Source: Escherichia coli (GTDB lineage Bacteria > Pseudomonadota > Gammaproteobacteria > Enterobacterales > Enterobacteriaceae). Taken from it: a stretch of DNA of 64,000 nt. The DNA lies in the NCBI RefSeq assembly GCF_003334335.1, contig NZ_QOWQ01000005.1. One strand, given 5' to 3'. Each line of letters opens with the position of its first letter. The stretch's first letter is position 1. The position numbers were made by a program, and so were the translations under genes. Positions 1 through 64,000 of this stretch are shown here, one piece after another. Under the pieces are notes generated by a model that was given only the letters and a program-made list of their open reading frames with translations, did no database searches and was not told the DNA's origin.

Positions 1-7
1 TTTTTTA

Positions 8-1774
8 TTATTCCGTGACTTCCAGCGTAGTGAAGGCAAACTTCTCGCCATCAAATAGCCCCTGACTGGTTAGTTTTAGCGCGGGGATCACTGGCAGAGA
101 AAGAAACGCCATCTGAATAAACGGCTCATCGGGTAACGGACCGCATTCACGGGCGGCGGCTTTCAAGGCGTCAATTTGTTCCGCCAGCGACTGCGCCGTG
201 TCGGTGCTCATCAGCCCGGCAATGGGTAACGGCAGATGACTTTGTACCTGGCCGTTACGTACCACGCACAGCCCGCCGCCATCCTGAATCACCTGATTGA
301 CCGCCAGCGCCATCTCTTCGGCACTGCGACCGATCACCACAATATTATGGCTGTCATGGCTGACCGTCGCAGCCAGCGCACCTTCATTCAGTCCAAAGCC
401 GCCAAGCAAACCACAAGCCGGAGCCAGCCGTTGCCCGTAACGCTCAAGTACGGCAATAAAGCTCACATCATCGCGATCAAAACCATTTTCGCTGTAGACG
501 CTGGAGTGGGAGTGCGTAATCAATTCGTTATGGATGACGTCAATGACCCGATAGCGTTTTCCGGGCGTAAATTGCAGGGCAAAGTCGCTGGCGGAAACTG
601 GCTGGCGGGCAATGGTGTTGCCATATGGCGGAGCGGATTGTGCCAGTCTCGCCGACTCTTCCGCCTGTAAGGTTTGCGCATCAATCGGCTCGCCTTTCAC
701 CAGTACCTGCTGCACCGTGACCTTACGCGCATCGCTCAACAGGACGATATCGGCCTGCTTGCCGGGTGCCAGTAAGCCGAGGTGATTCAGACCAAAGTGG
801 CGCGCCGTCGACCAGCTGGCGACGCGATATGCCACATGCAGCGGCACATTGTGTTGTTCGATCAGGCGGCGAATTAAGGCATCGATGTGTCCTTCATGGG
901 CGATCTCCCACGGGTTACGGTCATCGGTACAGAGCATGCATTGCGGGCTGTTAAATTCGTTGATCAACGGTGCCAGCGCGTTGAGATTGCGGGCAGCGGA
1001 CCCTTCGCGGATCATCAACGACATGCCGAGTTGTAATTTCCGGCGTCCTTCTTCCAGCTGATAACTTTCGTGGCAGTTTTCAATACCCGCAGTAATATAG
1101 GCGTTAAGTTCTTTACCACCCAAACCCGGGCAGTGACCGTCCAGCGTCAGGTGGCGAAATGCATCCAGTTTATCGAGCAGCGCATTCTGCCCGCTAATTA
1201 CGCCAGGGTAGTCCATCATTTCTGCAAGGCCGGTAACCTGCGGATGGTCCCGCCAGGCGAGCATCTGTTCAAGGGTAAAACTGGCACCGTTAACATCGCA
1301 GCCTTCCAGGGCGGGTACGCAAGAGCTGACCTGTAAGTACTGGTTTTGCCTTGCCTGTTCGGCACAGCGGGCAAACCAGGCGAATCCGGCTTCGCCCATC
1401 ACGTTGACGATTTCATGAGGGTCGCAAATAACGGTCGTCAGGCCGCGCGGCAGGGTAGCGGTTTCAAAAGTGACCGGCGTCATCATGCTGGATTCAATAT
1501 GCAGGTGAGCATCAATAAACCCTGGCACCGCCGTTGCGCCGCGAGCATCAATCCGCTGCAAAGCCGGAGCATCAGTGTATTCTGCGCCAACACCGGCAAT
1601 GTAACGTCCTTTAATCACAATTGGGCCGGAAATTTCTCCGCCATTGATCAGGTCGAGAATAGAGACATTATCAATAATATAATCGGCAACAGCGTCGCCA
1701 CGGGAAACGGCTAACAATTCCTGGTATTCAGCCCGGCTAATGTGATGAAATTTATGGTTAATAGAATTATTCAT
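8..1774 (-). CDS. ade: adenine deaminase (amidohydrolase superfamily)
   Basis: 588-aa ORF with metal-binding motif [10 protein letters not shown]; divergently arranged with the adenine permease gene. Confidence 0.9.
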
Positions 1775-1948
1775 ATTTTTCTCATTTTGATTTTATCAAT
1801 TTGATTATTATTTATCATAAAGAAACGTCGCGAGATTATTAAAGAATATCCATTAATGTGCAATTGAAATGTGATAATTATCACTGAACCGTTGTTGTCA
1901 TTTGTTTTACAAAAGCAAGGGATTAAATCTCCTCCAATGGACAAAAAA

Positions 1949-3283
1949 ATGAATAATGACAATACCGATTACGTGAGTAATGAATCAGGGACGCTTTCGC
2001 GATTATTTAAACTACCTCAGCATGGGACCACCGTCCGCACAGAATTGATTGCGGGGATGACCACTTTTTTAACCATGGTGTACATCGTTTTTGTGAACCC
2101 GCAAATCCTCGGCGCGGCACAAATGGACCCGAAAGTGGTGTTTGTTACCACCTGTTTGATTGCCGGTATCGGCAGTATTGCGATGGGGATATTTGCTAAC
2201 TTACCCGTGGCGCTGGCTCCGGCAATGGGGCTGAACGCCTTCTTTGCCTTCGTGGTCGTGGGGGCGATGGGCATCTCCTGGCAGACCGGGATGGGCGCAA
2301 TATTCTGGGGCGCAGTTGGACTATTTTTGCTCACGCTGTTTCGTATCCGGTACTGGATGATCTCCAACATTCCCTTAAGTTTACGTATTGGTATCACCAG
2401 CGGAATTGGATTATTTATCGCCTTAATGGGATTAAAAAATACTGGCGTTATTGTCGCCAATAAAGACACGCTGGTGATGATTGGCGATTTAAGTTCTCAC
2501 GGCGTGTTGTTAGGTATTTTAGGGTTTTTTATTATAACCGTGTTGTCATCACGTCATTTTCATGCCGCGGTGCTGGTTTCTATTGTGGTGACGTCTTGCT
2601 GTGGATTATTTTTCGGTGATGTTCATTTTAGCGGCGTCTATTCCATTCCGCCTGATATTAGCGGCGTCATTGGTGAAGTAGATTTGAGCGGCGCGTTAAC
2701 ACTTGAACTCGCCGGTATCATTTTCTCCTTTATGCTGATCAACCTATTTGATTCATCAGGAACATTAATTGGTGTAACTGATAAAGCGGGCTTAATAGAT
2801 GGTAACGGTAAATTCCCCAATATGAATAAGGCGCTGTATGTTGATAGCGTCAGTTCGGTGGCGGGTGCGTTTATCGGCACCTCGTCTGTTACTGCCTATA
2901 TTGAAAGTACTTCTGGTGTGGCAGTCGGTGGCCGCACGGGGCTGACTGCGGTTGTGGTTGGCGTTATGTTCCTGTTGGTTATGTTCTTCTCACCGCTGGT
3001 GGCGATAGTTCCTCCTTACGCAACCGCCGGAGCGTTAATCTTTGTTGGCGTGCTGATGACTTCGAGCCTGGCGCGCGTTAACTGGGATGATTTTACCGAA
3101 TCGGTGCCTGCGTTTATTACCACGGTGATGATGCCCTTTACTTTCTCGATCACCGAAGGGATTGCACTCGGCTTTATGTCGTACTGCATCATGAAAGTAT
3201 GCACCGGGCGCTGGCGCGATCTGAACCTGTGTGTGGTGGTGGTCGCAGCTCTGTTTGCACTGAAGATTATTCTGGTGGATTAG
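1949..3283 (+). CDS. adeQ: adenine permease, NCS2/AzgA-like family
   Basis: Polytopic membrane ORF; start chosen at internal ATG (MNNDNTDY, 444 aa) rather than the longest ORF start at 1871. Confidence 0.8.
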   Translation: MNNDNTDYVSNESGTLSRLFKLPQHGTTVRTELIAGMTTFLTMVYIVFVNPQILGAAQMDPKVVFVTTCLIAGIGSIAMGIFANLPVALAPAMGLNAFFAFVVVGAMGISWQTGMGAIFWGAVGLFLLTLFRIRYWMISNIPLSLRIGITSGIGLFIALMGLKNTGVIVANKDTLVMIGDLSSHGVLLGILGFFIITVLSSRHFHAAVLVSIVVTSCCGLFFGDVHFSGVYSIPPDISGVIGEVDLSGALTLELAGIIFSFMLINLFDSSGTLIGVTDKAGLIDGNGKFPNMNKALYVDSVSSVAGAFIGTSSVTAYIESTSGVAVGGRTGLTAVVVGVMFLLVMFFSPLVAIVPPYATAGALIFVGVLMTSSLARVNWDDFTESVPAFITTVMMPFTFSITEGIALGFMSYCIMKVCTGRWRDLNLCVVVVAALFALKIILVD

Positions 3284-3335
3284 TAACTGGCGAGGGTTTC
3301 CAGATATCATGAGTTCTGATTACGCAGGAGAACTC

Positions 3336-3788
3336 ATGATCTGGATAATGCTCGCCACGCTGGCGGTAGTGTTTGTGGTTGGTTTTCGGGTGCTGACATC
3401 CGGGGCCAGAAAAGCGATTCGCCGTCTCAGCGATCGGCTGAACATCGATGTCGTACCCGTGGAGTCGATGGTCGATCAAATGGGAAAGTCAGCTGGTGAC
3501 GAATTTTTACGTTATTTGCATCGTCCGGATGAGTCGCACCTGCAAAACGCCGCGCAGGTGTTGCTCATCTGGCAAATTGTCATTGTCGATGGTAGCGAAC
3601 AGAACCTGCTGCAATGGCATCGGATTTTACAAAAAGCTCGCCTCGCCGCGCCGATTACCGACGCTCAGGTCAGGCTGGCGCTAGGTTTTCTGCGCGAAAC
3701 CGAACCTGAAATGCAGGATATTAATGCTTTTCAGATGCGCTATAACGCGTTCTTTCAGCCTGCCGAGGGCGTTCACTGGTTGCATTGA
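3336..3788 (+). CDS. yicN: small membrane protein of unknown function (YicN-like)
   Basis: 150-aa ORF from the second ATG, which is preceded by aggag; single N-terminal hydrophobic segment; start uncertain (alternative 3309). Confidence 0.6.
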   Translation: MIWIMLATLAVVFVVGFRVLTSGARKAIRRLSDRLNIDVVPVESMVDQMGKSAGDEFLRYLHRPDESHLQNAAQVLLIWQIVIVDGSEQNLLQWHRILQKARLAAPITDAQVRLALGFLRETEPEMQDINAFQMRYNAFFQPAEGVHWLH

Positions 3789-3998
3789 AACCGTTTCGTC
3801 TTATCAGCCTACAGACCGCGCCTGACCTGTCGGGTGGATAAGACGTTCACGCCGCATCCGGTAATCTTTGCCCTGTTCCGTTTCGATCTTAACTCCAGCT
3901 CAAGCAACACCGTAAAAGTTGCAAAAACGTTAAATGCGTCACACATTTCAATGTTAAAGTGGTCGGCTTTTCCCCTGAAACATGCCACGGGTAACACC

Positions 3999-5189
3999 AT
4001 GAGTGAATTTATTGCCGAAAACCGCGGCGCGGATGCCATCACCCGACCGAACTGGTCAGCCGTTTTCTCGGTGGCGTTTTGTGTCGCCTGTCTGATTATC
4101 GTTGAGTTTTTGCCCGTCAGTTTGTTGACGCCAATGGCCCAGGATTTAGGCATTTCGGAAGGGGTTGCCGGGCAATCGGTGACCGTGACCGCCTTTGTGG
4201 CAATGTTTGCCAGTTTGTTTATTACCCAGACAATTCAGGCTACTGACCGCCGCTACGTTGTTATTTTGTTTGCCGTTTTGCTGACGCTCTCCTGCTTGCT
4301 GGTTTCCTTTGCTAACTCATTCAGTTTGCTTTTAATCGGTCGTGCCTGTCTGGGGCTGGCGCTGGGCGGGTTCTGGGCGATGTCGGCGTCGCTGACCATG
4401 CGTCTGGTGCCGCCGCGTACGGTGCCGAAGGCGCTGTCGGTGATCTTCGGCGCGGTTTCTATTGCGCTGGTGATTGCCGCGCCGTTGGGCAGTTTTTTAG
4501 GCGAGCTTATCGGTTGGCGCAATGTCTTTAATGCGGCGGCGGTGATGGGCGTGCTGTGTATTTTCTGGATTATCAAATCATTGCCTTCACTGCCAGGCGA
4601 ACCCTCGCATCAGAAACAAAATACTTTCCGCTTATTACAACGTCCGGGTGTGATGGCAGGGATGATCGCCATCTTCATGTCTTTCGCCGGGCAGTTTGCT
4701 TTCTTCACGTATATTCGCCCGGTGTATATGAACCTGGCGGGATTCGGCGTGGATGGCTTAACGCTGGTGCTGTTGAGTTTTGGTATCGCCAGCTTTATTG
4801 GTACGTCGCTTTCGTCGTTCATTCTTAAACGTTCGGTAAAACTGGCCTTAGCAGGCGCGCCGTTAATACTGGCTGTGAGTGCGTTGGTACTGACGTTGTG
4901 GGGAAGCGATAAAATCGTTGCTACCGGCGTGGCGATTATCTGGGGGCTAACTTTTGCATTGGTTCCCGTCGGCTGGTCAACGTGGATCACCCGCTCGCTG
5001 GCCGATCAGGCAGAAAAAGCCGGGTCTATTCAGGTGGCGGTTATTCAGCTTGCTAATACCTGTGGCGCGGCAATCGGCGGTTATGCGCTGGATAATATTG
5101 GTCTGACTTCGCCGTTGATGTTGTCCGGCACATTGATGTTGCTGACTGCATTGTTGGTTACTGCAAAGGTGAAAATGAAGAAATCCTGA
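3999..5189 (+). CDS. nepI: MFS purine ribonucleoside efflux pump
   Basis: 396-aa ORF from MSEFIAEN; 12-TM MFS-like hydrophobicity; longest ORF (from 3834) overlaps yicN and is rejected. Confidence 0.8.
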
Positions 5190-5229
5190 TATCAGGTAAA
5201 GAAGCGTTGGTCAGTAGTTGTTGCTGTTC

Positions 5230-5523
5230 TTACATATCCGGGCATTCTACCTTACCCAACGCTTCCCAATAATTGCTCTGATTATTACGTTCCATCGCCA
5301 CGATGGCCTCGCGTATATGTTGTTTATTGTTTTCATCTGACAACATTAACTTTTCCCACGCTTCATCTGATAATGACGCCTGTGGCGTGCAAATTTTACG
5401 TAAATCTTGTAATACCGTGGTTTTCTCTTTTGCGGACTGCAGTGAGCTAAAAGGCGACTCGGCGTATACGATGCCTGGCATAGCGAAAAAAGTGAAAATA
5501 AGCAGTAGTGTCGTTGGTTTCAT
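5230..5523 (-). CDS. yicS: small secreted protein of unknown function (YicS-like)
   Basis: 97-aa ORF with N-terminal signal-peptide-like segment (LLLIFTFFAMPGIVYA). Confidence 0.6.
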   Translation of the reverse strand: MKPTTLLLIFTFFAMPGIVYAESPFSSLQSAKEKTTVLQDLRKICTPQASLSDEAWEKLMLSDENNKQHIREAIVAMERNNQSNYWEALGKVECPDM

Positions 5524-5744
5524 GGATTCAACCTTTTACAAATGTGTATCGAATGAAGCATAAGTGTAGTTTGCTTTCATCGCTCTCATCATGCTGTACG
5601 AAACGCGCTTGCGTGGTCAGTAAGAAGTGCCAGACTTTATATTCCACTTTTATTCCTTTTTATTCTTATCGATAGCGTTTCGTTTTTTAAACCGCAGCGA
5701 CCTTACCGCTATAGTCAGGTAATCATTAATAAAAGGATAAAAAA

Positions 5745-6563
5745 ATGAAACTGACAACACATCATCTACGGACAGGGGCCGCATTATTGCTGGCCGGAAT
5801 TCTGCTGGCAGGTTGCGACCAGAGTAGCAGCGATGCAAAACACATTAAAGTTGGCGTTATAAATGGCGCAGAACAAGATGTCGCGGAAGTCGCTAAAAAG
5901 GTGGCAAAAGAGAAATATGGCCTCGATGTTGAACTGGTAGGATTTAGCGGTTCGTTGCTACCGAACGATGCGACAAATCATGGCGAACTTGATGCGAATG
6001 TCTTCCAGCATCGACCCTTTCTTGAACAAGATAATCAGGCGCATGGTTATAAACTGGTAGCGGTGGGAAATACGTTTGTCTTCCCTATGGCGGGTTATTC
6101 CAAAAAAATCAAAACCGTGGCGCAAATAAAAGAAGGCGCGACAGTGGCGATCCCCAACGACCCGACCAACCTTGGTCGCGCACTTTTACTGTTGCAAAAA
6201 GAGAAGCTAATTACTCTGAAAGAGGGAAAAGGGTTATTACCTACCGCGCTGGATATAACCGATAATCCTCGTCATTTGCAGATTATGGAACTCGAGGGGG
6301 CGCAGCTCCCGCGCGTACTGGATGATCCCAAAGTTGATGTAGCGATTATCAGCACCACTTACATTCAGCAGACCGGGCTTTCTCCGGTGCACGACAGCGT
6401 ATTTATTGAAGATAAGAATTCGCCGTATGTGAATATTTTGGTGGCACGGGAAGATAATAAGAATGCAGAAAACGTGAAGGAATTTCTGCAATCTTATCAA
6501 TCACCCGAAGTCGCTAAAGCGGCAGAAACCATTTTTAACGGTGGCGCGGTGCCTGGCTGGTAA
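5745..6563 (+). CDS. nlpA: lipoprotein-28, methionine-binding (MetQ/NlpA) family
   Basis: 272-aa ORF; lipobox LLAGC at the end of the signal peptide; NlpA family periplasmic binding fold by sequence. Confidence 0.85.
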   Translation: MKLTTHHLRTGAALLLAGILLAGCDQSSSDAKHIKVGVINGAEQDVAEVAKKVAKEKYGLDVELVGFSGSLLPNDATNHGELDANVFQHRPFLEQDNQAHGYKLVAVGNTFVFPMAGYSKKIKTVAQIKEGATVAIPNDPTNLGRALLLLQKEKLITLKEGKGLLPTALDITDNPRHLQIMELEGAQLPRVLDDPKVDVAIISTTYIQQTGLSPVHDSVFIEDKNSPYVNILVAREDNKNAENVKEFLQSYQSPEVAKAAETIFNGGAVPGW

Positions 6564-6566
6564 TTC

Positions 6567-7490
6567 TCACTTATGCCGCGCCGGACGATTTATTTTTCTG
6601 GCGCGGCGACGGGAATCCATTGAAATCAAAATCACCGATGACAGAATCAGCAGCGTTCCCAGCCAGTCCGGTAATGTGAACGTGATCCCCAGCAACAGCA
6701 AAGAGAGTAGCGCGCTACTTAATGGTTCTGCACAGCTCAAAATGCTGGCTTTTGGACCGCCAATTAATTGTGCTCCTTTCAGGTACAGACTAAATGTCAG
6801 GGACGTACCAATGACCACCAAATAAAAAAACGCCAGAATCAAACTGCCGTTAACGACAAAGTTTGTTCCTTGTCTGGCATAAAAAGGCAACAGAATCAGA
6901 CCGCCAATCAGCATACTCCAGCCGACGACTGGTAACGTGCCATAGCGGGCAATTAGCGTTGAGGGATAGGTGGTATAGAATGCAGCAGCAAATGCCGAGG
7001 CAATGCCCCAGAACAACGCGGCAGGAGAGATCGATAATGACGTCGGATTACCGTGTGTCACCAATAAAAAAGTCCCGACCAGCGATGTCAAAATAGCGCA
7101 GAAAACCAGAATGCCCGGGCGCGATTTACGCACCAGTGAGAACCAGGCGACGATAATCGTCGGTGAGAGGAATTGCAGCACCGTTGCCGTGGCTGCGTTC
7201 GATTTTTCGATGGTTAGCAAAAAAGTGAGCTGTACAGTTAGCGCGCCAACCACGGAAAAAATCAGCAGGCTAATGGCATCTTTATGATTGTTAATAATAG
7301 AAAAGATTTTATCGCCATGAACAAATGACAGCGTCAGTAGAATCAAACCGGCGAATATCAAACGCGTCATAGTCAAAAACTGCGACGACATCTGGCTTTG
7401 CTCCATGATGTATTGCGCGCAGACCCCTGAACTTCCCCACAACACGGCGGCAATCAGAACGTTCAGCATCCCCTTTCTGGTGGAACCCAT
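6567..7490 (-). CDS. yicL: EamA/DMT-family inner membrane transporter
   Basis: 307-aa polytopic ORF with duplicated EamA-like halves. Confidence 0.75.
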
Positions 7491-7600
7491 TTTTCCCTCT
7501 GCATACTGTTTTGTCGTTTATGTATGCAGGCATGATAGCAAAAATGGCGAGGATGGCTCTGTTTGCGCCACGCCGATTTTTCTTAGCCCAGACTGGTGAG

Positions 7601-8785
7601 CTAAATATCTTTAATAAACAGCAGGCAAATCATCGCAATACCCAACATCCCTATCGCCAGCCAGAACAACGCATGGTAGCTCCAGATTTCAACCATAATT
7701 CCGTCAACAGAGCCGGCGATAATCCAGCCGACGCGTGAAGTATTTGCATATAACGTTGTCGCAGAGCCTATTTTTTCAGGCATCAAGTCCTGAAAATAAA
7801 GCATGCCGATACCACAGAGAATACCAAGGAAGATGGCATTAAGAATTTGCAATTCCAGCTCAACCGCCGGAGTCGTCGCCATGAGTACGCTGGCGTAAAA
7901 ACACATTCCACTCACGATAGCAATGAGCATTAATAGTCGCTTGCCAATACGTTTCATGTAATAGCCTGCGATTAACATCATCGGAATTTCCAGACCGGCA
8001 GCGATACCAATCATTTCTCCAGCCAGTTTATCGGTTAGATGCAGTTCATCAATAATAAATAGCGGCATATTTATCATGTAGAGATTATTCGCCGCCCACA
8101 TCATTGAACAGACCACAAAAAGTAGCCGCGTATCCCGCTTCCTGTGGGTGGAGGGTAAAATTTCTACGGGTTGGGTAACGACAGGAATATTTCTTTGTAT
8201 TGATGGCAAAAACAACCAGACTATCAGTCCGCAAACAACAAATGCGATGGCAGCGGTGAGATACATCACTTTAAAACTAAATCCCATTGCCAGTTCATAA
8301 GCGAGCGGTGGCCCGATAACCCAGGCAAGCGAGATCTGAGCACGTAAAAATGTACTGAACATGACCGTCTCACGGCCTGTTCTGTCGGCGTGTTCACGGG
8401 CGAGGGCGAACATTTGCGGGTTTGCGGTGGAAGCAAAACTACTCAGAAGTACGCCCGTTGAGAGGAGAATGAAGTAGTTGCGATTCCACGCAAAAAGCGT
8501 GCAGGCCAGCACTCCAAATAAGCAACATAGCAGAATCAGTAATTTACGGTCGCCTTGTTTATCGGAGTGCCTTGCCAGAAATTGACTGACCAGAATTCCC
8601 ATAATAGCGCTACCGGTGAAGAAAAAACCTACCATTATAGGACGGGCTTTCAGTTCATCTGCGAGGAATATACTTAGGGTAGGAGTCTGAAGAGCGCCCG
8701 CAATACCCGTCAGAAAGGCGACAAGTAAAAATGCCGCGGCAGTGAGATCAAGTATTTTTGATGGAGTGGTAGCCGTTTTTTGCAT
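7601..8785 (-). CDS. setC: MFS sugar efflux transporter (Set family)
   Basis: 394-aa 12-TM ORF, Set-family-like; adjacent to selC as in E. coli. Confidence 0.8.
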   Translation of the reverse strand: MQKTATTPSKILDLTAAAFLLVAFLTGIAGALQTPTLSIFLADELKARPIMVGFFFTGSAIMGILVSQFLARHSDKQGDRKLLILLCCLFGVLACTLFAWNRNYFILLSTGVLLSSFASTANPQMFALAREHADRTGRETVMFSTFLRAQISLAWVIGPPLAYELAMGFSFKVMYLTAAIAFVVCGLIVWLFLPSIQRNIPVVTQPVEILPSTHRKRDTRLLFVVCSMMWAANNLYMINMPLFIIDELHLTDKLAGEMIGIAAGLEIPMMLIAGYYMKRIGKRLLMLIAIVSGMCFYASVLMATTPAVELELQILNAIFLGILCGIGMLYFQDLMPEKIGSATTLYANTSRVGWIIAGSVDGIMVEIWSYHALFWLAIGMLGIAMICLLFIKDI

Positions 8786-9421
8786 TCTTCTGAATCACCG
8801 GGCGAAAAAATATAACTGAGTTACAAATAAGTACCAGTCGAATGAGTATTGTATTAAGAATTTTTGAGTATCGCTGATACAACCAGAAAGCAATGCTAGC
8901 GCAATATTATAGGGCCAGCAATTGAGATTATTAGTAAAAGCATGTTAAGAATTAATTACCGAATTTATATATTAATTATAGTAAGGCAATGAGCTATTTT
9001 TGATAGTAAAAATAAAACAAGTTGATTTGATATATTAAATGAACAAATTAATCTTGATGGCAGTCTGATTATTGGTGAAGTTTATAGTCAGTTTTTTTCG
9101 CCAGCGGTTAAAGAAATAGAATAGTCGTATAAAAAAGGGTGTTCTGGGGCGAGTAAAACAACATCTTCACCTTAATGGCGATACAGTTGGCTGAGAGTCA
9201 GCAGGGGGGCAAATCACCTGCAAATAAACACGGCGCATACTGGCGTGAATATCGCGGATGCGTTCGAGGACAGAAGAACCGACAGGCGGATTCTTCAGCC
9301 GCTCATCGTCCATCACAAAACCTTAGACCAGGTATTCCTGAAGCCGATTGAATATTGAGCAGTAGAAAATATCTGGATTGACAGTATTACAAGGGGTTGG
9401 AGAACGTCAGGAGAGGCATTT

Positions 9422-9516
9422 TGGCGGAAGATCACAGGAGTCGAACCTGCCCGGGACCGCTGGCGGCCCCAACTGGATTTGAAGTCCAGCCGCCTCACCG
9501 GAGACGACGATCTTCC
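9422..9516 (-). tRNA. selC: tRNA-Sec (selenocysteine, UCA anticodon)
   Basis: Reverse complement reads GGAAGATCGTCGTCTCCGGTGAGGCGGCTGGACTTCAAATCCAGTTGGGGCCGCCAGCGGTCCCGGGCAGGTTCGACTCCTGTGATCTTCCGCCA; long variable arm and 8-bp acceptor stem typical of tRNA-Sec. Confidence 0.9.
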
Positions 9517-9808
9517 GCGCCTCGATTGCTACATGGAGGCGGGGCGCATTATAGCTACTTCCTTGAGTTTCTACATCCCCCAGATCAGTTTTTTCCGCCT
9601 AATACACGCAGCGTATTATCACGAAAGCATTATAGTTCATATAAAATCCATATTTTACAATGATATATGAGCGGAATTAACGCTACCACGATCACATAAA
9701 ACAAGAATCATAAATTAATAACCAGATATCGGAATATTCGCTCTCACAGGGATGGTTTACAAAATGCGTTATCGGTCTCAGCACCCCTATAGCATCAAGG
9801 AAAAGTAG

Positions 9809-11191
9809 ATGAAGAGTGAAGTGTTGTCCGTTAAAGAGAAAATTGGTTATGGCATGGGAGACGCCGCCAGCCACATTATTTTCGATAACGTAATGTTATA
9901 TATGATGTTCTTTTATACCGATATTTTTGGCATTCCTGCCGGATTTGTCGGAACCATGTTTTTGGTCGCTCGTGCACTGGATGCGATTTCCGATCCTTGC
10001 ATGGGGTTGTTGGCCGATCGAACGCGCTCTCGCTGGGGTAAATTTCGTCCGTGGGTACTGTTTGGCGCACTGCCATTTGGGATCGTCTGTGTACTGGCCT
10101 ATAGCACGCCAGATCTCAGTATGAACGGAAAAATGATTTATGCAGCAATTACTTACACCCTACTTACCTTACTTTATACCGTCGTCAATATCCCTTACTG
10201 CGCATTGGGTGGTGTAATCACCAATGACCCGACTCAGCGTATCTCGCTGCAATCCTGGCGTTTTGTGCTGGCGACCGCGGGAGGCATGCTTTCTACGGTT
10301 CTGATGATGCCACTGGTTAATTTAATTGGTGGTGATAATAAACCACTCGGTTTCCAGGGTGGTATCGCGGTCCTTTCCGTGGTGGCATTCATGATGCTGG
10401 CATTCTGTTTCTTCACCACTAAAGAACGCGTTGAAGCACCACCTACAACGACGTCTATGCGGGAAGATTTACGTGATATCTGGCAAAACGACCAGTGGCG
10501 GATTGTCGGTTTACTAACCATTTTCAATATCCTGGCGGTGTGCGTACGCGGTGGAGCGATGATGTATTACGTCACATGGATTCTGGGTACGCCGGAAGTG
10601 TTTGTCGCTTTTCTCACCACTTATTGCGTGGGTAACCTGATTGGTTCCGCTCTGGCAAAACCGCTGACCGACTGGAAATGTAAAGTCACTATTTTCTGGT
10701 GGACGAACGCCCTGCTGGCAGTGATTAGCCTCGCGATGTTCTTTGTTCCCATGCAGGCCAGCATCACTATGTTTGTCTTCATCTTCGTGATTGGTGTGTT
10801 GCATCAACTGGTGACACCTATCCAGTGGGTAATGATGTCCGATACCGTCGACTACGGCGAGTGGTGCAATGGTAAACGCCTGACCGGGATCAGTTTTGCT
10901 GGCACGCTGTTTGTGCTCAAACTGGGGTTGGCCTTCGGCGGCGCTCTTATCGGCTGGATGCTGGCTTATGGCGGATATGATGCGGCAGAAAAAGCGCAGA
11001 ACAGCGCCACGATTAGCATCATTATTGCGCTATTCACGATTGTTCCGGCGATCTGTTATTTGCTGAGCGCGATTATCGCTAAACGCTACTACTCACTCAC
11101 GACGCACAATCTGAAAACCGTTATGGAACAGCTGGCCCAGGGCAAACGCCGTTGCCAGCAACAATTCACCTCTCAAGAAGTGCAGAACTAA
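9809..11191 (+). CDS. yicJ: GPH-family glycoside/cation symporter
   Basis: 460-aa polytopic ORF, melibiose/xyloside permease-like; immediately upstream of the alpha-xylosidase gene. Confidence 0.8.
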   Translation: MKSEVLSVKEKIGYGMGDAASHIIFDNVMLYMMFFYTDIFGIPAGFVGTMFLVARALDAISDPCMGLLADRTRSRWGKFRPWVLFGALPFGIVCVLAYSTPDLSMNGKMIYAAITYTLLTLLYTVVNIPYCALGGVITNDPTQRISLQSWRFVLATAGGMLSTVLMMPLVNLIGGDNKPLGFQGGIAVLSVVAFMMLAFCFFTTKERVEAPPTTTSMREDLRDIWQNDQWRIVGLLTIFNILAVCVRGGAMMYYVTWILGTPEVFVAFLTTYCVGNLIGSALAKPLTDWKCKVTIFWWTNALLAVISLAMFFVPMQASITMFVFIFVIGVLHQLVTPIQWVMMSDTVDYGEWCNGKRLTGISFAGTLFVLKLGLAFGGALIGWMLAYGGYDAAEKAQNSATISIIIALFTIVPAICYLLSAIIAKRYYSLTTHNLKTVMEQLAQGKRRCQQQFTSQEVQN

Positions 11192-11200
11192 GGAACGGCA

Positions 11201-13519
11201 ATGAAAATTAGCGATGGAAACTGGTTGATTCAACCTGGCCTCAATTTGATTCACCCGCTTCAGGTGTTCGAGGTTGAACAGCAGGGTAATGAAATGGTGG
11301 TCTATGCTGCCCCCCGTGATGTGCGTGAACGTACCTGGCAGCTTGATACGCCTTTATTTACGCTGCGCTTTTTCTCCCCACAGGAAGGTATTGTCGGTGT
11401 ACGGATTGAGCATTTTCAGGGGGCGCTGAATAACGGTCCTCATTACCCACTCAATATTTTGCAGGACGTGAAGGTCACAATCGAAAACACAGAGCGTTAT
11501 GCTGAGTTTAAAAGTGGCAACTTAAGTGCGCGTGTCAGCAAAGGTGAGTTCTGGTCACTGGATTTTCTGCGCAACGGCGAACGTATTACCGGTAGTCAGG
11601 TGAAAAATAATGGCTACGTGCAGGACACGAATAATCAACGAAATTATATGTTTGAGCGGCTGGATCTTGGCGTTGGCGAAACAGTTTATGGTCTGGGAGA
11701 GCGCTTCACTGCCCTGGTGCGCAATGGTCAAACGGTAGAGACCTGGAACCGGGACGGCGGCACAAGTACTGAACAGGCGTATAAAAATATCCCGTTCTAC
11801 ATGACTAACCGTGGTTATGGGGTACTGGTCAATCATCCCCAATGCGTCTCTTTTGAAGTGGGATCGGAGAAAGTCTCCAAAGTGCAGTTCAGCGTTGAGA
11901 GTGAATATCTCGAATACTTTGTTATCGACGGTCCGACGCCGAAAGCGGTACTTGATCGTTATACCCGCTTTACTGGTCGTCCGGCGCTGCCGCCCGCGTG
12001 GTCCTTCGGTCTGTGGCTAACCACTTCATTTACCACCAACTACGACGAGGCGACAGTAAACAGCTTTATCGATGGTATGGCGGAACGCAATCTGCCACTG
12101 CATGTTTTCCACTTTGACTGTTTCTGGATGAAAGCCTTCCAGTGGTGCGATTTTGAGTGGGACCCGCTGACTTTCCCGGACCCGGAAGGGATGATCCGCC
12201 GCCTGAAAGCGAAAGGGCTGAAAATCTGCGTCTGGATTAACCCCTATATCGGGCAAAAATCCCCCGTCTTTAAAGAGTTACAAGAGAAAGGCTATTTACT
12301 CAAACGCCCGGACGGTTCGCTGTGGCAGTGGGATAAATGGCAGCCAGGTCTGGCGATTTATGACTTTACCAATCCGGATGCCTGCACATGGTACGCCGAC
12401 AAACTGAAAGGTCTGGTCGCGATGGGCGTTGATTGCTTTAAGACCGACTTTGGCGAACGTATCCCAACCGATGTTCAGTGGTTTGACGGTTCCGATCCGC
12501 AGAAAATGCATAACCATTATGCGTACATCTACAACGAACTGGTGTGGAACGTGCTCAAGGACACCGTTGGTGAGGAAGAAGCCGTCTTGTTTGCCCGCTC
12601 GGCCTCCGTTGGTGCGCAGAAATTCCCGGTACACTGGGGTGGTGACTGTTACGCTAACTACGAATCAATGGCGGAAAGCCTGCGCGGTGGTTTGTCTATT
12701 GGCCTTTCAGGTTTTGGCTTCTGGAGCCACGATATCGGCGGCTTTGAAAATACCGCTCCGGCACACGTTTACAAACGCTGGTGCGCGTTTGGTTTGCTCT
12801 CCAGCCATAGCCGTTTACATGGCAGCAAATCTTATCGTGTGCCGTGGGCCTACGATGATGAGTCCTGTGATGTGGTGCGCTTCTTCACGCAACTGAAATG
12901 CCGCATGATGCCGTATCTGTATCGTGAAGCTGCGCGTGCAAACACGCGGGGTACGCCGATGATGCGGGCCATGATGATGGAGTTCCCGGACGATCCGGCT
13001 TGTGATTACCTTGACCGTCAATACATGTTAGGCGACAACGTGATGGTTGCGCCGGTGTTCACTGAAGCGGGCGATGTGCAGTTCTACCTGCCGGAAGGTC
13101 GCTGGACACACCTGTGGCACAACGATGAACTCGACGGTAGTCGCTGGCATAAACAGCAGCACAGCTTCCTGAGTCTGCCCGTTTATGTGCGTGATAACAC
13201 TCTACTGGCGCTGGGCAACAACGATCAACGTCCCGATTACGCGTGGCACGAAGGCACGGCATTCCACCTCTTTAATCAGCAAGACGGGCATGAAGCCGTC
13301 TGTGAAGTGCCCGCTGCTGACGGTTCGGTGATCTTTACTCTAAAAGCAACACGTACTGGTAACACGATTACTGTGATTGGTGCGGGCGAGGCGAGGAACT
13401 GGACACTGTGCTTGCGCAATGTTGTGAAAGTAAATGGTCTGCAAGGCGGTTCGCAGGCTGAAAGTGAGCAGGGGCTGGTGGTGAAGCCTCAAGGGAATGC
13501 GCTGACAATTACGTTGTAA
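11201..13519 (+). CDS. yicI: alpha-xylosidase, glycoside hydrolase family 31
   Basis: 772-aa ORF with GH31 catalytic-region signature (KTDFGE, HWGGDC); 9-bp spacing from yicJ suggests an operon. Confidence 0.9.
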
Positions 13520-13535
13520 TCTATTGATGGAATGC

Positions 13536-13558
13536 CGGGTACGTCTGAGTCGTACCCG
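13536..13558. terminator. hairpin between convergent yicI and yicH
   Basis: CGGGTACG-tctgagt-CGTACCCG perfect 8-bp inverted repeat; no clear U-tract on either strand. Confidence 0.4.
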
Positions 13559-13571
13559 ACGAGATTGATGT

Positions 13572-15281
13572 TTACTGCACCGGCTCCGTCGATGTAACTT
13601 CACCGCTGGAAACGACGCCCGCATTCATGGTTTGAGTCACTTGCTGCTTTGCGGCGTTCACGGCATGCAATTGCCCGCTAACCGTAGGTTTCAGCGGGGC
13701 ATTGGCCTGAATATCTCCACTGGCGGTAAGCTGAATATTGCCGTCGCCAGTCAACGGTAATTCAGGCCATCCCCATTGTTGCAAAATATTCACCGGCACA
13801 CCGCGTCCATTCAGGCTGATATGGGTCTGACGTTGTGGCGTTTGTGAAACACTGGCGGTGGCTTCCAGAATGCCTTTTTCAGTAAATGCACTCAGTTCGC
13901 TGATATTCACCGTGCTGCTGTTGGCGGTCAGCGCCAGCGACGGGCGACGAACATCAACACGATTGAATGTCGCGGCGGCGGCATTCAGATTCGCCGAGCC
14001 ACTCCAGACGCCCCATTTATGATCGGTAACCAGCGTCAGGTTGGCACCGTAACCATCGAGCGTGGTGAGCTGCCACGGGAAGTCAGGGTCGATATCAATG
14101 ATCAGATTGCGGCTGGCGCTAAATCTCTTCAGTTGCAGGCTGTTTAACCAACCGGGTGTCGTTTCCATCCACAACTGTTGCCAGTTTTTCGGCAAGGTAT
14201 ATTCCAGCCCGGCAATTGCCGCATCATCAAGGATCAACGTTTTCCCGTCACGCAGCCAGTTCCCTGACGTTCTGACCATACCCCCTTCCCAGCGGCTGGT
14301 GAACTGGCGCAGCGCTACGCCCTGCGGGGAAAATTCCGCGTTTATAATCGGGTCAAATAAATGCAGCGAACCATAAATGAACTCGCTAGCGTTCATCGAC
14401 AGTTTGCCTTCTTGTGTCTGCCAGTCATCTTTACTGAAGGTCATGTTGCGCAAGCTGAGATCGAGGTCGGTCACCGCCCAGTCCGGACCTTGCAAACGAG
14501 CATCGATCACTTCCAGGCGACCAATCTGCAACGACGGGACAGAGCGTAATGGCGCAAAGAAGTCGGTTAGCGATTTTTCGCTTTGTAGACGGATATCCGC
14601 CATGCGCAGGTTTTCCACTTGCCAGCTGCCGTCGGCGTTACGCTGCGCGTTTCCGGTTAATGTCCCGCGCGCGATGTCGGCACCCAGGTTAGTCAGCGTA
14701 ACGCGATCGTTATCAATACTGCCTTCAATCAGTACATTGGTGGCAGGAACATCATTGAGCGAAAGCGATCCGGCACTAAACTGAATCTGCGCCTTCGTAC
14801 CCAGCACTTTACCGGCTTCTGGTGACCACGGAACCACGCCGCCATTTACCCGCTGCGCGCTCAGTTTCCATTCGCTATTCGGGCTATTAAACGCCATATC
14901 ACGCAGTTGCAGACGATCGGCTTTGAACGGTAGCGGCGCGGTCTGGTCGGTGAGATTCAGCGTCCCGTTTTCCAGCAGGATGGTATCGACATGGCGTGGT
15001 TCGGTCAGTTGCCGACTACTTAGCGCAATGTCGACACTTTTGGCCACCAGGGTCGCGGGCTGGCCATCACGACCAAACGTGACATTCTCCAGCACGATAT
15101 GAGATGGCGCGGAAAAACGGTGATCCATCGCCCCGAAGGCCAGATGATAGTCGCTATTCTCGGAAACCCATGCGCTGATATGTTCTGCTCCCCAGCGGGT
15201 TTGCAGAAGAAAATAGAGGCCAGCGATCACCACTAACAGAGCGATGAGAATGTAGAGAAGCAGCTTCCCAATAAATTTCAT
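13572..15281 (-). CDS. yicH: AsmA-family protein
   Basis: 569-aa ORF from MKFIGKLL with N-terminal membrane anchor; AsmA-like. Confidence 0.8.
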   Translation of the reverse strand: MKFIGKLLLYILIALLVVIAGLYFLLQTRWGAEHISAWVSENSDYHLAFGAMDHRFSAPSHIVLENVTFGRDGQPATLVAKSVDIALSSRQLTEPRHVDTILLENGTLNLTDQTAPLPFKADRLQLRDMAFNSPNSEWKLSAQRVNGGVVPWSPEAGKVLGTKAQIQFSAGSLSLNDVPATNVLIEGSIDNDRVTLTNLGADIARGTLTGNAQRNADGSWQVENLRMADIRLQSEKSLTDFFAPLRSVPSLQIGRLEVIDARLQGPDWAVTDLDLSLRNMTFSKDDWQTQEGKLSMNASEFIYGSLHLFDPIINAEFSPQGVALRQFTSRWEGGMVRTSGNWLRDGKTLILDDAAIAGLEYTLPKNWQQLWMETTPGWLNSLQLKRFSASRNLIIDIDPDFPWQLTTLDGYGANLTLVTDHKWGVWSGSANLNAAAATFNRVDVRRPSLALTANSSTVNISELSAFTEKGILEATASVSQTPQRQTHISLNGRGVPVNILQQWGWPELPLTGDGNIQLTASGDIQANAPLKPTVSGQLHAVNAAKQQVTQTMNAGVVSSGEVTSTEPVQ

Positions 15282-15401
15282 GGTCTTCCATCCCGTGAAA
15301 TGCACATAAGGGAGTTATGCACGATTTACGCGCAATCCTCAAGGCGGGAATGGTGAAAGAGGTGAGACTGCGGCGGTAATTATCTTACCGCCGCCAGTGA
15401 A

Positions 15402-16793
15402 TTACTGTTTTTCTGGTGGGAAAATCAGATTCAGCACGATGGCAGTAATACCGCCCGCGGCGATCCCGGAGGAGAGCAGGTTTTTCAGCCATTCAGGGGC
15501 AAACTGCAAAATCAGCGGCTGCTGAGACACGCCCAGACCAACCGCCAGCGACAGCGCGATAATCAGAATCGCCCGACGGTTCAGCGGCTCACGAGAAACG
15601 ATACGCACACCGGAGGCGGCGATGGTGCCAAACATTACAAGCGTTGCGCCGCCCAGAACCGGTTCTGGAATGTGTTGTACAAAACCGCTCACTGCCGGGA
15701 ACAGACCCAGCACGATCAACATCAGCGCGACGACAAAACCGACATAGCGGCTGGCAACACCAGTCAACTGGATCACTCCGTTGTTTTGCCCGAAGCAGGA
15801 GTTCGGGAAGGTGTTAAACACCGCCGAAACAAACGAGTTCAGGCCGTTTGCCAGCACGCCACCTTTCAGGCGTTTCATGTACAGCGGACCGGACACTGGC
15901 TGTTCGGAAACGTCAGAGGTCGCCGTGATATCGCCAATGGTTTCCAGCGAAGTGATCATAAAGACCAGCATCAGCGGCAGCAGCAGACTCCATTCAATGC
16001 CAAGACCGTAATAGAGCGGCGTTGGCACCATAATCAGTTCTTGCGTCATCGGTTCGTTGCTTTCTGGCAACATGCCCATAAACCACGCCAGCGCATATCC
16101 GGCCGCCATCGCAATCACCAGTGAGGCCACGCGTAAGTAAGGGTTACGTTGACGGTTAAGCAGGATAATTAAGGCTAAGACCACGCCTGCCAGCAGCAGA
16201 TTTTTCGGTGCGCCGAAGGTGTTATCGCTCATGGCTGCGTAACCGCCGCCAATGGACGTTAACCCAACCTGAATTAGCGACAGGCCGATAATCATCACCA
16301 CAACGCCAGAAACCAGCGGCGTAATAATGCGGCGCGCCAGATGCAGAACGCGGGAGATCACCATCTCGGTGCAACTTGCCAGCATCAACGTGCCGAACAA
16401 AGCCGCCATCATGGTAGGAACATCAGCACCACCGGTTTTCAGCGCGGTACCGCCCATAATCAGCGGGGCAACAAAGTTGAAGCTGGTGCCCTGAATAGAC
16501 AACAGCCCGGAGCCAACCGGACCCCAGGCCTTAATTTGAATAATCGATGCCACACCGGAGGCAAACAGCGACATACTAATAATGTGTTGCGTGTCTTGTG
16601 CCGGTAAACCCAGCGCCTGGCAGATTAATAGCGCTGGCGTGATCACCGCAACGAACATCGCCAGCAGATGCTGACAGGCGGCAAACAGGGTTTGAGGAAG
16701 CGGCGGACGATCTTCAAGACGGTAAATCAGTTCGCTGTTTTGAGTCTGCGCAACCGGTTGCGCATTTTCTGACTCGAGGGTGGAAACAGACAT
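15402..16793 (-). CDS. xanP: xanthine permease, NCS2 family
   Basis: 463-aa polytopic ORF from MSVSTLES; nucleobase:cation symporter-2 motifs. Confidence 0.85.
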
Positions 16794-17072
16794 CGAAAAC
16801 AATCCCGTGGTAGCAAAGCGGGCATTTTAGCTGACCGAAAGAGAAAAGCAAACGTTTGCCACATCCTCATCTAAATATTTAAATGAGATAAATGCACTTT
16901 TTTATATAACTTTTGGTATTTTTCTGCTTAAAATCCATGCCATTTGTTCATTAACAGCTGAGAATTTGACCCAGGAAAGCATAACTCGATACCCGTCATA
17001 GTTCATGAAGTTGCCACTGCGCGATGAAGTATGACGAGTATGAAAGAGTGATGCGGATACAAAGGAGTAACT

Positions 17073-18278
17073 ATGTTTCATCTCGATACTTTAGCAACGC
17101 TTGTTGCCGCAACGCTGACGTTGCTGCTCGGGCGTAAGTTGGTCCATTCCGTCTCCTTTTTGAAGAAATACACCATACCGGAACCTGTTGCGGGTGGTTT
17201 GTTGGTGGCGCTGGCGCTACTAGTACTGAAAAAAAGCATGGGCTGGGAAGTCAACTTTGATATGTCCCTGCGCGATCCGTTAATGCTGGCTTTCTTCGCC
17301 ACCATTGGCCTGAACGCCAACATTGCCAGTTTGCGTGCCGGTGGGCGTGTGGTTGGCATCTTCTTGATTGTGGTTGTTGGTCTGTTGGTGATGCAAAATG
17401 CCATTGGCATTGGTATGGCTAGCCTGTTAGGGCTTGATCCGCTGATGGGGCTGTTGGCCGGTTCTATTACGCTTTCCGGCGGTCACGGTACGGGCGCTGC
17501 GTGGAGTAAATTGTTCATTGAACGTTATGGCTTCACCAATGCGACGGAAGTGGCGATGGCCTGTGCAACGTTCGGTCTGGTGCTGGGCGGCTTGATTGGC
17601 GGTCCGGTGGCGCGCTATCTGGTGAAACACTCCACCACGCCGAACGGTATTCCGGATGACCAGGAAGTCCCGACGGCGTTTGAAAAGCCGGATGTGGGCC
17701 GCATGATCACCTCGTTGGTGCTGATTGAAACTATCGCGCTGATTGCTATCTGCCTGACGGTGGGGAAAATTGTTGCGCAACTTTTGGCTGGCACTGCTTT
17801 TGAACTGCCGACCTTCGTCTGTGTACTGTTTGTTGGCGTGATTCTGAGCAACGGTCTGTCAATAATGGGCTTTTACCGCGTCTTTGAGCGTGCGGTATCC
17901 GTGCTGGGTAACGTAAGCTTGTCGTTGTTCCTGGCGATGGCGTTGATGGGGCTGAAACTGTGGGAGCTGGCTTCGCTGGCGCTGCCGATGCTGGCGATTC
18001 TGGTGGTACAGACCATCTTCATGGCGTTGTATGCCATCTTCGTTACCTGGCGCATGATGGGCAAAAACTACGATGCGGCAGTGCTGGCTGCGGGTCACTG
18101 TGGTTTTGGCCTCGGTGCAACGCCAACGGCAATCGCCAACATGCAGGCGATCACTGAACGCTTTGGCCCGTCGCACATGGCGTTTTTGGTGGTGCCGATG
18201 GTCGGTGCGTTCTTTATCGATATCGTCAATGCGCTGGTAATTAAGTTGTATTTGATGTTGCCGATTTTTGCCGGTTAA
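17073..18278 (+). CDS. gltS: sodium/glutamate symporter
   Basis: 401-aa polytopic ORF, GltS (ESS) family. Confidence 0.9.
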   Translation: MFHLDTLATLVAATLTLLLGRKLVHSVSFLKKYTIPEPVAGGLLVALALLVLKKSMGWEVNFDMSLRDPLMLAFFATIGLNANIASLRAGGRVVGIFLIVVVGLLVMQNAIGIGMASLLGLDPLMGLLAGSITLSGGHGTGAAWSKLFIERYGFTNATEVAMACATFGLVLGGLIGGPVARYLVKHSTTPNGIPDDQEVPTAFEKPDVGRMITSLVLIETIALIAICLTVGKIVAQLLAGTAFELPTFVCVLFVGVILSNGLSIMGFYRVFERAVSVLGNVSLSLFLAMALMGLKLWELASLALPMLAILVVQTIFMALYAIFVTWRMMGKNYDAAVLAAGHCGFGLGATPTAIANMQAITERFGPSHMAFLVVPMVGAFFIDIVNALVIKLYLMLPIFAG

Positions 18279-18320
18279 CCGATGAAGCGGCGGTAGAAGT
18301 GCCGCCGCAACAAAGACAAA

Positions 18321-18352
18321 TGCCTGATACGCTTCGCTTATCAAGCCTGCGT
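18321..18352. repeat. REP-like palindromic element between gltS and recG
   Basis: TGCCTGATACGCTTCGCTTATCAAGCCTGCG resembles the GCCTGATGCG...CTTATCAGGCCTAC REP consensus. Confidence 0.5.
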
Positions 18353-18443
18353 ATTGATTCATAATTTATTGAATTTGTAGGGTGAATCGCATCCGGCAGG
18401 AAGGTAGGGTAACCTGAAATGGCGGTCTTCTCACTGCCGCCTT

Positions 18444-20525
18444 TTACGCATTCGAGTAACGTTCTGTCTCCGGCATCCAGCGTTCTATCAAGGCTTTTGC
18501 CTGTTGTGGGTAACGTTCGTGAATATGTCGCGCCAGGCGCTGAACTTCCGGGATCATCGCCTGATCGCGCAGTAAATCCGCCACTTTAAATTCAGCATTA
18601 CCCGTCTGACGCGTGCCTAACAATTCGCCAGGGCCGCGAATCTCCAGATCTTTTTGCGCAATCACAAAACCGTCGTTACTGTCGCGCAGCACTTGCAGGC
18701 GAATTTGCGCCGTTTTAGAAAGCGGCGTTTTGTAGAGCAGCACGCAGTGAGAAGCCACCGCGCCACGACCTACGCGCCCGCGCAGCTGGTGTAACTGCGC
18801 CAGACCCAGACGCTCAGGGTTTTCGATAATCATCAGGCTGGCGTTAGGCACATCAACACCGACTTCAATAACGGTAGTGGCAACCAGCAGATGTAGCTCA
18901 CCTTGTTTAAACGACGCCATCACCGCCTGTTTCTCGGCTGGTTTCATCCGCCCGTGTACCAGGCCAACATTCAATTCTGGTAGCGCCAGTTTCAACTCTT
19001 CCCAGGTAGCTTCCGCCGCCTGCGCTTCCAGTAACTCTGACTCTTCAATCAACGTACAAACCCAGTACGCCTGACGACCTTCAGTTATGCAGGCGTGGCG
19101 CACGCGGTCAATGATGTCGGTACGGCGGGTATCAGGAATAGCGACCGTAGTCACTGGCGTGCGGCCTGGCGGCAGCTCATCTATCACCGAGGTATCGAGA
19201 TCGGCATACGCCGTCATTGCCAGCGTGCGGGGGATCGGCGTGGCGGTCATGATCAACTGATGCGGATGGAAGCCCTGCTGCTGGCCTTTCTCCCACAATG
19301 CCAGACGCTGATGCACGCCAAAACGATGCTGTTCGTCGATAATCACCAGCGCCAGGCCGTTAAACTGCACCTGTTCCTGGAAGATGGCGTGTGTACCGAC
19401 AATCATCTGCACCTGACCGCTGGCGATGGCTTCCTGCTGAGACAGTCGCGCTTTGCCTTTCTGCTTACCGGCGAGCCAGCCCACTTTGATACCGAGCGGT
19501 GCAAACCAGTTGCGGAAGTTATTGGCGTGCTGCTCGGCGAGTAATTCGGTTGGTGCCATCAGTGCCACCTGTTTGCCGTGGGCAATCGCACGCAGCGCGG
19601 CGAGGGCGGCGACCAGCGTTTTACCGGAACCTACATCGCCCTGTACCAGGCGCATCATCGGCACATCCAGCGCCATATCATGCTCGATCTCCGCCACTAC
19701 GCGTGCCTGTGCGCCCGTTGGCTTGAACGGTAAGGCGGCGAGGAGTTTATTTTTCAGCGTGTCATTGGCGCTCAGCGGCTGGGCATGAAAACGCTGTGCT
19801 CCGGCACGTAAGGCTAACATGCTGAGGTTGTGCGCCAGCAGTTCTTCCAGAATCAGACGACGTTGCGCCGGATGCTGCCCGGTTTCCAGATCGCTAAGCT
19901 GTAGCGTCGGTGGCGGGCGGTGCAAAGTGCGCAACGCTTCCGGTAGCGTCATCATTCCTTGTGACAGTTCCGGCGGCAGGAGTTCTTCAATGGCGCAGGT
20001 GTCGAGCAGATCCAGCGCCTGGTCGGTTAATTTACGCAGCGTGGCCTGCTTTACGCCTTCCGTTGTTGGATAAACCGGCGTGAGCGTTTCCTGTAATTCT
20101 GGCGTGCTGAGATCGCCCTGCACGCGGTATTCCGGGTGGATCATCTCCGCACCATATTTACCGCGCTTTGCTTCGCCATAAGCCAGTACACGGCGGCCCG
20201 TCGCCAGGCTATTTTTCATTGCCGCGCTGAAATTGAAAAAGCGCATGGTGAGGATGCCGGAACCGTCGCTGATCTGGCAGGTCATCATCCGCCGACCGCC
20301 GAAGGAGATATTGCAGTTCAGCACTTCGCCTTCCACCGTGGCATAAACGCCCGGCAGTAGTTCTCCGATGGGGTAGAGATGGGTGCGATCTTCGTAGCGC
20401 AGGGGAAGGTGTAAGAGTAAATCCTGCACGGTATGCAGGTTGATTTTCGCCAGTTTGTTACTAAGCGCTGCGCCAACGCCCGTTAGGGAACTGAGCGGGA
20501 CAGTATCTAACAGGCGGCCTTTCAT
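18444..20525 (-). CDS. recG: ATP-dependent DNA helicase RecG
   Basis: 693 aa from MKGRLLD; Walker A GDVGSGKT and DEQH box IIDEQHRFG; start overlaps the 3' end of trmH. Confidence 0.9.
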   Translation of the reverse strand: MKGRLLDTVPLSSLTGVGAALSNKLAKINLHTVQDLLLHLPLRYEDRTHLYPIGELLPGVYATVEGEVLNCNISFGGRRMMTCQISDGSGILTMRFFNFSAAMKNSLATGRRVLAYGEAKRGKYGAEMIHPEYRVQGDLSTPELQETLTPVYPTTEGVKQATLRKLTDQALDLLDTCAIEELLPPELSQGMMTLPEALRTLHRPPPTLQLSDLETGQHPAQRRLILEELLAHNLSMLALRAGAQRFHAQPLSANDTLKNKLLAALPFKPTGAQARVVAEIEHDMALDVPMMRLVQGDVGSGKTLVAALAALRAIAHGKQVALMAPTELLAEQHANNFRNWFAPLGIKVGWLAGKQKGKARLSQQEAIASGQVQMIVGTHAIFQEQVQFNGLALVIIDEQHRFGVHQRLALWEKGQQQGFHPHQLIMTATPIPRTLAMTAYADLDTSVIDELPPGRTPVTTVAIPDTRRTDIIDRVRHACITEGRQAYWVCTLIEESELLEAQAAEATWEELKLALPELNVGLVHGRMKPAEKQAVMASFKQGELHLLVATTVIEVGVDVPNASLMIIENPERLGLAQLHQLRGRVGRGAVASHCVLLYKTPLSKTAQIRLQVLRDSNDGFVIAQKDLEIRGPGELLGTRQTGNAEFKVADLLRDQAMIPEVQRLARHIHERYPQQAKALIERWMPETERYSNA

Positions 20526-20530
20526 GGCGC

Positions 20531-21220
20531 TTACCCTGCGGCCTGCATGGTGGACCACCAGTCAGCATCAGCTTCGATCTCGCCTTGCTGATTGACGTGG
20601 GGGTAAGGCAGGCCTTTGCGTTTTGCGACTTTCGCCAGCACCGGATAGCCGCCTTCAAACAACAGGCGTTGTTGCTCTGCTTCCGGCAACATGCTGTTTT
20701 CACGCAGGTACATGCCTGCATTTTGCCGCTGACGCTGGGCTTCGTAAAGAATGAGGGCTGAGGCAACGGAAACATTCAGCGACTGCACCATGCCGATCAT
20801 CGGAATGATGATGTCCTGATCCGCCAGGGCCAATGCTTCCTGCGTGATGCCCGTTTTCTCCTGTCCCATCAAAATGCAGGTCGGGCGAGTGTAATCAATT
20901 TCGCGGAAATCGACAGCATTATCAGAAAGATGGGTTGCCAGAATCTGCATGCCCTGGCCTTTCAGATGAGCGACGGCATCGCCAATGGTGCGGTGTGTTT
21001 TCACCTGTACCCAGCTGTTACTACCCGCCGCTGCCGAAGCCATGGTGCGCATCCGGCTACCAGGCCAGACGGCGTGAACTTCATGTACGCCAACGGCATC
21101 TGCGGTACGAATAATCGCAGAAACGTTATGAGGTTTGTGGACCTGCTCCATGCAGACGGTCAGGTCAGGCTGCCGCCTGGCGAGCATTTCGCAGATGCGT
21201 GCATAACGTGTTGGGTTCAT
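20531..21220 (-). CDS. trmH: tRNA (guanosine18-2'-O)-methyltransferase, SpoU/TrmH family
   Basis: 229-aa SPOUT-fold ORF in the spoT operon. Confidence 0.9.
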   Translation of the reverse strand: MNPTRYARICEMLARRQPDLTVCMEQVHKPHNVSAIIRTADAVGVHEVHAVWPGSRMRTMASAAAGSNSWVQVKTHRTIGDAVAHLKGQGMQILATHLSDNAVDFREIDYTRPTCILMGQEKTGITQEALALADQDIIIPMIGMVQSLNVSVASALILYEAQRQRQNAGMYLRENSMLPEAEQQRLLFEGGYPVLAKVAKRKGLPYPHVNQQGEIEADADWWSTMQAAG

Positions 21221-21226
21221 AAAACA

Positions 21227-23335
21227 TTAATTTCGGTTTCGGGTGACTTTAATCACGTCTGGCATCACGCGGATTTTGCGCATGATATTCGCCAGATGCA
21301 CACGGTCACGAGCGGTCAGACGAATAAAGGCGCTGTAGACGCGACCATCTTTCTCTTCCGTATTCAAACTTTGAATATTCGAGGTCGTGGTGTTAATTGC
21401 CGCCGTCAGGTTTGCCAGCGCACCCTGATGATTGAACATCTCCACCTTGATTTCGGTGATGAATTCCTGCGCCGTCTCTTTATCCCATTCCACAGCCATA
21501 AACTTCTCTGGCTCTTTCTGGTAGCCACGGATGTTACGGCAGGATTCATGGTGGATCACCAGACCTTTACCGGGGCTGACGTGGGCGATAATCGGGTCGC
21601 CAGGAATAGGGCGGCAGCATTTCGCAAAGGTGATCAGCACGCCATCGGCACCTTTAATTGGCAGATGTCCGTGACTTTGGGTTGCCGGTGGAATGGAGGC
21701 GTCCCCATGTTGTAGATTTTTCGCGACCACCACGCTCATTGCGTTACCAAGGCCGATTTCAGCCAGCAGATCGTCAAGCGTTGCCAGCTTCATGCGATCC
21801 AGCTCGCGCTGAATATTTTCCTGCGGGATTTCATTCAGCTTACGGCTACCACCCAAAGCATGGTTGAGCAGACGACGGCCCAGGCTTACAGAATCATCAC
21901 GCTTGAGGTTTTTCAGCAACTGACGAATTTTGGCGCGCGCTTTTGAGCTAACGACAAAGTTCAGCCACGCGGCATTCGGGCGAGCGCCCGGTGCGGTAAT
22001 GATTTCAACGGTTTGACCGCTGGTAAGCGGCTGCGACAGCGGGTAAGGCTGGCGGTCAACGCGTGCGCCCACGCAGGCATGACCGATATCGGTATGCACT
22101 GCATAAGCGAAGTCGACGGGCGTTGCACCGGCAGGCAGCTCGACAATGCGCCCTTCCGGTGTGAAAACGTAAATCTCATCCGGGAAGAGATCGGATTTAA
22201 CGCTCTCGATAAATTCAAACGAACTACCGGCGCTCTGTTGCAGCTCCAGCAGGCTTTGCATCCAGCGCTGGGCGCGGATTTGTGCGGTAGTACTGGTTTC
22301 GCCGTGCTCTTTATAAGCCCAGTGCGCGGCAACACCCATCTCCGCCATCTGATCCATATCTTCGGTACGGATCTGGACCTCAACCGGCACGCCGTGCGGG
22401 CCAATCATCGAGGTGTGCAAAGACTGATAGCCGTTCGCTTTTGGAATGGCGATATAGTCTTTCACGCGGCCCGGACGCGGCTTGTACAGGCTGTGCATCT
22501 GGCCCAGCACGCGATAACAGGTGTCAGAATCATTGACGATCACGCGGAAAGCGTAGATGTCCATGATTGAGTGAAAACGCTGCTCTTTGAGCACCATTTT
22601 GCAGTAAATCGAATAAAGATGCTTTTCGCGACCACTGACGCGGCACGGTATTCCCGCTTCCTGCAAACGCCCTTCGATTTCAGAAAGAATCTTCTGGATC
22701 ATCTCTTTACGGTTGCCGCGCGCGGCTTTCACCACTTCTTTGATTACGCGATAACGGTTGGGATACAGCGCCTCAAAACCCAGCTCTTCGAGTTCGGTTT
22801 TAATGTGGTGGATACCTAAACGGTGCGCCAGCGGGCTGTAAATTTCGAGAGTTTCACGGGCGATGCGGCGACGTTTGTCCGGGCGAAGTGAGCCCAGCGT
22901 GCGCATGTTGTGGGTACGGTCGGCAAGTTTGATGAGGATGACGCGGATATCCTGCACCATCGCCATAATCATCTTGCGAAAGTTTTCGGCCTGCGCCTCT
23001 TTCTTATCGCGGAACTTGAGTTTATCAAGTTTCGACACCCCCTCTACCAGCTCGGCGACGCTTTTACCAAAAAGCTGTTCCATATCCTGGTAGGTGGCGG
23101 GAGTATCTTCAATCACGTCATGCAGCAGCGCCGCCATCAGCGTTTCATAGTCGAGTTTCATCTCGGCCAGAATGCAGGCAACCGCTACCGGGTGCGTGAT
23201 ATAGGGTTCACCGCTTGAACGTGTTTGCCCCTCGTGAGCATCACGTGCAACGAGATACGCCTGCCGCAGACGCTTGATTTGGTCTTCCGGCAGGTAGGTT
23301 TGAATCAGTTGATTCAGGCTTTCAAACAGATACAA
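21227..23335 (-). CDS. spoT: bifunctional (p)ppGpp synthetase/hydrolase
   Basis: 702-aa ORF; HD hydrolase motif (HPVAVA...LHDVIEDT), synthetase, TGS and ACT regions. Confidence 0.95.
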   Translation of the reverse strand: MYLFESLNQLIQTYLPEDQIKRLRQAYLVARDAHEGQTRSSGEPYITHPVAVACILAEMKLDYETLMAALLHDVIEDTPATYQDMEQLFGKSVAELVEGVSKLDKLKFRDKKEAQAENFRKMIMAMVQDIRVILIKLADRTHNMRTLGSLRPDKRRRIARETLEIYSPLAHRLGIHHIKTELEELGFEALYPNRYRVIKEVVKAARGNRKEMIQKILSEIEGRLQEAGIPCRVSGREKHLYSIYCKMVLKEQRFHSIMDIYAFRVIVNDSDTCYRVLGQMHSLYKPRPGRVKDYIAIPKANGYQSLHTSMIGPHGVPVEVQIRTEDMDQMAEMGVAAHWAYKEHGETSTTAQIRAQRWMQSLLELQQSAGSSFEFIESVKSDLFPDEIYVFTPEGRIVELPAGATPVDFAYAVHTDIGHACVGARVDRQPYPLSQPLTSGQTVEIITAPGARPNAAWLNFVVSSKARAKIRQLLKNLKRDDSVSLGRRLLNHALGGSRKLNEIPQENIQRELDRMKLATLDDLLAEIGLGNAMSVVVAKNLQHGDASIPPATQSHGHLPIKGADGVLITFAKCCRPIPGDPIIAHVSPGKGLVIHHESCRNIRGYQKEPEKFMAVEWDKETAQEFITEIKVEMFNHQGALANLTAAINTTTSNIQSLNTEEKDGRVYSAFIRLTARDRVHLANIMRKIRVMPDVIKVTRNRN

Positions 23336-23353
23336 GGGCGACCCGCTTTGTGA

Positions 23354-23629
23354 TTAACGACGACCTTCAGCAATAGCGGTAACGGCTTGTAATTCAGCGG
23401 CTTCCTGCTCTTGCTGTTCCTGGCGTTCGCGAACGTCGAGGATCTGGTTGTTGATCAGACCTTCTTCGATTTCGCGCAGCGCGATTACAGTGGTTTTATC
23501 GTTTTCTTCCGGTACCAGCGGATCCTTTCCGCCTACCTGCATCTGACGAGCGCGACGCGCGGCGACCAGTACCAGGTCAAAACGGTTACCAATTTTCTCT
23601 ACAGCGTCCTGAACAGTTACGCGTGCCAT
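23354..23629 (-). CDS. rpoZ: RNA polymerase omega subunit
   Basis: 91-aa [32 protein letters not shown], canonical RpoZ. Confidence 0.95.
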
Positions 23630-23683
23630 ACTTAAAAAGCTCCACAGGTGAAGAAATGACTGGGCATGATACTGAAATCAGGT

Positions 23684-26861
<3,178 letters not shown>

Positions 26862-27152
26862 GGTTCTCTCCCTAAAAATCTGTCTGGCAGGGTAGCGATT
26901 TGTGCGTATTGTCACGATTGAGATTTTTTAAGGTGAGAGGAAATTGATAACTTGTAGTTATGTGAAATCGCTATTTTCTGTAGCGTAGATGCATTCTTCT
27001 GACTTCTTGTCTGAGAAAATGCATAAGAAAAAATAGGTTAAAATTGAGGGGTGGAAAAGAAAGGTGCAATGTTTAGCCATTGTGTTCACCGCACCTGGAC
27101 TTTGGCTTACGCATCGGGTATCTCAATCAACAAAAAGAGTTTTTAGTTTCTG

Positions 27153-27977
27153 CTATTTCTTCTCTGTAATTTTTACACTGTTTTCCAACTGCTTGATGCT
27201 GACCTGCGGGGTCGGCAACTCCTCAGGCATGGTTCCGCCAAGTTCCTGAATGGTTTGCATCACCTTGCTACCCACGTCAAAGTGTGTGGTATTAGCTTGC
27301 TGTTTTGAATTCACGCCATCCCGCTTGAGTTTTTCTTCTGTTTGGGTAGCTCGAAAGAGATTAGCCGCCAGTTCTGTTGAACCCATATGATCCAGGATCT
27401 TCTGATTCTTTTTCAGCCCCTTCCGCTGATGAATAGCTTTCTGATCTAATCCACCATACAGCCCCTGGTAACCATGATTCTGAAATATGGCGAAATCAGT
27501 AGCTGTCGCTACCCCAGCTTGCTGTGCTGCCTCAACCAATTGTTTGTTATGTTCTTTCAACTCATTTCTCAGAAACAGACGCTTTTCGTCTTCACGAAGT
27601 TGCTTAAATGCTTCATCGTCAGCAAGCTCCTGCCGTCGGGTCTGGATAGCAAAATAAGTCTGCCCTGCCGCAATGACCGGTTTCGCAGGGTCGCCGTTTT
27701 GTACTACCAGGTAACAGGCATAGCGGGAGAGTACGATGTCTTTTAATGCTCTTTTGGCATTTGAGCCAATTTTGACCATATCGAGGATCTCCTCGAAATG
27801 GTCATCAATTGTGTGACCACTGTTCTCACAGGCTTCTTTGGCGCGCGTTAATACAGGTATAAAGTGACGATACTCTGAATAACCCAGTAGTTTCCCAAGT
27901 TGTCTTGCTGACCATTGTTCTGCTCCGTTTGCATTAATCAGTTTTATCTCTTCAAAAGGTTGATGATGTTCGTTCAT
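27153..27977 (-). CDS. dinD: DNA-damage-inducible protein D
   Basis: 274 aa from MNEHHQPF; a perfect LexA box lies just upstream. Confidence 0.85.
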   Translation of the reverse strand: MNEHHQPFEEIKLINANGAEQWSARQLGKLLGYSEYRHFIPVLTRAKEACENSGHTIDDHFEEILDMVKIGSNAKRALKDIVLSRYACYLVVQNGDPAKPVIAAGQTYFAIQTRRQELADDEAFKQLREDEKRLFLRNELKEHNKQLVEAAQQAGVATATDFAIFQNHGYQGLYGGLDQKAIHQRKGLKKNQKILDHMGSTELAANLFRATQTEEKLKRDGVNSKQQANTTHFDVGSKVMQTIQELGGTMPEELPTPQVSIKQLENSVKITEKK

Positions 27978-28022
27978 TGCCCACTCCATGTGATATCAAT
28001 TGCAAAGAAAGTAAATCTGTAA

Positions 28023-28038
28023 CTGTATTTATATACAG
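28023..28038. promoter_or_regulatory. LexA operator (SOS box) in the dinD promoter
   Basis: CTGTATTTATATACAG is a perfect CTGT-N8-ACAG palindrome about 45 bp upstream of the dinD start. Confidence 0.8.
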
Positions 28039-28130
28039 TTGTGAGTATCTCACGTTCTCAGTGTGCTGGGCAAAAAAACATCGCAAAATCTGGAGCAGGC
28101 ACGAAAAACAGAATTGAAAGTTGCGGGGAA

Positions 28131-28162
28131 GAAAAATGCCGCTCTGTTTGAGTGGGCGGCAT
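28131..28162 (-). terminator. intrinsic terminator after yicC
   Basis: Minus strand ATGCCGC...GCGGCAT stem followed by TTTTTC, downstream of the yicC stop. Confidence 0.55.
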
Positions 28163-28198
28163 TTGTGAAGGCTGAAAAGTAAGAATTGGCGTTACGAG

Positions 28199-29062
28199 TT
28201 ATTCAATATTCTGAATCTGCTCGCGCATCTGCTCAATCAACACTTTCAGCTCAATCGCGGAGTTTGTCACTTCGGCATTGATAGACTTCGACGCAAGAGT
28301 GTTCGACTCGCGGTTGAACTCCTGCATCATAAAGTCCAGACGACGACCAACGGCTTCTTTTTTCTTCAGAATGTTGTAGGTCTCTTTGACATGCGCTTCG
28401 AGGCGGTCCAGTTCTTCGGCAACGTCAATTCGTTGTGCCAGCAGAACCAACTCCTGCTCCAGACGGTTGTTTTCCAACTGAACCTGAGCATCTTCCAGCT
28501 TCGCGACCAAGCGTTCACGCTGCCATTGCAGGATTTCCGGCATATGGGAGCGGACTTTGACCACTTCGGCGGTGACGCCTTCCAGACGCTGCTCGATCAA
28601 TGCTTTCAGTGCCTGACCTTCGGTTTCGCGCGCGACAATAAAGTCGTCCAGCGTACCATCCAGCGCCGCGAGAATTTCAGCGGCAATGGCGTCAAGATCC
28701 TGCTCCTGGGCTGCCATCACGCCCGGCCAGCGTAGAATATCAACCGGGTTGATTTCCCCTTCGTCACTCTGCATTTTTACCCAGTTCGCGGCAGTTACCA
28801 GCTGTTTAGCCAGTTTTTCGTTGAGGATCAGCTCACCTTGCGCGCTAACATCTGGCTCATAGCGCAGGGTACATTCCACTTTACCGCGCGTCAGGCGAGA
28901 ACGAATACGCTCGCGAACGACAGGTTCAAGGCTACGGAACTGCTCCGGCAGACGAAAGTAAGTTTCCAGATAACGCTGGTTTACCGAGCGCATTTCCCAG
29001 GTTGCGCTCCCCCATTCACCCTTGATTTCACGCCGGGCGTAGGCGGTCATACTGCGGATCAT
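28199..29062 (-). CDS. yicC: YicC-family stress-induced protein
   Basis: 287-aa ORF with YicC N-terminal domain and coiled-coil C-terminus. Confidence 0.85.
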   Translation of the reverse strand: MIRSMTAYARREIKGEWGSATWEMRSVNQRYLETYFRLPEQFRSLEPVVRERIRSRLTRGKVECTLRYEPDVSAQGELILNEKLAKQLVTAANWVKMQSDEGEINPVDILRWPGVMAAQEQDLDAIAAEILAALDGTLDDFIVARETEGQALKALIEQRLEGVTAEVVKVRSHMPEILQWQRERLVAKLEDAQVQLENNRLEQELVLLAQRIDVAEELDRLEAHVKETYNILKKKEAVGRRLDFMMQEFNRESNTLASKSINAEVTNSAIELKVLIEQMREQIQNIE

Positions 29063-29188
29063 AGACGTTCCTGTTTATAAAAGGAGAGGTGGAAGGATTA
29101 TAGCCATCGATGCCTTGTCAGGATAGGAATAACCGCCGGAAGTCCGTATAATGCGCAGCCACATTTGTTTCAAGCCGGAGATTTCAAT

Positions 29189-29905
29189 ATGCGTCCAGCA
29201 GGCCGTAGCAATAATCAGGTGCGTCCCGTTACCCTGACTCGTAACTATACAAAACATGCAGAAGGCTCGGTGCTGGTCGAATTTGGCGATACCAAAGTGT
29301 TGTGTACCGCCTCTATTGAAGAAGGCGTGCCGCGCTTCCTGAAAGGTCAGGGCCAGGGCTGGATCACCGCAGAGTACGGCATGCTGCCACGTTCTACCCA
29401 CACCCGTAACGCTCGTGAAGCGGCGAAAGGTAAGCAGGGTGGACGCACAATGGAAATCCAGCGTCTGATCGCCCGTGCGCTTCGCGCGGCAGTAGATTTG
29501 AAAGCGCTGGGTGAGTTCACCATTACGCTGGACTGCGACGTGCTTCAGGCTGATGGTGGCACGCGTACCGCTTCGATTACGGGTGCCTGTGTGGCGCTGG
29601 CAGATGCGCTACAGAAGCTGGTGGAAAACGGCAAGCTGAAAACCAACCCGATGAAAGGGATGGTAGCCGCGGTTTCTGTCGGGATTGTGAACGGCGAAGC
29701 GGTTTGCGATCTGGAATACGTTGAAGACTCTGCCGCAGAGACCGACATGAACGTAGTGATGACCGAAGACGGGCGCATCATTGAAGTGCAGGGGACGGCA
29801 GAAGGCGAGCCGTTCACCCATGAAGAGCTACTCACCTTGTTGGCGCTGGCCCGAGGGGGAATCGAATCCATTGTAGCGACGCAGAAGGCGGCGCTGGCAA
29901 ACTGA
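29189..29905 (+). CDS. rph: ribonuclease PH (intact, 238 codons)
   Basis: Starts [14 protein letters not shown] and runs uninterrupted to ...KAALAN stop; no frameshift near the 3' end. Confidence 0.9.
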
Positions 29906-29912
29906 TTTTTAA

Positions 29913-29937
29913 GGCGACTGATGAGTCGCTTTTTTTT
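29913..29937 (+). terminator. pyrE leader attenuator hairpin in the rph-pyrE spacer
   Basis: GGCGACTGATGAGTCGC hairpin followed by an 8-T run, then the pyrE RBS and start. Confidence 0.75.
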
Positions 29938-29969
29938 GTCTGTAGAAAAGTAAGATGAGGAGCGAAGGC

Positions 29970-30611
29970 ATGAAACCATATCAGCGCCAGTTTATTGAAT
30001 TTGCGCTTAGCAAGCAGGTGTTAAAGTTTGGCGAGTTTACGCTGAAATCCGGGCGTAAAAGCCCCTATTTCTTCAACGCCGGGCTGTTTAATACCGGGCG
30101 CGACCTGGCACTGTTAGGCCGTTTTTACGCTGAAGCATTGGTGGACTCCGGCATTGAGTTCGATCTGCTGTTTGGCCCTGCTTACAAAGGGATCCCGATT
30201 GCCACCACAACCGCCGTGGCGTTGGCGGAGCATCATGACCTGGACCTGCCGTACTGCTTTAACCGCAAAGAGGCAAAAGACCACGGTGAAGGCGGCAATC
30301 TGGTTGGTAGCGCGTTACAAGGACGCGTAATGCTGGTAGATGATGTGATCACCGCCGGAACGGCGATTCGTGAGTCGATGGAAATTATTCAGGCCAATGG
30401 CGCGACGCTTGCTGGCGTGTTGATTTCGCTCGATCGTCAGGAACGGGGGCGCGGCGAGATTTCGGCGATTCAGGAAGTTGAGCGTGATTACAACTGCAAA
30501 GTGATCTCTATCATCACCCTGAAAGATCTGATTGCTTACCTGGAAGAGAAGCCGGAAATGGCGGAACATCTGGCGGCGGTTAAGGCCTATCGCGAAGAGT
30601 TTGGCGTTTAA
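29970..30611 (+). CDS. pyrE: orotate phosphoribosyltransferase
   Basis: 213 aa from MKPYQRQF; PRPP-binding motif [13 protein letters not shown]. Confidence 0.9.
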
Positions 30612-30618
30612 AGAAACT

Positions 30619-30642
30619 CGCCGGATGAAAATTCATCCGGCG
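30619..30642. terminator. hairpin between convergent pyrE and slmA
   Basis: CGCCGGATGA-aaat-TCATCCGGCG perfect inverted repeat; U-tracts weak. Confidence 0.5.
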
Positions 30643-30647
30643 TCATA

Positions 30648-31244
30648 TTACTGCAACTGCGCGGCAATTAGCGGCCAGCGGGCGTCAAAATCATCCGTCG
30701 GGCGGTATTTAAATTCGCTGCGGACAAAACGTGACAGCATACCTTCACAGAAGGCCAGGATCTGGCTTGCCAGCAGGGTTTCATCGGTGGTGTAACCTTC
30801 ACCCTCACGCATTCTCTTTTCACGCAATACCTGGCGCAGCTGCGCTTCAATACGCTCGAACAGCTGGTTGATGCGCCCTTGCAGGCGATCCTGTTCAAAC
30901 ATTAGCGCATGACCAGTGAGGATGCGGGTCAGGCCAGGATTACGCTCACCAAAACCGAGAAGCAGCAACACAATCAGACGCAGGCGCGCTGTGGTGTCTT
31001 TCTCATCTTTCAGAATCAGATTGATGCGAGTAATCAGGCTATCTTCGATAAACTCAATCAGGCTATCGAACATGCGGGTCTTACTGGGGAAGTGGCGATA
31101 CAGTGCCGCTTCGGAAACGCCGACAGAGGCGGCCAGTTTTGCCGTCGTGATACGTTGGCTTCCATCGCTGGATTCCAGCATCAGCGCCAGAGACTGAAGT
31201 ATTTCCTCGCGACGGTTCCTTTTCGCAGTTTGTTTTTCTGCCAT
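30648..31244 (-). CDS. slmA: nucleoid occlusion factor SlmA (TetR family)
   Basis: 198 aa from [14 protein letters not shown]; N-terminal TetR-type HTH. Confidence 0.9.
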
Positions 31245-31350
31245 GTTACAAAATACCCCTGAAAATAAGCACTTGCCAGGCGGCACCCACGCTATGACCG
31301 CAAACGAAATGTTTGCGGCTATGTTATGACGTTATTCGGATGCGTATGTG

Positions 31351-31806
31351 TTACTGACGACCAGAGTGACCAAAGCCGCCTTCACCGCGGTCGGTGGCGT
31401 CGAAATCTTCCACCAGATTAAATTCAGCCTGTACTACCGGAACAAAAATCATCTGGGCGATGCGTTCGCCAGGTTGAATGGTGAAGCTGTCCTGACCACG
31501 GTTCCACACGGAAATCATCAACTGGCCCTGATAGTCGGAATCGATCAATCCTACCAGGTTACCAAGCACGATACCGTGCTTATGTCCCAATCCGGAGCGC
31601 GGCAGCATCATTGCCGCCAGTGAAGGATCGGCAATATGAATCGCCAGCCCGGTCGGAACCAGCGTAGTGTCACCCGGAGCCAGTTCTACGGCGTCGTCGA
31701 GACAGGCACGCAGGTCAAGTCCGGCAGAGCCAGAGGTGGCATAAGTCGGGAGCGGAAATTCCTTCCCAACGCGCGGGTCCAGAATCTTAACGTCGATTTT
31801 TTTCAT
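31351..31806 (-). CDS. dut: dUTP diphosphatase
   Basis: 151 aa; dUTPase motifs AGLDLRA and RSGLGHKHG. Confidence 0.9.
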
Positions 31807-33007
31807 CATAACGGGTCACGATCTCGTCGAGTAATAATTGGCCAAGGAGCTCTTTGCGCTCAAGCGGTAAGACTTTATCTCCGTCCTGCCAGAAAAGGTG
31901 TAATGCGTTGTTGTCGCTGTTAAATCCTTGAGTTGGCTGGGAAACATCGTTCGCGCAGATCAGATCAAGGTTTTTACGGATACGTTTTTGCCGGGCGTAT
32001 TCTTCCACATTATTTGTTTCGGCGGCAAATCCAACGACGTAGGGTCGATGGTCTTTTAGTGCGGCAACGCCTGCGACGATATCGGGGTTTTTAACCATTT
32101 TTATTGTTAATTCATCACCCTGCGTGGCCTGCTTTTTGATTTTTTCTGGGGCCACGGTAGCTGCGCGATAATCCGCCACGGCGGCGCAGCCGATAAAAAT
32201 ATTTTGCTGCTGTACAGAAGCATTCACGGCGGCTTCCATTTCCAGCGCGGTCATCACATCAACACGTTTAACAAACGGTGGCGTCGGTAGTGAAACCGGA
32301 CCTGATACCAGCGTGACGTTCGCGCCACGACGGGCAGCGGCGGCGGCGATAGCAAAACCCATCTTGCCGGAGCTGTGATTAGAGATATAACGCACCGGAT
32401 CGAGCGGTTCACGCGTCGGACCGGCGGTAATCATAATGTTCAGATGTTTCAGGTCGTTGACGGGCGAAAAATGCGCCACCGCCATATCCACAATGGTTAA
32501 CGGATCGAGCATTCGCCCAGGACCGATATCACCACAAGCCTGACTGCCACTGTCTGGCCCCCAGATGAGCAAACCACGGGAAGCAAGCACCTCTAAATTA
32601 TGCTGCGTGGCAGCGGCACGGTACATCTGCTGGTTCATGGCGGGGAGCACGGCTACAGGCGCAGGTGTAGCCAGACAAATCGTCGATACCAGGTCATTCG
32701 CCATTCCGGCAGCAACACGGGCAATCAAATCTGCCGTGGCAGGGGCGAGAATCACTAAATCAGCCCATTTACCCAGCTCAATATGGCCCATAGCGGCTTC
32801 GGCTGCCGGGTCCAGCAAACTGTCGGAAACGGGATAACCAGAAACCGCCTGCAAGCTAAGTGGGGTGATAAAGGCTTTTGCCGCTTCGGTCATGGCTACG
32901 CGGACGTCGGCCCCGCGATCGCGCAAACGACGCACCAGTTCAGGGGTTTTATAGGCAGCAATACCGCCGCTAACGCCGAGAACGATTTTTTTACCGGCCA
33001 GGCTCAT
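31787..33007 (-). CDS. coaBC: bifunctional phosphopantothenoylcysteine decarboxylase/synthetase
   Basis: 406 aa from [20 protein letters not shown] (flavoprotein motif); 3' end overlaps the dut start. Confidence 0.9.
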
Positions 33008-33172
33008 GATGATTTTTCCTGTTGGGTGACACCAGAAGTTGGCGATTTTATCACAATACTTTTGTTGTCGTGCCTTCACCTGAGAATCACTTTGCGAGGC
33101 GCTTTCCAGGATTGAAAACTGGCCGTCGATTTAACGGAACGGCTATGACAGGATGCGAGCACCACAAAGGAG

Positions 33173-33847
33173 GTGAAGGTGAAAAACAATTCACAGCTGT
33201 TGATGCCGCGCGAAAAAATGCTGAAGTTTGGTATTAGCGCCTTAACGGATGTCGAGCTGCTGGCGCTATTTCTGCGTACCGGAACGCGCGGTAAAGATGT
33301 ATTAACCCTGGCAAAAGAGATGCTGGAGAATTTCGGCTCTCTTTATGGCTTGTTAACCTCTGAATATGAACAATTTAGTGGCGTTCATGGAATTGGCGTG
33401 GCGAAATTTGCCCAGTTAAAGGGGATTGCTGAACTGGCGCGGCGTTACTACAACGTGCGGATGCGTGAAGAAAGCCCTTTACTCAGCCCGGAGATGACGC
33501 GGGAATTTTTACAAAGCCAGCTCACGGGTGAGGAGCGGGAGATCTTTATGGTGATCTTTCTCGACTCACAACACCGGGTTATAACGCATAGCCGTCTTTT
33601 TTCCGGCACGCTAAACCATGTTGAAGTCCATCCTCGGGAAATTATCCGCGAAGCGATAAAAATAAACGCCTCGGCGCTGATCCTTGCACATAATCACCCT
33701 TCGGGTTGTGCTGAACCCAGTAAAGCGGATAAACTCATTACTGAACGGATAATAAAGAGTTGTCAGTTCATGGATTTACGCGTGCTCGACCATATCGTGA
33801 TTGGGCGTGGAGAGTATGTTTCTTTTGCCGAACGCGGTTGGATTTAA
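33173..33847 (+). CDS. yicR: UPF0758 JAB-domain protein (RadC-like)
   Basis: 224-aa ORF with JAMM-like motif HNHPSG; start uncertain. Confidence 0.8.
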
Positions 33848-34042
33848 CCCGCTATGCGCGATCCTTCGGGATCTTTGTCTGTTCGGGACTTGAGCACATC
33901 GCTGAGTCAGCGTATACTACGCCACCTTTGAGAATCTCGGGTTTGGCATTTGGGCCTGGCAATCGAGAGTTCACATAGAACTGCGATGACCGGGCTGTAA
34001 AGCCTGACGAGGCGCCAATACCCCATACGAAGCTCGAGCTAA

Positions 34043-34300
<258 letters not shown>

Positions 34301-34317
34301 GTACTTAGAGGAAATAA

Positions 34318-34488
<171 letters not shown>

Positions 34489-34506
34489 TTCTCGCTTTGA
34501 TGTAAC

Positions 34507-34534
34507 AAAAAACCTCGCTCCGGCGGGGTTTTTT
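34507..34534 (+). terminator. intrinsic terminator after rpmB-rpmG
   Basis: AAAAACCTCGCTCCGGCGGGGTTTTTT: GC-rich hairpin flanked by an A-run and a T-run. Confidence 0.6.
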
Positions 34535-34585
34535 GTTATCTGCTTGCCCCCATATTGACTGCATCTGTTCATTCCTGGAGATGCT

Positions 34586-35395
34586 ATGCCTGAATTACCC
34601 GAAGTTGAAACCAGCCGCCGCGGCATAGAACCGCATCTCGTTGGTGCAACCATTCTTCATGCAGTGGTGCGCAACGGACGCTTGCGCTGGCCGGTTTCAG
34701 AAGAGATCTACCGTTTAAGCGACCAACCAGTGCTTAGCGTGCAGCGGCGGGCTAAATATCTGCTGCTGGAGCTGCCTGAGGGCTGGATTATCATTCATTT
34801 AGGGATGTCTGGCAGCCTGCGCATCCTTCCAGAAGAACTTCCCCCTGAAAAGCATGACCATGTGGATTTGGTGATGAACAACGGCAAAGTGCTGCGCTAC
34901 ACCGATCCGCGCCGCTTTGGTGCCTGGCTGTGGACCAAAGAGCTGGAAGGGCATAATGTGCTGGCCCATCTTGGACCGGAGCCGCTTAGCGACGATTTCA
35001 ATGGTGAGTATCTGCATCAGAAGTGCGCGAAGAAAAAAACGGCGATCAAACCGTGGCTGATGGATAACAAGCTGGTGGTAGGCGTAGGGAATATCTATGC
35101 CAGCGAATCTCTGTTTGCGGCGGGGATCCATCCGGATCGGCTGGCGTCATCACTGTCGCTGGCGGAGTGCGAATTGCTGGCTCGGGTGATTAAAGCGGTG
35201 TTGCTGCGTTCGATTGAGCAGGGCGGTACAACGCTAAAAGATTTTCTGCAAAGCGACGGTAAACCGGGCTATTTCGCGCAGGAATTGCAGGTTTACGGGC
35301 GAAAAGGTGAGCCGTGTCGGGTGTGCGGTACGCCGATTGTGGCGACTAAACATGCGCAGCGGGCAACGTTTTATTGTCGGCAGTGCCAGAAGTAA
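34586..35395 (+). CDS. mutM: formamidopyrimidine-DNA glycosylase
   Basis: 269 aa; N-terminal PELPEVE catalytic motif and C-terminal zinc finger CRVCGTPI...CRQCQ. Confidence 0.9.
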
Positions 35396-35433
35396 TTCAT
35401 GCGCGCCGGATGGCATACCATCCGGCATAAACG

Positions 35434-37198
<1,765 letters not shown>

Positions 37199-37519
37199 AA
37201 TAAATAGCTGACTTATGGATGTGCTGGGGATTCTATGTATTTAGCACCGGGTTTGCCATTACTTTTCCTTTTTTTGACTTAATTAGCCTCTGTTTGAGCT
37301 GATCTGCCGCTAGATCTTCATTTTTTTTGTATTTTTATGCGATTCATTGAATTTCAGCCAGGATTGCAGCTTTACATCGACAATATCTGGATTCTCGAGT
37401 ATGCAAAATTTTATCTCTATGATTTTTATAATTAAAACATATTTTGTGTATAAAAATCATTCGGGTCGGATTGCTGCGAAAGAAATGATACACTAGCGCG
37501 TCAAAGTAAGTGCGTTATC

Positions 37520-37557
37520 AGTATTCGGGTAGCTGTTGAGCCTGGGGCGGTAGCGTG
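37520..37557 (+). promoter_or_regulatory. JUMPstart element with ops site (RfaH-dependent antitermination) in the waaQ operon leader
   Basis: GGGTAGC...GGCGGTAGCGTG about 50 bp upstream of waaQ; the ops 12-mer is at 37546..37557. Confidence 0.75.
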
Positions 37558-37604
37558 CTTTTTTCTGCTTAACTTAACCAGACAATCACACAAAAGAGTC
37601 GCTA

Positions 37605-38675
37605 GTGGAAAAGCCATTTCGAAAAATCCTGGTCATAAAGATGCGATATCACGGAGATATGTTATTAACTACTCCTGTAATCAGTACACTCAAGCAGAAT
37701 TATCCCGACGCAAAAATCGATATGCTGCTTTACCAGGATACAATTCCGATTTTATCTGAAAACCCAGAAATTAATGCACTCTATGGTATAAGCAATAAAG
37801 GTACGGGAACATTCGATAAAATTAAAAATGCACTTTCACTGATAAAAACTCTGCGTGCGAATAATTACGACCTGGTCATTAATCTTACGGATCAGTGGAT
37901 GGTGGCCCTGCTGGTACGTTGTTTACCTGCTCGTATGAAAATATCGCAGCTTTATGGTCATCGGCAGCATGGCATTTGGAAAAAAAGCTTTACACACTTA
38001 GCGCCTATACACGGTACACATATTGTTGAGCGTAATTTGTCGGTCCTTGAGCCATTAGGTATTACCGATTTTTATACTGAAACAACCATGAGTTACGCCG
38101 AGGATTGCTGGAAGAAAATGCGCCAGGAATTAGATGCACTGGGCGTGAAAGATCATTATGTCGTCATCCAGCCGACAGCCAGACAGATATTTAAGTGCTG
38201 GGACAACGATAAATTTTCTATGGTTATCGATGCGTTGCAACATCGTGGTTATCAGGTTGTGCTGACTTGTGGCCCTTCGGCAGATGATCTCGCTTGCGTA
38301 GATGAAATTGCACGAGGCTGCCAAACAAAACCTATTACCGGCCTTGCCGGTAAAACACGTTTTCCTGAACTGGGCGCATTAATTGATCATGCAGTGCTCT
38401 TTATTGGTGTGGATTCTGCGCCGGGGCATATTGCAGCGGCTGTGAAGACGCCAGTTATTAGCCTGTTTGGGGCCACTGATCATGTATTCTGGCGTCCATG
38501 GACCGAGAATATTATTCAGTTCTGGGCGGGGAATTATCAAAAAATGCCTACCCGGCACGAACTTGACCGCAACAAAAAATATCTTTCTGTTATTCCAGCG
38601 GAAGATGTCATTGCCGCTACGGAAAAGCTGTTGCCAGAAGATGCACCTTCAGCTGACAGGAATGCGCAATTATGA
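37605..38675 (+). CDS. waaQ: LPS core heptosyltransferase III (GT9)
   Basis: GT9 N-terminus KILVIKMRYHGDML aligns with waaC/waaF N-termini; ORF begins with GTG at 37605, alternative ATG at 37641. Confidence 0.8.
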   Translation: MEKPFRKILVIKMRYHGDMLLTTPVISTLKQNYPDAKIDMLLYQDTIPILSENPEINALYGISNKGTGTFDKIKNALSLIKTLRANNYDLVINLTDQWMVALLVRCLPARMKISQLYGHRQHGIWKKSFTHLAPIHGTHIVERNLSVLEPLGITDFYTETTMSYAEDCWKKMRQELDALGVKDHYVVIQPTARQIFKCWDNDKFSMVIDALQHRGYQVVLTCGPSADDLACVDEIARGCQTKPITGLAGKTRFPELGALIDHAVLFIGVDSAPGHIAAAVKTPVISLFGATDHVFWRPWTENIIQFWAGNYQKMPTRHELDRNKKYLSVIPAEDVIAATEKLLPEDAPSADRNAQL

Positions 38676-39796
38676 TCGTGGCATTTTGCTTATATAAATA
38701 TTTTCCATTTGGTGGGCTACAGCGTGACTTTATGCGTATTGCCTCAACAGTTGCCGCACGGGGCCACCATGTTCGGGTATATACACAGTCGTGGGAAGGC
38801 GATTGCCCGGAAGCATTTGAGCTTATTCGCGTACCGGTTAAATCCCATACTAACCATGGACGTAATGCAGAATATTATGCCTGGGTTCAAAACCATCTGA
38901 AGGCACATCCCGCTGATCGCGTTGTTGGCTTTAATAAGATGCCTAGGCTGGATGTTTATTTTGCCGCCGATGTCTGTTATGCCGAGAAAGTGGCGCAAGA
39001 AAAGGGATTTTTCTATCGTTTAACATCGCGCTATCGCCATTATGCTGCATTCGAGCGAGCGACTTTCGAACATGGTAAATCGACGAAACTTATGATGTTG
39101 ACCGATAAGCAAATCGCCGATTTTCAGAAGCATTACCAAACTGAACCAGAACGTTTTCAAATTCTTCCCCCTGGTATCTATCCTGACAGAAAATACAACG
39201 CGCAAATCCCAAACAGTCGTGAAATTTATCGCCAGAAAAATGGCATCACTGAACAACAAAACTTATTGCTGCAGGTTGGTTCAGATTTTGGTCGTAAAGG
39301 TGTGGATCGCTCAATTGAAGCTTTGGCATCGTTACCAGAATCGTTACGCCATAATACGTTGTTGTTTGTTGTTGGCCAGGATAAACCGCGTAAATTTGAA
39401 GTGCTGGCAGAAAAACTCGGTGTGCGTAGTAAAGTGCATTTCTTTTCCGGGCGGAATGATGTGTCTGAATTAATGGCAGCCGCTGATTTATTAATGCATC
39501 CCGCTTATCAGGAGGCTGCAGGTATTGTTCTCCTTGAGGCAATTGCCGCGGGATTACCTGTGTTGACGACTGCGGTATGCGGATACGCACACTATATCAC
39601 AGATGCTAATTGTGGAACGGTCATCGCTGAACCTTTCTCCCAGGAACAATTAAATGACGTTTTACGTAAAGCGTTAACTCAATCTCCATTGCGCATGGCC
39701 TGGGCGGAGAATGCTCGGTATTACGCCGATACTCAGGATTTATACAGCCTGCCGGAGAAAGCGGCAGATATCATTACAGGTGGTTTAGATGGTTGA
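38672..39796 (+). CDS. waaG: LPS core glucosyltransferase I (GT4)
   Basis: 374-aa GT4 ORF; 4-bp overlap with waaQ. Confidence 0.9.
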
Positions 39797-40586
39797 ATTA
39801 GAAGAGCCACTTGCCACACTCTGGCGTGGTAAAGATGCCTTTGCAGAAGTTAAAAAACTGAATGGCGAGGTCTTCCGTGAACTGGAGACGCGTCGCACAT
39901 TACGCTTTGAACTGGCCGGCAAAAGTTATTTCCTCAAATGGCACAAAGGGACGACCCTAAAGGAGATTATAAAAAATCTGCTCTCATTGCGGATGCCCGT
40001 TTTAGGTGCAGACAGAGAGTGGCACGCTATTCATCGACTGCATGATGTCGGTGTTGATACGATGCACGGAATAGGATTTGGTGAAAAAGGGTTAAATCCA
40101 TTAACTCGCACATCATTTATTATTACCGAAGATCTCACTCCCACAATTAGCCTTGAAGATTATTGTGCAGATTGGGCGGTCAACCCGCCTGATGTACATA
40201 TTAAGCGTATGCTGATCGCGCGTGTGGCAACCATGGTGCGCAAAATGCATGCAGCAGGGATTAATCACCGTGATTGTTATATCTGCCACTTTTTACTCCA
40301 TTTGCCATTTACTGGCCGGGAAGATGAATTAAAAATTTCGGTTATCGATCTGCACCGGGCACAGATACGTGCAAAAGTACCACGTCGTTGGCGGGATAAA
40401 GATTTGATTGGTTTATATTTCTCATCAATGAATATTGGTCTGACGCAGAGAGATATCTGGCGATTTATGAAGGTTTATTTTGGGATGCCTTTACGCGATA
40501 TTTATAGACTTGAGATTGATTTACTTAAAAAGGCAAGGATTAAAGCAGGAAAAATAGAAGCAAGAACAATAAGAAAAAACTTGTAA
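39789..40586 (+). CDS. waaP: LPS core heptose(I) kinase
   Basis: 265-aa kinase-like ORF; 8-bp overlap with waaG. Confidence 0.9.
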
Positions 40587-40618
40587 ATAGTATTTTATTA
40601 CAAAAAGGGATTCTAAAA

Positions 40619-41599
40619 TTGTTGAAATATAGAAACTTCGTTGCTAAGAAGAAAAATTTATACCAAAACGAAGTGTCGTATGTTAAAAATTTACATATTG
40701 CACTATGCTTTGACCGTGAATTCATAATGCCAGCGGGTGTTGCATTATATTCAATTATATCCAACAATAGACATATTAACCTTCATTTTCACCTTCTTAT
40801 ATCAGGCATAGAAGAAAAGGAGTGTTCAGCTTTTTACGAACTAGAAGGTCCTAATACATCAATATCTGTATATTATATAACTGATAAATTTGACATTAAT
40901 CCGGATACATTAGTTCTTGGTATTCCTTTATCAACATGTTTACGTTTTTTAATCCCAGAAGTTATTGATGATAAAATAAATAAGATACTTTATCTTGACT
41001 GTGATGTCATATGTAATGGTCCTTTAGATGAACTGGTTGATTATAATTTAAATGCTGATATTGCATGTGTAATTCCAGATTCGCCAGAAATGCAAGAACG
41101 TGTAAAAAAATTAGACTATGGCATTGAGTTTATTAATTATTTTAATGCCGGGGTTATGTTTATTAATACCAGCGAATGGAAAAAAAATAATATAACACAA
41201 AAAGCGTTAGAAATGATCAACAGTGGAAAAGTATATAGGTATGCAGATCAGGATGTGCTCAATATTTTACTTAATGGACGAGTGCATTACCTTGATAAGA
41301 AGTACAATAATAAGACAACATTGTCAGTACGATGTGATGAAGAACAAAAAAACTTGCCCAACACAATTATAATGCATTATGTTACCCAGAATAAACCATG
41401 GTACAAAATATTTAGAGCACAAAATTTTGATCATTATTTTTCAAATTCTCCTTGGAAGAACCATAAAAGAAATCTAGCTCCATCATCAAGTGAGATTAGG
41501 TTAAAGTCTAAAGTTTTTTGGCTAGAAGGAAAATATTGTAAAGCCATTTCTTATTATTATAAGTATTTACTTGTTAAATTATTTGGCTTAAAGATTTAG
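40619..41599 (+). CDS. GT8-family LPS core glycosyltransferase in the slot after waaP
   Basis: 326-aa ORF with GT8 motifs YLDCDVIC (DxD) and HYVTQNKPW; very AT-rich; exact orthology (waaS-position gene versus an extra GT8 paralogue) not resolved. Confidence 0.6.
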   Translation: MLKYRNFVAKKKNLYQNEVSYVKNLHIALCFDREFIMPAGVALYSIISNNRHINLHFHLLISGIEEKECSAFYELEGPNTSISVYYITDKFDINPDTLVLGIPLSTCLRFLIPEVIDDKINKILYLDCDVICNGPLDELVDYNLNADIACVIPDSPEMQERVKKLDYGIEFINYFNAGVMFINTSEWKKNNITQKALEMINSGKVYRYADQDVLNILLNGRVHYLDKKYNNKTTLSVRCDEEQKNLPNTIIMHYVTQNKPWYKIFRAQNFDHYFSNSPWKNHKRNLAPSSSEIRLKSKVFWLEGKYCKAISYYYKYLLVKLFGLKI

Positions 41600-41612
41600 C
41601 TGGAATGAAATT

Positions 41613-42692
41613 ATGAAAATAGCCTTTATTGGCGAAGCTGTTTCTGGATTTGGCGGCATGGAAACAGTCATTCGTGATGTTATTACTACCTTCAGGCAAC
41701 AACATATCCAAAGTGAAATTTTTTTCTTTTGTCGTAATGACAAAATGGATAAGGGATGGCTGGAAGGTATTAAGTACTCGTGTTCATTTTCCAATATTCG
41801 CTTAGGTTTTTTGCGTCGCGCGAAACATATTCATGCTTTAAGCAAATGGCTTCATGATTATCAGCCAGATGTTGTTATTTGTATTGACGTGATCTCGTGT
41901 TTGTATGCGGCCAAAGCTCGTAAAAAATCGGGGATTGATGTACCTGTATTTTCATGGCCGCATTTTTCTTTAGATCATAAAAAACATGCCGAATATATCA
42001 CCTGTGCCGACTATCATTTAGCCATCAGCTCTGGTATTAAACAGCAAATGATTAGCCGGGGTGTACCAGAATCGACAATAAACGTTATTTTTAATCCCGT
42101 TGAGGCGAAAAATTCAGTCATTCCTGCACCCGGGGAAGGCGAAACGGCAACATTCATTTATGTTGGGCGCATGAAATTTGAAGGCCAAAAGCGCGTAAAA
42201 GATCTGCTTGATGGCTTATCACAAGTGCAAGGTGACTGGAAACTTCATGTATTGGGAGATGGCTCCGATTTCGAAAAATGCCAGGCTTATGGTAGAGGAT
42301 TAAATATTGATGATCGAATTGTCTGGTATGGTTGGCAACAACATCCCTGGAAATTAGTTCAGCAAGATATTAAAAAAGTGAGTGCATTATTACTCACGTC
42401 ATCTTTTGAAGGTTTCCCAATGACTCTACTTGAAGCCTTGTCGTGGGGGATCCCTTGTATCAGTGCAGATTGTGTCTCCGGGCCTGTTGATATCATTCAG
42501 CCTGATGTTAATGGTCATTTATATCAACCGGGGGATATGACCGGTTTTGTTGCTCTTCTCAATAAATACATAGCCGGTGAAATTCACATCGCACATGAAA
42601 AAATTCCGGCGTCGATCGATAAATTTTATCAACCGAAATATTACGACAGATTGCAAAAGATAATTATTTCTGTTATTTCCCGGAGGAAATAA
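41613..42692 (+). CDS. waaB: LPS core alpha-1,6-galactosyltransferase (GT4)
   Basis: 359-aa GT4 ORF; length and position match waaB. Confidence 0.8.
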   Translation: MKIAFIGEAVSGFGGMETVIRDVITTFRQQHIQSEIFFFCRNDKMDKGWLEGIKYSCSFSNIRLGFLRRAKHIHALSKWLHDYQPDVVICIDVISCLYAAKARKKSGIDVPVFSWPHFSLDHKKHAEYITCADYHLAISSGIKQQMISRGVPESTINVIFNPVEAKNSVIPAPGEGETATFIYVGRMKFEGQKRVKDLLDGLSQVQGDWKLHVLGDGSDFEKCQAYGRGLNIDDRIVWYGWQQHPWKLVQQDIKKVSALLLTSSFEGFPMTLLEALSWGIPCISADCVSGPVDIIQPDVNGHLYQPGDMTGFVALLNKYIAGEIHIAHEKIPASIDKFYQPKYYDRLQKIIISVISRRK

Positions 42693-43711
42693 TGCAGCAG
42701 GTTTTTTTCCAGGAGACTGAGTTTCTCAATTCGGTTATTGATTATAATCATAAAATAGAAGCAGAAAATCTTTGTCTGGATATTGCTTATGGGACTGACA
42801 AAAATTTTCTTTTTGGATGCGGAATATCGATTGCTTCAATATTAAAATATAATGAAGGAAATCAATTATGCTTTCATATTTTTACTGATTATTTCGGTGA
42901 TGACGATCGCAAATATTTTGATGCCCTGGCCAGGCAATATAAAACAAGAATTAAGATATATTTAATTAATGGTGATCGACTCCGTTCATTACCCTGCACC
43001 AAGAACTGGACTCATGCTATTTATTTTCGTTTTGTTATCGCCGATTACTTTTTTAATAAAGCACCCAAAGTTCTTTATCTGGATGCAGATATTATTTGTC
43101 AGGGAACTATAGAACCACTTATCAATTACACGTTTTCTGAACATACAGTCGCAATGGTTGTTACAGAAGGACAAAAAGACTGGTGGGCAAAACGTGCTCA
43201 TTCGTTAGGTGTTGCTGGGATTGCTAATGGTTACTTTAACTCCGGTTTTTTACTGATTAATACTAATCAATGGACGAATGAGCGGGTTTCTGCACGGGCC
43301 ATTGCAATGTTAAGTGATCCAGAGATAGTCAAAAAAATAACACATCCTGATCAGGATGTATTAAATATGTTATTGGCAGACAAACTTGTTTATGCTGATA
43401 TTAAATATAACACTCAGTTTAGTTTAAATTATCAACTAAAAGAAAGTTTTAAAAACCCAGTAACTAACGATACAGTTTTTATTCATTATATTGGTCCAAC
43501 TAAACCCTGGCATGACTGGGCCTGGGATTATCCAATATCACAAGCTTTTATGGCGGCAAAAAATGCTTCACCATGGAAGGATACTGCGTTATTGAAACCG
43601 GTTAATAGTAATCAATTAAGATACAGTGCTAAACATATGTTGAAAAAAAAGCAATATATCAAAGGATTTGGCAACTATCTTTTGTATTTTATAAAAAAGC
43701 TAAAGCATTAA
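42692..43711 (+). CDS. waaO: LPS outer-core GT8 glycosyltransferase (waaO/waaI type)
   Basis: 339 aa; GT8 motifs YLDADIIC and HYIGPTKPW; donor sugar specificity cannot be read from sequence. Confidence 0.7.
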   Translation: MQQVFFQETEFLNSVIDYNHKIEAENLCLDIAYGTDKNFLFGCGISIASILKYNEGNQLCFHIFTDYFGDDDRKYFDALARQYKTRIKIYLINGDRLRSLPCTKNWTHAIYFRFVIADYFFNKAPKVLYLDADIICQGTIEPLINYTFSEHTVAMVVTEGQKDWWAKRAHSLGVAGIANGYFNSGFLLINTNQWTNERVSARAIAMLSDPEIVKKITHPDQDVLNMLLADKLVYADIKYNTQFSLNYQLKESFKNPVTNDTVFIHYIGPTKPWHDWAWDYPISQAFMAAKNASPWKDTALLKPVNSNQLRYSAKHMLKKKQYIKGFGNYLLYFIKKLKH

Positions 43712-43779
43712 TACTGATAATCTATACTCTAAATAATTCGAGTTGCAGGACAAAAAGCCAGTGGCGTTTTGAGGAACGC

Positions 43780-43870
43780 TTGCGTTGGCCCTGAAATGCC
43801 GAGTAACTCGCCGATGCAGCACATGCAACTTGAAGTATAACGAGTATATAAAGTAATGATATAAGGATAG
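43780..43870 (+). repeat. possible ERIC-flank-like fragment in the waaO-waaJ spacer
   Basis: GCAGCACATGCAACTTGAAGTATAACGAGTATA resembles the flanking arm of the ERIC copy at 51001..51082; no 44-bp core present. Confidence 0.35.
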
Positions 43871-43874
43871 CCTT

Positions 43875-44891
43875 GTGAACTCATTTCCTGCCATAGAGAT
43901 AGATAAAGTTAAAGCCTGGGATTTTAGGCTTATTGATGAAAATACTGCTGAAAGTTTAAATGTTGCCTATGGTGTCGATTCCAATTATCTTGATGGTGTA
44001 GGTGTTTCCATTACTTCAATTGTCATTAATAATCGACATGTTAATCTTGATTTTTATATTATTGCTGATGTTTATAACGACGATTTCTTTCAAAAAGTTG
44101 AGAAACTTGCTGAGCAATACCAATTAAGAATCACACTTTATAGAATAAATACTGATAATCTTCAGTGCCTGCCTTGTACACAAGTCTGGTCAAGAGCAAT
44201 GTACTTCCGTTTATTTGCTTTTCAATTATTGGGAGTAACACTTAATCGTTTGCTTTATCTTGATGCCGATGTAGTTTGTAAGGGAAATATTAGTCAACTA
44301 TTGCATTTAGAGTTTAATGGAGCGGTGGCTGCAGTAGTCAGGGATGTAGACCCAATGCAGGAAAAGGCGGTAGTCAGATTATCTGATCCTGAACTTCGGG
44401 GGCAGTATTTTAATTCTGGTGTCGTTTACTTAGACCTAAAAAAATGGACAGAAGCAAAACTAACCGAAAAAGCACTGTCTATTCTTATGAGTAAAGATAG
44501 TATTTATAAGTATCCTGACCAGGACGTTATGAATGTCCTACTAAAAGGGATGACAATATTCCTGCCACGTGAGTTCAATACTATATATACAATAAAAAGT
44601 GAGTTAAAAGATAAAACGCATCAAAAATATAAAGAGTTGATAAAAGAGGATACTCTTCTTATTCATTATACTGGGGCCACCAAGCCGTGGCACAAATGGG
44701 CAATTTATCCATCGGTAAAATACTATAAAATAGCTTTAGAAAGATCCCCCTGGAAAGATGACTCACCACGAGATGCAAAATCAATTATTGAATTCAAAAA
44801 AAGATATAAACATCTGTTAGTGCAACATCATTATATCTCAGGACTCATTGCAGGAGTGTGTTATCTTTGCCGAAAATATTACCGTAAATAA
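43875..44891 (+). CDS. waaJ: LPS outer-core GT8 glycosyltransferase (waaJ/waaR type)
   Basis: 338 aa; GT8 motifs YLDADVVC and HYTGATKPW. Confidence 0.7.
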   Translation: MNSFPAIEIDKVKAWDFRLIDENTAESLNVAYGVDSNYLDGVGVSITSIVINNRHVNLDFYIIADVYNDDFFQKVEKLAEQYQLRITLYRINTDNLQCLPCTQVWSRAMYFRLFAFQLLGVTLNRLLYLDADVVCKGNISQLLHLEFNGAVAAVVRDVDPMQEKAVVRLSDPELRGQYFNSGVVYLDLKKWTEAKLTEKALSILMSKDSIYKYPDQDVMNVLLKGMTIFLPREFNTIYTIKSELKDKTHQKYKELIKEDTLLIHYTGATKPWHKWAIYPSVKYYKIALERSPWKDDSPRDAKSIIEFKKRYKHLLVQHHYISGLIAGVCYLCRKYYRK

Positions 44892-44908
44892 CATTTAACT
44901 GGTTTAAC

Positions 44909-45607
44909 ATGATTCAGAAGAATAAAATCAAAGATTTAGTTGTTTTTACCGATGAAAATAACTCAAAGTATCTCAATGTATTAAATGACTTTCTTTCTTA
45001 TGATATTAATATCATCAAAGTTTTTCGTTCTATAGATGATACAAAAGTCATGCTTATTGATACCGATTACGGTAAATTGATACTTAAAGTTTTTTCGCCT
45101 AAAGTAAAACGCAACGAACGTTTCTTTAAATCTCTTTTAAAGGGAGATTATTATGAACGCCTTTTTGAGCATACTCAAAAAGTGCGTAACGAGGGGCTAC
45201 ATTCTCTCAATGATTTTTATTTGTTGGCAGAACGGAAAACATTACGTTTTGTCCATACTTATATCATGCTTATCGAATATATCGATGGCGTAGAGTTGTG
45301 TGATATCCCCGATATTGATGAAACTTTAAAAAATAAAATTCAACAATCAATTCGTTCATTACACGAACACGGTATGGTATCTGGTGATCCTCACCGCGGT
45401 AATTTTATTATTGAAAATGGTGAAGTACGCATTATTGATCTTTCAGGAAAACGGGCATCTGCACAACGTAAAGCGAAAGATCGTATTGATTTAGAGCGAC
45501 ATTATGGTATTAAGAATGAGGTTAAAGATCTCGGTTATTATCTTTTAGTTTATCGTAAAAAAATACGTAATCTTATGCGGCGTTTGAAAGGGAAGCCAGC
45601 ACGATAA
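44909..45607 (+). CDS. waaY: LPS core heptose(II) kinase
   Basis: 232-aa kinase-like ORF; length and position match waaY. Confidence 0.75.
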   Translation: MIQKNKIKDLVVFTDENNSKYLNVLNDFLSYDINIIKVFRSIDDTKVMLIDTDYGKLILKVFSPKVKRNERFFKSLLKGDYYERLFEHTQKVRNEGLHSLNDFYLLAERKTLRFVHTYIMLIEYIDGVELCDIPDIDETLKNKIQQSIRSLHEHGMVSGDPHRGNFIIENGEVRIIDLSGKRASAQRKAKDRIDLERHYGIKNEVKDLGYYLLVYRKKIRNLMRRLKGKPAR

Positions 45608-45678
45608 AGTAAAAGTCTTACATTTAAACGTCTTCGTCAGGACATTTCTATGCGGAGTTCTTATTTCACAGGTTTATC

Positions 45679-46488
45679 ATGAAGAATATTAGATACATTG
45701 ACAAAAAAGATGTTGAAAACCTGATAGAAAGTAAAACGTCTGATGATGTTATTATTTTTCTTTCCGGCCCCGCATCGCAAAAAACACCATTGTCAGTGCT
45801 GCAGACAAGGGATGTTATTGCTGTCAATGGTTCTGCACAATATCTATTAAGTCATAATATTATTCCCTATATTTATGTACTTACCGATGTTCGCTTTTTA
45901 CATCAACGGCGTGATGATTTTTATAAATTTAGCCAGAGAAGTCGTTATACCATCGTAAATGTTGACGTTTATGAACATGCTTCTGAAGAAGATAAGCGGT
46001 ACATCCTTCAAAACTGCCTGGTACTACGTTCATTTTACCGCAGAGAAAAAGGTGGATTGATCAAGAAGATCAAGTTTAATATTTTGAGCCGAATTCATAA
46101 AGAGCTCCTGATCTCTGTACCTTTTTCTAAAAAAGGTCGTCTGGTTGGCTTTTGCAAGGATATTAACCTCGGTTATTGTTCATGCCATACCGTTGCTTTT
46201 GCTGCAATCCAAATAGCCTATTCGCTGAAGTATGCTCGTATTATCTGTTCAGGCCTTGATTTAACGGGTAGCTGTTCGCGTTTCTATGATGAAGATAAGA
46301 ATCCTATGCCCTCAGAGTTGACTCGGGATTTATTCAAAATTTTACCATTTTTCCGTTTTATGCGTGAAAATATAGAAGATATCAATATTTATAATTTATC
46401 CGACGATACTGCAATTCAATATGATATTATTCCCTATATGAAAATATCCGAAATTGAAGAGCCGTGTGTTTATGAAAAAATAAGCTAA
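45679..46488 (+). CDS. waaZ: LPS core biosynthesis protein (KdoIII-associated, WaaZ-like)
   Basis: 269-aa ORF in the waaZ position; assigned by position and composition. Confidence 0.6.
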   Translation: MKNIRYIDKKDVENLIESKTSDDVIIFLSGPASQKTPLSVLQTRDVIAVNGSAQYLLSHNIIPYIYVLTDVRFLHQRRDDFYKFSQRSRYTIVNVDVYEHASEEDKRYILQNCLVLRSFYRREKGGLIKKIKFNILSRIHKELLISVPFSKKGRLVGFCKDINLGYCSCHTVAFAAIQIAYSLKYARIICSGLDLTGSCSRFYDEDKNPMPSELTRDLFKILPFFRFMRENIEDINIYNLSDDTAIQYDIIPYMKISEIEEPCVYEKIS

Positions 46489-46540
46489 TATTTTATATGT
46501 GTTTATTACGTGTTATAAATTATATTGGAGTTGGCTAATA

Positions 46541-47683
46541 ATGATTAAAAAAATAATATTTACCGTCACACCAATATTTTCTATACCGCCAAAAGGAGCT
46601 GCAGCGGTTGAAACATGGATTTATCAGGTCGCAAAAAGACTTTCGATTCCAGTAACTATCGCCTGTATTCGAAACGAAGGTTACCCAACCTACACAAAAG
46701 TAAATGATCACTGTGATATTCACTACATTGGTTTTAGTCGAGTCTATAAACGACTTTTCCAAAAGTGGACTCGACTTGATCCTGTGCCATATTCTCAGCG
46801 TATTTTAAATACCCAACCTAAAAACACTGATCCGAAAGACTCTGTTATTGTTATCCACAATAGCATGAAGCTGTATAAACAGATTCGTAGCAGAAGCCCT
46901 CACGCGCAGCTAGTTATGCATCTTCATAATGCTTTCGAGCCAGGTGAGTTAGACAAAAATGCAAAGATAATTGTTCCTAGCCAGTTTCTTTTCGATTTCT
47001 ATTCGGAAAAAATGCCTGATGCAAATATTGCTATTGTGCCTAATGGTTTTTGTTCTGAATCGTATGAACAAAATAATACTGAAGATTTGAGGCAGAAACT
47101 GAACATTGATGCAAATGATACCGTGTTATTATTTGCAGGAAGGATATCACCAGATAAAGGTTGCCTGATGCTTATGGAGGCTTTTAATCAGCTGAATAAG
47201 ATACAAGATAACCTCAAACTGGTGATTGTCGGAGATCCTTTTGCCAGTAAAAAAGGCGAAAAAGCTGAATATCAGAAAAAAGTTCTGGATGCAGCGAAAG
47301 CTATTGGAGCGCAATGCATTATGGCGGGTGGACAGCCTCCAGAGCAGATGCATAACTATTACCGTTTAGCAGATTTAGTTGTTGTTCCTTCTCAGGTAGA
47401 AGAAGCTTTTTGTATGGTAGCTGTTGAAGCGATGGCGGCAGGTAAACCAGTGCTTGCCAGTCAAAAAGGTGGAATTAGTGAGTTTGTTCTGGAAGGAATT
47501 ACAGGCTATCACCTTGCAGAGCCTATGACATCTGAAAGTATTCTCGCGGATATTAAGCGCGTTTTGGCGGATGCTGACAGAGCTCAAATTGCTAAAAATG
47601 CCCGAAATTTTGTTTTCTCAAAATATAGCTGGGAACATGTTACTCAGCGTTTTGAAGCACAAATACAAGACTGGTTTGGTTAA
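46541..47683 (+). CDS. waaK: GT4 LPS outer-core transferase (WaaK-like, putative GlcNAc transferase)
   Basis: 380 aa from MIKKIIF, preceded by ggag; GT4 E-x7-E motif (VEEAFCMVAVEAMAAGKPV); occupies the terminal slot before waaL. Confidence 0.7.
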   Translation: MIKKIIFTVTPIFSIPPKGAAAVETWIYQVAKRLSIPVTIACIRNEGYPTYTKVNDHCDIHYIGFSRVYKRLFQKWTRLDPVPYSQRILNTQPKNTDPKDSVIVIHNSMKLYKQIRSRSPHAQLVMHLHNAFEPGELDKNAKIIVPSQFLFDFYSEKMPDANIAIVPNGFCSESYEQNNTEDLRQKLNIDANDTVLLFAGRISPDKGCLMLMEAFNQLNKIQDNLKLVIVGDPFASKKGEKAEYQKKVLDAAKAIGAQCIMAGGQPPEQMHNYYRLADLVVVPSQVEEAFCMVAVEAMAAGKPVLASQKGGISEFVLEGITGYHLAEPMTSESILADIKRVLADADRAQIAKNARNFVFSKYSWEHVTQRFEAQIQDWFG

Positions 47684-47702
47684 AAATTATTGGATTTGAA
47701 GA

Positions 47703-47738
47703 GCCTGCCTGAACTTAATGTCAGGCAGGCTTTTTTTT
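47703..47738 (+). terminator. intrinsic terminator after waaK (bidirectional, shared with convergent waaL)
   Basis: GCCTGCCTGA-acttaatg-TCAGGCAGGC perfect 10-bp stem followed by an 8-T run. Confidence 0.7.
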
Positions 47739-48954
47739 ATTTATTCCGCATTGCTAACAGTAAACCAACAATCAAGCCAATTGGTTTGAGATCAACTTCC
47801 TCGAAGTTACCTCGAATAATATAAAAGCTTACAAGCGTTAAAAATAGTAGTAATTGACCATTATAAGGAGTGACGACAACTGTTTTAAACGTTGCATTAG
47901 CTGTCTCTTTGATAATAGAGCCATACAGATAAAGTAAAGCGAGTAGTCCAGCCAAACCCGCTGCAAACCAAATTGACAAAACAACGTTGTGTGGCCCAAT
48001 GGATTGCCTGAACTTCCATGACGGAAAATCTACAACACGCTTATTATATATTGCATGGTAAATATCATCGCCGTAGCCATATCCCTTAAGAGGATTTTCC
48101 ATAATTAATGTCCACGCCGTACCTTGAGTACCATTGGTATAGCGATAAGAACTGTCGGTCTGTTGAAGTTTATAAATAAGCCTGTCTTTACCAGCATGAT
48201 CACCTTTATAGGTAAATACACCCACTGCGGCAACAGAAATAACGATGGAAGTCAGCATCAATAATTTCCACTGACGATTTAAGATTAACCATAGCAGAGT
48301 CACTATGAATACTGCCAGCCATGCACCACGAGACAGCGTTCCTAATAGCAGAAATAAGAAAACTGCACTAAAAATTACGAATGCTATTTTATAAGAGGTT
48401 TTCTTGATAAGCCAAAGGTTTAATAATGCTGGAAACAGAAACACCATTGAATCGGAAATACTACGGTGTTCATAGGTGGAAAATGGCATTATTCCTTTAT
48501 TATAATCCTGAATATAAAGAATAAGTTCAACAAGACAACGTAAGCCAAGTCCGGTAACTAATGAGTATAGTACAATTTTACCAATGCTTTCATTATCTTC
48601 ATCTTTTAATAATGCAGGTATAAGTAAACTATAGGCCAAAAATCCTTTAAGTACCGTATTACTGAATTCTTTAAAACTGATTTTCAGATCAGGTGATATA
48701 AAAGTAGCATATAAAAGAATGAGTGATAGTGCCAGGACACTATAAAAAAGATTATTTTTATAGAGTACTTTAAATGTTCCCGGAGCACGAGAAACTTGAT
48801 AGATTACCGTAATAATCATTAGTATAGATATGATGTGTTTATAACGGGTTATACCATCAAGGAAAAAGGTTGCAATAAAGAGGAATACCAACGCTTTATT
48901 CCAGTACGGTTTCCACTTTTCTTTATTACGTAGCGCCAGCGAGGCTGTTAACAT
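47737..48954 (-). CDS. waaL: O-antigen ligase
   Basis: 405-aa polytopic membrane ORF, Wzy_C-type; convergent with the waaK operon; AT-rich. Confidence 0.8.
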   Translation of the reverse strand: MLTASLALRNKEKWKPYWNKALVFLFIATFFLDGITRYKHIISILMIITVIYQVSRAPGTFKVLYKNNLFYSVLALSLILLYATFISPDLKISFKEFSNTVLKGFLAYSLLIPALLKDEDNESIGKIVLYSLVTGLGLRCLVELILYIQDYNKGIMPFSTYEHRSISDSMVFLFPALLNLWLIKKTSYKIAFVIFSAVFLFLLLGTLSRGAWLAVFIVTLLWLILNRQWKLLMLTSIVISVAAVGVFTYKGDHAGKDRLIYKLQQTDSSYRYTNGTQGTAWTLIMENPLKGYGYGDDIYHAIYNKRVVDFPSWKFRQSIGPHNVVLSIWFAAGLAGLLALLYLYGSIIKETANATFKTVVVTPYNGQLLLFLTLVSFYIIRGNFEEVDLKPIGLIVGLLLAMRNK

Positions 48955-48992
48955 TGCTTCTCCACCATCTTAAATAATATATAACGTATTAA

Positions 48993-49949
48993 TCAGGAAT
49001 TGATTTTATTAAATACCGTTTCTGCAGTCAGATGAGCAAGATCTTTATCTGGTGCCCTACAAACCACCTGATTCTTCCCATATCCGCCAATTAATCCCGG
49101 ATCGGTTGGTCCATAAACCGTGATATTCGGTCGATCCAGTGCTGCAGTTAAATGACTTAACCCAGTGTCTACCGATACCACGAATTTCGCTCCGGCCAGC
49201 ACACGGGCAACACCTTCCAGACTCATCTTCGGCAATACTTCAACATAAGCAAATCCTTCCGCCAGTCGTTTCGCCCGTTTTTCCTCATGCGGCGCACCCC
49301 ACGGAAGTTTAATGCGAATCCCTGAATCTGCCAGTAAACCAATCAATTCTCGCCAGTGTTCTTCCGGCCAGTGTTTATCATCACGGGTCGTCGCATGAAG
49401 AAATACGGCATATTCGCCAGCATCTGTAGGCAGGTTCGTCAGAAAATGCTGTGCGATAGCATAATCGCCCTGGGTTTGCGGTTTGCTATAGCCCAGACTT
49501 TTGGCAAAAAGTTCGCGGATGCGTTCTACGGCGTGCTGCTGTTTTGCAATATGATGTTTACGATTGTAAAACAGGCTGGCTAAAGGTTCGCGAGCGGTTT
49601 GCCAGTCCATTCCATGCTTTACGCCATGCGCCAGACGCGTCACCAGCGCCGCGCTTTTTACCAGCCCCTGAGCATCGATAACTGCGTCATAGTTCTCTGC
49701 TTGTAGCGCTTCACGAAACGCTTTGCGTTCAGCTTTTATGGGGGCCGAGAACCAGGCTTTACGCCAGCGACGTATTGCCACAGGAATAACTCGCTCAACG
49801 GCGGCGTGCCAGGAAGGAATCTGTGCGAACCCTTCTTCCACCACCCAGTCAAACTTAATCCCTGGGATTGCCTGCTGGGCATCAGTGAGTGCGGGCAACG
49901 TATGGAGAACATCGCCCATCGACGATGTTTTAACGATCAAAACCCGCAT
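48993..49949 (-). CDS. waaC: LPS heptosyltransferase I (GT9)
   Basis: 318-aa GT9 ORF MRVLIVKTSSMGDVLH. Confidence 0.9.
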   Translation of the reverse strand: MRVLIVKTSSMGDVLHTLPALTDAQQAIPGIKFDWVVEEGFAQIPSWHAAVERVIPVAIRRWRKAWFSAPIKAERKAFREALQAENYDAVIDAQGLVKSAALVTRLAHGVKHGMDWQTAREPLASLFYNRKHHIAKQQHAVERIRELFAKSLGYSKPQTQGDYAIAQHFLTNLPTDAGEYAVFLHATTRDDKHWPEEHWRELIGLLADSGIRIKLPWGAPHEEKRAKRLAEGFAYVEVLPKMSLEGVARVLAGAKFVVSVDTGLSHLTAALDRPNITVYGPTDPGLIGGYGKNQVVCRAPDKDLAHLTAETVFNKINS

Positions 49950-49952
49950 CCG

Positions 49953-50999
49953 TCAGGCTTCCTCTTGTAACAATAGAGAGTTGAGTTCTTCCAGCACGCG
50001 CTGGGGAGTAATGTCGATCAAGCTCTGGTGATAACCTTCTGCGGCGTCGCCTTTGCGTACTTTGTGATAGCCGGTAATCAGGCGGATCACGCGCGCTTTA
50101 TGGGATAGCGGCGGTGTGAAGTCCGGGCTACTCGGACCATACAGGGCAACCAGCGGACGATTGAGCGCCGCCGCAACGTGCATCAGGCCAGAATCGTTAG
50201 TGACAATGGCTTTACAGGCTGCAATCAGGATAACCGCTTGATCAAGCTGTGTTTCCCCCGCCAGGTTCCGGCACCATGCCTGCTGCTCGGTATTTAAAGC
50301 GGCAAGAATCTCATTGCCCGCTTCATGATCTTTCGCCGAGCCAAACAGAACCACTTGATAACCTTCATCAATCAGTTGCTTTGCCAGTTCCGCATAGTGG
50401 TAGTGTGGCCAGCGTTTTGCCGGACCAAACTCCGCACCCGGGCAAAAACCAATCATTGGACGTTCTGATGAAAGCGAAAATTGATTACAGGTATATGATT
50501 TTTCACCTTCGCTCACCTGCAACTGCGGCCATAACAATGGCTGCGGCAGATCTTGTGCGGTACGCATAATACCTTTGTCATAGGCCAGCGCCACATAGCG
50601 TTCCACCATCAGCGGCCAGGCTTCTTTATCCAGCACACGCACATCGTTGAGTAAACCGTAGCGCATTTCGCCGCGCCAGCCGGTGCGATGAGGAATACCC
50701 GCGAAGAAAGGCACTAATGCGGATTTGAAGGAGTTGGGTAAAACGTAGGCGCGGTCGTAACGTTTTTCGCGCAGGCTATGACCCAGCTTGCGGCGTTCGC
50801 CAATTTCCAGCGCCCCGTGACCAAGCGGCATAGGAATGGCTTCGTTAACTTCCGGCATCCGCGATAATAATGGACGGCACCATGCCGGTGCCATCACGTC
50901 GATTATCGCCTGGGGATAGCGCGCCTGGAGCGTGCGATAGAGACTTTGCGACATCATCATGTCGCCAACCCATGACGGGCCGATCACCAATATTTTCAT
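49953..50999 (-). CDS. waaF: LPS heptosyltransferase II (GT9)
   Basis: 348-aa GT9 ORF MKILVIGPSWVGDMMM. Confidence 0.9.
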   Translation of the reverse strand: MKILVIGPSWVGDMMMSQSLYRTLQARYPQAIIDVMAPAWCRPLLSRMPEVNEAIPMPLGHGALEIGERRKLGHSLREKRYDRAYVLPNSFKSALVPFFAGIPHRTGWRGEMRYGLLNDVRVLDKEAWPLMVERYVALAYDKGIMRTAQDLPQPLLWPQLQVSEGEKSYTCNQFSLSSERPMIGFCPGAEFGPAKRWPHYHYAELAKQLIDEGYQVVLFGSAKDHEAGNEILAALNTEQQAWCRNLAGETQLDQAVILIAACKAIVTNDSGLMHVAAALNRPLVALYGPSSPDFTPPLSHKARVIRLITGYHKVRKGDAAEGYHQSLIDITPQRVLEELNSLLLQEEA

Positions 51000-51000
51000 T

Positions 51001-51082
51001 CACTTCATCCTTCAAGCTGTCTCTGCGGCGGCTGCCTGCGTTCACTCCGGTCACTTACTTTTGTAAGCTCCCGGAGATTCAC
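51001..51082 (-). repeat. ERIC (IRU) repetitive element at the hldD/waaF junction
   Basis: Minus strand reads GTGAATCtCCgGGAGCTTACAaAAGTAAGTGACcGGaGTGAaCG, matching the ERIC core (ERIC1R and ERIC2 primer regions) at about 39 of 44 positions. Confidence 0.75.
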
Positions 51083-52059
51083 TTAGTTGCTGCCTTGATA
51101 CTGCTCGAATGATTTTGTGAATTTACGTTGATGTCGCGATTCAGCCAGGCCATGTATTCCGTTACGCCTTCGGCAACGGTTTTGAACGGTTTGTCATAAC
51201 CCGCCGCGCGCAGATTCGTCAGATCTGCCTGCGTGAATGCCTGATAGCGGCCTTTCAGTTTATCCGGGAACGGAATGTATTCGATCTGGCCTTTCTTGTG
51301 ATAAGCAAGCGTTGCATCGGCTACCGCCTGGAAGGATTCCGCACGACCAGTACCGAGGTTGAAGATGCCGGAAACGCCATTTTCCAGGAACCACAGGTTT
51401 ACATCTGCCACGTCGCCAACATAGACGAAGTCGCGTTTAAAGTTCTCGCTACCTTCGAACAGTTTCGGTGATTCACCGTTATTAAGCTGGGTGTTGAGAT
51501 GGAAAGCGACGCTCGCCATGCTGCCTTTATGGCCTTCACGCGGTCCATAAACGTTGAAATAACGGAAGCCAACAATCTGTGAGTTTGCTTCCGGCAGAAT
51601 TTGACGAACATATTCATCAAACAGGAATTTCGAGTAACCGTAGACGTTCAACGGTTTTTCGTACTCGCGGGATTCAATAAAGTCGGAAGTGCGACCGCCG
51701 TAAGTGGCTGCGGATGAAGCGTACAGGAACGGGATTTCACGCTCCAGGCAGTAGTGCAGCAGCTCCTTGGAGTATTGATAGTTGTTATCCATCATATACT
51801 TGCCGTCCCACTCGGTGGTGGAAGAGCACGCGCCTTCGTGGAAAATCGCTTCGACATCGCCGAACTCTTCGCCAGCCATAATCTGGATCAGGAAGTCTTC
51901 CTTATCCATATAGTCTGCGATATTCAGGTCCACCAGGTTCACAAACTTGGTGCCGTCTTTCAGGTTGTCCACCACCAGAATATCGGTGATGCCTTTGTCA
52001 TTCAGGGCTTTAACGATGTTGCTGCCGATAAAGCCCGCGCCGCCGGTAACGATGATCAT
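51079..52059 (-). CDS. hldD: ADP-L-glycero-D-manno-heptose 6-epimerase, with a variant C-terminal tail
   Basis: 326 aa; Rossmann motif [11 protein letters not shown]; after ...WLNRD the ORF continues [17 protein letters not shown] and its stop codon lies inside an ERIC repeat. Confidence 0.9.
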
Positions 52060-52272
52060 AACTGTAACCTTCGAATTGTGGAGTCAGAGACAATCTCAGA
52101 CACGAATACTTCTATCATATCACTACACGGCGCTGGCTACAGCCATTCACCGAAAGTGGTATGCCTGAGCGTGATTTATGCTTATTTTTTGACAAGTACA
52201 AATGCTTCATCTCGTATCAACCTATGGCTTTCGGTAATATGTGCTGAAATTTGCCCAGTCTGGAGAATCGCG

Positions 52273-53469
52273 ATGCGTGGAGATTTTTATCAGCAGTTAG
52301 CCAACGATCTGGAAACCGCTCGTGCGGAAGGATTGTTTAAAGAAGAGCGCATTATCACATCCGCTCAACAAGCGGATATCACTGTGGCGGATGGTAGCCA
52401 CGTCATTAACTTTTGTGCCAATAACTACCTGGGGCTGGCGAACCACCCGGAACTGATTGCGGCAGCAAAAGCGGGAATGGATTCTCATGGTTTCGGCATG
52501 GCTTCGGTGCGTTTTATTTGTGGCACTCAGGACAGCCACAAAGAGCTTGAGCAGAAGCTGGCTGCATTCCTGGGGATGGAAGATGCGATTCTCTACTCTT
52601 CCTGCTTTGATGCTAACGGTGGCCTGTTTGAAACACTGCTGGGTGCGGAAGACGCCATTATCTCCGACGCACTGAACCACGCGTCTATTATTGATGGTGT
52701 GCGTCTGTGTAAAGCTAAACGCTATCGCTATGCCAACAACGATATGCAGGAGCTTGAAGCTCGTCTGAAAGAAGCGCGTGAAGCCGGTGCGCGTCATGTG
52801 CTGATTGCCACCGATGGTGTGTTCTCGATGGACGGCGTGATTGCCAATCTGAAGGGCGTTTGCAATCTGGCAGATAAATACGATGCCCTGGTGATGGTAG
52901 ACGACTCCCACGCGGTCGGTTTTGTCGGTGAAAACGGTCGTGGTTCCCATGAATACTGCGATGTGATGGGCCGGGTCGATATTATCACCGGTACGCTTGG
53001 TAAAGCGCTGGGCGGGGCTTCTGGTGGTTATACCGCGGCGCGCAAAGAAGTGGTTGAGTGGCTACGCCAGCGTTCTCGTCCGTACCTGTTCTCCAACTCG
53101 CTGGCACCAGCGATTGTCGCCGCTTCCATCAAAGTGCTGGAGATGGTTGAAGCGGGCAGCGAGCTACGTGACCGTTTGTGGGCGAACGCGCGTCAGTTCC
53201 GTGAGCAAATGTCGGCGGCGGGCTTTACCCTGGCGGGAGCCGATCACGCCATTATTCCGGTCATGCTTGGCGATGCGGTAGTGGCGCAGAAATTTGCTCG
53301 TGAGCTGCAAAAAGAGGGGATTTACGTCACCGGTTTCTTCTATCCGGTCGTTCCGAAAGGTCAGGCGCGTATTCGTACCCAGATGTCTGCGGCGCATACC
53401 TCTGAGCAAATTACGCGCGCAGTAGAAGCATTCACGCGTATTGGTAAACAACTGGGCGTTATCGCCTGA
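52273..53469 (+). CDS. kbl: 2-amino-3-ketobutyrate CoA ligase (glycine C-acetyltransferase)
   Basis: 398 aa from MRGDFYQQ; PLP-dependent class II aminotransferase fold; operon with tdh. Confidence 0.9.
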
Positions 53470-53478
53470 GGATGTGAA

Positions 53479-54504
53479 ATGAAAGCGTTATCCAAACTGA
53501 AAGCGGAAGAAGGCATCTGGATGACCGACGTTCCTGAGCCGGAACTGGGTCATAACGATCTGCTGATTAAAATCCGTAAAACAGCCATCTGCGGGACTGA
53601 CGTTCACATCTATAACTGGGATGAGTGGTCGCAAAAAACCATCCCGGTGCCGATGGTCGTGGGCCATGAATATGTCGGTGAAGTGGTAGGTATTGGTCAG
53701 GAAGTGAAAGGCTTCAAGATTGGCGATCGCGTTTCTGGCGAAGGCCATATCACTTGCGGTCACTGTCGCAACTGTCGTGGCGGTCGTACCCATCTGTGCC
53801 GCAACACGATCGGCGTCGGCGTTAACCGCCCGGGCTGCTTCGCCGAATATCTGGTGATTCCGGCGTTCAACGCCTTCAAAATTCCCGACAATATCTCCGA
53901 CGATCTGGCTTCCATTTTTGATCCCTTCGGTAATGCCGTGCATACCGCGCTGTCGTTCGATCTGGTTGGCGAGGATGTGCTGGTCTCTGGTGCAGGTCCG
54001 ATAGGTATTATGGCTGCGGCGGTGGCGAAACACGTTGGTGCACGCAATGTGGTGATCACGGATGTTAATGAATATCGTCTCGAACTGGCGCGCAAAATGG
54101 GTATCACCCGTGCGGTCAACGTCGCTAAAGAAAACCTTAATGATGTGATGGCAGAACTGGGTATGACCGAAGGCTTTGATGTCGGTCTGGAAATGTCCGG
54201 TGCGCCGCCAGCGTTTCGTACCATGCTCGACACCATGAACCACGGCGGTCGTATTGCGATGTTGGGTATTCCACCTTCTGACATGTCGATAGACTGGACA
54301 AAAGTGATCTTTAAGGGCTTGTTCATTAAAGGCATTTACGGTCGTGAGATGTTTGAAACCTGGTACAAGATGGCGGCGCTGATTCAGTCTGGCCTCGATC
54401 TCTCGCCGATCATTACCCATCGTTTCTCTATCGATGATTTCCAGAAGGGCTTTGACGCTATGCGTTCGGGCCAGTCCGGGAAAGTTATTCTGAGCTGGGA
54501 TTAA
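53479..54504 (+). CDS. tdh: L-threonine 3-dehydrogenase
   Basis: 341-aa zinc-ADH family ORF (GHEYVGEVV, GxGxxG). Confidence 0.95.
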
Positions 54505-54513
54505 CACGAACAA

Positions 54514-54536
54514 GGGCTGGTATTCCAGCCCTTTTA
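54514..54536 (+). terminator. intrinsic terminator after tdh
   Basis: GGGCTGG-tatt-CCAGCCC stem followed by TTTT, directly after the tdh stop. Confidence 0.7.
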
Positions 54537-54742
54537 TCTGAGGATAATCTGTTAAATATGTAAAATCCTGTCAGTGTAATAAAGAGTTCGTAATTGTGCT
54601 GATCTCTTATATAGCTGCTCTCATTATCTCTCTACCCTGAAGTGACTCTCTCACCTGTAAAAATAATATCTCACAGGCTTAATAGTTTCTTAATACAAAG
54701 CCTGTAAAACGTCAGGATAACTTCAGAGGTCGTCGGTAATTT

Positions 54743-55777
54743 ATGATGAACAGCACCAATAAACTTAGTGTTATTATTCCGTTATATAATGCGGGCGATG
54801 ATTTCCGCACTTGTATGGAATCTTTAATTACGCAAACCTGGACTGCTCTGGAAATCATTATTATTAACGATGGTTCAACGGATAATTCTGTTGAAATAGC
54901 AAAGCATTACGCAGAAAACTATCCGCACGTTCGTTTGTTGCATCAGGCGAATGCTGGCGCATCGGTGGCGCGTAATCGTGGGATTGAAGTGGCAACGGGC
55001 AAATATGTCGCTTTTGTCGATGCTGACGATGAAGTCTATCCCACCATGTACGAAACGCTGATGACCATGGCGTTAGAGGACGACCTCGACGTGGCGCAGT
55101 GCAACGCTGACTGGTGTTTTCGTGAAACGGGAGAAACCTGGCAATCCATCCCCACCGATCGCCTTCGCTCAACCGGCGTCTTAACCGGCCCGGACTGGCT
55201 GCGGATGGGGCTTTCTTCGCGCCGTTGGACTCACGTTGTCTGGATGGGGGTTTATCGCCGTGATGTTATTGTTAAAAATAACATTAAATTTATTGCCGGA
55301 TTACATCATCAGGATATTGTCTGGACAACAGAATTCATGTTTAACGCGCTGCGTGCGCGATATACCGAGCAATCATTATATAAATATTATCTGCATAATA
55401 CGTCAGTGAGTCGGTTGCATAGACAAGGGAATAAAAACCTTAATTATCAACGTCACTATATTAAGATTACCCGCCTGCTGGAGAAATTAAATCGAAATTA
55501 TGCCGACAAAATTATGATTTATCCGGAATTTCATCAGCAAATAACTTACGAGGCATTGCGTGTTTGCCATGCGGTGCGCAAAGAGCCGGATATTCTTACC
55601 CGCCAACGGATGATTGCCGAGATATTTACTTCCGGTATGTATAAGCGCCTGATTACCAATGTGCGCAGCGTGAAGGTCGGTTACCAGGCGTTACTGTGGT
55701 CTTTCCGCTTATGGCAATGGCGCGACAAAACGCGGTCGCACCATCGCATTACGCGTAGCGCCTTTAATTTGCGCTAG
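54743..55777 (+). CDS. waaH: GT2 glycosyltransferase (LPS core glucuronic acid transferase WaaH-like)
   Basis: 344 aa; GT2 motifs DGSTDNS and DADD. Confidence 0.8.
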   Translation: MMNSTNKLSVIIPLYNAGDDFRTCMESLITQTWTALEIIIINDGSTDNSVEIAKHYAENYPHVRLLHQANAGASVARNRGIEVATGKYVAFVDADDEVYPTMYETLMTMALEDDLDVAQCNADWCFRETGETWQSIPTDRLRSTGVLTGPDWLRMGLSSRRWTHVVWMGVYRRDVIVKNNIKFIAGLHHQDIVWTTEFMFNALRARYTEQSLYKYYLHNTSVSRLHRQGNKNLNYQRHYIKITRLLEKLNRNYADKIMIYPEFHQQITYEALRVCHAVRKEPDILTRQRMIAEIFTSGMYKRLITNVRSVKVGYQALLWSFRLWQWRDKTRSHHRITRSAFNLR

Positions 55778-56723
55778 CGTTAAACTTCGCCGCTTCGGGC
55801 TGTTTGCCCCAGCCTTGCCACTGATGCTGGAAGTAAACGATCAGCGTGCTCTGGCTGATGCTTTCGCTTAATACTTCAAAGAAGCGATTAGCATAAACAG
55901 GTTCTATCGGTTTCTTCGGTTTGCACAGCTTCACGCCACGGAACGGATTACGCGGTGCATCAGGCACAGCGTTTTTCGGCGGTGTAGAAGTATCAACCTG
56001 CGGTTCATTCAGCAAGCTGCTGGCTTTCACCAGCGTAATGTCTGGCGGCAGGTTATAAACCATCTGTTGTAGCACGCGTACCGTTGAAGGGTGAGGATGC
56101 CCAATGGCAATGGTTGAACCGTTGCGACGCGCCAGATCAATTGCGCGATTAAATTGCACACGGATGTCCGCTTCGTTCTGCGAATCGTCGAGGAACACCT
56201 TCCGTTTGATCACCTTCACGCCAGTACCTTGCGCGGCGCGCATCGCCTGGGTATTACCGATGGTTACGCTGTCGAGGAAGTAAAGATTGTAACGCTCCAG
56301 TGCCTGCATCACTTTCTGCATACCAAACAGGTTAGAGGTCATCTTGCTACCCATGTGGTTGTTGATCCCCACGGCATAGGGCACGTTATTGACCGCACTA
56401 CGAATAATGCGCTCAATTTCGTCGCTGCTCATCTCCGGGCGCAGCGTATTTTTCTCCAGCGGCTGTTTACTCAGTGGTGCCATCGGGAGATGAATCAACA
56501 CTTCGTGCCCGCTGTTATGCGCTTTGGTCGCCATCTCTCTGGCGTGCGGTGAATCGGGTAATACAGCGACGGAGATAGCGGAGGGCATCGCCAGCACCTG
56601 GTTTTCGTTGTGCGGGCGATACCCAAAATCATCAATGACGATGGCAAGTTTGCCAGCAAGTACGGGGGAGGAGAGCGCCAACAGAGCGGCAAATGCAAGA
56701 ACGTTACGACGAAATGGAAACAA
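55764..56723 (-). CDS. yibQ: divergent polysaccharide deacetylase family protein
   Basis: 319-aa ORF with N-terminal signal peptide; YibQ-like. Confidence 0.8.
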   Translation of the reverse strand: MFPFRRNVLAFAALLALSSPVLAGKLAIVIDDFGYRPHNENQVLAMPSAISVAVLPDSPHAREMATKAHNSGHEVLIHLPMAPLSKQPLEKNTLRPEMSSDEIERIIRSAVNNVPYAVGINNHMGSKMTSNLFGMQKVMQALERYNLYFLDSVTIGNTQAMRAAQGTGVKVIKRKVFLDDSQNEADIRVQFNRAIDLARRNGSTIAIGHPHPSTVRVLQQMVYNLPPDITLVKASSLLNEPQVDTSTPPKNAVPDAPRNPFRGVKLCKPKKPIEPVYANRFFEVLSESISQSTLIVYFQHQWQGWGKQPEAAKFNASAN

Positions 56724-56726
56724 AAC

Positions 56727-57986
56727 TTATCTTCCCAACCACGGCTGTGGATTGACCGCCTGACCCTGGCGGCGAATTTCGAAATAGAGTGAAGGCCGAC
56801 CCTGACCGCCACTGCTGCCCACCAGTGCAATTGGCTGGCCCGCGCGAACCTGCGAACCAACGCTCACCAGTGCGCTCTGATTATAGCCGTAAAGACTCAT
56901 GTCGCCTTTACCGTGCTCAACCACCACCACCAGACCGTAACCTTGCAGCCAGTCAGCCAGAATCACCCGACCGTCGGCAATCGCTTTAACTTCAGTACCT
57001 TCAGAGGCACCGATAACCATTCCTTTCCAGCGTAGTTCGCCCTGTAGCTGTTCACCATAGCGATGCAGCGTCGGCCCGCGAACCGGCCAGAATGCCTGAC
57101 CACGCGGCGCACCCAGACCACCGGTACGGGACATCAGCGATTTTTCGCTTTCAGTCGGTTTGTAGGTGGTGCCTTTACGCGTCGCTTCTTTCTGGCGGTC
57201 GCGAACCGCCTGGGCCTCACGCGCTTCTCGTTCAGCACGCGCTTTCGCCGCGGCTTCCGCACGGGCAATGCTGTTACGCAGACGGGATTCGTTGGCACGC
57301 AGTTCACTTAGCTGCTGCTGACCTTGCTGGATGGAAGATTCCAGCCCCGCCAGCGTCTTTTTACGCTCGTTCAGAGCCTGAGTCAGTTTCGCCTGTTGGG
57401 CGCGCTGTTCATATAACAGCGTTTGTTGCTCGCTTTGTTTCTCTTCCAGTTCAGCACGCTGCATGGCGACTTCTTCACGCGTTTGCTTCAACTGGGCAAT
57501 GGTTTCTTGTCGCGCCTGGTTGAGATAGCCGAAATAAGCCTGTAAACGCTGTCCACGCTGGCTTTCTTCACCGCTGAGAATTAGCTGAATACCGGTATGC
57601 TCGCCCTGACGGAATGCGGCATCCAGTTGTGCGGCGAGGCTGCGCTCCTGGGCGGCTTTTTGCTGCTCCAGTTTGGCAATCGACGCGTTCATCTCATCAA
57701 TCTGTTTATTGAGTTGATTGAGCGTGTTTTGCGTTTCGCGCAGCTTACGGGTGGCTTCAGAGATCGCTTCTTCCTGCTTTTTCAATTGTGCGAGCAGGCT
57801 TGCGCGTTGTTGTTGCTTTTGGCGTACCGCGCGCTCTTTCGCGGCGATATCGGCCTGAATAGATTTGAGTTGGTCACGCTCATCCGCGTGGGCGGAAAAG
57901 GCGCACAACAATACGCCAGCGCTAAGAACGCTGGCGTAGATGATGGGCCTGATTGCAAACCTGCGCGGTTTCACGGCCCGTGTCAT
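56727..57986 (-). CDS. envC: murein hydrolase activator EnvC
   Basis: 419 aa from MTRAVKPRRF; long coiled coil followed by C-terminal LytM/M23 domain. Confidence 0.85.
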   Translation of the reverse strand: MTRAVKPRRFAIRPIIYASVLSAGVLLCAFSAHADERDQLKSIQADIAAKERAVRQKQQQRASLLAQLKKQEEAISEATRKLRETQNTLNQLNKQIDEMNASIAKLEQQKAAQERSLAAQLDAAFRQGEHTGIQLILSGEESQRGQRLQAYFGYLNQARQETIAQLKQTREEVAMQRAELEEKQSEQQTLLYEQRAQQAKLTQALNERKKTLAGLESSIQQGQQQLSELRANESRLRNSIARAEAAAKARAEREAREAQAVRDRQKEATRKGTTYKPTESEKSLMSRTGGLGAPRGQAFWPVRGPTLHRYGEQLQGELRWKGMVIGASEGTEVKAIADGRVILADWLQGYGLVVVVEHGKGDMSLYGYNQSALVSVGSQVRAGQPIALVGSSGGQGRPSLYFEIRRQGQAVNPQPWLGR

Positions 57987-58019
57987 GGTATTAATCGCCT
58001 TTCCCCTCATGGGGAGGGA

Positions 58020-59564
58020 TTATTCCACGATGAACAGCGGCTTACCAGTCATCTCTTGCGGGATTTCCATACCCATCAGCGACAACATGGTCGGCGCGAT
58101 GTCAGAAAGTTTGCCGCCTGCAACCGCTTTCACGTTCTTATCACCAACGTAAATCAGCGGAACTGGCAGGTTGGTGTGTGCCGTGTGTGCCTGACCCGTT
58201 GCCGGATCGCGCATCTGTTCAGCGTTACCGTGGTCAGCGGTGATCAGCAGTTGTCCACCCACGGACTCAACCGCTTTCGCGACTTCTTCCACGCAGTGAT
58301 CCAGTGCTTCAACCGCTTTAACCGCCGCTTCCATCACCCCGGTGTGACCTACCATGTCGCCGTTCGGATAGTTACAGATAATGGTGTCGTATTTGCCGCT
58401 CTTGATGGCCGCAACCAGTTTTTCGGTCAGCTCTGCGGAGCTCATTTCCGGTTGCAGATCGTAGGTAGCCACTTTCGGTGAGTTGATCAGAATGCGATCT
58501 TCGCCTTTGAACGACTCTTCTACGCCACCGTTGAAGAAGAAAGTAACGTGGGCATATTTTTCGGTTTCGGAAATACGCAACTGAGTTTTGTCGTTTTTCG
58601 CCATCCACTCGCCGAAGGTGTTAACCAGGGAAGCGGGTGGGTAAGCAACCGCAGTTTTGATGTCAGCGGCGTATTCGGTCAGCATCACGAAATCGACGTT
58701 AACCACTTTCTTACGCGCGAAGCCGTCGAAATCTGCGTTTACGAATGCACGAGTGATTTCGCGCGCGCGGTCAGCACGGAAGTTCATGAAAATCAGCGCA
58801 TCGCCGTCTTCCATTGCCGCATCTGGCTGACCTTCTGCACGAATAACGGTCGCTTTCACGAACTCGTCGTTTTCGTCGCGAGCATAAGCTGCCTGCAAAC
58901 CAGCAACGGCAGTATCGGCCTGGAACTCACCCTGCGCCAGAGTCAGCAGGTCATAGGCTTTTTCAACGCGATCCCAACGGTTATCGCGGTCCATCGCGTA
59001 GTAACGACCAATGATGGACGCTACGCGGCCTTTACCCAGCGCAGCAAATTTCTCTTCAAATTTTTTCAGCGAGGATTCAGCACTGCGCGGCGGGGTGTCG
59101 CGACCGTCAAGGAATGCGTGCAGGTAGATTTTTTCTGCGCCGCGTTCAGCTGCCAGTTCTACCATCGCCATGATGTGATCTTCGTGGCTGTGTACGCCGC
59201 CTGCGGAGAGCAGACCCATAATGTGTACTGCTTTACCTGCGTTTTTCGCTTTATCTACCGCGCCAGTCAGCACTGGATTAGCAAAGAAAGCGCGATCTTT
59301 GATTTCAACGTCCAGACGAGTCAGGTCCTGATACACGATGCGGCCGGCACCCAGGTTAACGTGGCCTACTTCGGAGTTACCCATCTGACGGTCAGGCAGA
59401 CCGACTTCCAGACCGGAAGCGTCGATCAGGGTATGCGGACGATTGGCCCACAGTGCATCCATTACCGGGGTTTTAGCACTAAAAATGGCGTTATCCTGCT
59501 GTTCTTCACGATAGCCATAGCCATCCAGAATCACCAGTACCATAGGTTTTTTAGAAACCGACAT
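58020..59564 (-). CDS. gpmM: 2,3-bisphosphoglycerate-independent phosphoglycerate mutase
   Basis: 514 aa from [17 protein letters not shown]; longer 562-aa ORF start rejected. Confidence 0.9.
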
Positions 59565-59808
59565 TGCGACAACCTCATACTCAAGAGTCAAAATTTGCGT
59601 AATTTTACTACAGCTGAATCGATAAAATAGCCTCTGAAGATCAAAATATACGACCGCTCGCGGCAAGCCGATGCCAGATTTGCGCTTTTTTTTCGTCGTG
59701 CCCCGCAAAATTGCATTCCAGTTAACGCGCTGGCTGTATTTGCCGCACCGCGCAGGTATACTCCTTTCCTGGTTTTTTTAATCACTACGTCGGGAGTTGT
59801 TACCCCCC

Positions 59809-60240
59809 ATGCAAGAAATTATGCAATTTGTTGGCCGTCATCCCATACTGAGTATCGCCTGGATCGCGTTACTGGTGGCGGTTCTTGTGACTACGTTTAA
59901 GAGCCTGACCTCGAAAGTGAAGGTGATTACTCGTGGTGAAGCTACGCGTCTGATCAACAAAGAAGACGCTGTGGTTGTGGATTTACGTCAGCGTGATGAC
60001 TTCCGTAAAGGCCATATCGCAGGTTCTATCAATCTGTTGCCGAGCGAAATCAAAGCCAACAATGTTGGTGAGCTTGAGAAGCACAAAGACAAACCGGTTA
60101 TCGTGGTAGACGGTTCTGGCATGCAGTGCCAGGAGCCTGCAAACGCGCTGACGAAAGCTGGTTTTGCGCAAGTATTCGTGCTGAAAGAGGGCGTTGCTGG
60201 CTGGGCTGGCGAAAACTTGCCTCTGGTGCGCGGCAAATAA
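59809..60240 (+). CDS. yibN: rhodanese-domain inner membrane protein
   Basis: 143 aa from MQEIMQFVG; N-terminal TM segment plus rhodanese-like domain. Confidence 0.8.
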
Positions 60241-60381
60241 TTTACCTGTCGTCTTTCATGATGCAGGCCGTTAGCTGCAATTAGGCCCCCAGCGACTTAT
60301 TGTTATAAGCTTCTGGGGACACTCCATTTTGCAGCCGCCCTGCAACATGAAATTTCAGGGTAAAAAAACAGGAGCTAAATT

Positions 60382-60633
60382 ATGGCCAATGTTGAAATCT
60401 ATACCAAAGAAACCTGCCCGTATTGCCATCGTGCAAAAGCACTGCTGAGCAGCAAGGGCGTGAGTTTTCAGGAGTTGCCGATCGATGGCAATGCCGCCAA
60501 GCGTGAAGAGATGATCAAACGCAGCGGTCGCACCACGGTTCCCCAGATTTTTATTGACGCACAGCACATTGGCGGCTGTGATGACTTGTATGCATTGGAT
60601 GCACGTGGTGGACTGGATCCCCTGCTGAAATAA
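60382..60633 (+). CDS. grxC: glutaredoxin 3
   Basis: 83-aa ORF with CPYC active site. Confidence 0.9.
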
Positions 60634-60695
60634 CGTGTGAACGTTGGCATTACATTGCGCAGTATTTAAGGACAACACTTAAGGGTTTTCTACAC

Positions 60696-61163
60696 ATGTC
60701 AGAACAAAACAACACTGAAATGACTTTCCAGATCCAACGTATTTATACCAAGGATATCTCTTTCGAAGCGCCGAACGCGCCGCACGTTTTCCAGAAAGAT
60801 TGGCAACCAGAAGTTAAACTTGATCTGGATACGGCATCTTCCCAACTGGCAGATGACGTATACGAAGTGGTACTGCGTGTTACCGTAACGGCCTCCCTGG
60901 GCGAAGAAACCGCGTTCCTGTGTGAAGTTCAGCAGGGCGGTATTTTCTCCATCGCGGGTATCGAAGGCACCCAGATGGCACATTGCCTGGGCGCATACTG
61001 CCCGAACATTCTGTTCCCGTATGCTCGTGAGTGCATCACCAGCATGGTATCCCGCGGTACATTCCCGCAACTGAACCTTGCGCCGGTTAACTTCGATGCG
61101 CTGTTCATGAACTATTTGCAGCAGCAGGCTGGCGAAGGTACTGAAGAACATCAGGATGCCTGA
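60696..61163 (+). CDS. secB: protein-export chaperone SecB
   Basis: 155-aa ORF, canonical SecB. Confidence 0.95.
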
Positions 61164-62182
61164 TGAACCAACGTAATGCTTCAATGACTGTGATCGGTGC
61201 CGGCTCGTACGGCACCGCTCTTGCCATTACCCTGGCAAGAAATGGCCACGAGGTTGTCCTCTGGGGCCATGACCCTGAACATATCGCAACGCTTGAACGC
61301 GACCGCTGTAACGCCGCGTTTCTCCCCGATGTGCCTTTTCCCGATACGCTCCATCTTGAAAGCGATCTCGCCACTGCGCTGGCAGCCAGCCGTAATATTC
61401 TCGTCGTCGTACCCAGCCATGTCTTTGGTGAAGTGCTGCGCCAGATTAAACCGCTGATGCGTCCTGATGCGCGTCTGGTGTGGGCGACCAAAGGGCTGGA
61501 AGCGGAAACCGGGCGTCTGTTACAGGACGTGGCCCGCGAGGCGTTAGGCGATCAAATTCCGCTGGCGGTTATCTCTGGCCCAACGTTTGCGAAAGAACTG
61601 GCGGCAGGTTTACCGACAGCTATTTCGCTGGCCTCGACCGATCAGACCTTTGCTGATGATCTTCAGCAGCTGCTGCACTGCGGCAAAAGTTTCCGCGTTT
61701 ACAGTAACCCGGATTTCATTGGCGTGCAGCTTGGCGGCGCGGTGAAAAACGTCATTGCCATTGGTGCGGGGATGTCCGACGGTATCGGTTTTGGTGCGAA
61801 TGCGCGTACGGCGCTGATCACCCGTGGGCTGGCTGAAATGTCGCGTCTTGGCGCGGCGCTGGGTGCCGATCCTGCCACCTTTATGGGCATGGCGGGGCTG
61901 GGGGATCTGGTGCTTACCTGTACCGACAACCAGTCGCGTAACCGCCGTTTTGGCATGATGCTCGGTCAGGGCATGGATGTACAAAGCGCGCAGGAGAAGA
62001 TTGGTCAGGTGGTGGAAGGCTACCGCAATACGAAAGAAGTCCGCGAACTGGCGCATCGCTTCGGCGTTGAAATGCCAATAACCGAGGAAATTTATCAAGT
62101 ATTATATTGCGGAAAAAACGCGCGCGAGGCAGCATTGACGTTATTAGGTCGTGCACGCAAGGACGAGCGCAGCAGCCACTAA
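61163..62182 (+). CDS. gpsA: NAD(P)H-dependent glycerol-3-phosphate dehydrogenase
   Basis: 339 aa; NAD-binding [10 protein letters not shown]; start overlaps the secB stop. Confidence 0.9.
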
Positions 62183-62261
62183 CCTCAGGGAACCTTTGTT
62201 ACCGCTATGACCCGGCCCGCGCAGAACGGGCCGGTCATTATCTCATCGTGTGGAGTAAGCA

Positions 62262-63083
62262 ATGTCGTGTGAAGAACTGGAAATTGTCTGGAACAATATT
62301 AAAGCCGAAGCCAGAACGCTGGCGGACTGTGAGCCAATGCTGGCCAGTTTTTACCACGCGACGCTACTCAAACACGAAAACCTTGGCAGTGCACTGAGCT
62401 ACATGCTGGCGAACAAGCTGTCATCGCCAATTATGCCTGCTATTGCTATCCGTGAAGTGGTGGAAGAAGCCTACGCCGCTGACCCGGAAATGATCGCCTC
62501 TGCGGCCTGTGATATTCAGGCGGTGCGTACCCGCGACCCGGCAGTCGATAAATACTCAACCCCGTTGTTATACCTGAAGGGTTTTCATGCCTTGCAGGCC
62601 TATCGCATCGGTCACTGGTTGTGGAATCAGGGGCGTCGCGCACTGGCAATCTTTCTGCAAAACCAGGTTTCTGTGACGTTCCAGGTCGATATTCACCCGG
62701 CAGCAAAAATTGGTCGCGGTATCATGCTTGACCACGCGACAGGCATCGTCGTTGGTGAAACGGCGGTGATTGAAAACGACGTATCGATTCTGCAATCTGT
62801 GACGCTTGGCGGTACGGGTAAATCTGGTGGTGACCGTCACCCGAAAATTCGTGAAGGTGTGATGATTGGCGCGGGCGCGAAAATCCTCGGCAATATTGAA
62901 GTTGGGCGCGGCGCGAAGATTGGCGCAGGTTCCGTGGTGCTGCAACCGGTGCCGCCGCATACCACCGCCGCTGGCGTTCCGGCTCGTATTGTCGGTAAAC
63001 CAGACAGCGATAAGCCATCAATGGATATGGACCAGCATTTCAACGGTATTAACCATACATTTGAGTATGGGGATGGGATCTAA
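62262..63083 (+). CDS. cysE: serine O-acetyltransferase
   Basis: 273 aa with left-handed beta-helix hexapeptide repeats. Confidence 0.9.
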   Translation: MSCEELEIVWNNIKAEARTLADCEPMLASFYHATLLKHENLGSALSYMLANKLSSPIMPAIAIREVVEEAYAADPEMIASAACDIQAVRTRDPAVDKYSTPLLYLKGFHALQAYRIGHWLWNQGRRALAIFLQNQVSVTFQVDIHPAAKIGRGIMLDHATGIVVGETAVIENDVSILQSVTLGGTGKSGGDRHPKIREGVMIGAGAKILGNIEVGRGAKIGAGSVVLQPVPPHTTAAGVPARIVGKPDSDKPSMDMDQHFNGINHTFEYGDGI

Positions 63084-63097
63084 TGTCCTGTGATCGT

Positions 63098-63130
63098 GCC
63101 GGATGCGATGTAATCATCTATCCGGCCTAC
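63098..63130. repeat. REP palindromic element between cysE and trmL
   Basis: GCCGGATGCGATGTAATCATCTATCCGGCCTAC, a GCCGGATG...CCGGCCTAC imperfect palindrome. Confidence 0.6.
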
Positions 63131-63135
63131 AGTAA

Positions 63136-63609
63136 CTAATCTCTCAATACCGCTCCCGGATACCCCAACTGCCGCCAGGCTTCATACACCACTACCGACA
63201 CCGCATTGGACAGATTCATGCTGCGGCTGTCCGGCACCATCGGAATGCGAATTTTTTGTTCAGCGGGCAGGGCATCAAGAATGCTCGCTGGCAGGCCGCG
63301 TGTTTCCGGGCCGAACATCAGATAATCGCCATCCTGATAGCTTACGGCGCTGTGAGCAGGTGTACCTTTCGTGGTGAGGGCGAACAGGCGCTGGGGATTT
63401 TCTGCTTCGAGGAACGCGCGATAGTCATGATGACGCGTAACGGCGGTAAACTCGTGATAGTCCAGCCCCGCGCGGCGCAGGCGCTTATCGTCCCAGGCAA
63501 ATCCCATCGGTTCGATGATATGCAGACGAAAGCCGGTATTAGCGCAAAGACGGATGATGTTGCCAGTATTTGGCGGAATTTCTGGTTCGTAAAGTACGAT
63601 GTTTAGCAT
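63136..63609 (-). CDS. trmL: tRNA (cytidine/uridine-2'-O)-methyltransferase, SPOUT family
   Basis: 157-aa [30 protein letters not shown]. Confidence 0.9.
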
Positions 63610-63660
63610 ACTGCCCCCTTAGTGCGGGGGCAGGATAGCAGAAAATTGGTGAGCAGTGCG

Positions 63661-63800
63661 GCCTTTTCCCCTCACCCCGGCCCTCTCCCCGGAGGGGCGA
63701 GGGAGAAAAAAAGAGTGCGGTGTCGTTTCAGAGTGAGGGAGTACATACAGCGCCGAACGGTCCCCTCTCCCTGAGGGAGAGGGTTAGGGTGAGGGGGCGC
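63661..63800. repeat. pair of GC-rich repeat copies in inverted orientation between trmL and lldD
   Basis: CCCCTCACCCCGGCCCTCTCCCCGGAGGGGCGAGGG and, about 45 bp away, the near-reverse-complement CCCTCTCCCTGAGGGAGAGGGTTAGGGTGAGGGGG. Confidence 0.5.
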
Positions 63801-63806
63801 AAACGA

Positions 63807-64000
63807 CTATGCCGCATTCCCTTTCGCCATGGGAGCCAGTGCCGCAGGCAACTCTTTACCCAGCCCCTGCACCAGCGAATCTTGCGTAATTTCGCTGATC
63901 GATTTCGCGCCAGTCAGCGTCATCGCCACTTTCATCTCTTTTTCGATCAGATTTAGCAGGTTAGCTACACCCGCCTGGCCCGCTGTTGCCAGCGCATACA
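63807..64000 (-). CDS. lldD: L-lactate dehydrogenase, C-terminal fragment (gene continues past window end)
   Basis: Minus-strand translation ends ...[28 protein letters not shown] stop; N-terminus lies beyond the window. Confidence 0.8.

Follow-up and report, generated by a model that had tools for sequence, protein, structure and literature searches.

In Escherichia coli K-12 MG1655, the divergent genes kbl (b3617) and rfaD/hldD (b3619) are separated by htrL (yibB, b3618, 858 bp), and the starts of kbl and hldD are 1,435 bp apart. In the strain studied here, no such gene was present between them. The DNA analyzed was a single stretch of 64 kb, hereafter referred to as the window. The question raised by this locus is which of the two arrangements is the original one: whether the strain has lost htrL or whether K-12 has acquired it.

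The hldD-kbl junction in comparison with K-12

The hldD gene, located on the minus strand, ends with its start codon at 52059, and the ATG of kbl is at 52273, which leaves 213 bp between the two divergent genes (Table 1). The earlier note had put this gap at about 210 bp and had described it as devoid of ORFs; solely chance ORFs of 28–31 codons were found inside 52060–52272. The segment 51079–53469 was 99.9% identical to E. coli M217 and other strains, in which rfaD and kbl are adjacent according to the RefSeq annotation. The K-12 gene order given in the earlier note, kbl and hldD with an htrL gene of about 0.85 kb between them, was right.

Pairwise blastn alignment with K-12 showed 99% identity from the inside of hldD to position 52107, 48 nt upstream of the hldD ATG, and identity resumed at 52170, 103 nt upstream of the kbl ATG. 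Between these break points, the window has 62 bp (52108–52169) vs. 1,284 bp in K-12, a net difference of +1,222 bp in K-12. The first 40–45 bp of the K-12-specific stretch are a diverged copy of the conserved hldD promoter block (AATCATACCATCACAT…CTTCAGCCCTTTACA in K-12 vs. TATCATATCACTACAC…CTACAGCCATTCACC in the window), and therefore the real extra DNA is located in the variable center of the spacer, at approximately 52150–52169. Thus, what the two regions have in common is the divergent pair of flanking genes, the hldD leader of 48 nt (99%), and the kbl-proximal 103 bp; they differ in the 1,284 bp of low-GC htrL DNA, within which the diverged hldD promoter block alone is kept. Altogether, about 255 bp upstream of the K-12 hldD differ from the compact alleles, and most of these are AT-rich cassette DNA.

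A tblastn search of the whole 64-kb window with the K-12 HtrL protein gave a best E-value of 4 and zero matches within the spacer. A sensitive blastn search with the K-12-specific segment of 1,284 bp yielded chance matches of at most 25 nt in the window and no remnant. Since both kinds of matches were absent there, the window encodes no member of the HtrL_YibB family (PF09612, TIGR02192, or NF008462, full-length above cut-off), the family of the gene that is present in K-12 and lacking in this strain. Two observations had been named beforehand as speaking against the claim, namely a K-12 chromosome without a gene at this place and an htrL fragment in the spacer; neither was made.

Table 1. Position of genes, candidate regulatory elements, and conserved blocks at the hldD-kbl junction of the window.
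Feature	Position	Strand	Basis or remark
ERIC/IRU-like repeat, 130 bp, between waaF and hldD	51003–51132	.	K-12 has 12 bp there
hldD (rfaD/gmhD), ADP-L-glycero-D-manno-heptose 6-epimerase	51079–52059	-	ORF and translation; rfaD annotated in M217
Divergent hldD-kbl intergenic spacer, 213 bp, "empty-site" state without htrL	52060–52272	.	ORF boundaries, K-12 alignment
Conserved stem-loop in the predicted hldD 5' leader	52083–52101	-	RNA GUCUGAGAUUGUCUCUGAC; RNAalifold consensus
Candidate extended -10 of hldD	52113–52122	-	TGATATGATA: TG, one base, TATGAT
Block CT(A/T)CAGCCATTCACC (CT(A/T)CAGCC)	52137–52151	.	-35 position of the candidate hldD promoter; family alignment
Variable center	52150–52169	.	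htrL site in K-12 and Ag1; left and right junction alignments
Block CGTGATTTATGCT(G/T)	52170–52183	+	First kbl-side block; near-invariant in 15 genera
Invariant block CATCTCGT	52208–52215	+	About -35 position relative to TAATAT; alignment
GGTAATATG, candidate kbl-tdh -10 (TAATAT, 52235–52240)	52233–52241	+	33 nt from the kbl ATG
kbl, glycine C-acetyltransferase (2-amino-3-ketobutyrate CoA ligase)	52273–53469	+	
tdh	53479–54504		Downstream of kbl; waaH next in line

Two states of the locus in E. coli and other Enterobacterales

The frequency of both arrangements was determined in 5,426 complete RefSeq E. coli genomes. The compact junction was present in 3,467 of them (64%), including 481 genomes with at least 99% identity to the window, and htrL was present in 1,958 (36%), where its location was chromosomal in every case and the median was one place per positive genome. 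The sum of the two counts, 5,425, equals the number of genomes with an hldD-kbl region, and therefore the two states appear to be mutually exclusive and exhaustive; any overlap between them would need equally many genomes with neither. As the strain itself was seen over 64 kb, it is this count argument that bears on the absence of htrL from the rest of its genome. The presence/absence polymorphism suggested by the earlier note is thus genuine in E. coli. It is also already known from the literature, with htrL/yibB listed as a variably present gene in a pan-genome comparison of UTI strains (PMC8303582). Genomes with htrL include K-12 derivatives, O157:H7, O104:H4, O103, O111, and O91, and compact ones include ST131, NRG 857C, and AVS0575. 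The spacing of 1,435 bp was identical in all three htrL-positive E. coli loci examined. No plasmid copies of htrL were detected, and carriage on plasmids was rejected, the sole match being a 4.9-Mb chromosome record mislabelled as a plasmid.

A scan with HldD across the species representatives of GTDB yielded 80 loci. A divergent hldD-kbl pair with a gap of 212–217 bp was found in E. albertii, Citrobacter (two of the four species sampled), Enterobacter (E. cloacae and E. asburiae), Superficieibacter, Pluralibacter, Pseudocitrobacter, Kosakonia, Kluyvera, Pseudescherichia, and others, and the gap was 228–280 bp in most of the sampled Erwinia, Pantoea, Pectobacterium, Yersinia, Serratia, and Photorhabdus. 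Compact spacers align block by block across Enterobacteriaceae; the junctions of other E. coli (ST131, NRG 857C, AVS0575), E. albertii, Citrobacter, and Enterobacter had the same length of 213–217 bp and the same block order. A short spacer with conserved blocks shared by related genera indicates that the K-12 state is derived. Judging from these alignments, the compact junction is ancestral for the family, and htrL in K-12 is an inserted extra. Hence, of the earlier statement that htrL was expected at this place yet absent, the absence holds, and the expectation does not, the compact form being both ancestral and that of the E. coli majority. What is expected from K-12 is a matter of reference bias, and the strain has nothing missing.

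The waa cluster of the window was read as R2-like from its waaZ, its GlcNAc-transferase gene, and its waaL of 405 aa. Of the 501 genomes with this waaL allele, 481 had it at 99% identity or higher, and the window spacer and the hldD-kbl segment gave the same count of 481 at this level. Strict linkage between htrL and the core type was rejected, as genomes with K-12-type waaL (1,033) and R3-type waaL (1,364) together exceed the 1,958 htrL genomes, and AVS0575 combines a K-12 core with the compact junction.

The two halves of the window spacer differ in their relationships. The hldD half was 92–96% identical to other compact alleles (other E. coli, E. albertii, Citrobacter, and Enterobacter), whereas the kbl half (52151–52272) showed an identity of approximately 75% with the common E. 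coli allele and approximately 80% with that of Citrobacter. A diverged patch relative to other E. coli covers 52133–52530, i.e., the kbl-side spacer and the first 250 bp or so of kbl, with an identity of 69% in 52133–52232 and 86–92% up to about 52530, vs. 96–99% elsewhere. Within the spacer, this patch was slightly closer to Citrobacter. A consensus TTGACA is located at 52190–52195 in the window and is lacking in the common E. coli allele.

At its other end, hldD of this haplotype is altered by the ERIC/IRU-like repeat (Table 1). The repeat replaces the last hldD codon, and the C-terminus continues after …NRD with 17 further residues; HldD has 326 aa in the window vs. 310 aa in K-12, with 100% amino acid identity over residues 1–309, and the long form is annotated in RefSeq. 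The Rfam model V_AS5 matched 51003–51132 over its full length with 29.6 bits and E = 7e-4, a value below the gathering score. The core of the repeat reads GTGAATCTCCGGGAGCTTACAA/AAGTAAGTGACCGGAGTGAACG. By its consensus, an ERIC element is some 127 bp long, is imperfectly palindromic, and has the core GTGAATCCCCAGGAGCTTACAT/AAGTAAGTGACTGGGGTGAGCG. Among the matches listed, every genome outside the band of at least 99% identity aligned only from query base 55, and the repeat therefore appears to be confined to this haplotype (about 481 genomes).

Candidate promoters and leader stem-loop of the compact spacer

The 213-bp spacer would act as the divergent promoter region of the hldD-waaFCL operon, which serves the heptose of the LPS inner core, and of the kbl-tdh operon, which serves threonine degradation. 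It can be divided into three putative parts: elements on the hldD side, a variable center of about 20 bp, and three blocks on the kbl side, the last of which ends in the candidate -10 hexamer TAATAT. The earlier proposal that hldD and kbl share a compact divergent control region is supported by phylogenetic footprinting, that is, by comparison only.

Ribosome-binding sites are represented by AAGG for hldD and GGAG for kbl. On the minus strand, positions 52122–52114 read TGATATGAT, a candidate extended -10 element whose hexamer matches TATAAT in five of six positions. A TATGAT or TATTAT hexamer, usually preceded by TGn, showed almost no variation in the Enterobacterales sampled, and its distance to the hldD ATG was constant. 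The hexamer is 55 nt from the hldD ATG, which places the predicted transcription start near 52105–52107. No further conserved block separates CT(A/T)CAGCC from the variable center. At the position of the kbl -10 candidate, either TAATAT or TAAGAT was found in all genera aligned. In E. coli BS-01, which has a K-12-type core, we observed a natural compact variant of 189 bp (locus L086, 2971–3159); a deletion of about 24 bp has taken out the conserved CTTCAGCC block, and with it the -35 position of the candidate hldD promoter.

These promoter and start-site assignments for both genes are deduced from the alignments, and the conserved blocks might instead be binding sites of an unknown regulator or encode a small transcript. 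A simple sigma-70 scan of the spacer called neither candidate promoter because the -35 hexamers are weak, and CGTGATTTATGCTG and CATCTCGT are conserved beyond the needs of a weak -35 region, both of which would suit such a regulator or transcript. On the other hand, TGnTATGAT and TAATAT occur at fixed and fitting distances from both start codons in dozens of genera, and the spacer has no match to an Rfam family at E ≤ 1. Regulator sites can also coexist with promoters, so this alternative is compatible with the back-to-back promoters that we prefer; as a replacement for them, we consider it unlikely.

Several other candidates were rejected. The simple promoter and terminator scan gave a single chance match, overlapping the hldD start codon. 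No significant Lrp site was present in the kbl-side blocks, and the lone 12/15 match, found elsewhere, has a chance expectation of 0.5 per spacer. Reading the CTGAAG block as a sigma-32 or sigma-E element was unconvincing by eye. No mapped promoters of hldD or kbl were found in the literature searched, to which Raina and Georgopoulos (1991) and the E. coli dRNA-seq paper do not belong. The hldD operon (htrM/rfaD) of K-12 is described as heat-induced in a passage of PMC8745692 that cites Raina and Georgopoulos (1991).

The predicted hldD leader contains a conserved stem-loop, which in the window has a core of 4 bp that can be lengthened to 7 of 8 pairs. Leaders of 48 Enterobacterales were aligned with MAFFT, blind to structure, and then folded with RNAalifold. 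The consensus was a 5-pair helix with double changes at all five pairs. Paired cells made up 96%, compared with 80% in shuffled alignments (0 of 500 reached the observed value) and 19–60% when the 3' partner was slid, and 41 compensatory cells were counted vs. 12.7 expected. Different genera have their own stems at the same position: CUGAGA/UCUCAG, CCGGG/CCCGG, CCCUGGA/UCCAGGG, GUGAAAC/GUUUCAC, and GUGGGGC/GCCCCAC. Covariation was strong across Enterobacteriaceae, Erwiniaceae, Pectobacteriaceae, and Yersiniaceae, and the per-genus folds of Photorhabdus, Xenorhabdus, and Providencia lacked the stem. Judged by this covariation, the leader stem-loop is a real feature. Hairpins of this kind close to the 5' end usually stabilize mRNA, and the hldD leader hairpin may have such a role.

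Origin of the htrL cassette and its meaning

The GC content of the K-12 spacer with the cassette was 36.6% (28–44% in 200-bp windows), and that of htrL was 37.1%, vs. 51% in hldD and 54% in kbl; outer-core genes of the waa cluster are similarly low in GC. In PMC3946193, the K-12 spacer between htrL and hldD is listed as a genomic-SELEX site of RpoD, with the mark "HNS." The only annotated gene of the cassette is htrL. The K-12 HtrL protein scored 550 bits with NF008462, 443 bits with TIGR02192, and E = 9e-131 with PF09612. In one genome, RefSeq names the product "WlaTC/HtrL family glycosyltransferase"; Pfam still labels PF09612 as of "unknown function." In E. coli, Salmonella, and Campylobacter, HtrL_YibB members are associated with LPS/LOS loci, and the outer-core locus OCL5 of Acinetobacter contains a further one (PMC4172580). 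A Providencia MAG (locus L069, 7115–7960) has an HtrL homologue with 51% amino acid identity downstream of hldD and away from kbl; therefore, the HtrL family is not confined to the spacer site.

The same cassette was found at the same site in Enterobacter sp. Ag1. Its HtrL likewise matches the HtrL_YibB family profiles and is 81% identical to that of K-12 at the amino acid level, with 73% nucleotide identity over 1.17 kb. The cassettes of K-12 and Ag1 share the diverged promoter block (CTTCAGCCCTTTACA) at the hldD-side edge as well as the TTTACA junction. In the K-12 cassette, no mobility gene was recognizable, and neither direct repeats nor a target-site duplication was found at its borders. 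These results give no support to an origin as an IS, integrase, or transposon islet. Since a diverged hldD promoter block of its own comes with the cassette, the donor was most likely another enterobacterium, whose DNA would have reached E. coli by homologous recombination in the conserved hldD and kbl flanks; later on, the cassette would have been exchanged among E. coli lineages. The data suggest a single old insertion that spread among lineages and genera in this way, and the strain with the R2-type waa haplotype would simply have kept the empty site.

K-12 also has a perfect inverted repeat of 11 nt, CGTTATTTATC (locus L003, 4645–4655 and 5771–5781), with one arm in the conserved block at the kbl-side border and the other 87 bp ahead of the htrL start. 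With about 0.25 such repeats expected by chance, it is of marginal significance. The RfaH ops element (GGCGGTAG) was absent from the K-12 cassette despite an "RfaH-regulated" label in the table of one paper. In the window, the ops core was matched exactly six times vs. about two expected by chance, at 3362, 18289, 26649, 37546, and 44366 on the plus strand and at 51321 on the minus strand.

Other cargo was found at this site as well. In Citrobacter sp. Cu233 (locus L008, 2546–3697) and C. youngae (locus L071), it holds a gene for a 383-aa GT4 glycosyltransferase co-oriented with kbl, which scored 381 bits with the NCBIfam WaaB model (LPS 1,6-galactosyltransferase) at a cut-off of 385. In a Plesiomonas MAG (locus L070), a 230-aa ORF is located between hldD and kbl and resembles, by eye, a TetR-family regulator. 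The site shares with known accessory slots whose content is exchanged through flanking homology, such as O-antigen loci and waa core types, low-GC cargo, sharp junctions in conserved flanks, the lack of integrases and IS elements, and cargo that differs by taxon at one site. It differs from them in that the O-antigen and waa slots are multi-gene clusters, whereas the hldD-kbl slot is a single-gene one and is located inside a shared promoter region.

We conclude that the strain very probably has an uninterrupted ancestral divergent promoter region, and that the low-GC htrL cassette of K-12 and other strains (36% of genomes) entered by recombination in the flanks. The opposite history, in which the ancestor of the lineage had htrL and lost it by deletion or by replacement with a compact allele, e.g., together with the acquisition of the R2-type waa cluster, is improbable. 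It draws on the independence of htrL from lineage and core type, from which it follows that the locus recombines freely in both directions, and on the kbl-proximal half-spacer, whose identity of about 75% to the common E. coli allele points to a recombinant history. A simple deletion is excluded, since it cannot regenerate the bases of 52108–52169 that differ from K-12 or are absent there, and no scar or cassette remnant is present in the window. The hldD-side half, with 93–96% identity to the compact alleles of E. albertii and Citrobacter, is as vertical descent predicts. Loss by allelic replacement in this particular lineage is possible. The nucleotide divergence of 27% between the K-12 and Ag1 cassettes is about what vertical divergence would give, and therefore an ancient polymorphism, in which the cassette was lost repeatedly through allelic replacement, is also a possible history. 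That htrL has moved elsewhere in the chromosome, or that the adjacency of hldD and kbl is an assembly artefact, is scarcely credible. The view of the strain is indeed limited to 64 kb; against this stand the 481 independent complete genomes that share the junction at 99% or more, the exact sum of the htrL and compact counts, and the one chromosomal htrL place (median) per positive genome.

With the insertion into an ancestral compact junction as the preferred history, a wider reading is plausible and still somewhat short of probable. The hldD-kbl center may be a recurrent slot of Enterobacteriaceae for LPS-modifying genes (htrL and the waaB-like GT4), moved between genera by flank recombination together with their own version of the hldD promoter. 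Since the cassettes bring this version with them, the AT-rich, reportedly H-NS-associated upstream region of the K-12 hldD may be a poor guide to hldD regulation in most E. coli. By the same reading, the hldD mRNAs of four families begin with an undescribed covarying 5' stem-loop, which may set mRNA stability or translation of the heptose pathway.

Because K-12 is the minority form with a foreign-looking extra gene, the finding is correct but ordinary, and it leaves the current understanding of LPS biology unchanged. It is a caution on reference bias: at this locus, most E. coli do not follow the gene order of K-12, and htrL is an accessory gene of about one third of the sequenced strains. What is known of hldD transcription in K-12, heat induction included, may not transfer unchanged to most clinical lineages. 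In addition, htrL can be used as an easy marker for recombination at the waa cluster edge, and a modest added value lies in the recurrent glycosyltransferase cargo site, the mosaic upstream region of the K-12 hldD, and the covarying leader hairpin.

Follow-up and report, generated by a model that had tools for sequence, protein, structure and literature searches.

BoxC repeats of Escherichia (E.) coli, found beside envM/fabI, were reportedly described by Bergler et al. in 1992, and are said to have been renamed PIT elements by Hoyne and Maher in 2000 and 2002. Neither a transposase of its own (RAYT) nor a protein partner (IHF, gyrase) is known for the repeat. Holder et al. 2015 (PMC4666352) identified 23 TMECO elements in strain MG1655, stated that they are what had been called BoxC in the 1990s and PIT elements by Hoyne and Maher, and formulated the rule that inverted pairs are composed of one type A and one type B element. 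Two members are also found among the putative G-quadruplexes of Kaplan et al. 2016 (PMC5100583), i.e., HPG1 no. 43 (midpoint 3781038, 11 nt past lldD) and HPG2 no. 44 (midpoint 3781145, 59 nt ahead of trmL). The same repeat has been catalogued four times under four names, which are here tied to coordinates, a matter of small importance for annotation.

Oligonucleotides of type A, of type B and with one mismatch were shown to fold in vitro as an intrastrand triplex (CD, NMR), and Kaplan et al. (PMC5100583) found HPG2 to form a G-quadruplex by CD, with an oligonucleotide switching that is ion-dependent in vitro. In vivo, at another BoxC copy where this was examined, the triplex guanines were not protected from DMS. 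In earlier reporter work, PIT elements reportedly displayed neither promoter nor terminator activity and had no effect on RNA polymerase. TMECO loci have been described as hypervariable, with palindromic pairs that lose parts of both arms.

The lldD-trmL spacer and its repeat pair

The 64-kb stretch of E. coli DNA analyzed here (the window) ends with the secB-gpsA-cysE region of E. coli K-12; beyond cysE, the minus strand carries trmL and lldD, separated by a spacer of 197 nt (see table). An earlier note on this DNA had pointed to a GC-rich inverted repeat pair in the spacer, and such a pair was found: the motif GGGAGAGGG-NNN-GGGTGAGGGG has two exact matches in the window, in opposite orientation, at 63668-63689 (minus strand; NNN = CCG) and 63775-63796 (plus strand; NNN = TTA), where 0 are expected (100 shuffles). 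These loops are those of one type B and one type A element, as stated by the pairing rule of Holder et al. Their 2015 search pattern, CCCTCNCCC-N3-6-GGGNGAGGG-N3-GGGNGAGGG, also gave two matches, at 63669-63703 (minus strand) and 63763-63795 (plus strand), and 0 in 100 shuffles. The best inverted-repeat arms of the spacer are 22 nt long and 86% complementary.

The suggestion that the pair belongs to an extragenic repeat family, possibly box C-like, proved correct to the letter, as both copies are found in Table 1 of Holder et al. as nos. 17 and 18. Copy 17, CCCTCTCCC-TGA-GGGAGAGGG-TTA-GGGTGAGGGG, is an exact match of CCCTCTCCCTGAGGGAGAGGGTTAGGGTGAGGGG (MG1655 3781061-3781028) and harbors a perfect internal hairpin, CCCTCTCCC/GGGAGAGGG, of 9-10 bp. 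Its G-rich tail faces the lldD stop codon, and it is thus the C-rich strand of this copy that is present in the lldD mRNA. Copy 18, CCCTCGCCCC-TCC-GGGGAGAGGG-CCG-GGGTGAGGGG, is an exact match of CCCTCGCCCCTCCGGGGAGAGGGCCGGGGTGAGGGG (MG1655 3781121-3781156), and its G-rich tail faces trmL. The cores, which are 34-36 nt, lie 59 nt apart, i.e., farther than the about 45 bp given at first. The map between MG1655 and window coordinates is confirmed by four base positions from a radiation-evolution study (PMC11344242; see below), which land on the expected letters of copy 18.

Table. Coordinates of features in and around the lldD-trmL spacer (positions in the window)
Feature	Position	Strand	Remark
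trmL	63136-63609	−	as in annotated K-12
trmL-proximal hairpin, CUGCCCCC-GCACUAA-GGGGGCAG	63611-63633	−	RNA fold
TGCTATCCT, extended −10-like box (TGnTAnnnT)	63632-63640	−	abuts the hairpin and overlaps its two outer pairs
3' "tail" flank of copy 18, AAAAGGCCGCACTGCTCACCAATTTTC	63641-63667	−	homologous to GAACAGGCCGGCACTGGCGCGAATATTTA; reaches the trmL TGCTATCCT box
BoxC/PIT/TMECO no. 18, type B with one stem mismatch (loop 2 = CCG), = HPG2 no. 44	63668-63703	−	
59-nt "head" linker between the cores	63704-63762		ends are type-specific 5' flanks
BoxC/PIT/TMECO no. 17, type A (loop 2 = TTA), = HPG1 no. 43	63763-63796	+	
Short tail flank of copy 17, GCGCAAACGA, between repeat and lldD stop codon	63797-63806		weakly similar to the family flank
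lldD stop codon	63807-63809	−	as in annotated K-12

RefSeq holds no annotation at this repeat; the 90 records listed are all without a feature at the position of the match. Comparison with catalogued families, which the earlier note had proposed, places the copies in BoxC rather than REP; the REP consensus (GCCGGATGCGGCG...TTATCCGGCCTAC type) is absent from 63610-63806. When 63000-64000 was searched against Rfam 15 at a permissive threshold, all matches were far below gathering scores. Outside the spacer, a REP element (GCCGGATGCGATG...ATCCGGCCTAC) is located at 63092-63127, between cysE and trmL, and is the only REP-related Rfam match in the 63000-64000 segment (naRNA4 model, 26 bits, below threshold). 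On the basis of sequence identity, the spacer feature is a set of two catalogued BoxC copies (also named PIT, TMECO and HPG1/HPG2), i.e., already known and ordinary rather than of a new kind. The copies are identical in kind to the described family (an inverted A+B pair, intergenic, multi-copy), and their cores are the same sequences as the oligonucleotides used in the published triplex and G-quadruplex work. Because a unit is composed of a C-rich arm, a G-rich arm and a third G-rich block, its single strand may adopt a hairpin, an intrastrand triplex or a G-quadruplex.

Copy number and anatomy of the repeat family

For the proposed family, a single-copy element was the outcome against which the earlier note had set a copy count by blastn. 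Among 5,426 complete E. coli genomes, 5,361 contained matches to the query 63640-63806, at 80,355 places in total, with a median of 16 places per genome, a maximum of 35 and 18 in K-12; only 46 of the 80,355 are on plasmids. Because the places are many and nearly all chromosomal, BoxC is a dispersed chromosomal repeat. The number varies sharply across E. coli lineages, from 1-2 in some genomes, e.g., NC101 and Ecol_AZ153, to 11 in O157:H7 and 14-35 in many others. Outside the species, Salmonella has 0 copies and Enterobacter asburiae LF7a has 143. All 11 other K-12 BoxC loci that were fetched are intergenic.

Flanks were aligned for 29 copies from K-12 loci (hrpB-mrcB, fepB-entC, ygfF-gcvP, alx-sstT, the CP4-6 prophage, tauD-hemB, adk-hemH, fabI-ycjD, aaeR-tldD, zntA-tusA and yjdP-phnP), other strains and other genera. 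The alignment shows that the BoxC unit exceeds a 35-mer and includes type-specific flanks and linkers; the roughly 35-bp motif noted at the outset is indeed present in two copies, but the repeat unit is longer and runs into conserved flanks. Type A cores are preceded by ..gCgCAC..CGGTC and type B cores by ..gCaC..TTTTTCT, where the T-rich stretch ahead of type B was seen before by Kaplan et al. (PMC5100583). On the 3' side, both types share GCAC about 10 nt out. The head linker at lldD-trmL ends in AGAAAAAAAGAGTGCGG, the reverse complement of the type B flank gCaC..TTTTTCT, and in CAGCGCCGAACGGTC, the type A flank gCgC..CGGTC. A special kinship between the K-12 and Kluyvera linkers was considered and rejected; the similarity is that of the family flank, which is present at ygfF-gcvP too.

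By the coordinates of the published Table 1, the 23 K-12 copies comprise 13 that stand alone and five pairs, four of them tail-to-tail with 16-27 nt between the copies; the tail-to-tail pairs have a common 27-29-nt linker, GAACAGGCCGGCACTGGCGCGAATATTTA. The lldD-trmL pair alone is head-to-head, with the G-tails facing outward.

BoxC is an interspersed non-coding repeat of Enterobacteriaceae, and can be compared with REP/BIME elements. These are likewise short GC-rich imperfect palindromes, restricted to intergenic regions, with two subtypes alternating with set linkers, and are strongly polymorphic among strains without target-site duplications. By analogy, BoxC units, single or alternating in orientation, would be organized much as REP units are in BIMEs. 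The cpxA-yiiM spacer holds either a BoxC block or a REP cluster, depending on the allele. BoxC differs from REP in having no sequence similarity to it and in its third G-block, which allows a triplex or G-quadruplex. With ERIC/IRU elements, the paired form shares its size of about 130 nt, its long terminal inverted repeats, the prediction of a strong RNA hairpin and its presence in some strains but not others; it differs in that no target-site duplication was found for BoxC and that solo half-units are the commonest form.

Natural alleles of the spacer and the role of the pair

At least 80% of the pair is found at one place in only 3,122 of the 5,426 E. coli genomes. Matches to a 601-nt query covering the spacer fall into span classes of 601, 599, 589, 557-558, 476 and 451 nt, i.e., the locus has at least five length alleles, from the full pair, which is the K-12 form, down to a 47-nt spacer without BoxC. 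In the O157:H7-type allele (91-93% identity; about 1,600 genomes fall in the 90-95% identity band), 12 nt have been lost between the direct repeats CCCTCACCCCGG/CCCTCTCCCCGG, by which one G-block of copy 18 is gone. In the B-strain-type allele, the pair interior is swapped for a 35-nt palindrome. Remnant alleles of 72 nt hold only the outer C-run and the tail flank at 63641-63667; these are clearly deletions, as the insertion edges are retained. The 47-nt spacer is found in EPEC E2348/69 and clone D i2, and a short spacer is also present in E. albertii and the GTDB E. coli representative. Estimated by subtracting search counts, about 400 genomes harbor the B-strain-type allele and about 1,900 a remnant or BoxC-free form. 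The locus offers a clean natural allelic series, i.e., full, one block lost, remnant and empty. Such variation agrees with the hypervariability published for TMECO loci and with the loss of parts of both arms in palindromic pairs.

The palindrome of the B-strain-type allele, CTGTCTCTTGATCAGGAGATCTGATCAAGAGACAG, stands in place of window 63683-63768 and matches the right end of an IS4/Tn5-family insertion sequence (fetched locus, 1090-2533) at 33 of 35 positions; the left end of this insertion sequence, CTGTCTCTTATACACAA, presumably resembles a Tn5 outside end. The palindrome is present in 2,466 genomes, 1,001 of its places being on plasmids, and may represent an excision scar or a mini-element that consists of a solo IS end.

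Beyond these strains, lldD is adjacent to trmL in 13 species, nine of which have spacers of 39-65 nt without BoxC; BoxC is found in the remaining four, i.e., Kluyvera, Pseudocitrobacter, Superficieibacter and isolate RIT691. Parsimony across species favors the short spacer as the ancestral state. In Pseudocitrobacter faecalis the head-to-head block has the orientation opposite to that in E. coli and includes three tandem copies of a 43-nt unit.

Because natural alleles range from the full pair to a BoxC-free spacer, the pair is dispensable at lldD-trmL. The best reading is that it is near-neutral here, as judged from its natural absence, and it may have been lost by replication slippage at the hairpin or palindrome. 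It is very probable, all evidence considered, that a head-to-head BoxC A+B pair with its flanks fills 63641-63806 as a dispensable, deletion-prone passenger, and that the adjacent hairpin is a separate element of trmL. The alternatives discussed below were given less weight in view of the many natural strains in which the pair is missing or truncated.

The pair would form the 3' untranslated region of the lldPRD transcript and lend it a very stable predicted fold: the RNA of the 216-nt segment 63600-63815 folds at −94.3 kcal/mol (z = −4.2) and the BoxC pair alone at −67.7 kcal/mol (z = −3.0). The large cruciform or mRNA-stabilizing structure after lldD envisaged in the earlier note is only a prediction from such folds. 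That this is not a simple terminator, as also claimed there, agrees with the scans. No intrinsic terminator, i.e., no hairpin-plus-T-run site, was found in the spacer, and a scan of 63400-64000 gave a single site, inside trmL, at 63560-63576. The spacer hairpins resemble a Rho-independent terminator in being GC-rich and located past a stop codon, and differ from it in that no U-run follows on either strand and in the negative PIT reporter tests that have been published.

A functional alternative, which we consider unlikely, is that the pair acts as a 3'-end element of the lldPRD mRNA, where its hairpins block 3'-to-5' exonucleases and set the level of the lldD message relative to that of trmL, like the REP/BIME elements of some operons. 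The pair begins 11 nt past the lldD stop codon and its unit hairpins are stable (−18.4 and −28.8 kcal/mol), as is the pair as a whole. In Kluyvera, Pseudocitrobacter, Superficieibacter and RIT691, moreover, the repeat occupies the same position and presents the same strand to the mRNA, so that in E. coli and four other genera BoxC directly follows the lldD stop and contributes its C-rich strand to the mRNA. This recurrence could reflect selection or a target preference, but the position says little because the spacer gives only about 14 nt of room. The single-unit folds are ordinary for their composition (z about −1), the K-12 loci have no consistent orientation relative to flanking genes, and the published assays were reportedly negative for terminator activity and for an effect on RNA polymerase. 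A 3'-end function is also difficult to reconcile with the genomes that retain a remnant or nothing, or that fall in the identity band of the allele deleted for one G-block.

A second alternative, which appears improbable, is that the about 130-nt unit composed of type B, linker and type A is one miniature inverted-repeat transposable element, inserted as a block. The same head-to-head layout is found in other strains at cpxA-yiiM, rhaA-rhaD and phnK-phnL, with presence/absence polymorphism at all these loci, and in Pseudocitrobacter the same spacer holds the block in opposite orientation. Between cpxA-yiiM and rhaA-rhaD, identity is 92% over the whole block and 86% in the linker, which indicates that a block can be duplicated in its entirety. 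Compared with the head linkers at the three other loci, however, the linker of lldD-trmL reaches an identity of only 52-58%. Inverted arms are present, but comparison of filled and short alleles at lldD-trmL, rhaA-rhaD and cpxA-yiiM revealed no target-site duplication; where the block sits in filled alleles, the short ones hold 14-17 unrelated nt or a REP cluster. Short-allele motifs at rhaA-rhaD and lldD-trmL could be remnants of a lost pair. The prevalence of solo copies and of tail-to-tail pairs in K-12, the absence of an associated transposase and the near absence of plasmid copies also argue against a mobile block.

The cpxA-yiiM spacer contains a BoxC head-to-head block in 161 genomes and a REP cluster in K-12 and most strains, and the rhaA-rhaD spacer has at least seven length classes in E. 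coli (spans of 492-870 nt with a 651-nt query), with REP and BoxC combined.

The trmL leader hairpin and its upstream box

Next to the trmL start, the hairpin CTGCCCCC/ttagtgc/GGGGGCAG, with an 8-bp stem and a 7-nt loop, was found as initially described, its arms being at 63611-63618 and 63626-63633, one base from the ATG. The 3' arm holds the Shine-Dalgarno sequence AAGGGGG and stops 1 nt short of the AUG; the RNA of 63604-63640 folds at −19.9 kcal/mol (z = −3.07). The hairpin is unchanged in every E. coli allele examined, the BoxC-free one included, and is, by this conservation of sequence, separate from the BoxC repeat. No Rfam family and no description in the literature searched corresponds to the conserved hairpin and the promoter-like box upstream of it, which are apparently undescribed and provide a small testable lead.

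The arrangement TGnTAT(n)CT followed by the hairpin is found at nearly all of 57 Enterobacterales loci, which span Escherichia to Serratia, Yersinia, Erwinia, Pantoea, Hafnia, Edwardsiella and Photorhabdus; three have variant boxes, among them TATAAT in Hafnia. All 51 distinct Enterobacterales sequences have a stem of at least 6 bp, with a mean minimum free energy of −15.5 kcal/mol and a mean z of −3.98 relative to shuffles, where the z-scores, obtained from per-sequence folds and shuffles, are descriptive and not a formal covariation test. The sequences form 36 distinct stems, in which the outer pairs alternate between C-G, G-C and U-A. When the trmL leader was aligned with MAFFT alone, RNAalifold predicted no pairs, as the stems differ in length and fell out of register. 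A covariance model from close relatives recovered only Enterobacteriaceae-like sequences, and per-sequence folds and shuffles were therefore used. At the Pasteurellaceae loci examined, the hairpin is absent. The idea that its loop mimics the tRNA-Leu anticodon loop, in an autoregulation, was dropped, as the loop is not conserved outside Enterobacteriaceae.

The box and hairpin are present with either lldD or another gene upstream, and also in many genera without BoxC nearby. In several other genera, the spacers upstream of trmL contain BoxC units or remnants. We infer that TGCTATCCT is the extended −10 promoter of trmL. A scan for two-hexamer consensus promoters found nothing in the spacer, which is expected because an extended −10 promoter has no −35 element. 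Were transcription to start about 7 nt past the box, near 63625, trmL's own mRNA would lack the 5' arm of the hairpin. In that case, only in read-through RNA from lldD would the ribosome-binding site be sequestered and translation silenced.

A broader reading, which we regard as highly doubtful, combines these elements: BoxC would be a BIME-like mosaic family spread as blocks by a trans-acting system, lldD-trmL a preferred landing site (hit repeatedly, in both orientations, in at least five enterobacterial genera), and copy 18 together with the hairpin would set the degree to which trmL is insulated from lactate-induced read-through.

The least probable proposal, put forward by the G-quadruplex survey (PMC5100583) and the radiation-evolution study (PMC11344242), is that copy 18 is a G-quadruplex/hairpin/duplex switch, or a triplex, which tunes the trmL promoter; GGGAGAGGGCCGGGGTGAGGG is a canonical G3N3G3N3G3N3G3 motif that as an oligonucleotide switches with ions in vitro (PMC5100583), and the G-tail ends close upstream of TGCTATCCT (27 nt in K-12, 8-12 nt in three other genera, 8 in Enterobacter asburiae), but the O157-type allele lacks one G-block and the 47- and 72-nt spacers lack the motif with the trmL box and hairpin unchanged, the triplex guanines at another copy were unprotected in vivo, and the box and hairpin occur in many genera that have no BoxC nearby.

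The radiation-evolution study (PMC11344242) reported four variants at MG1655 3781152, 3781150, 3781145 and 3781140, which map to window 63672, 63674, 63679 and 63684, respectively. In each of the four populations, at a frequency of about 8%, a non-G is reported as changed to G at these sites, all of which lie within G-tracts of copy 18; one accompanying variant lies in another BoxC copy (4070483). Rather than to selection, this pattern seems to be due to a systematic artefact of sequencing or cross-mapping at a repeat; such low-frequency variants of an evolution experiment exemplify the over-interpretation that the BoxC motif attracts.
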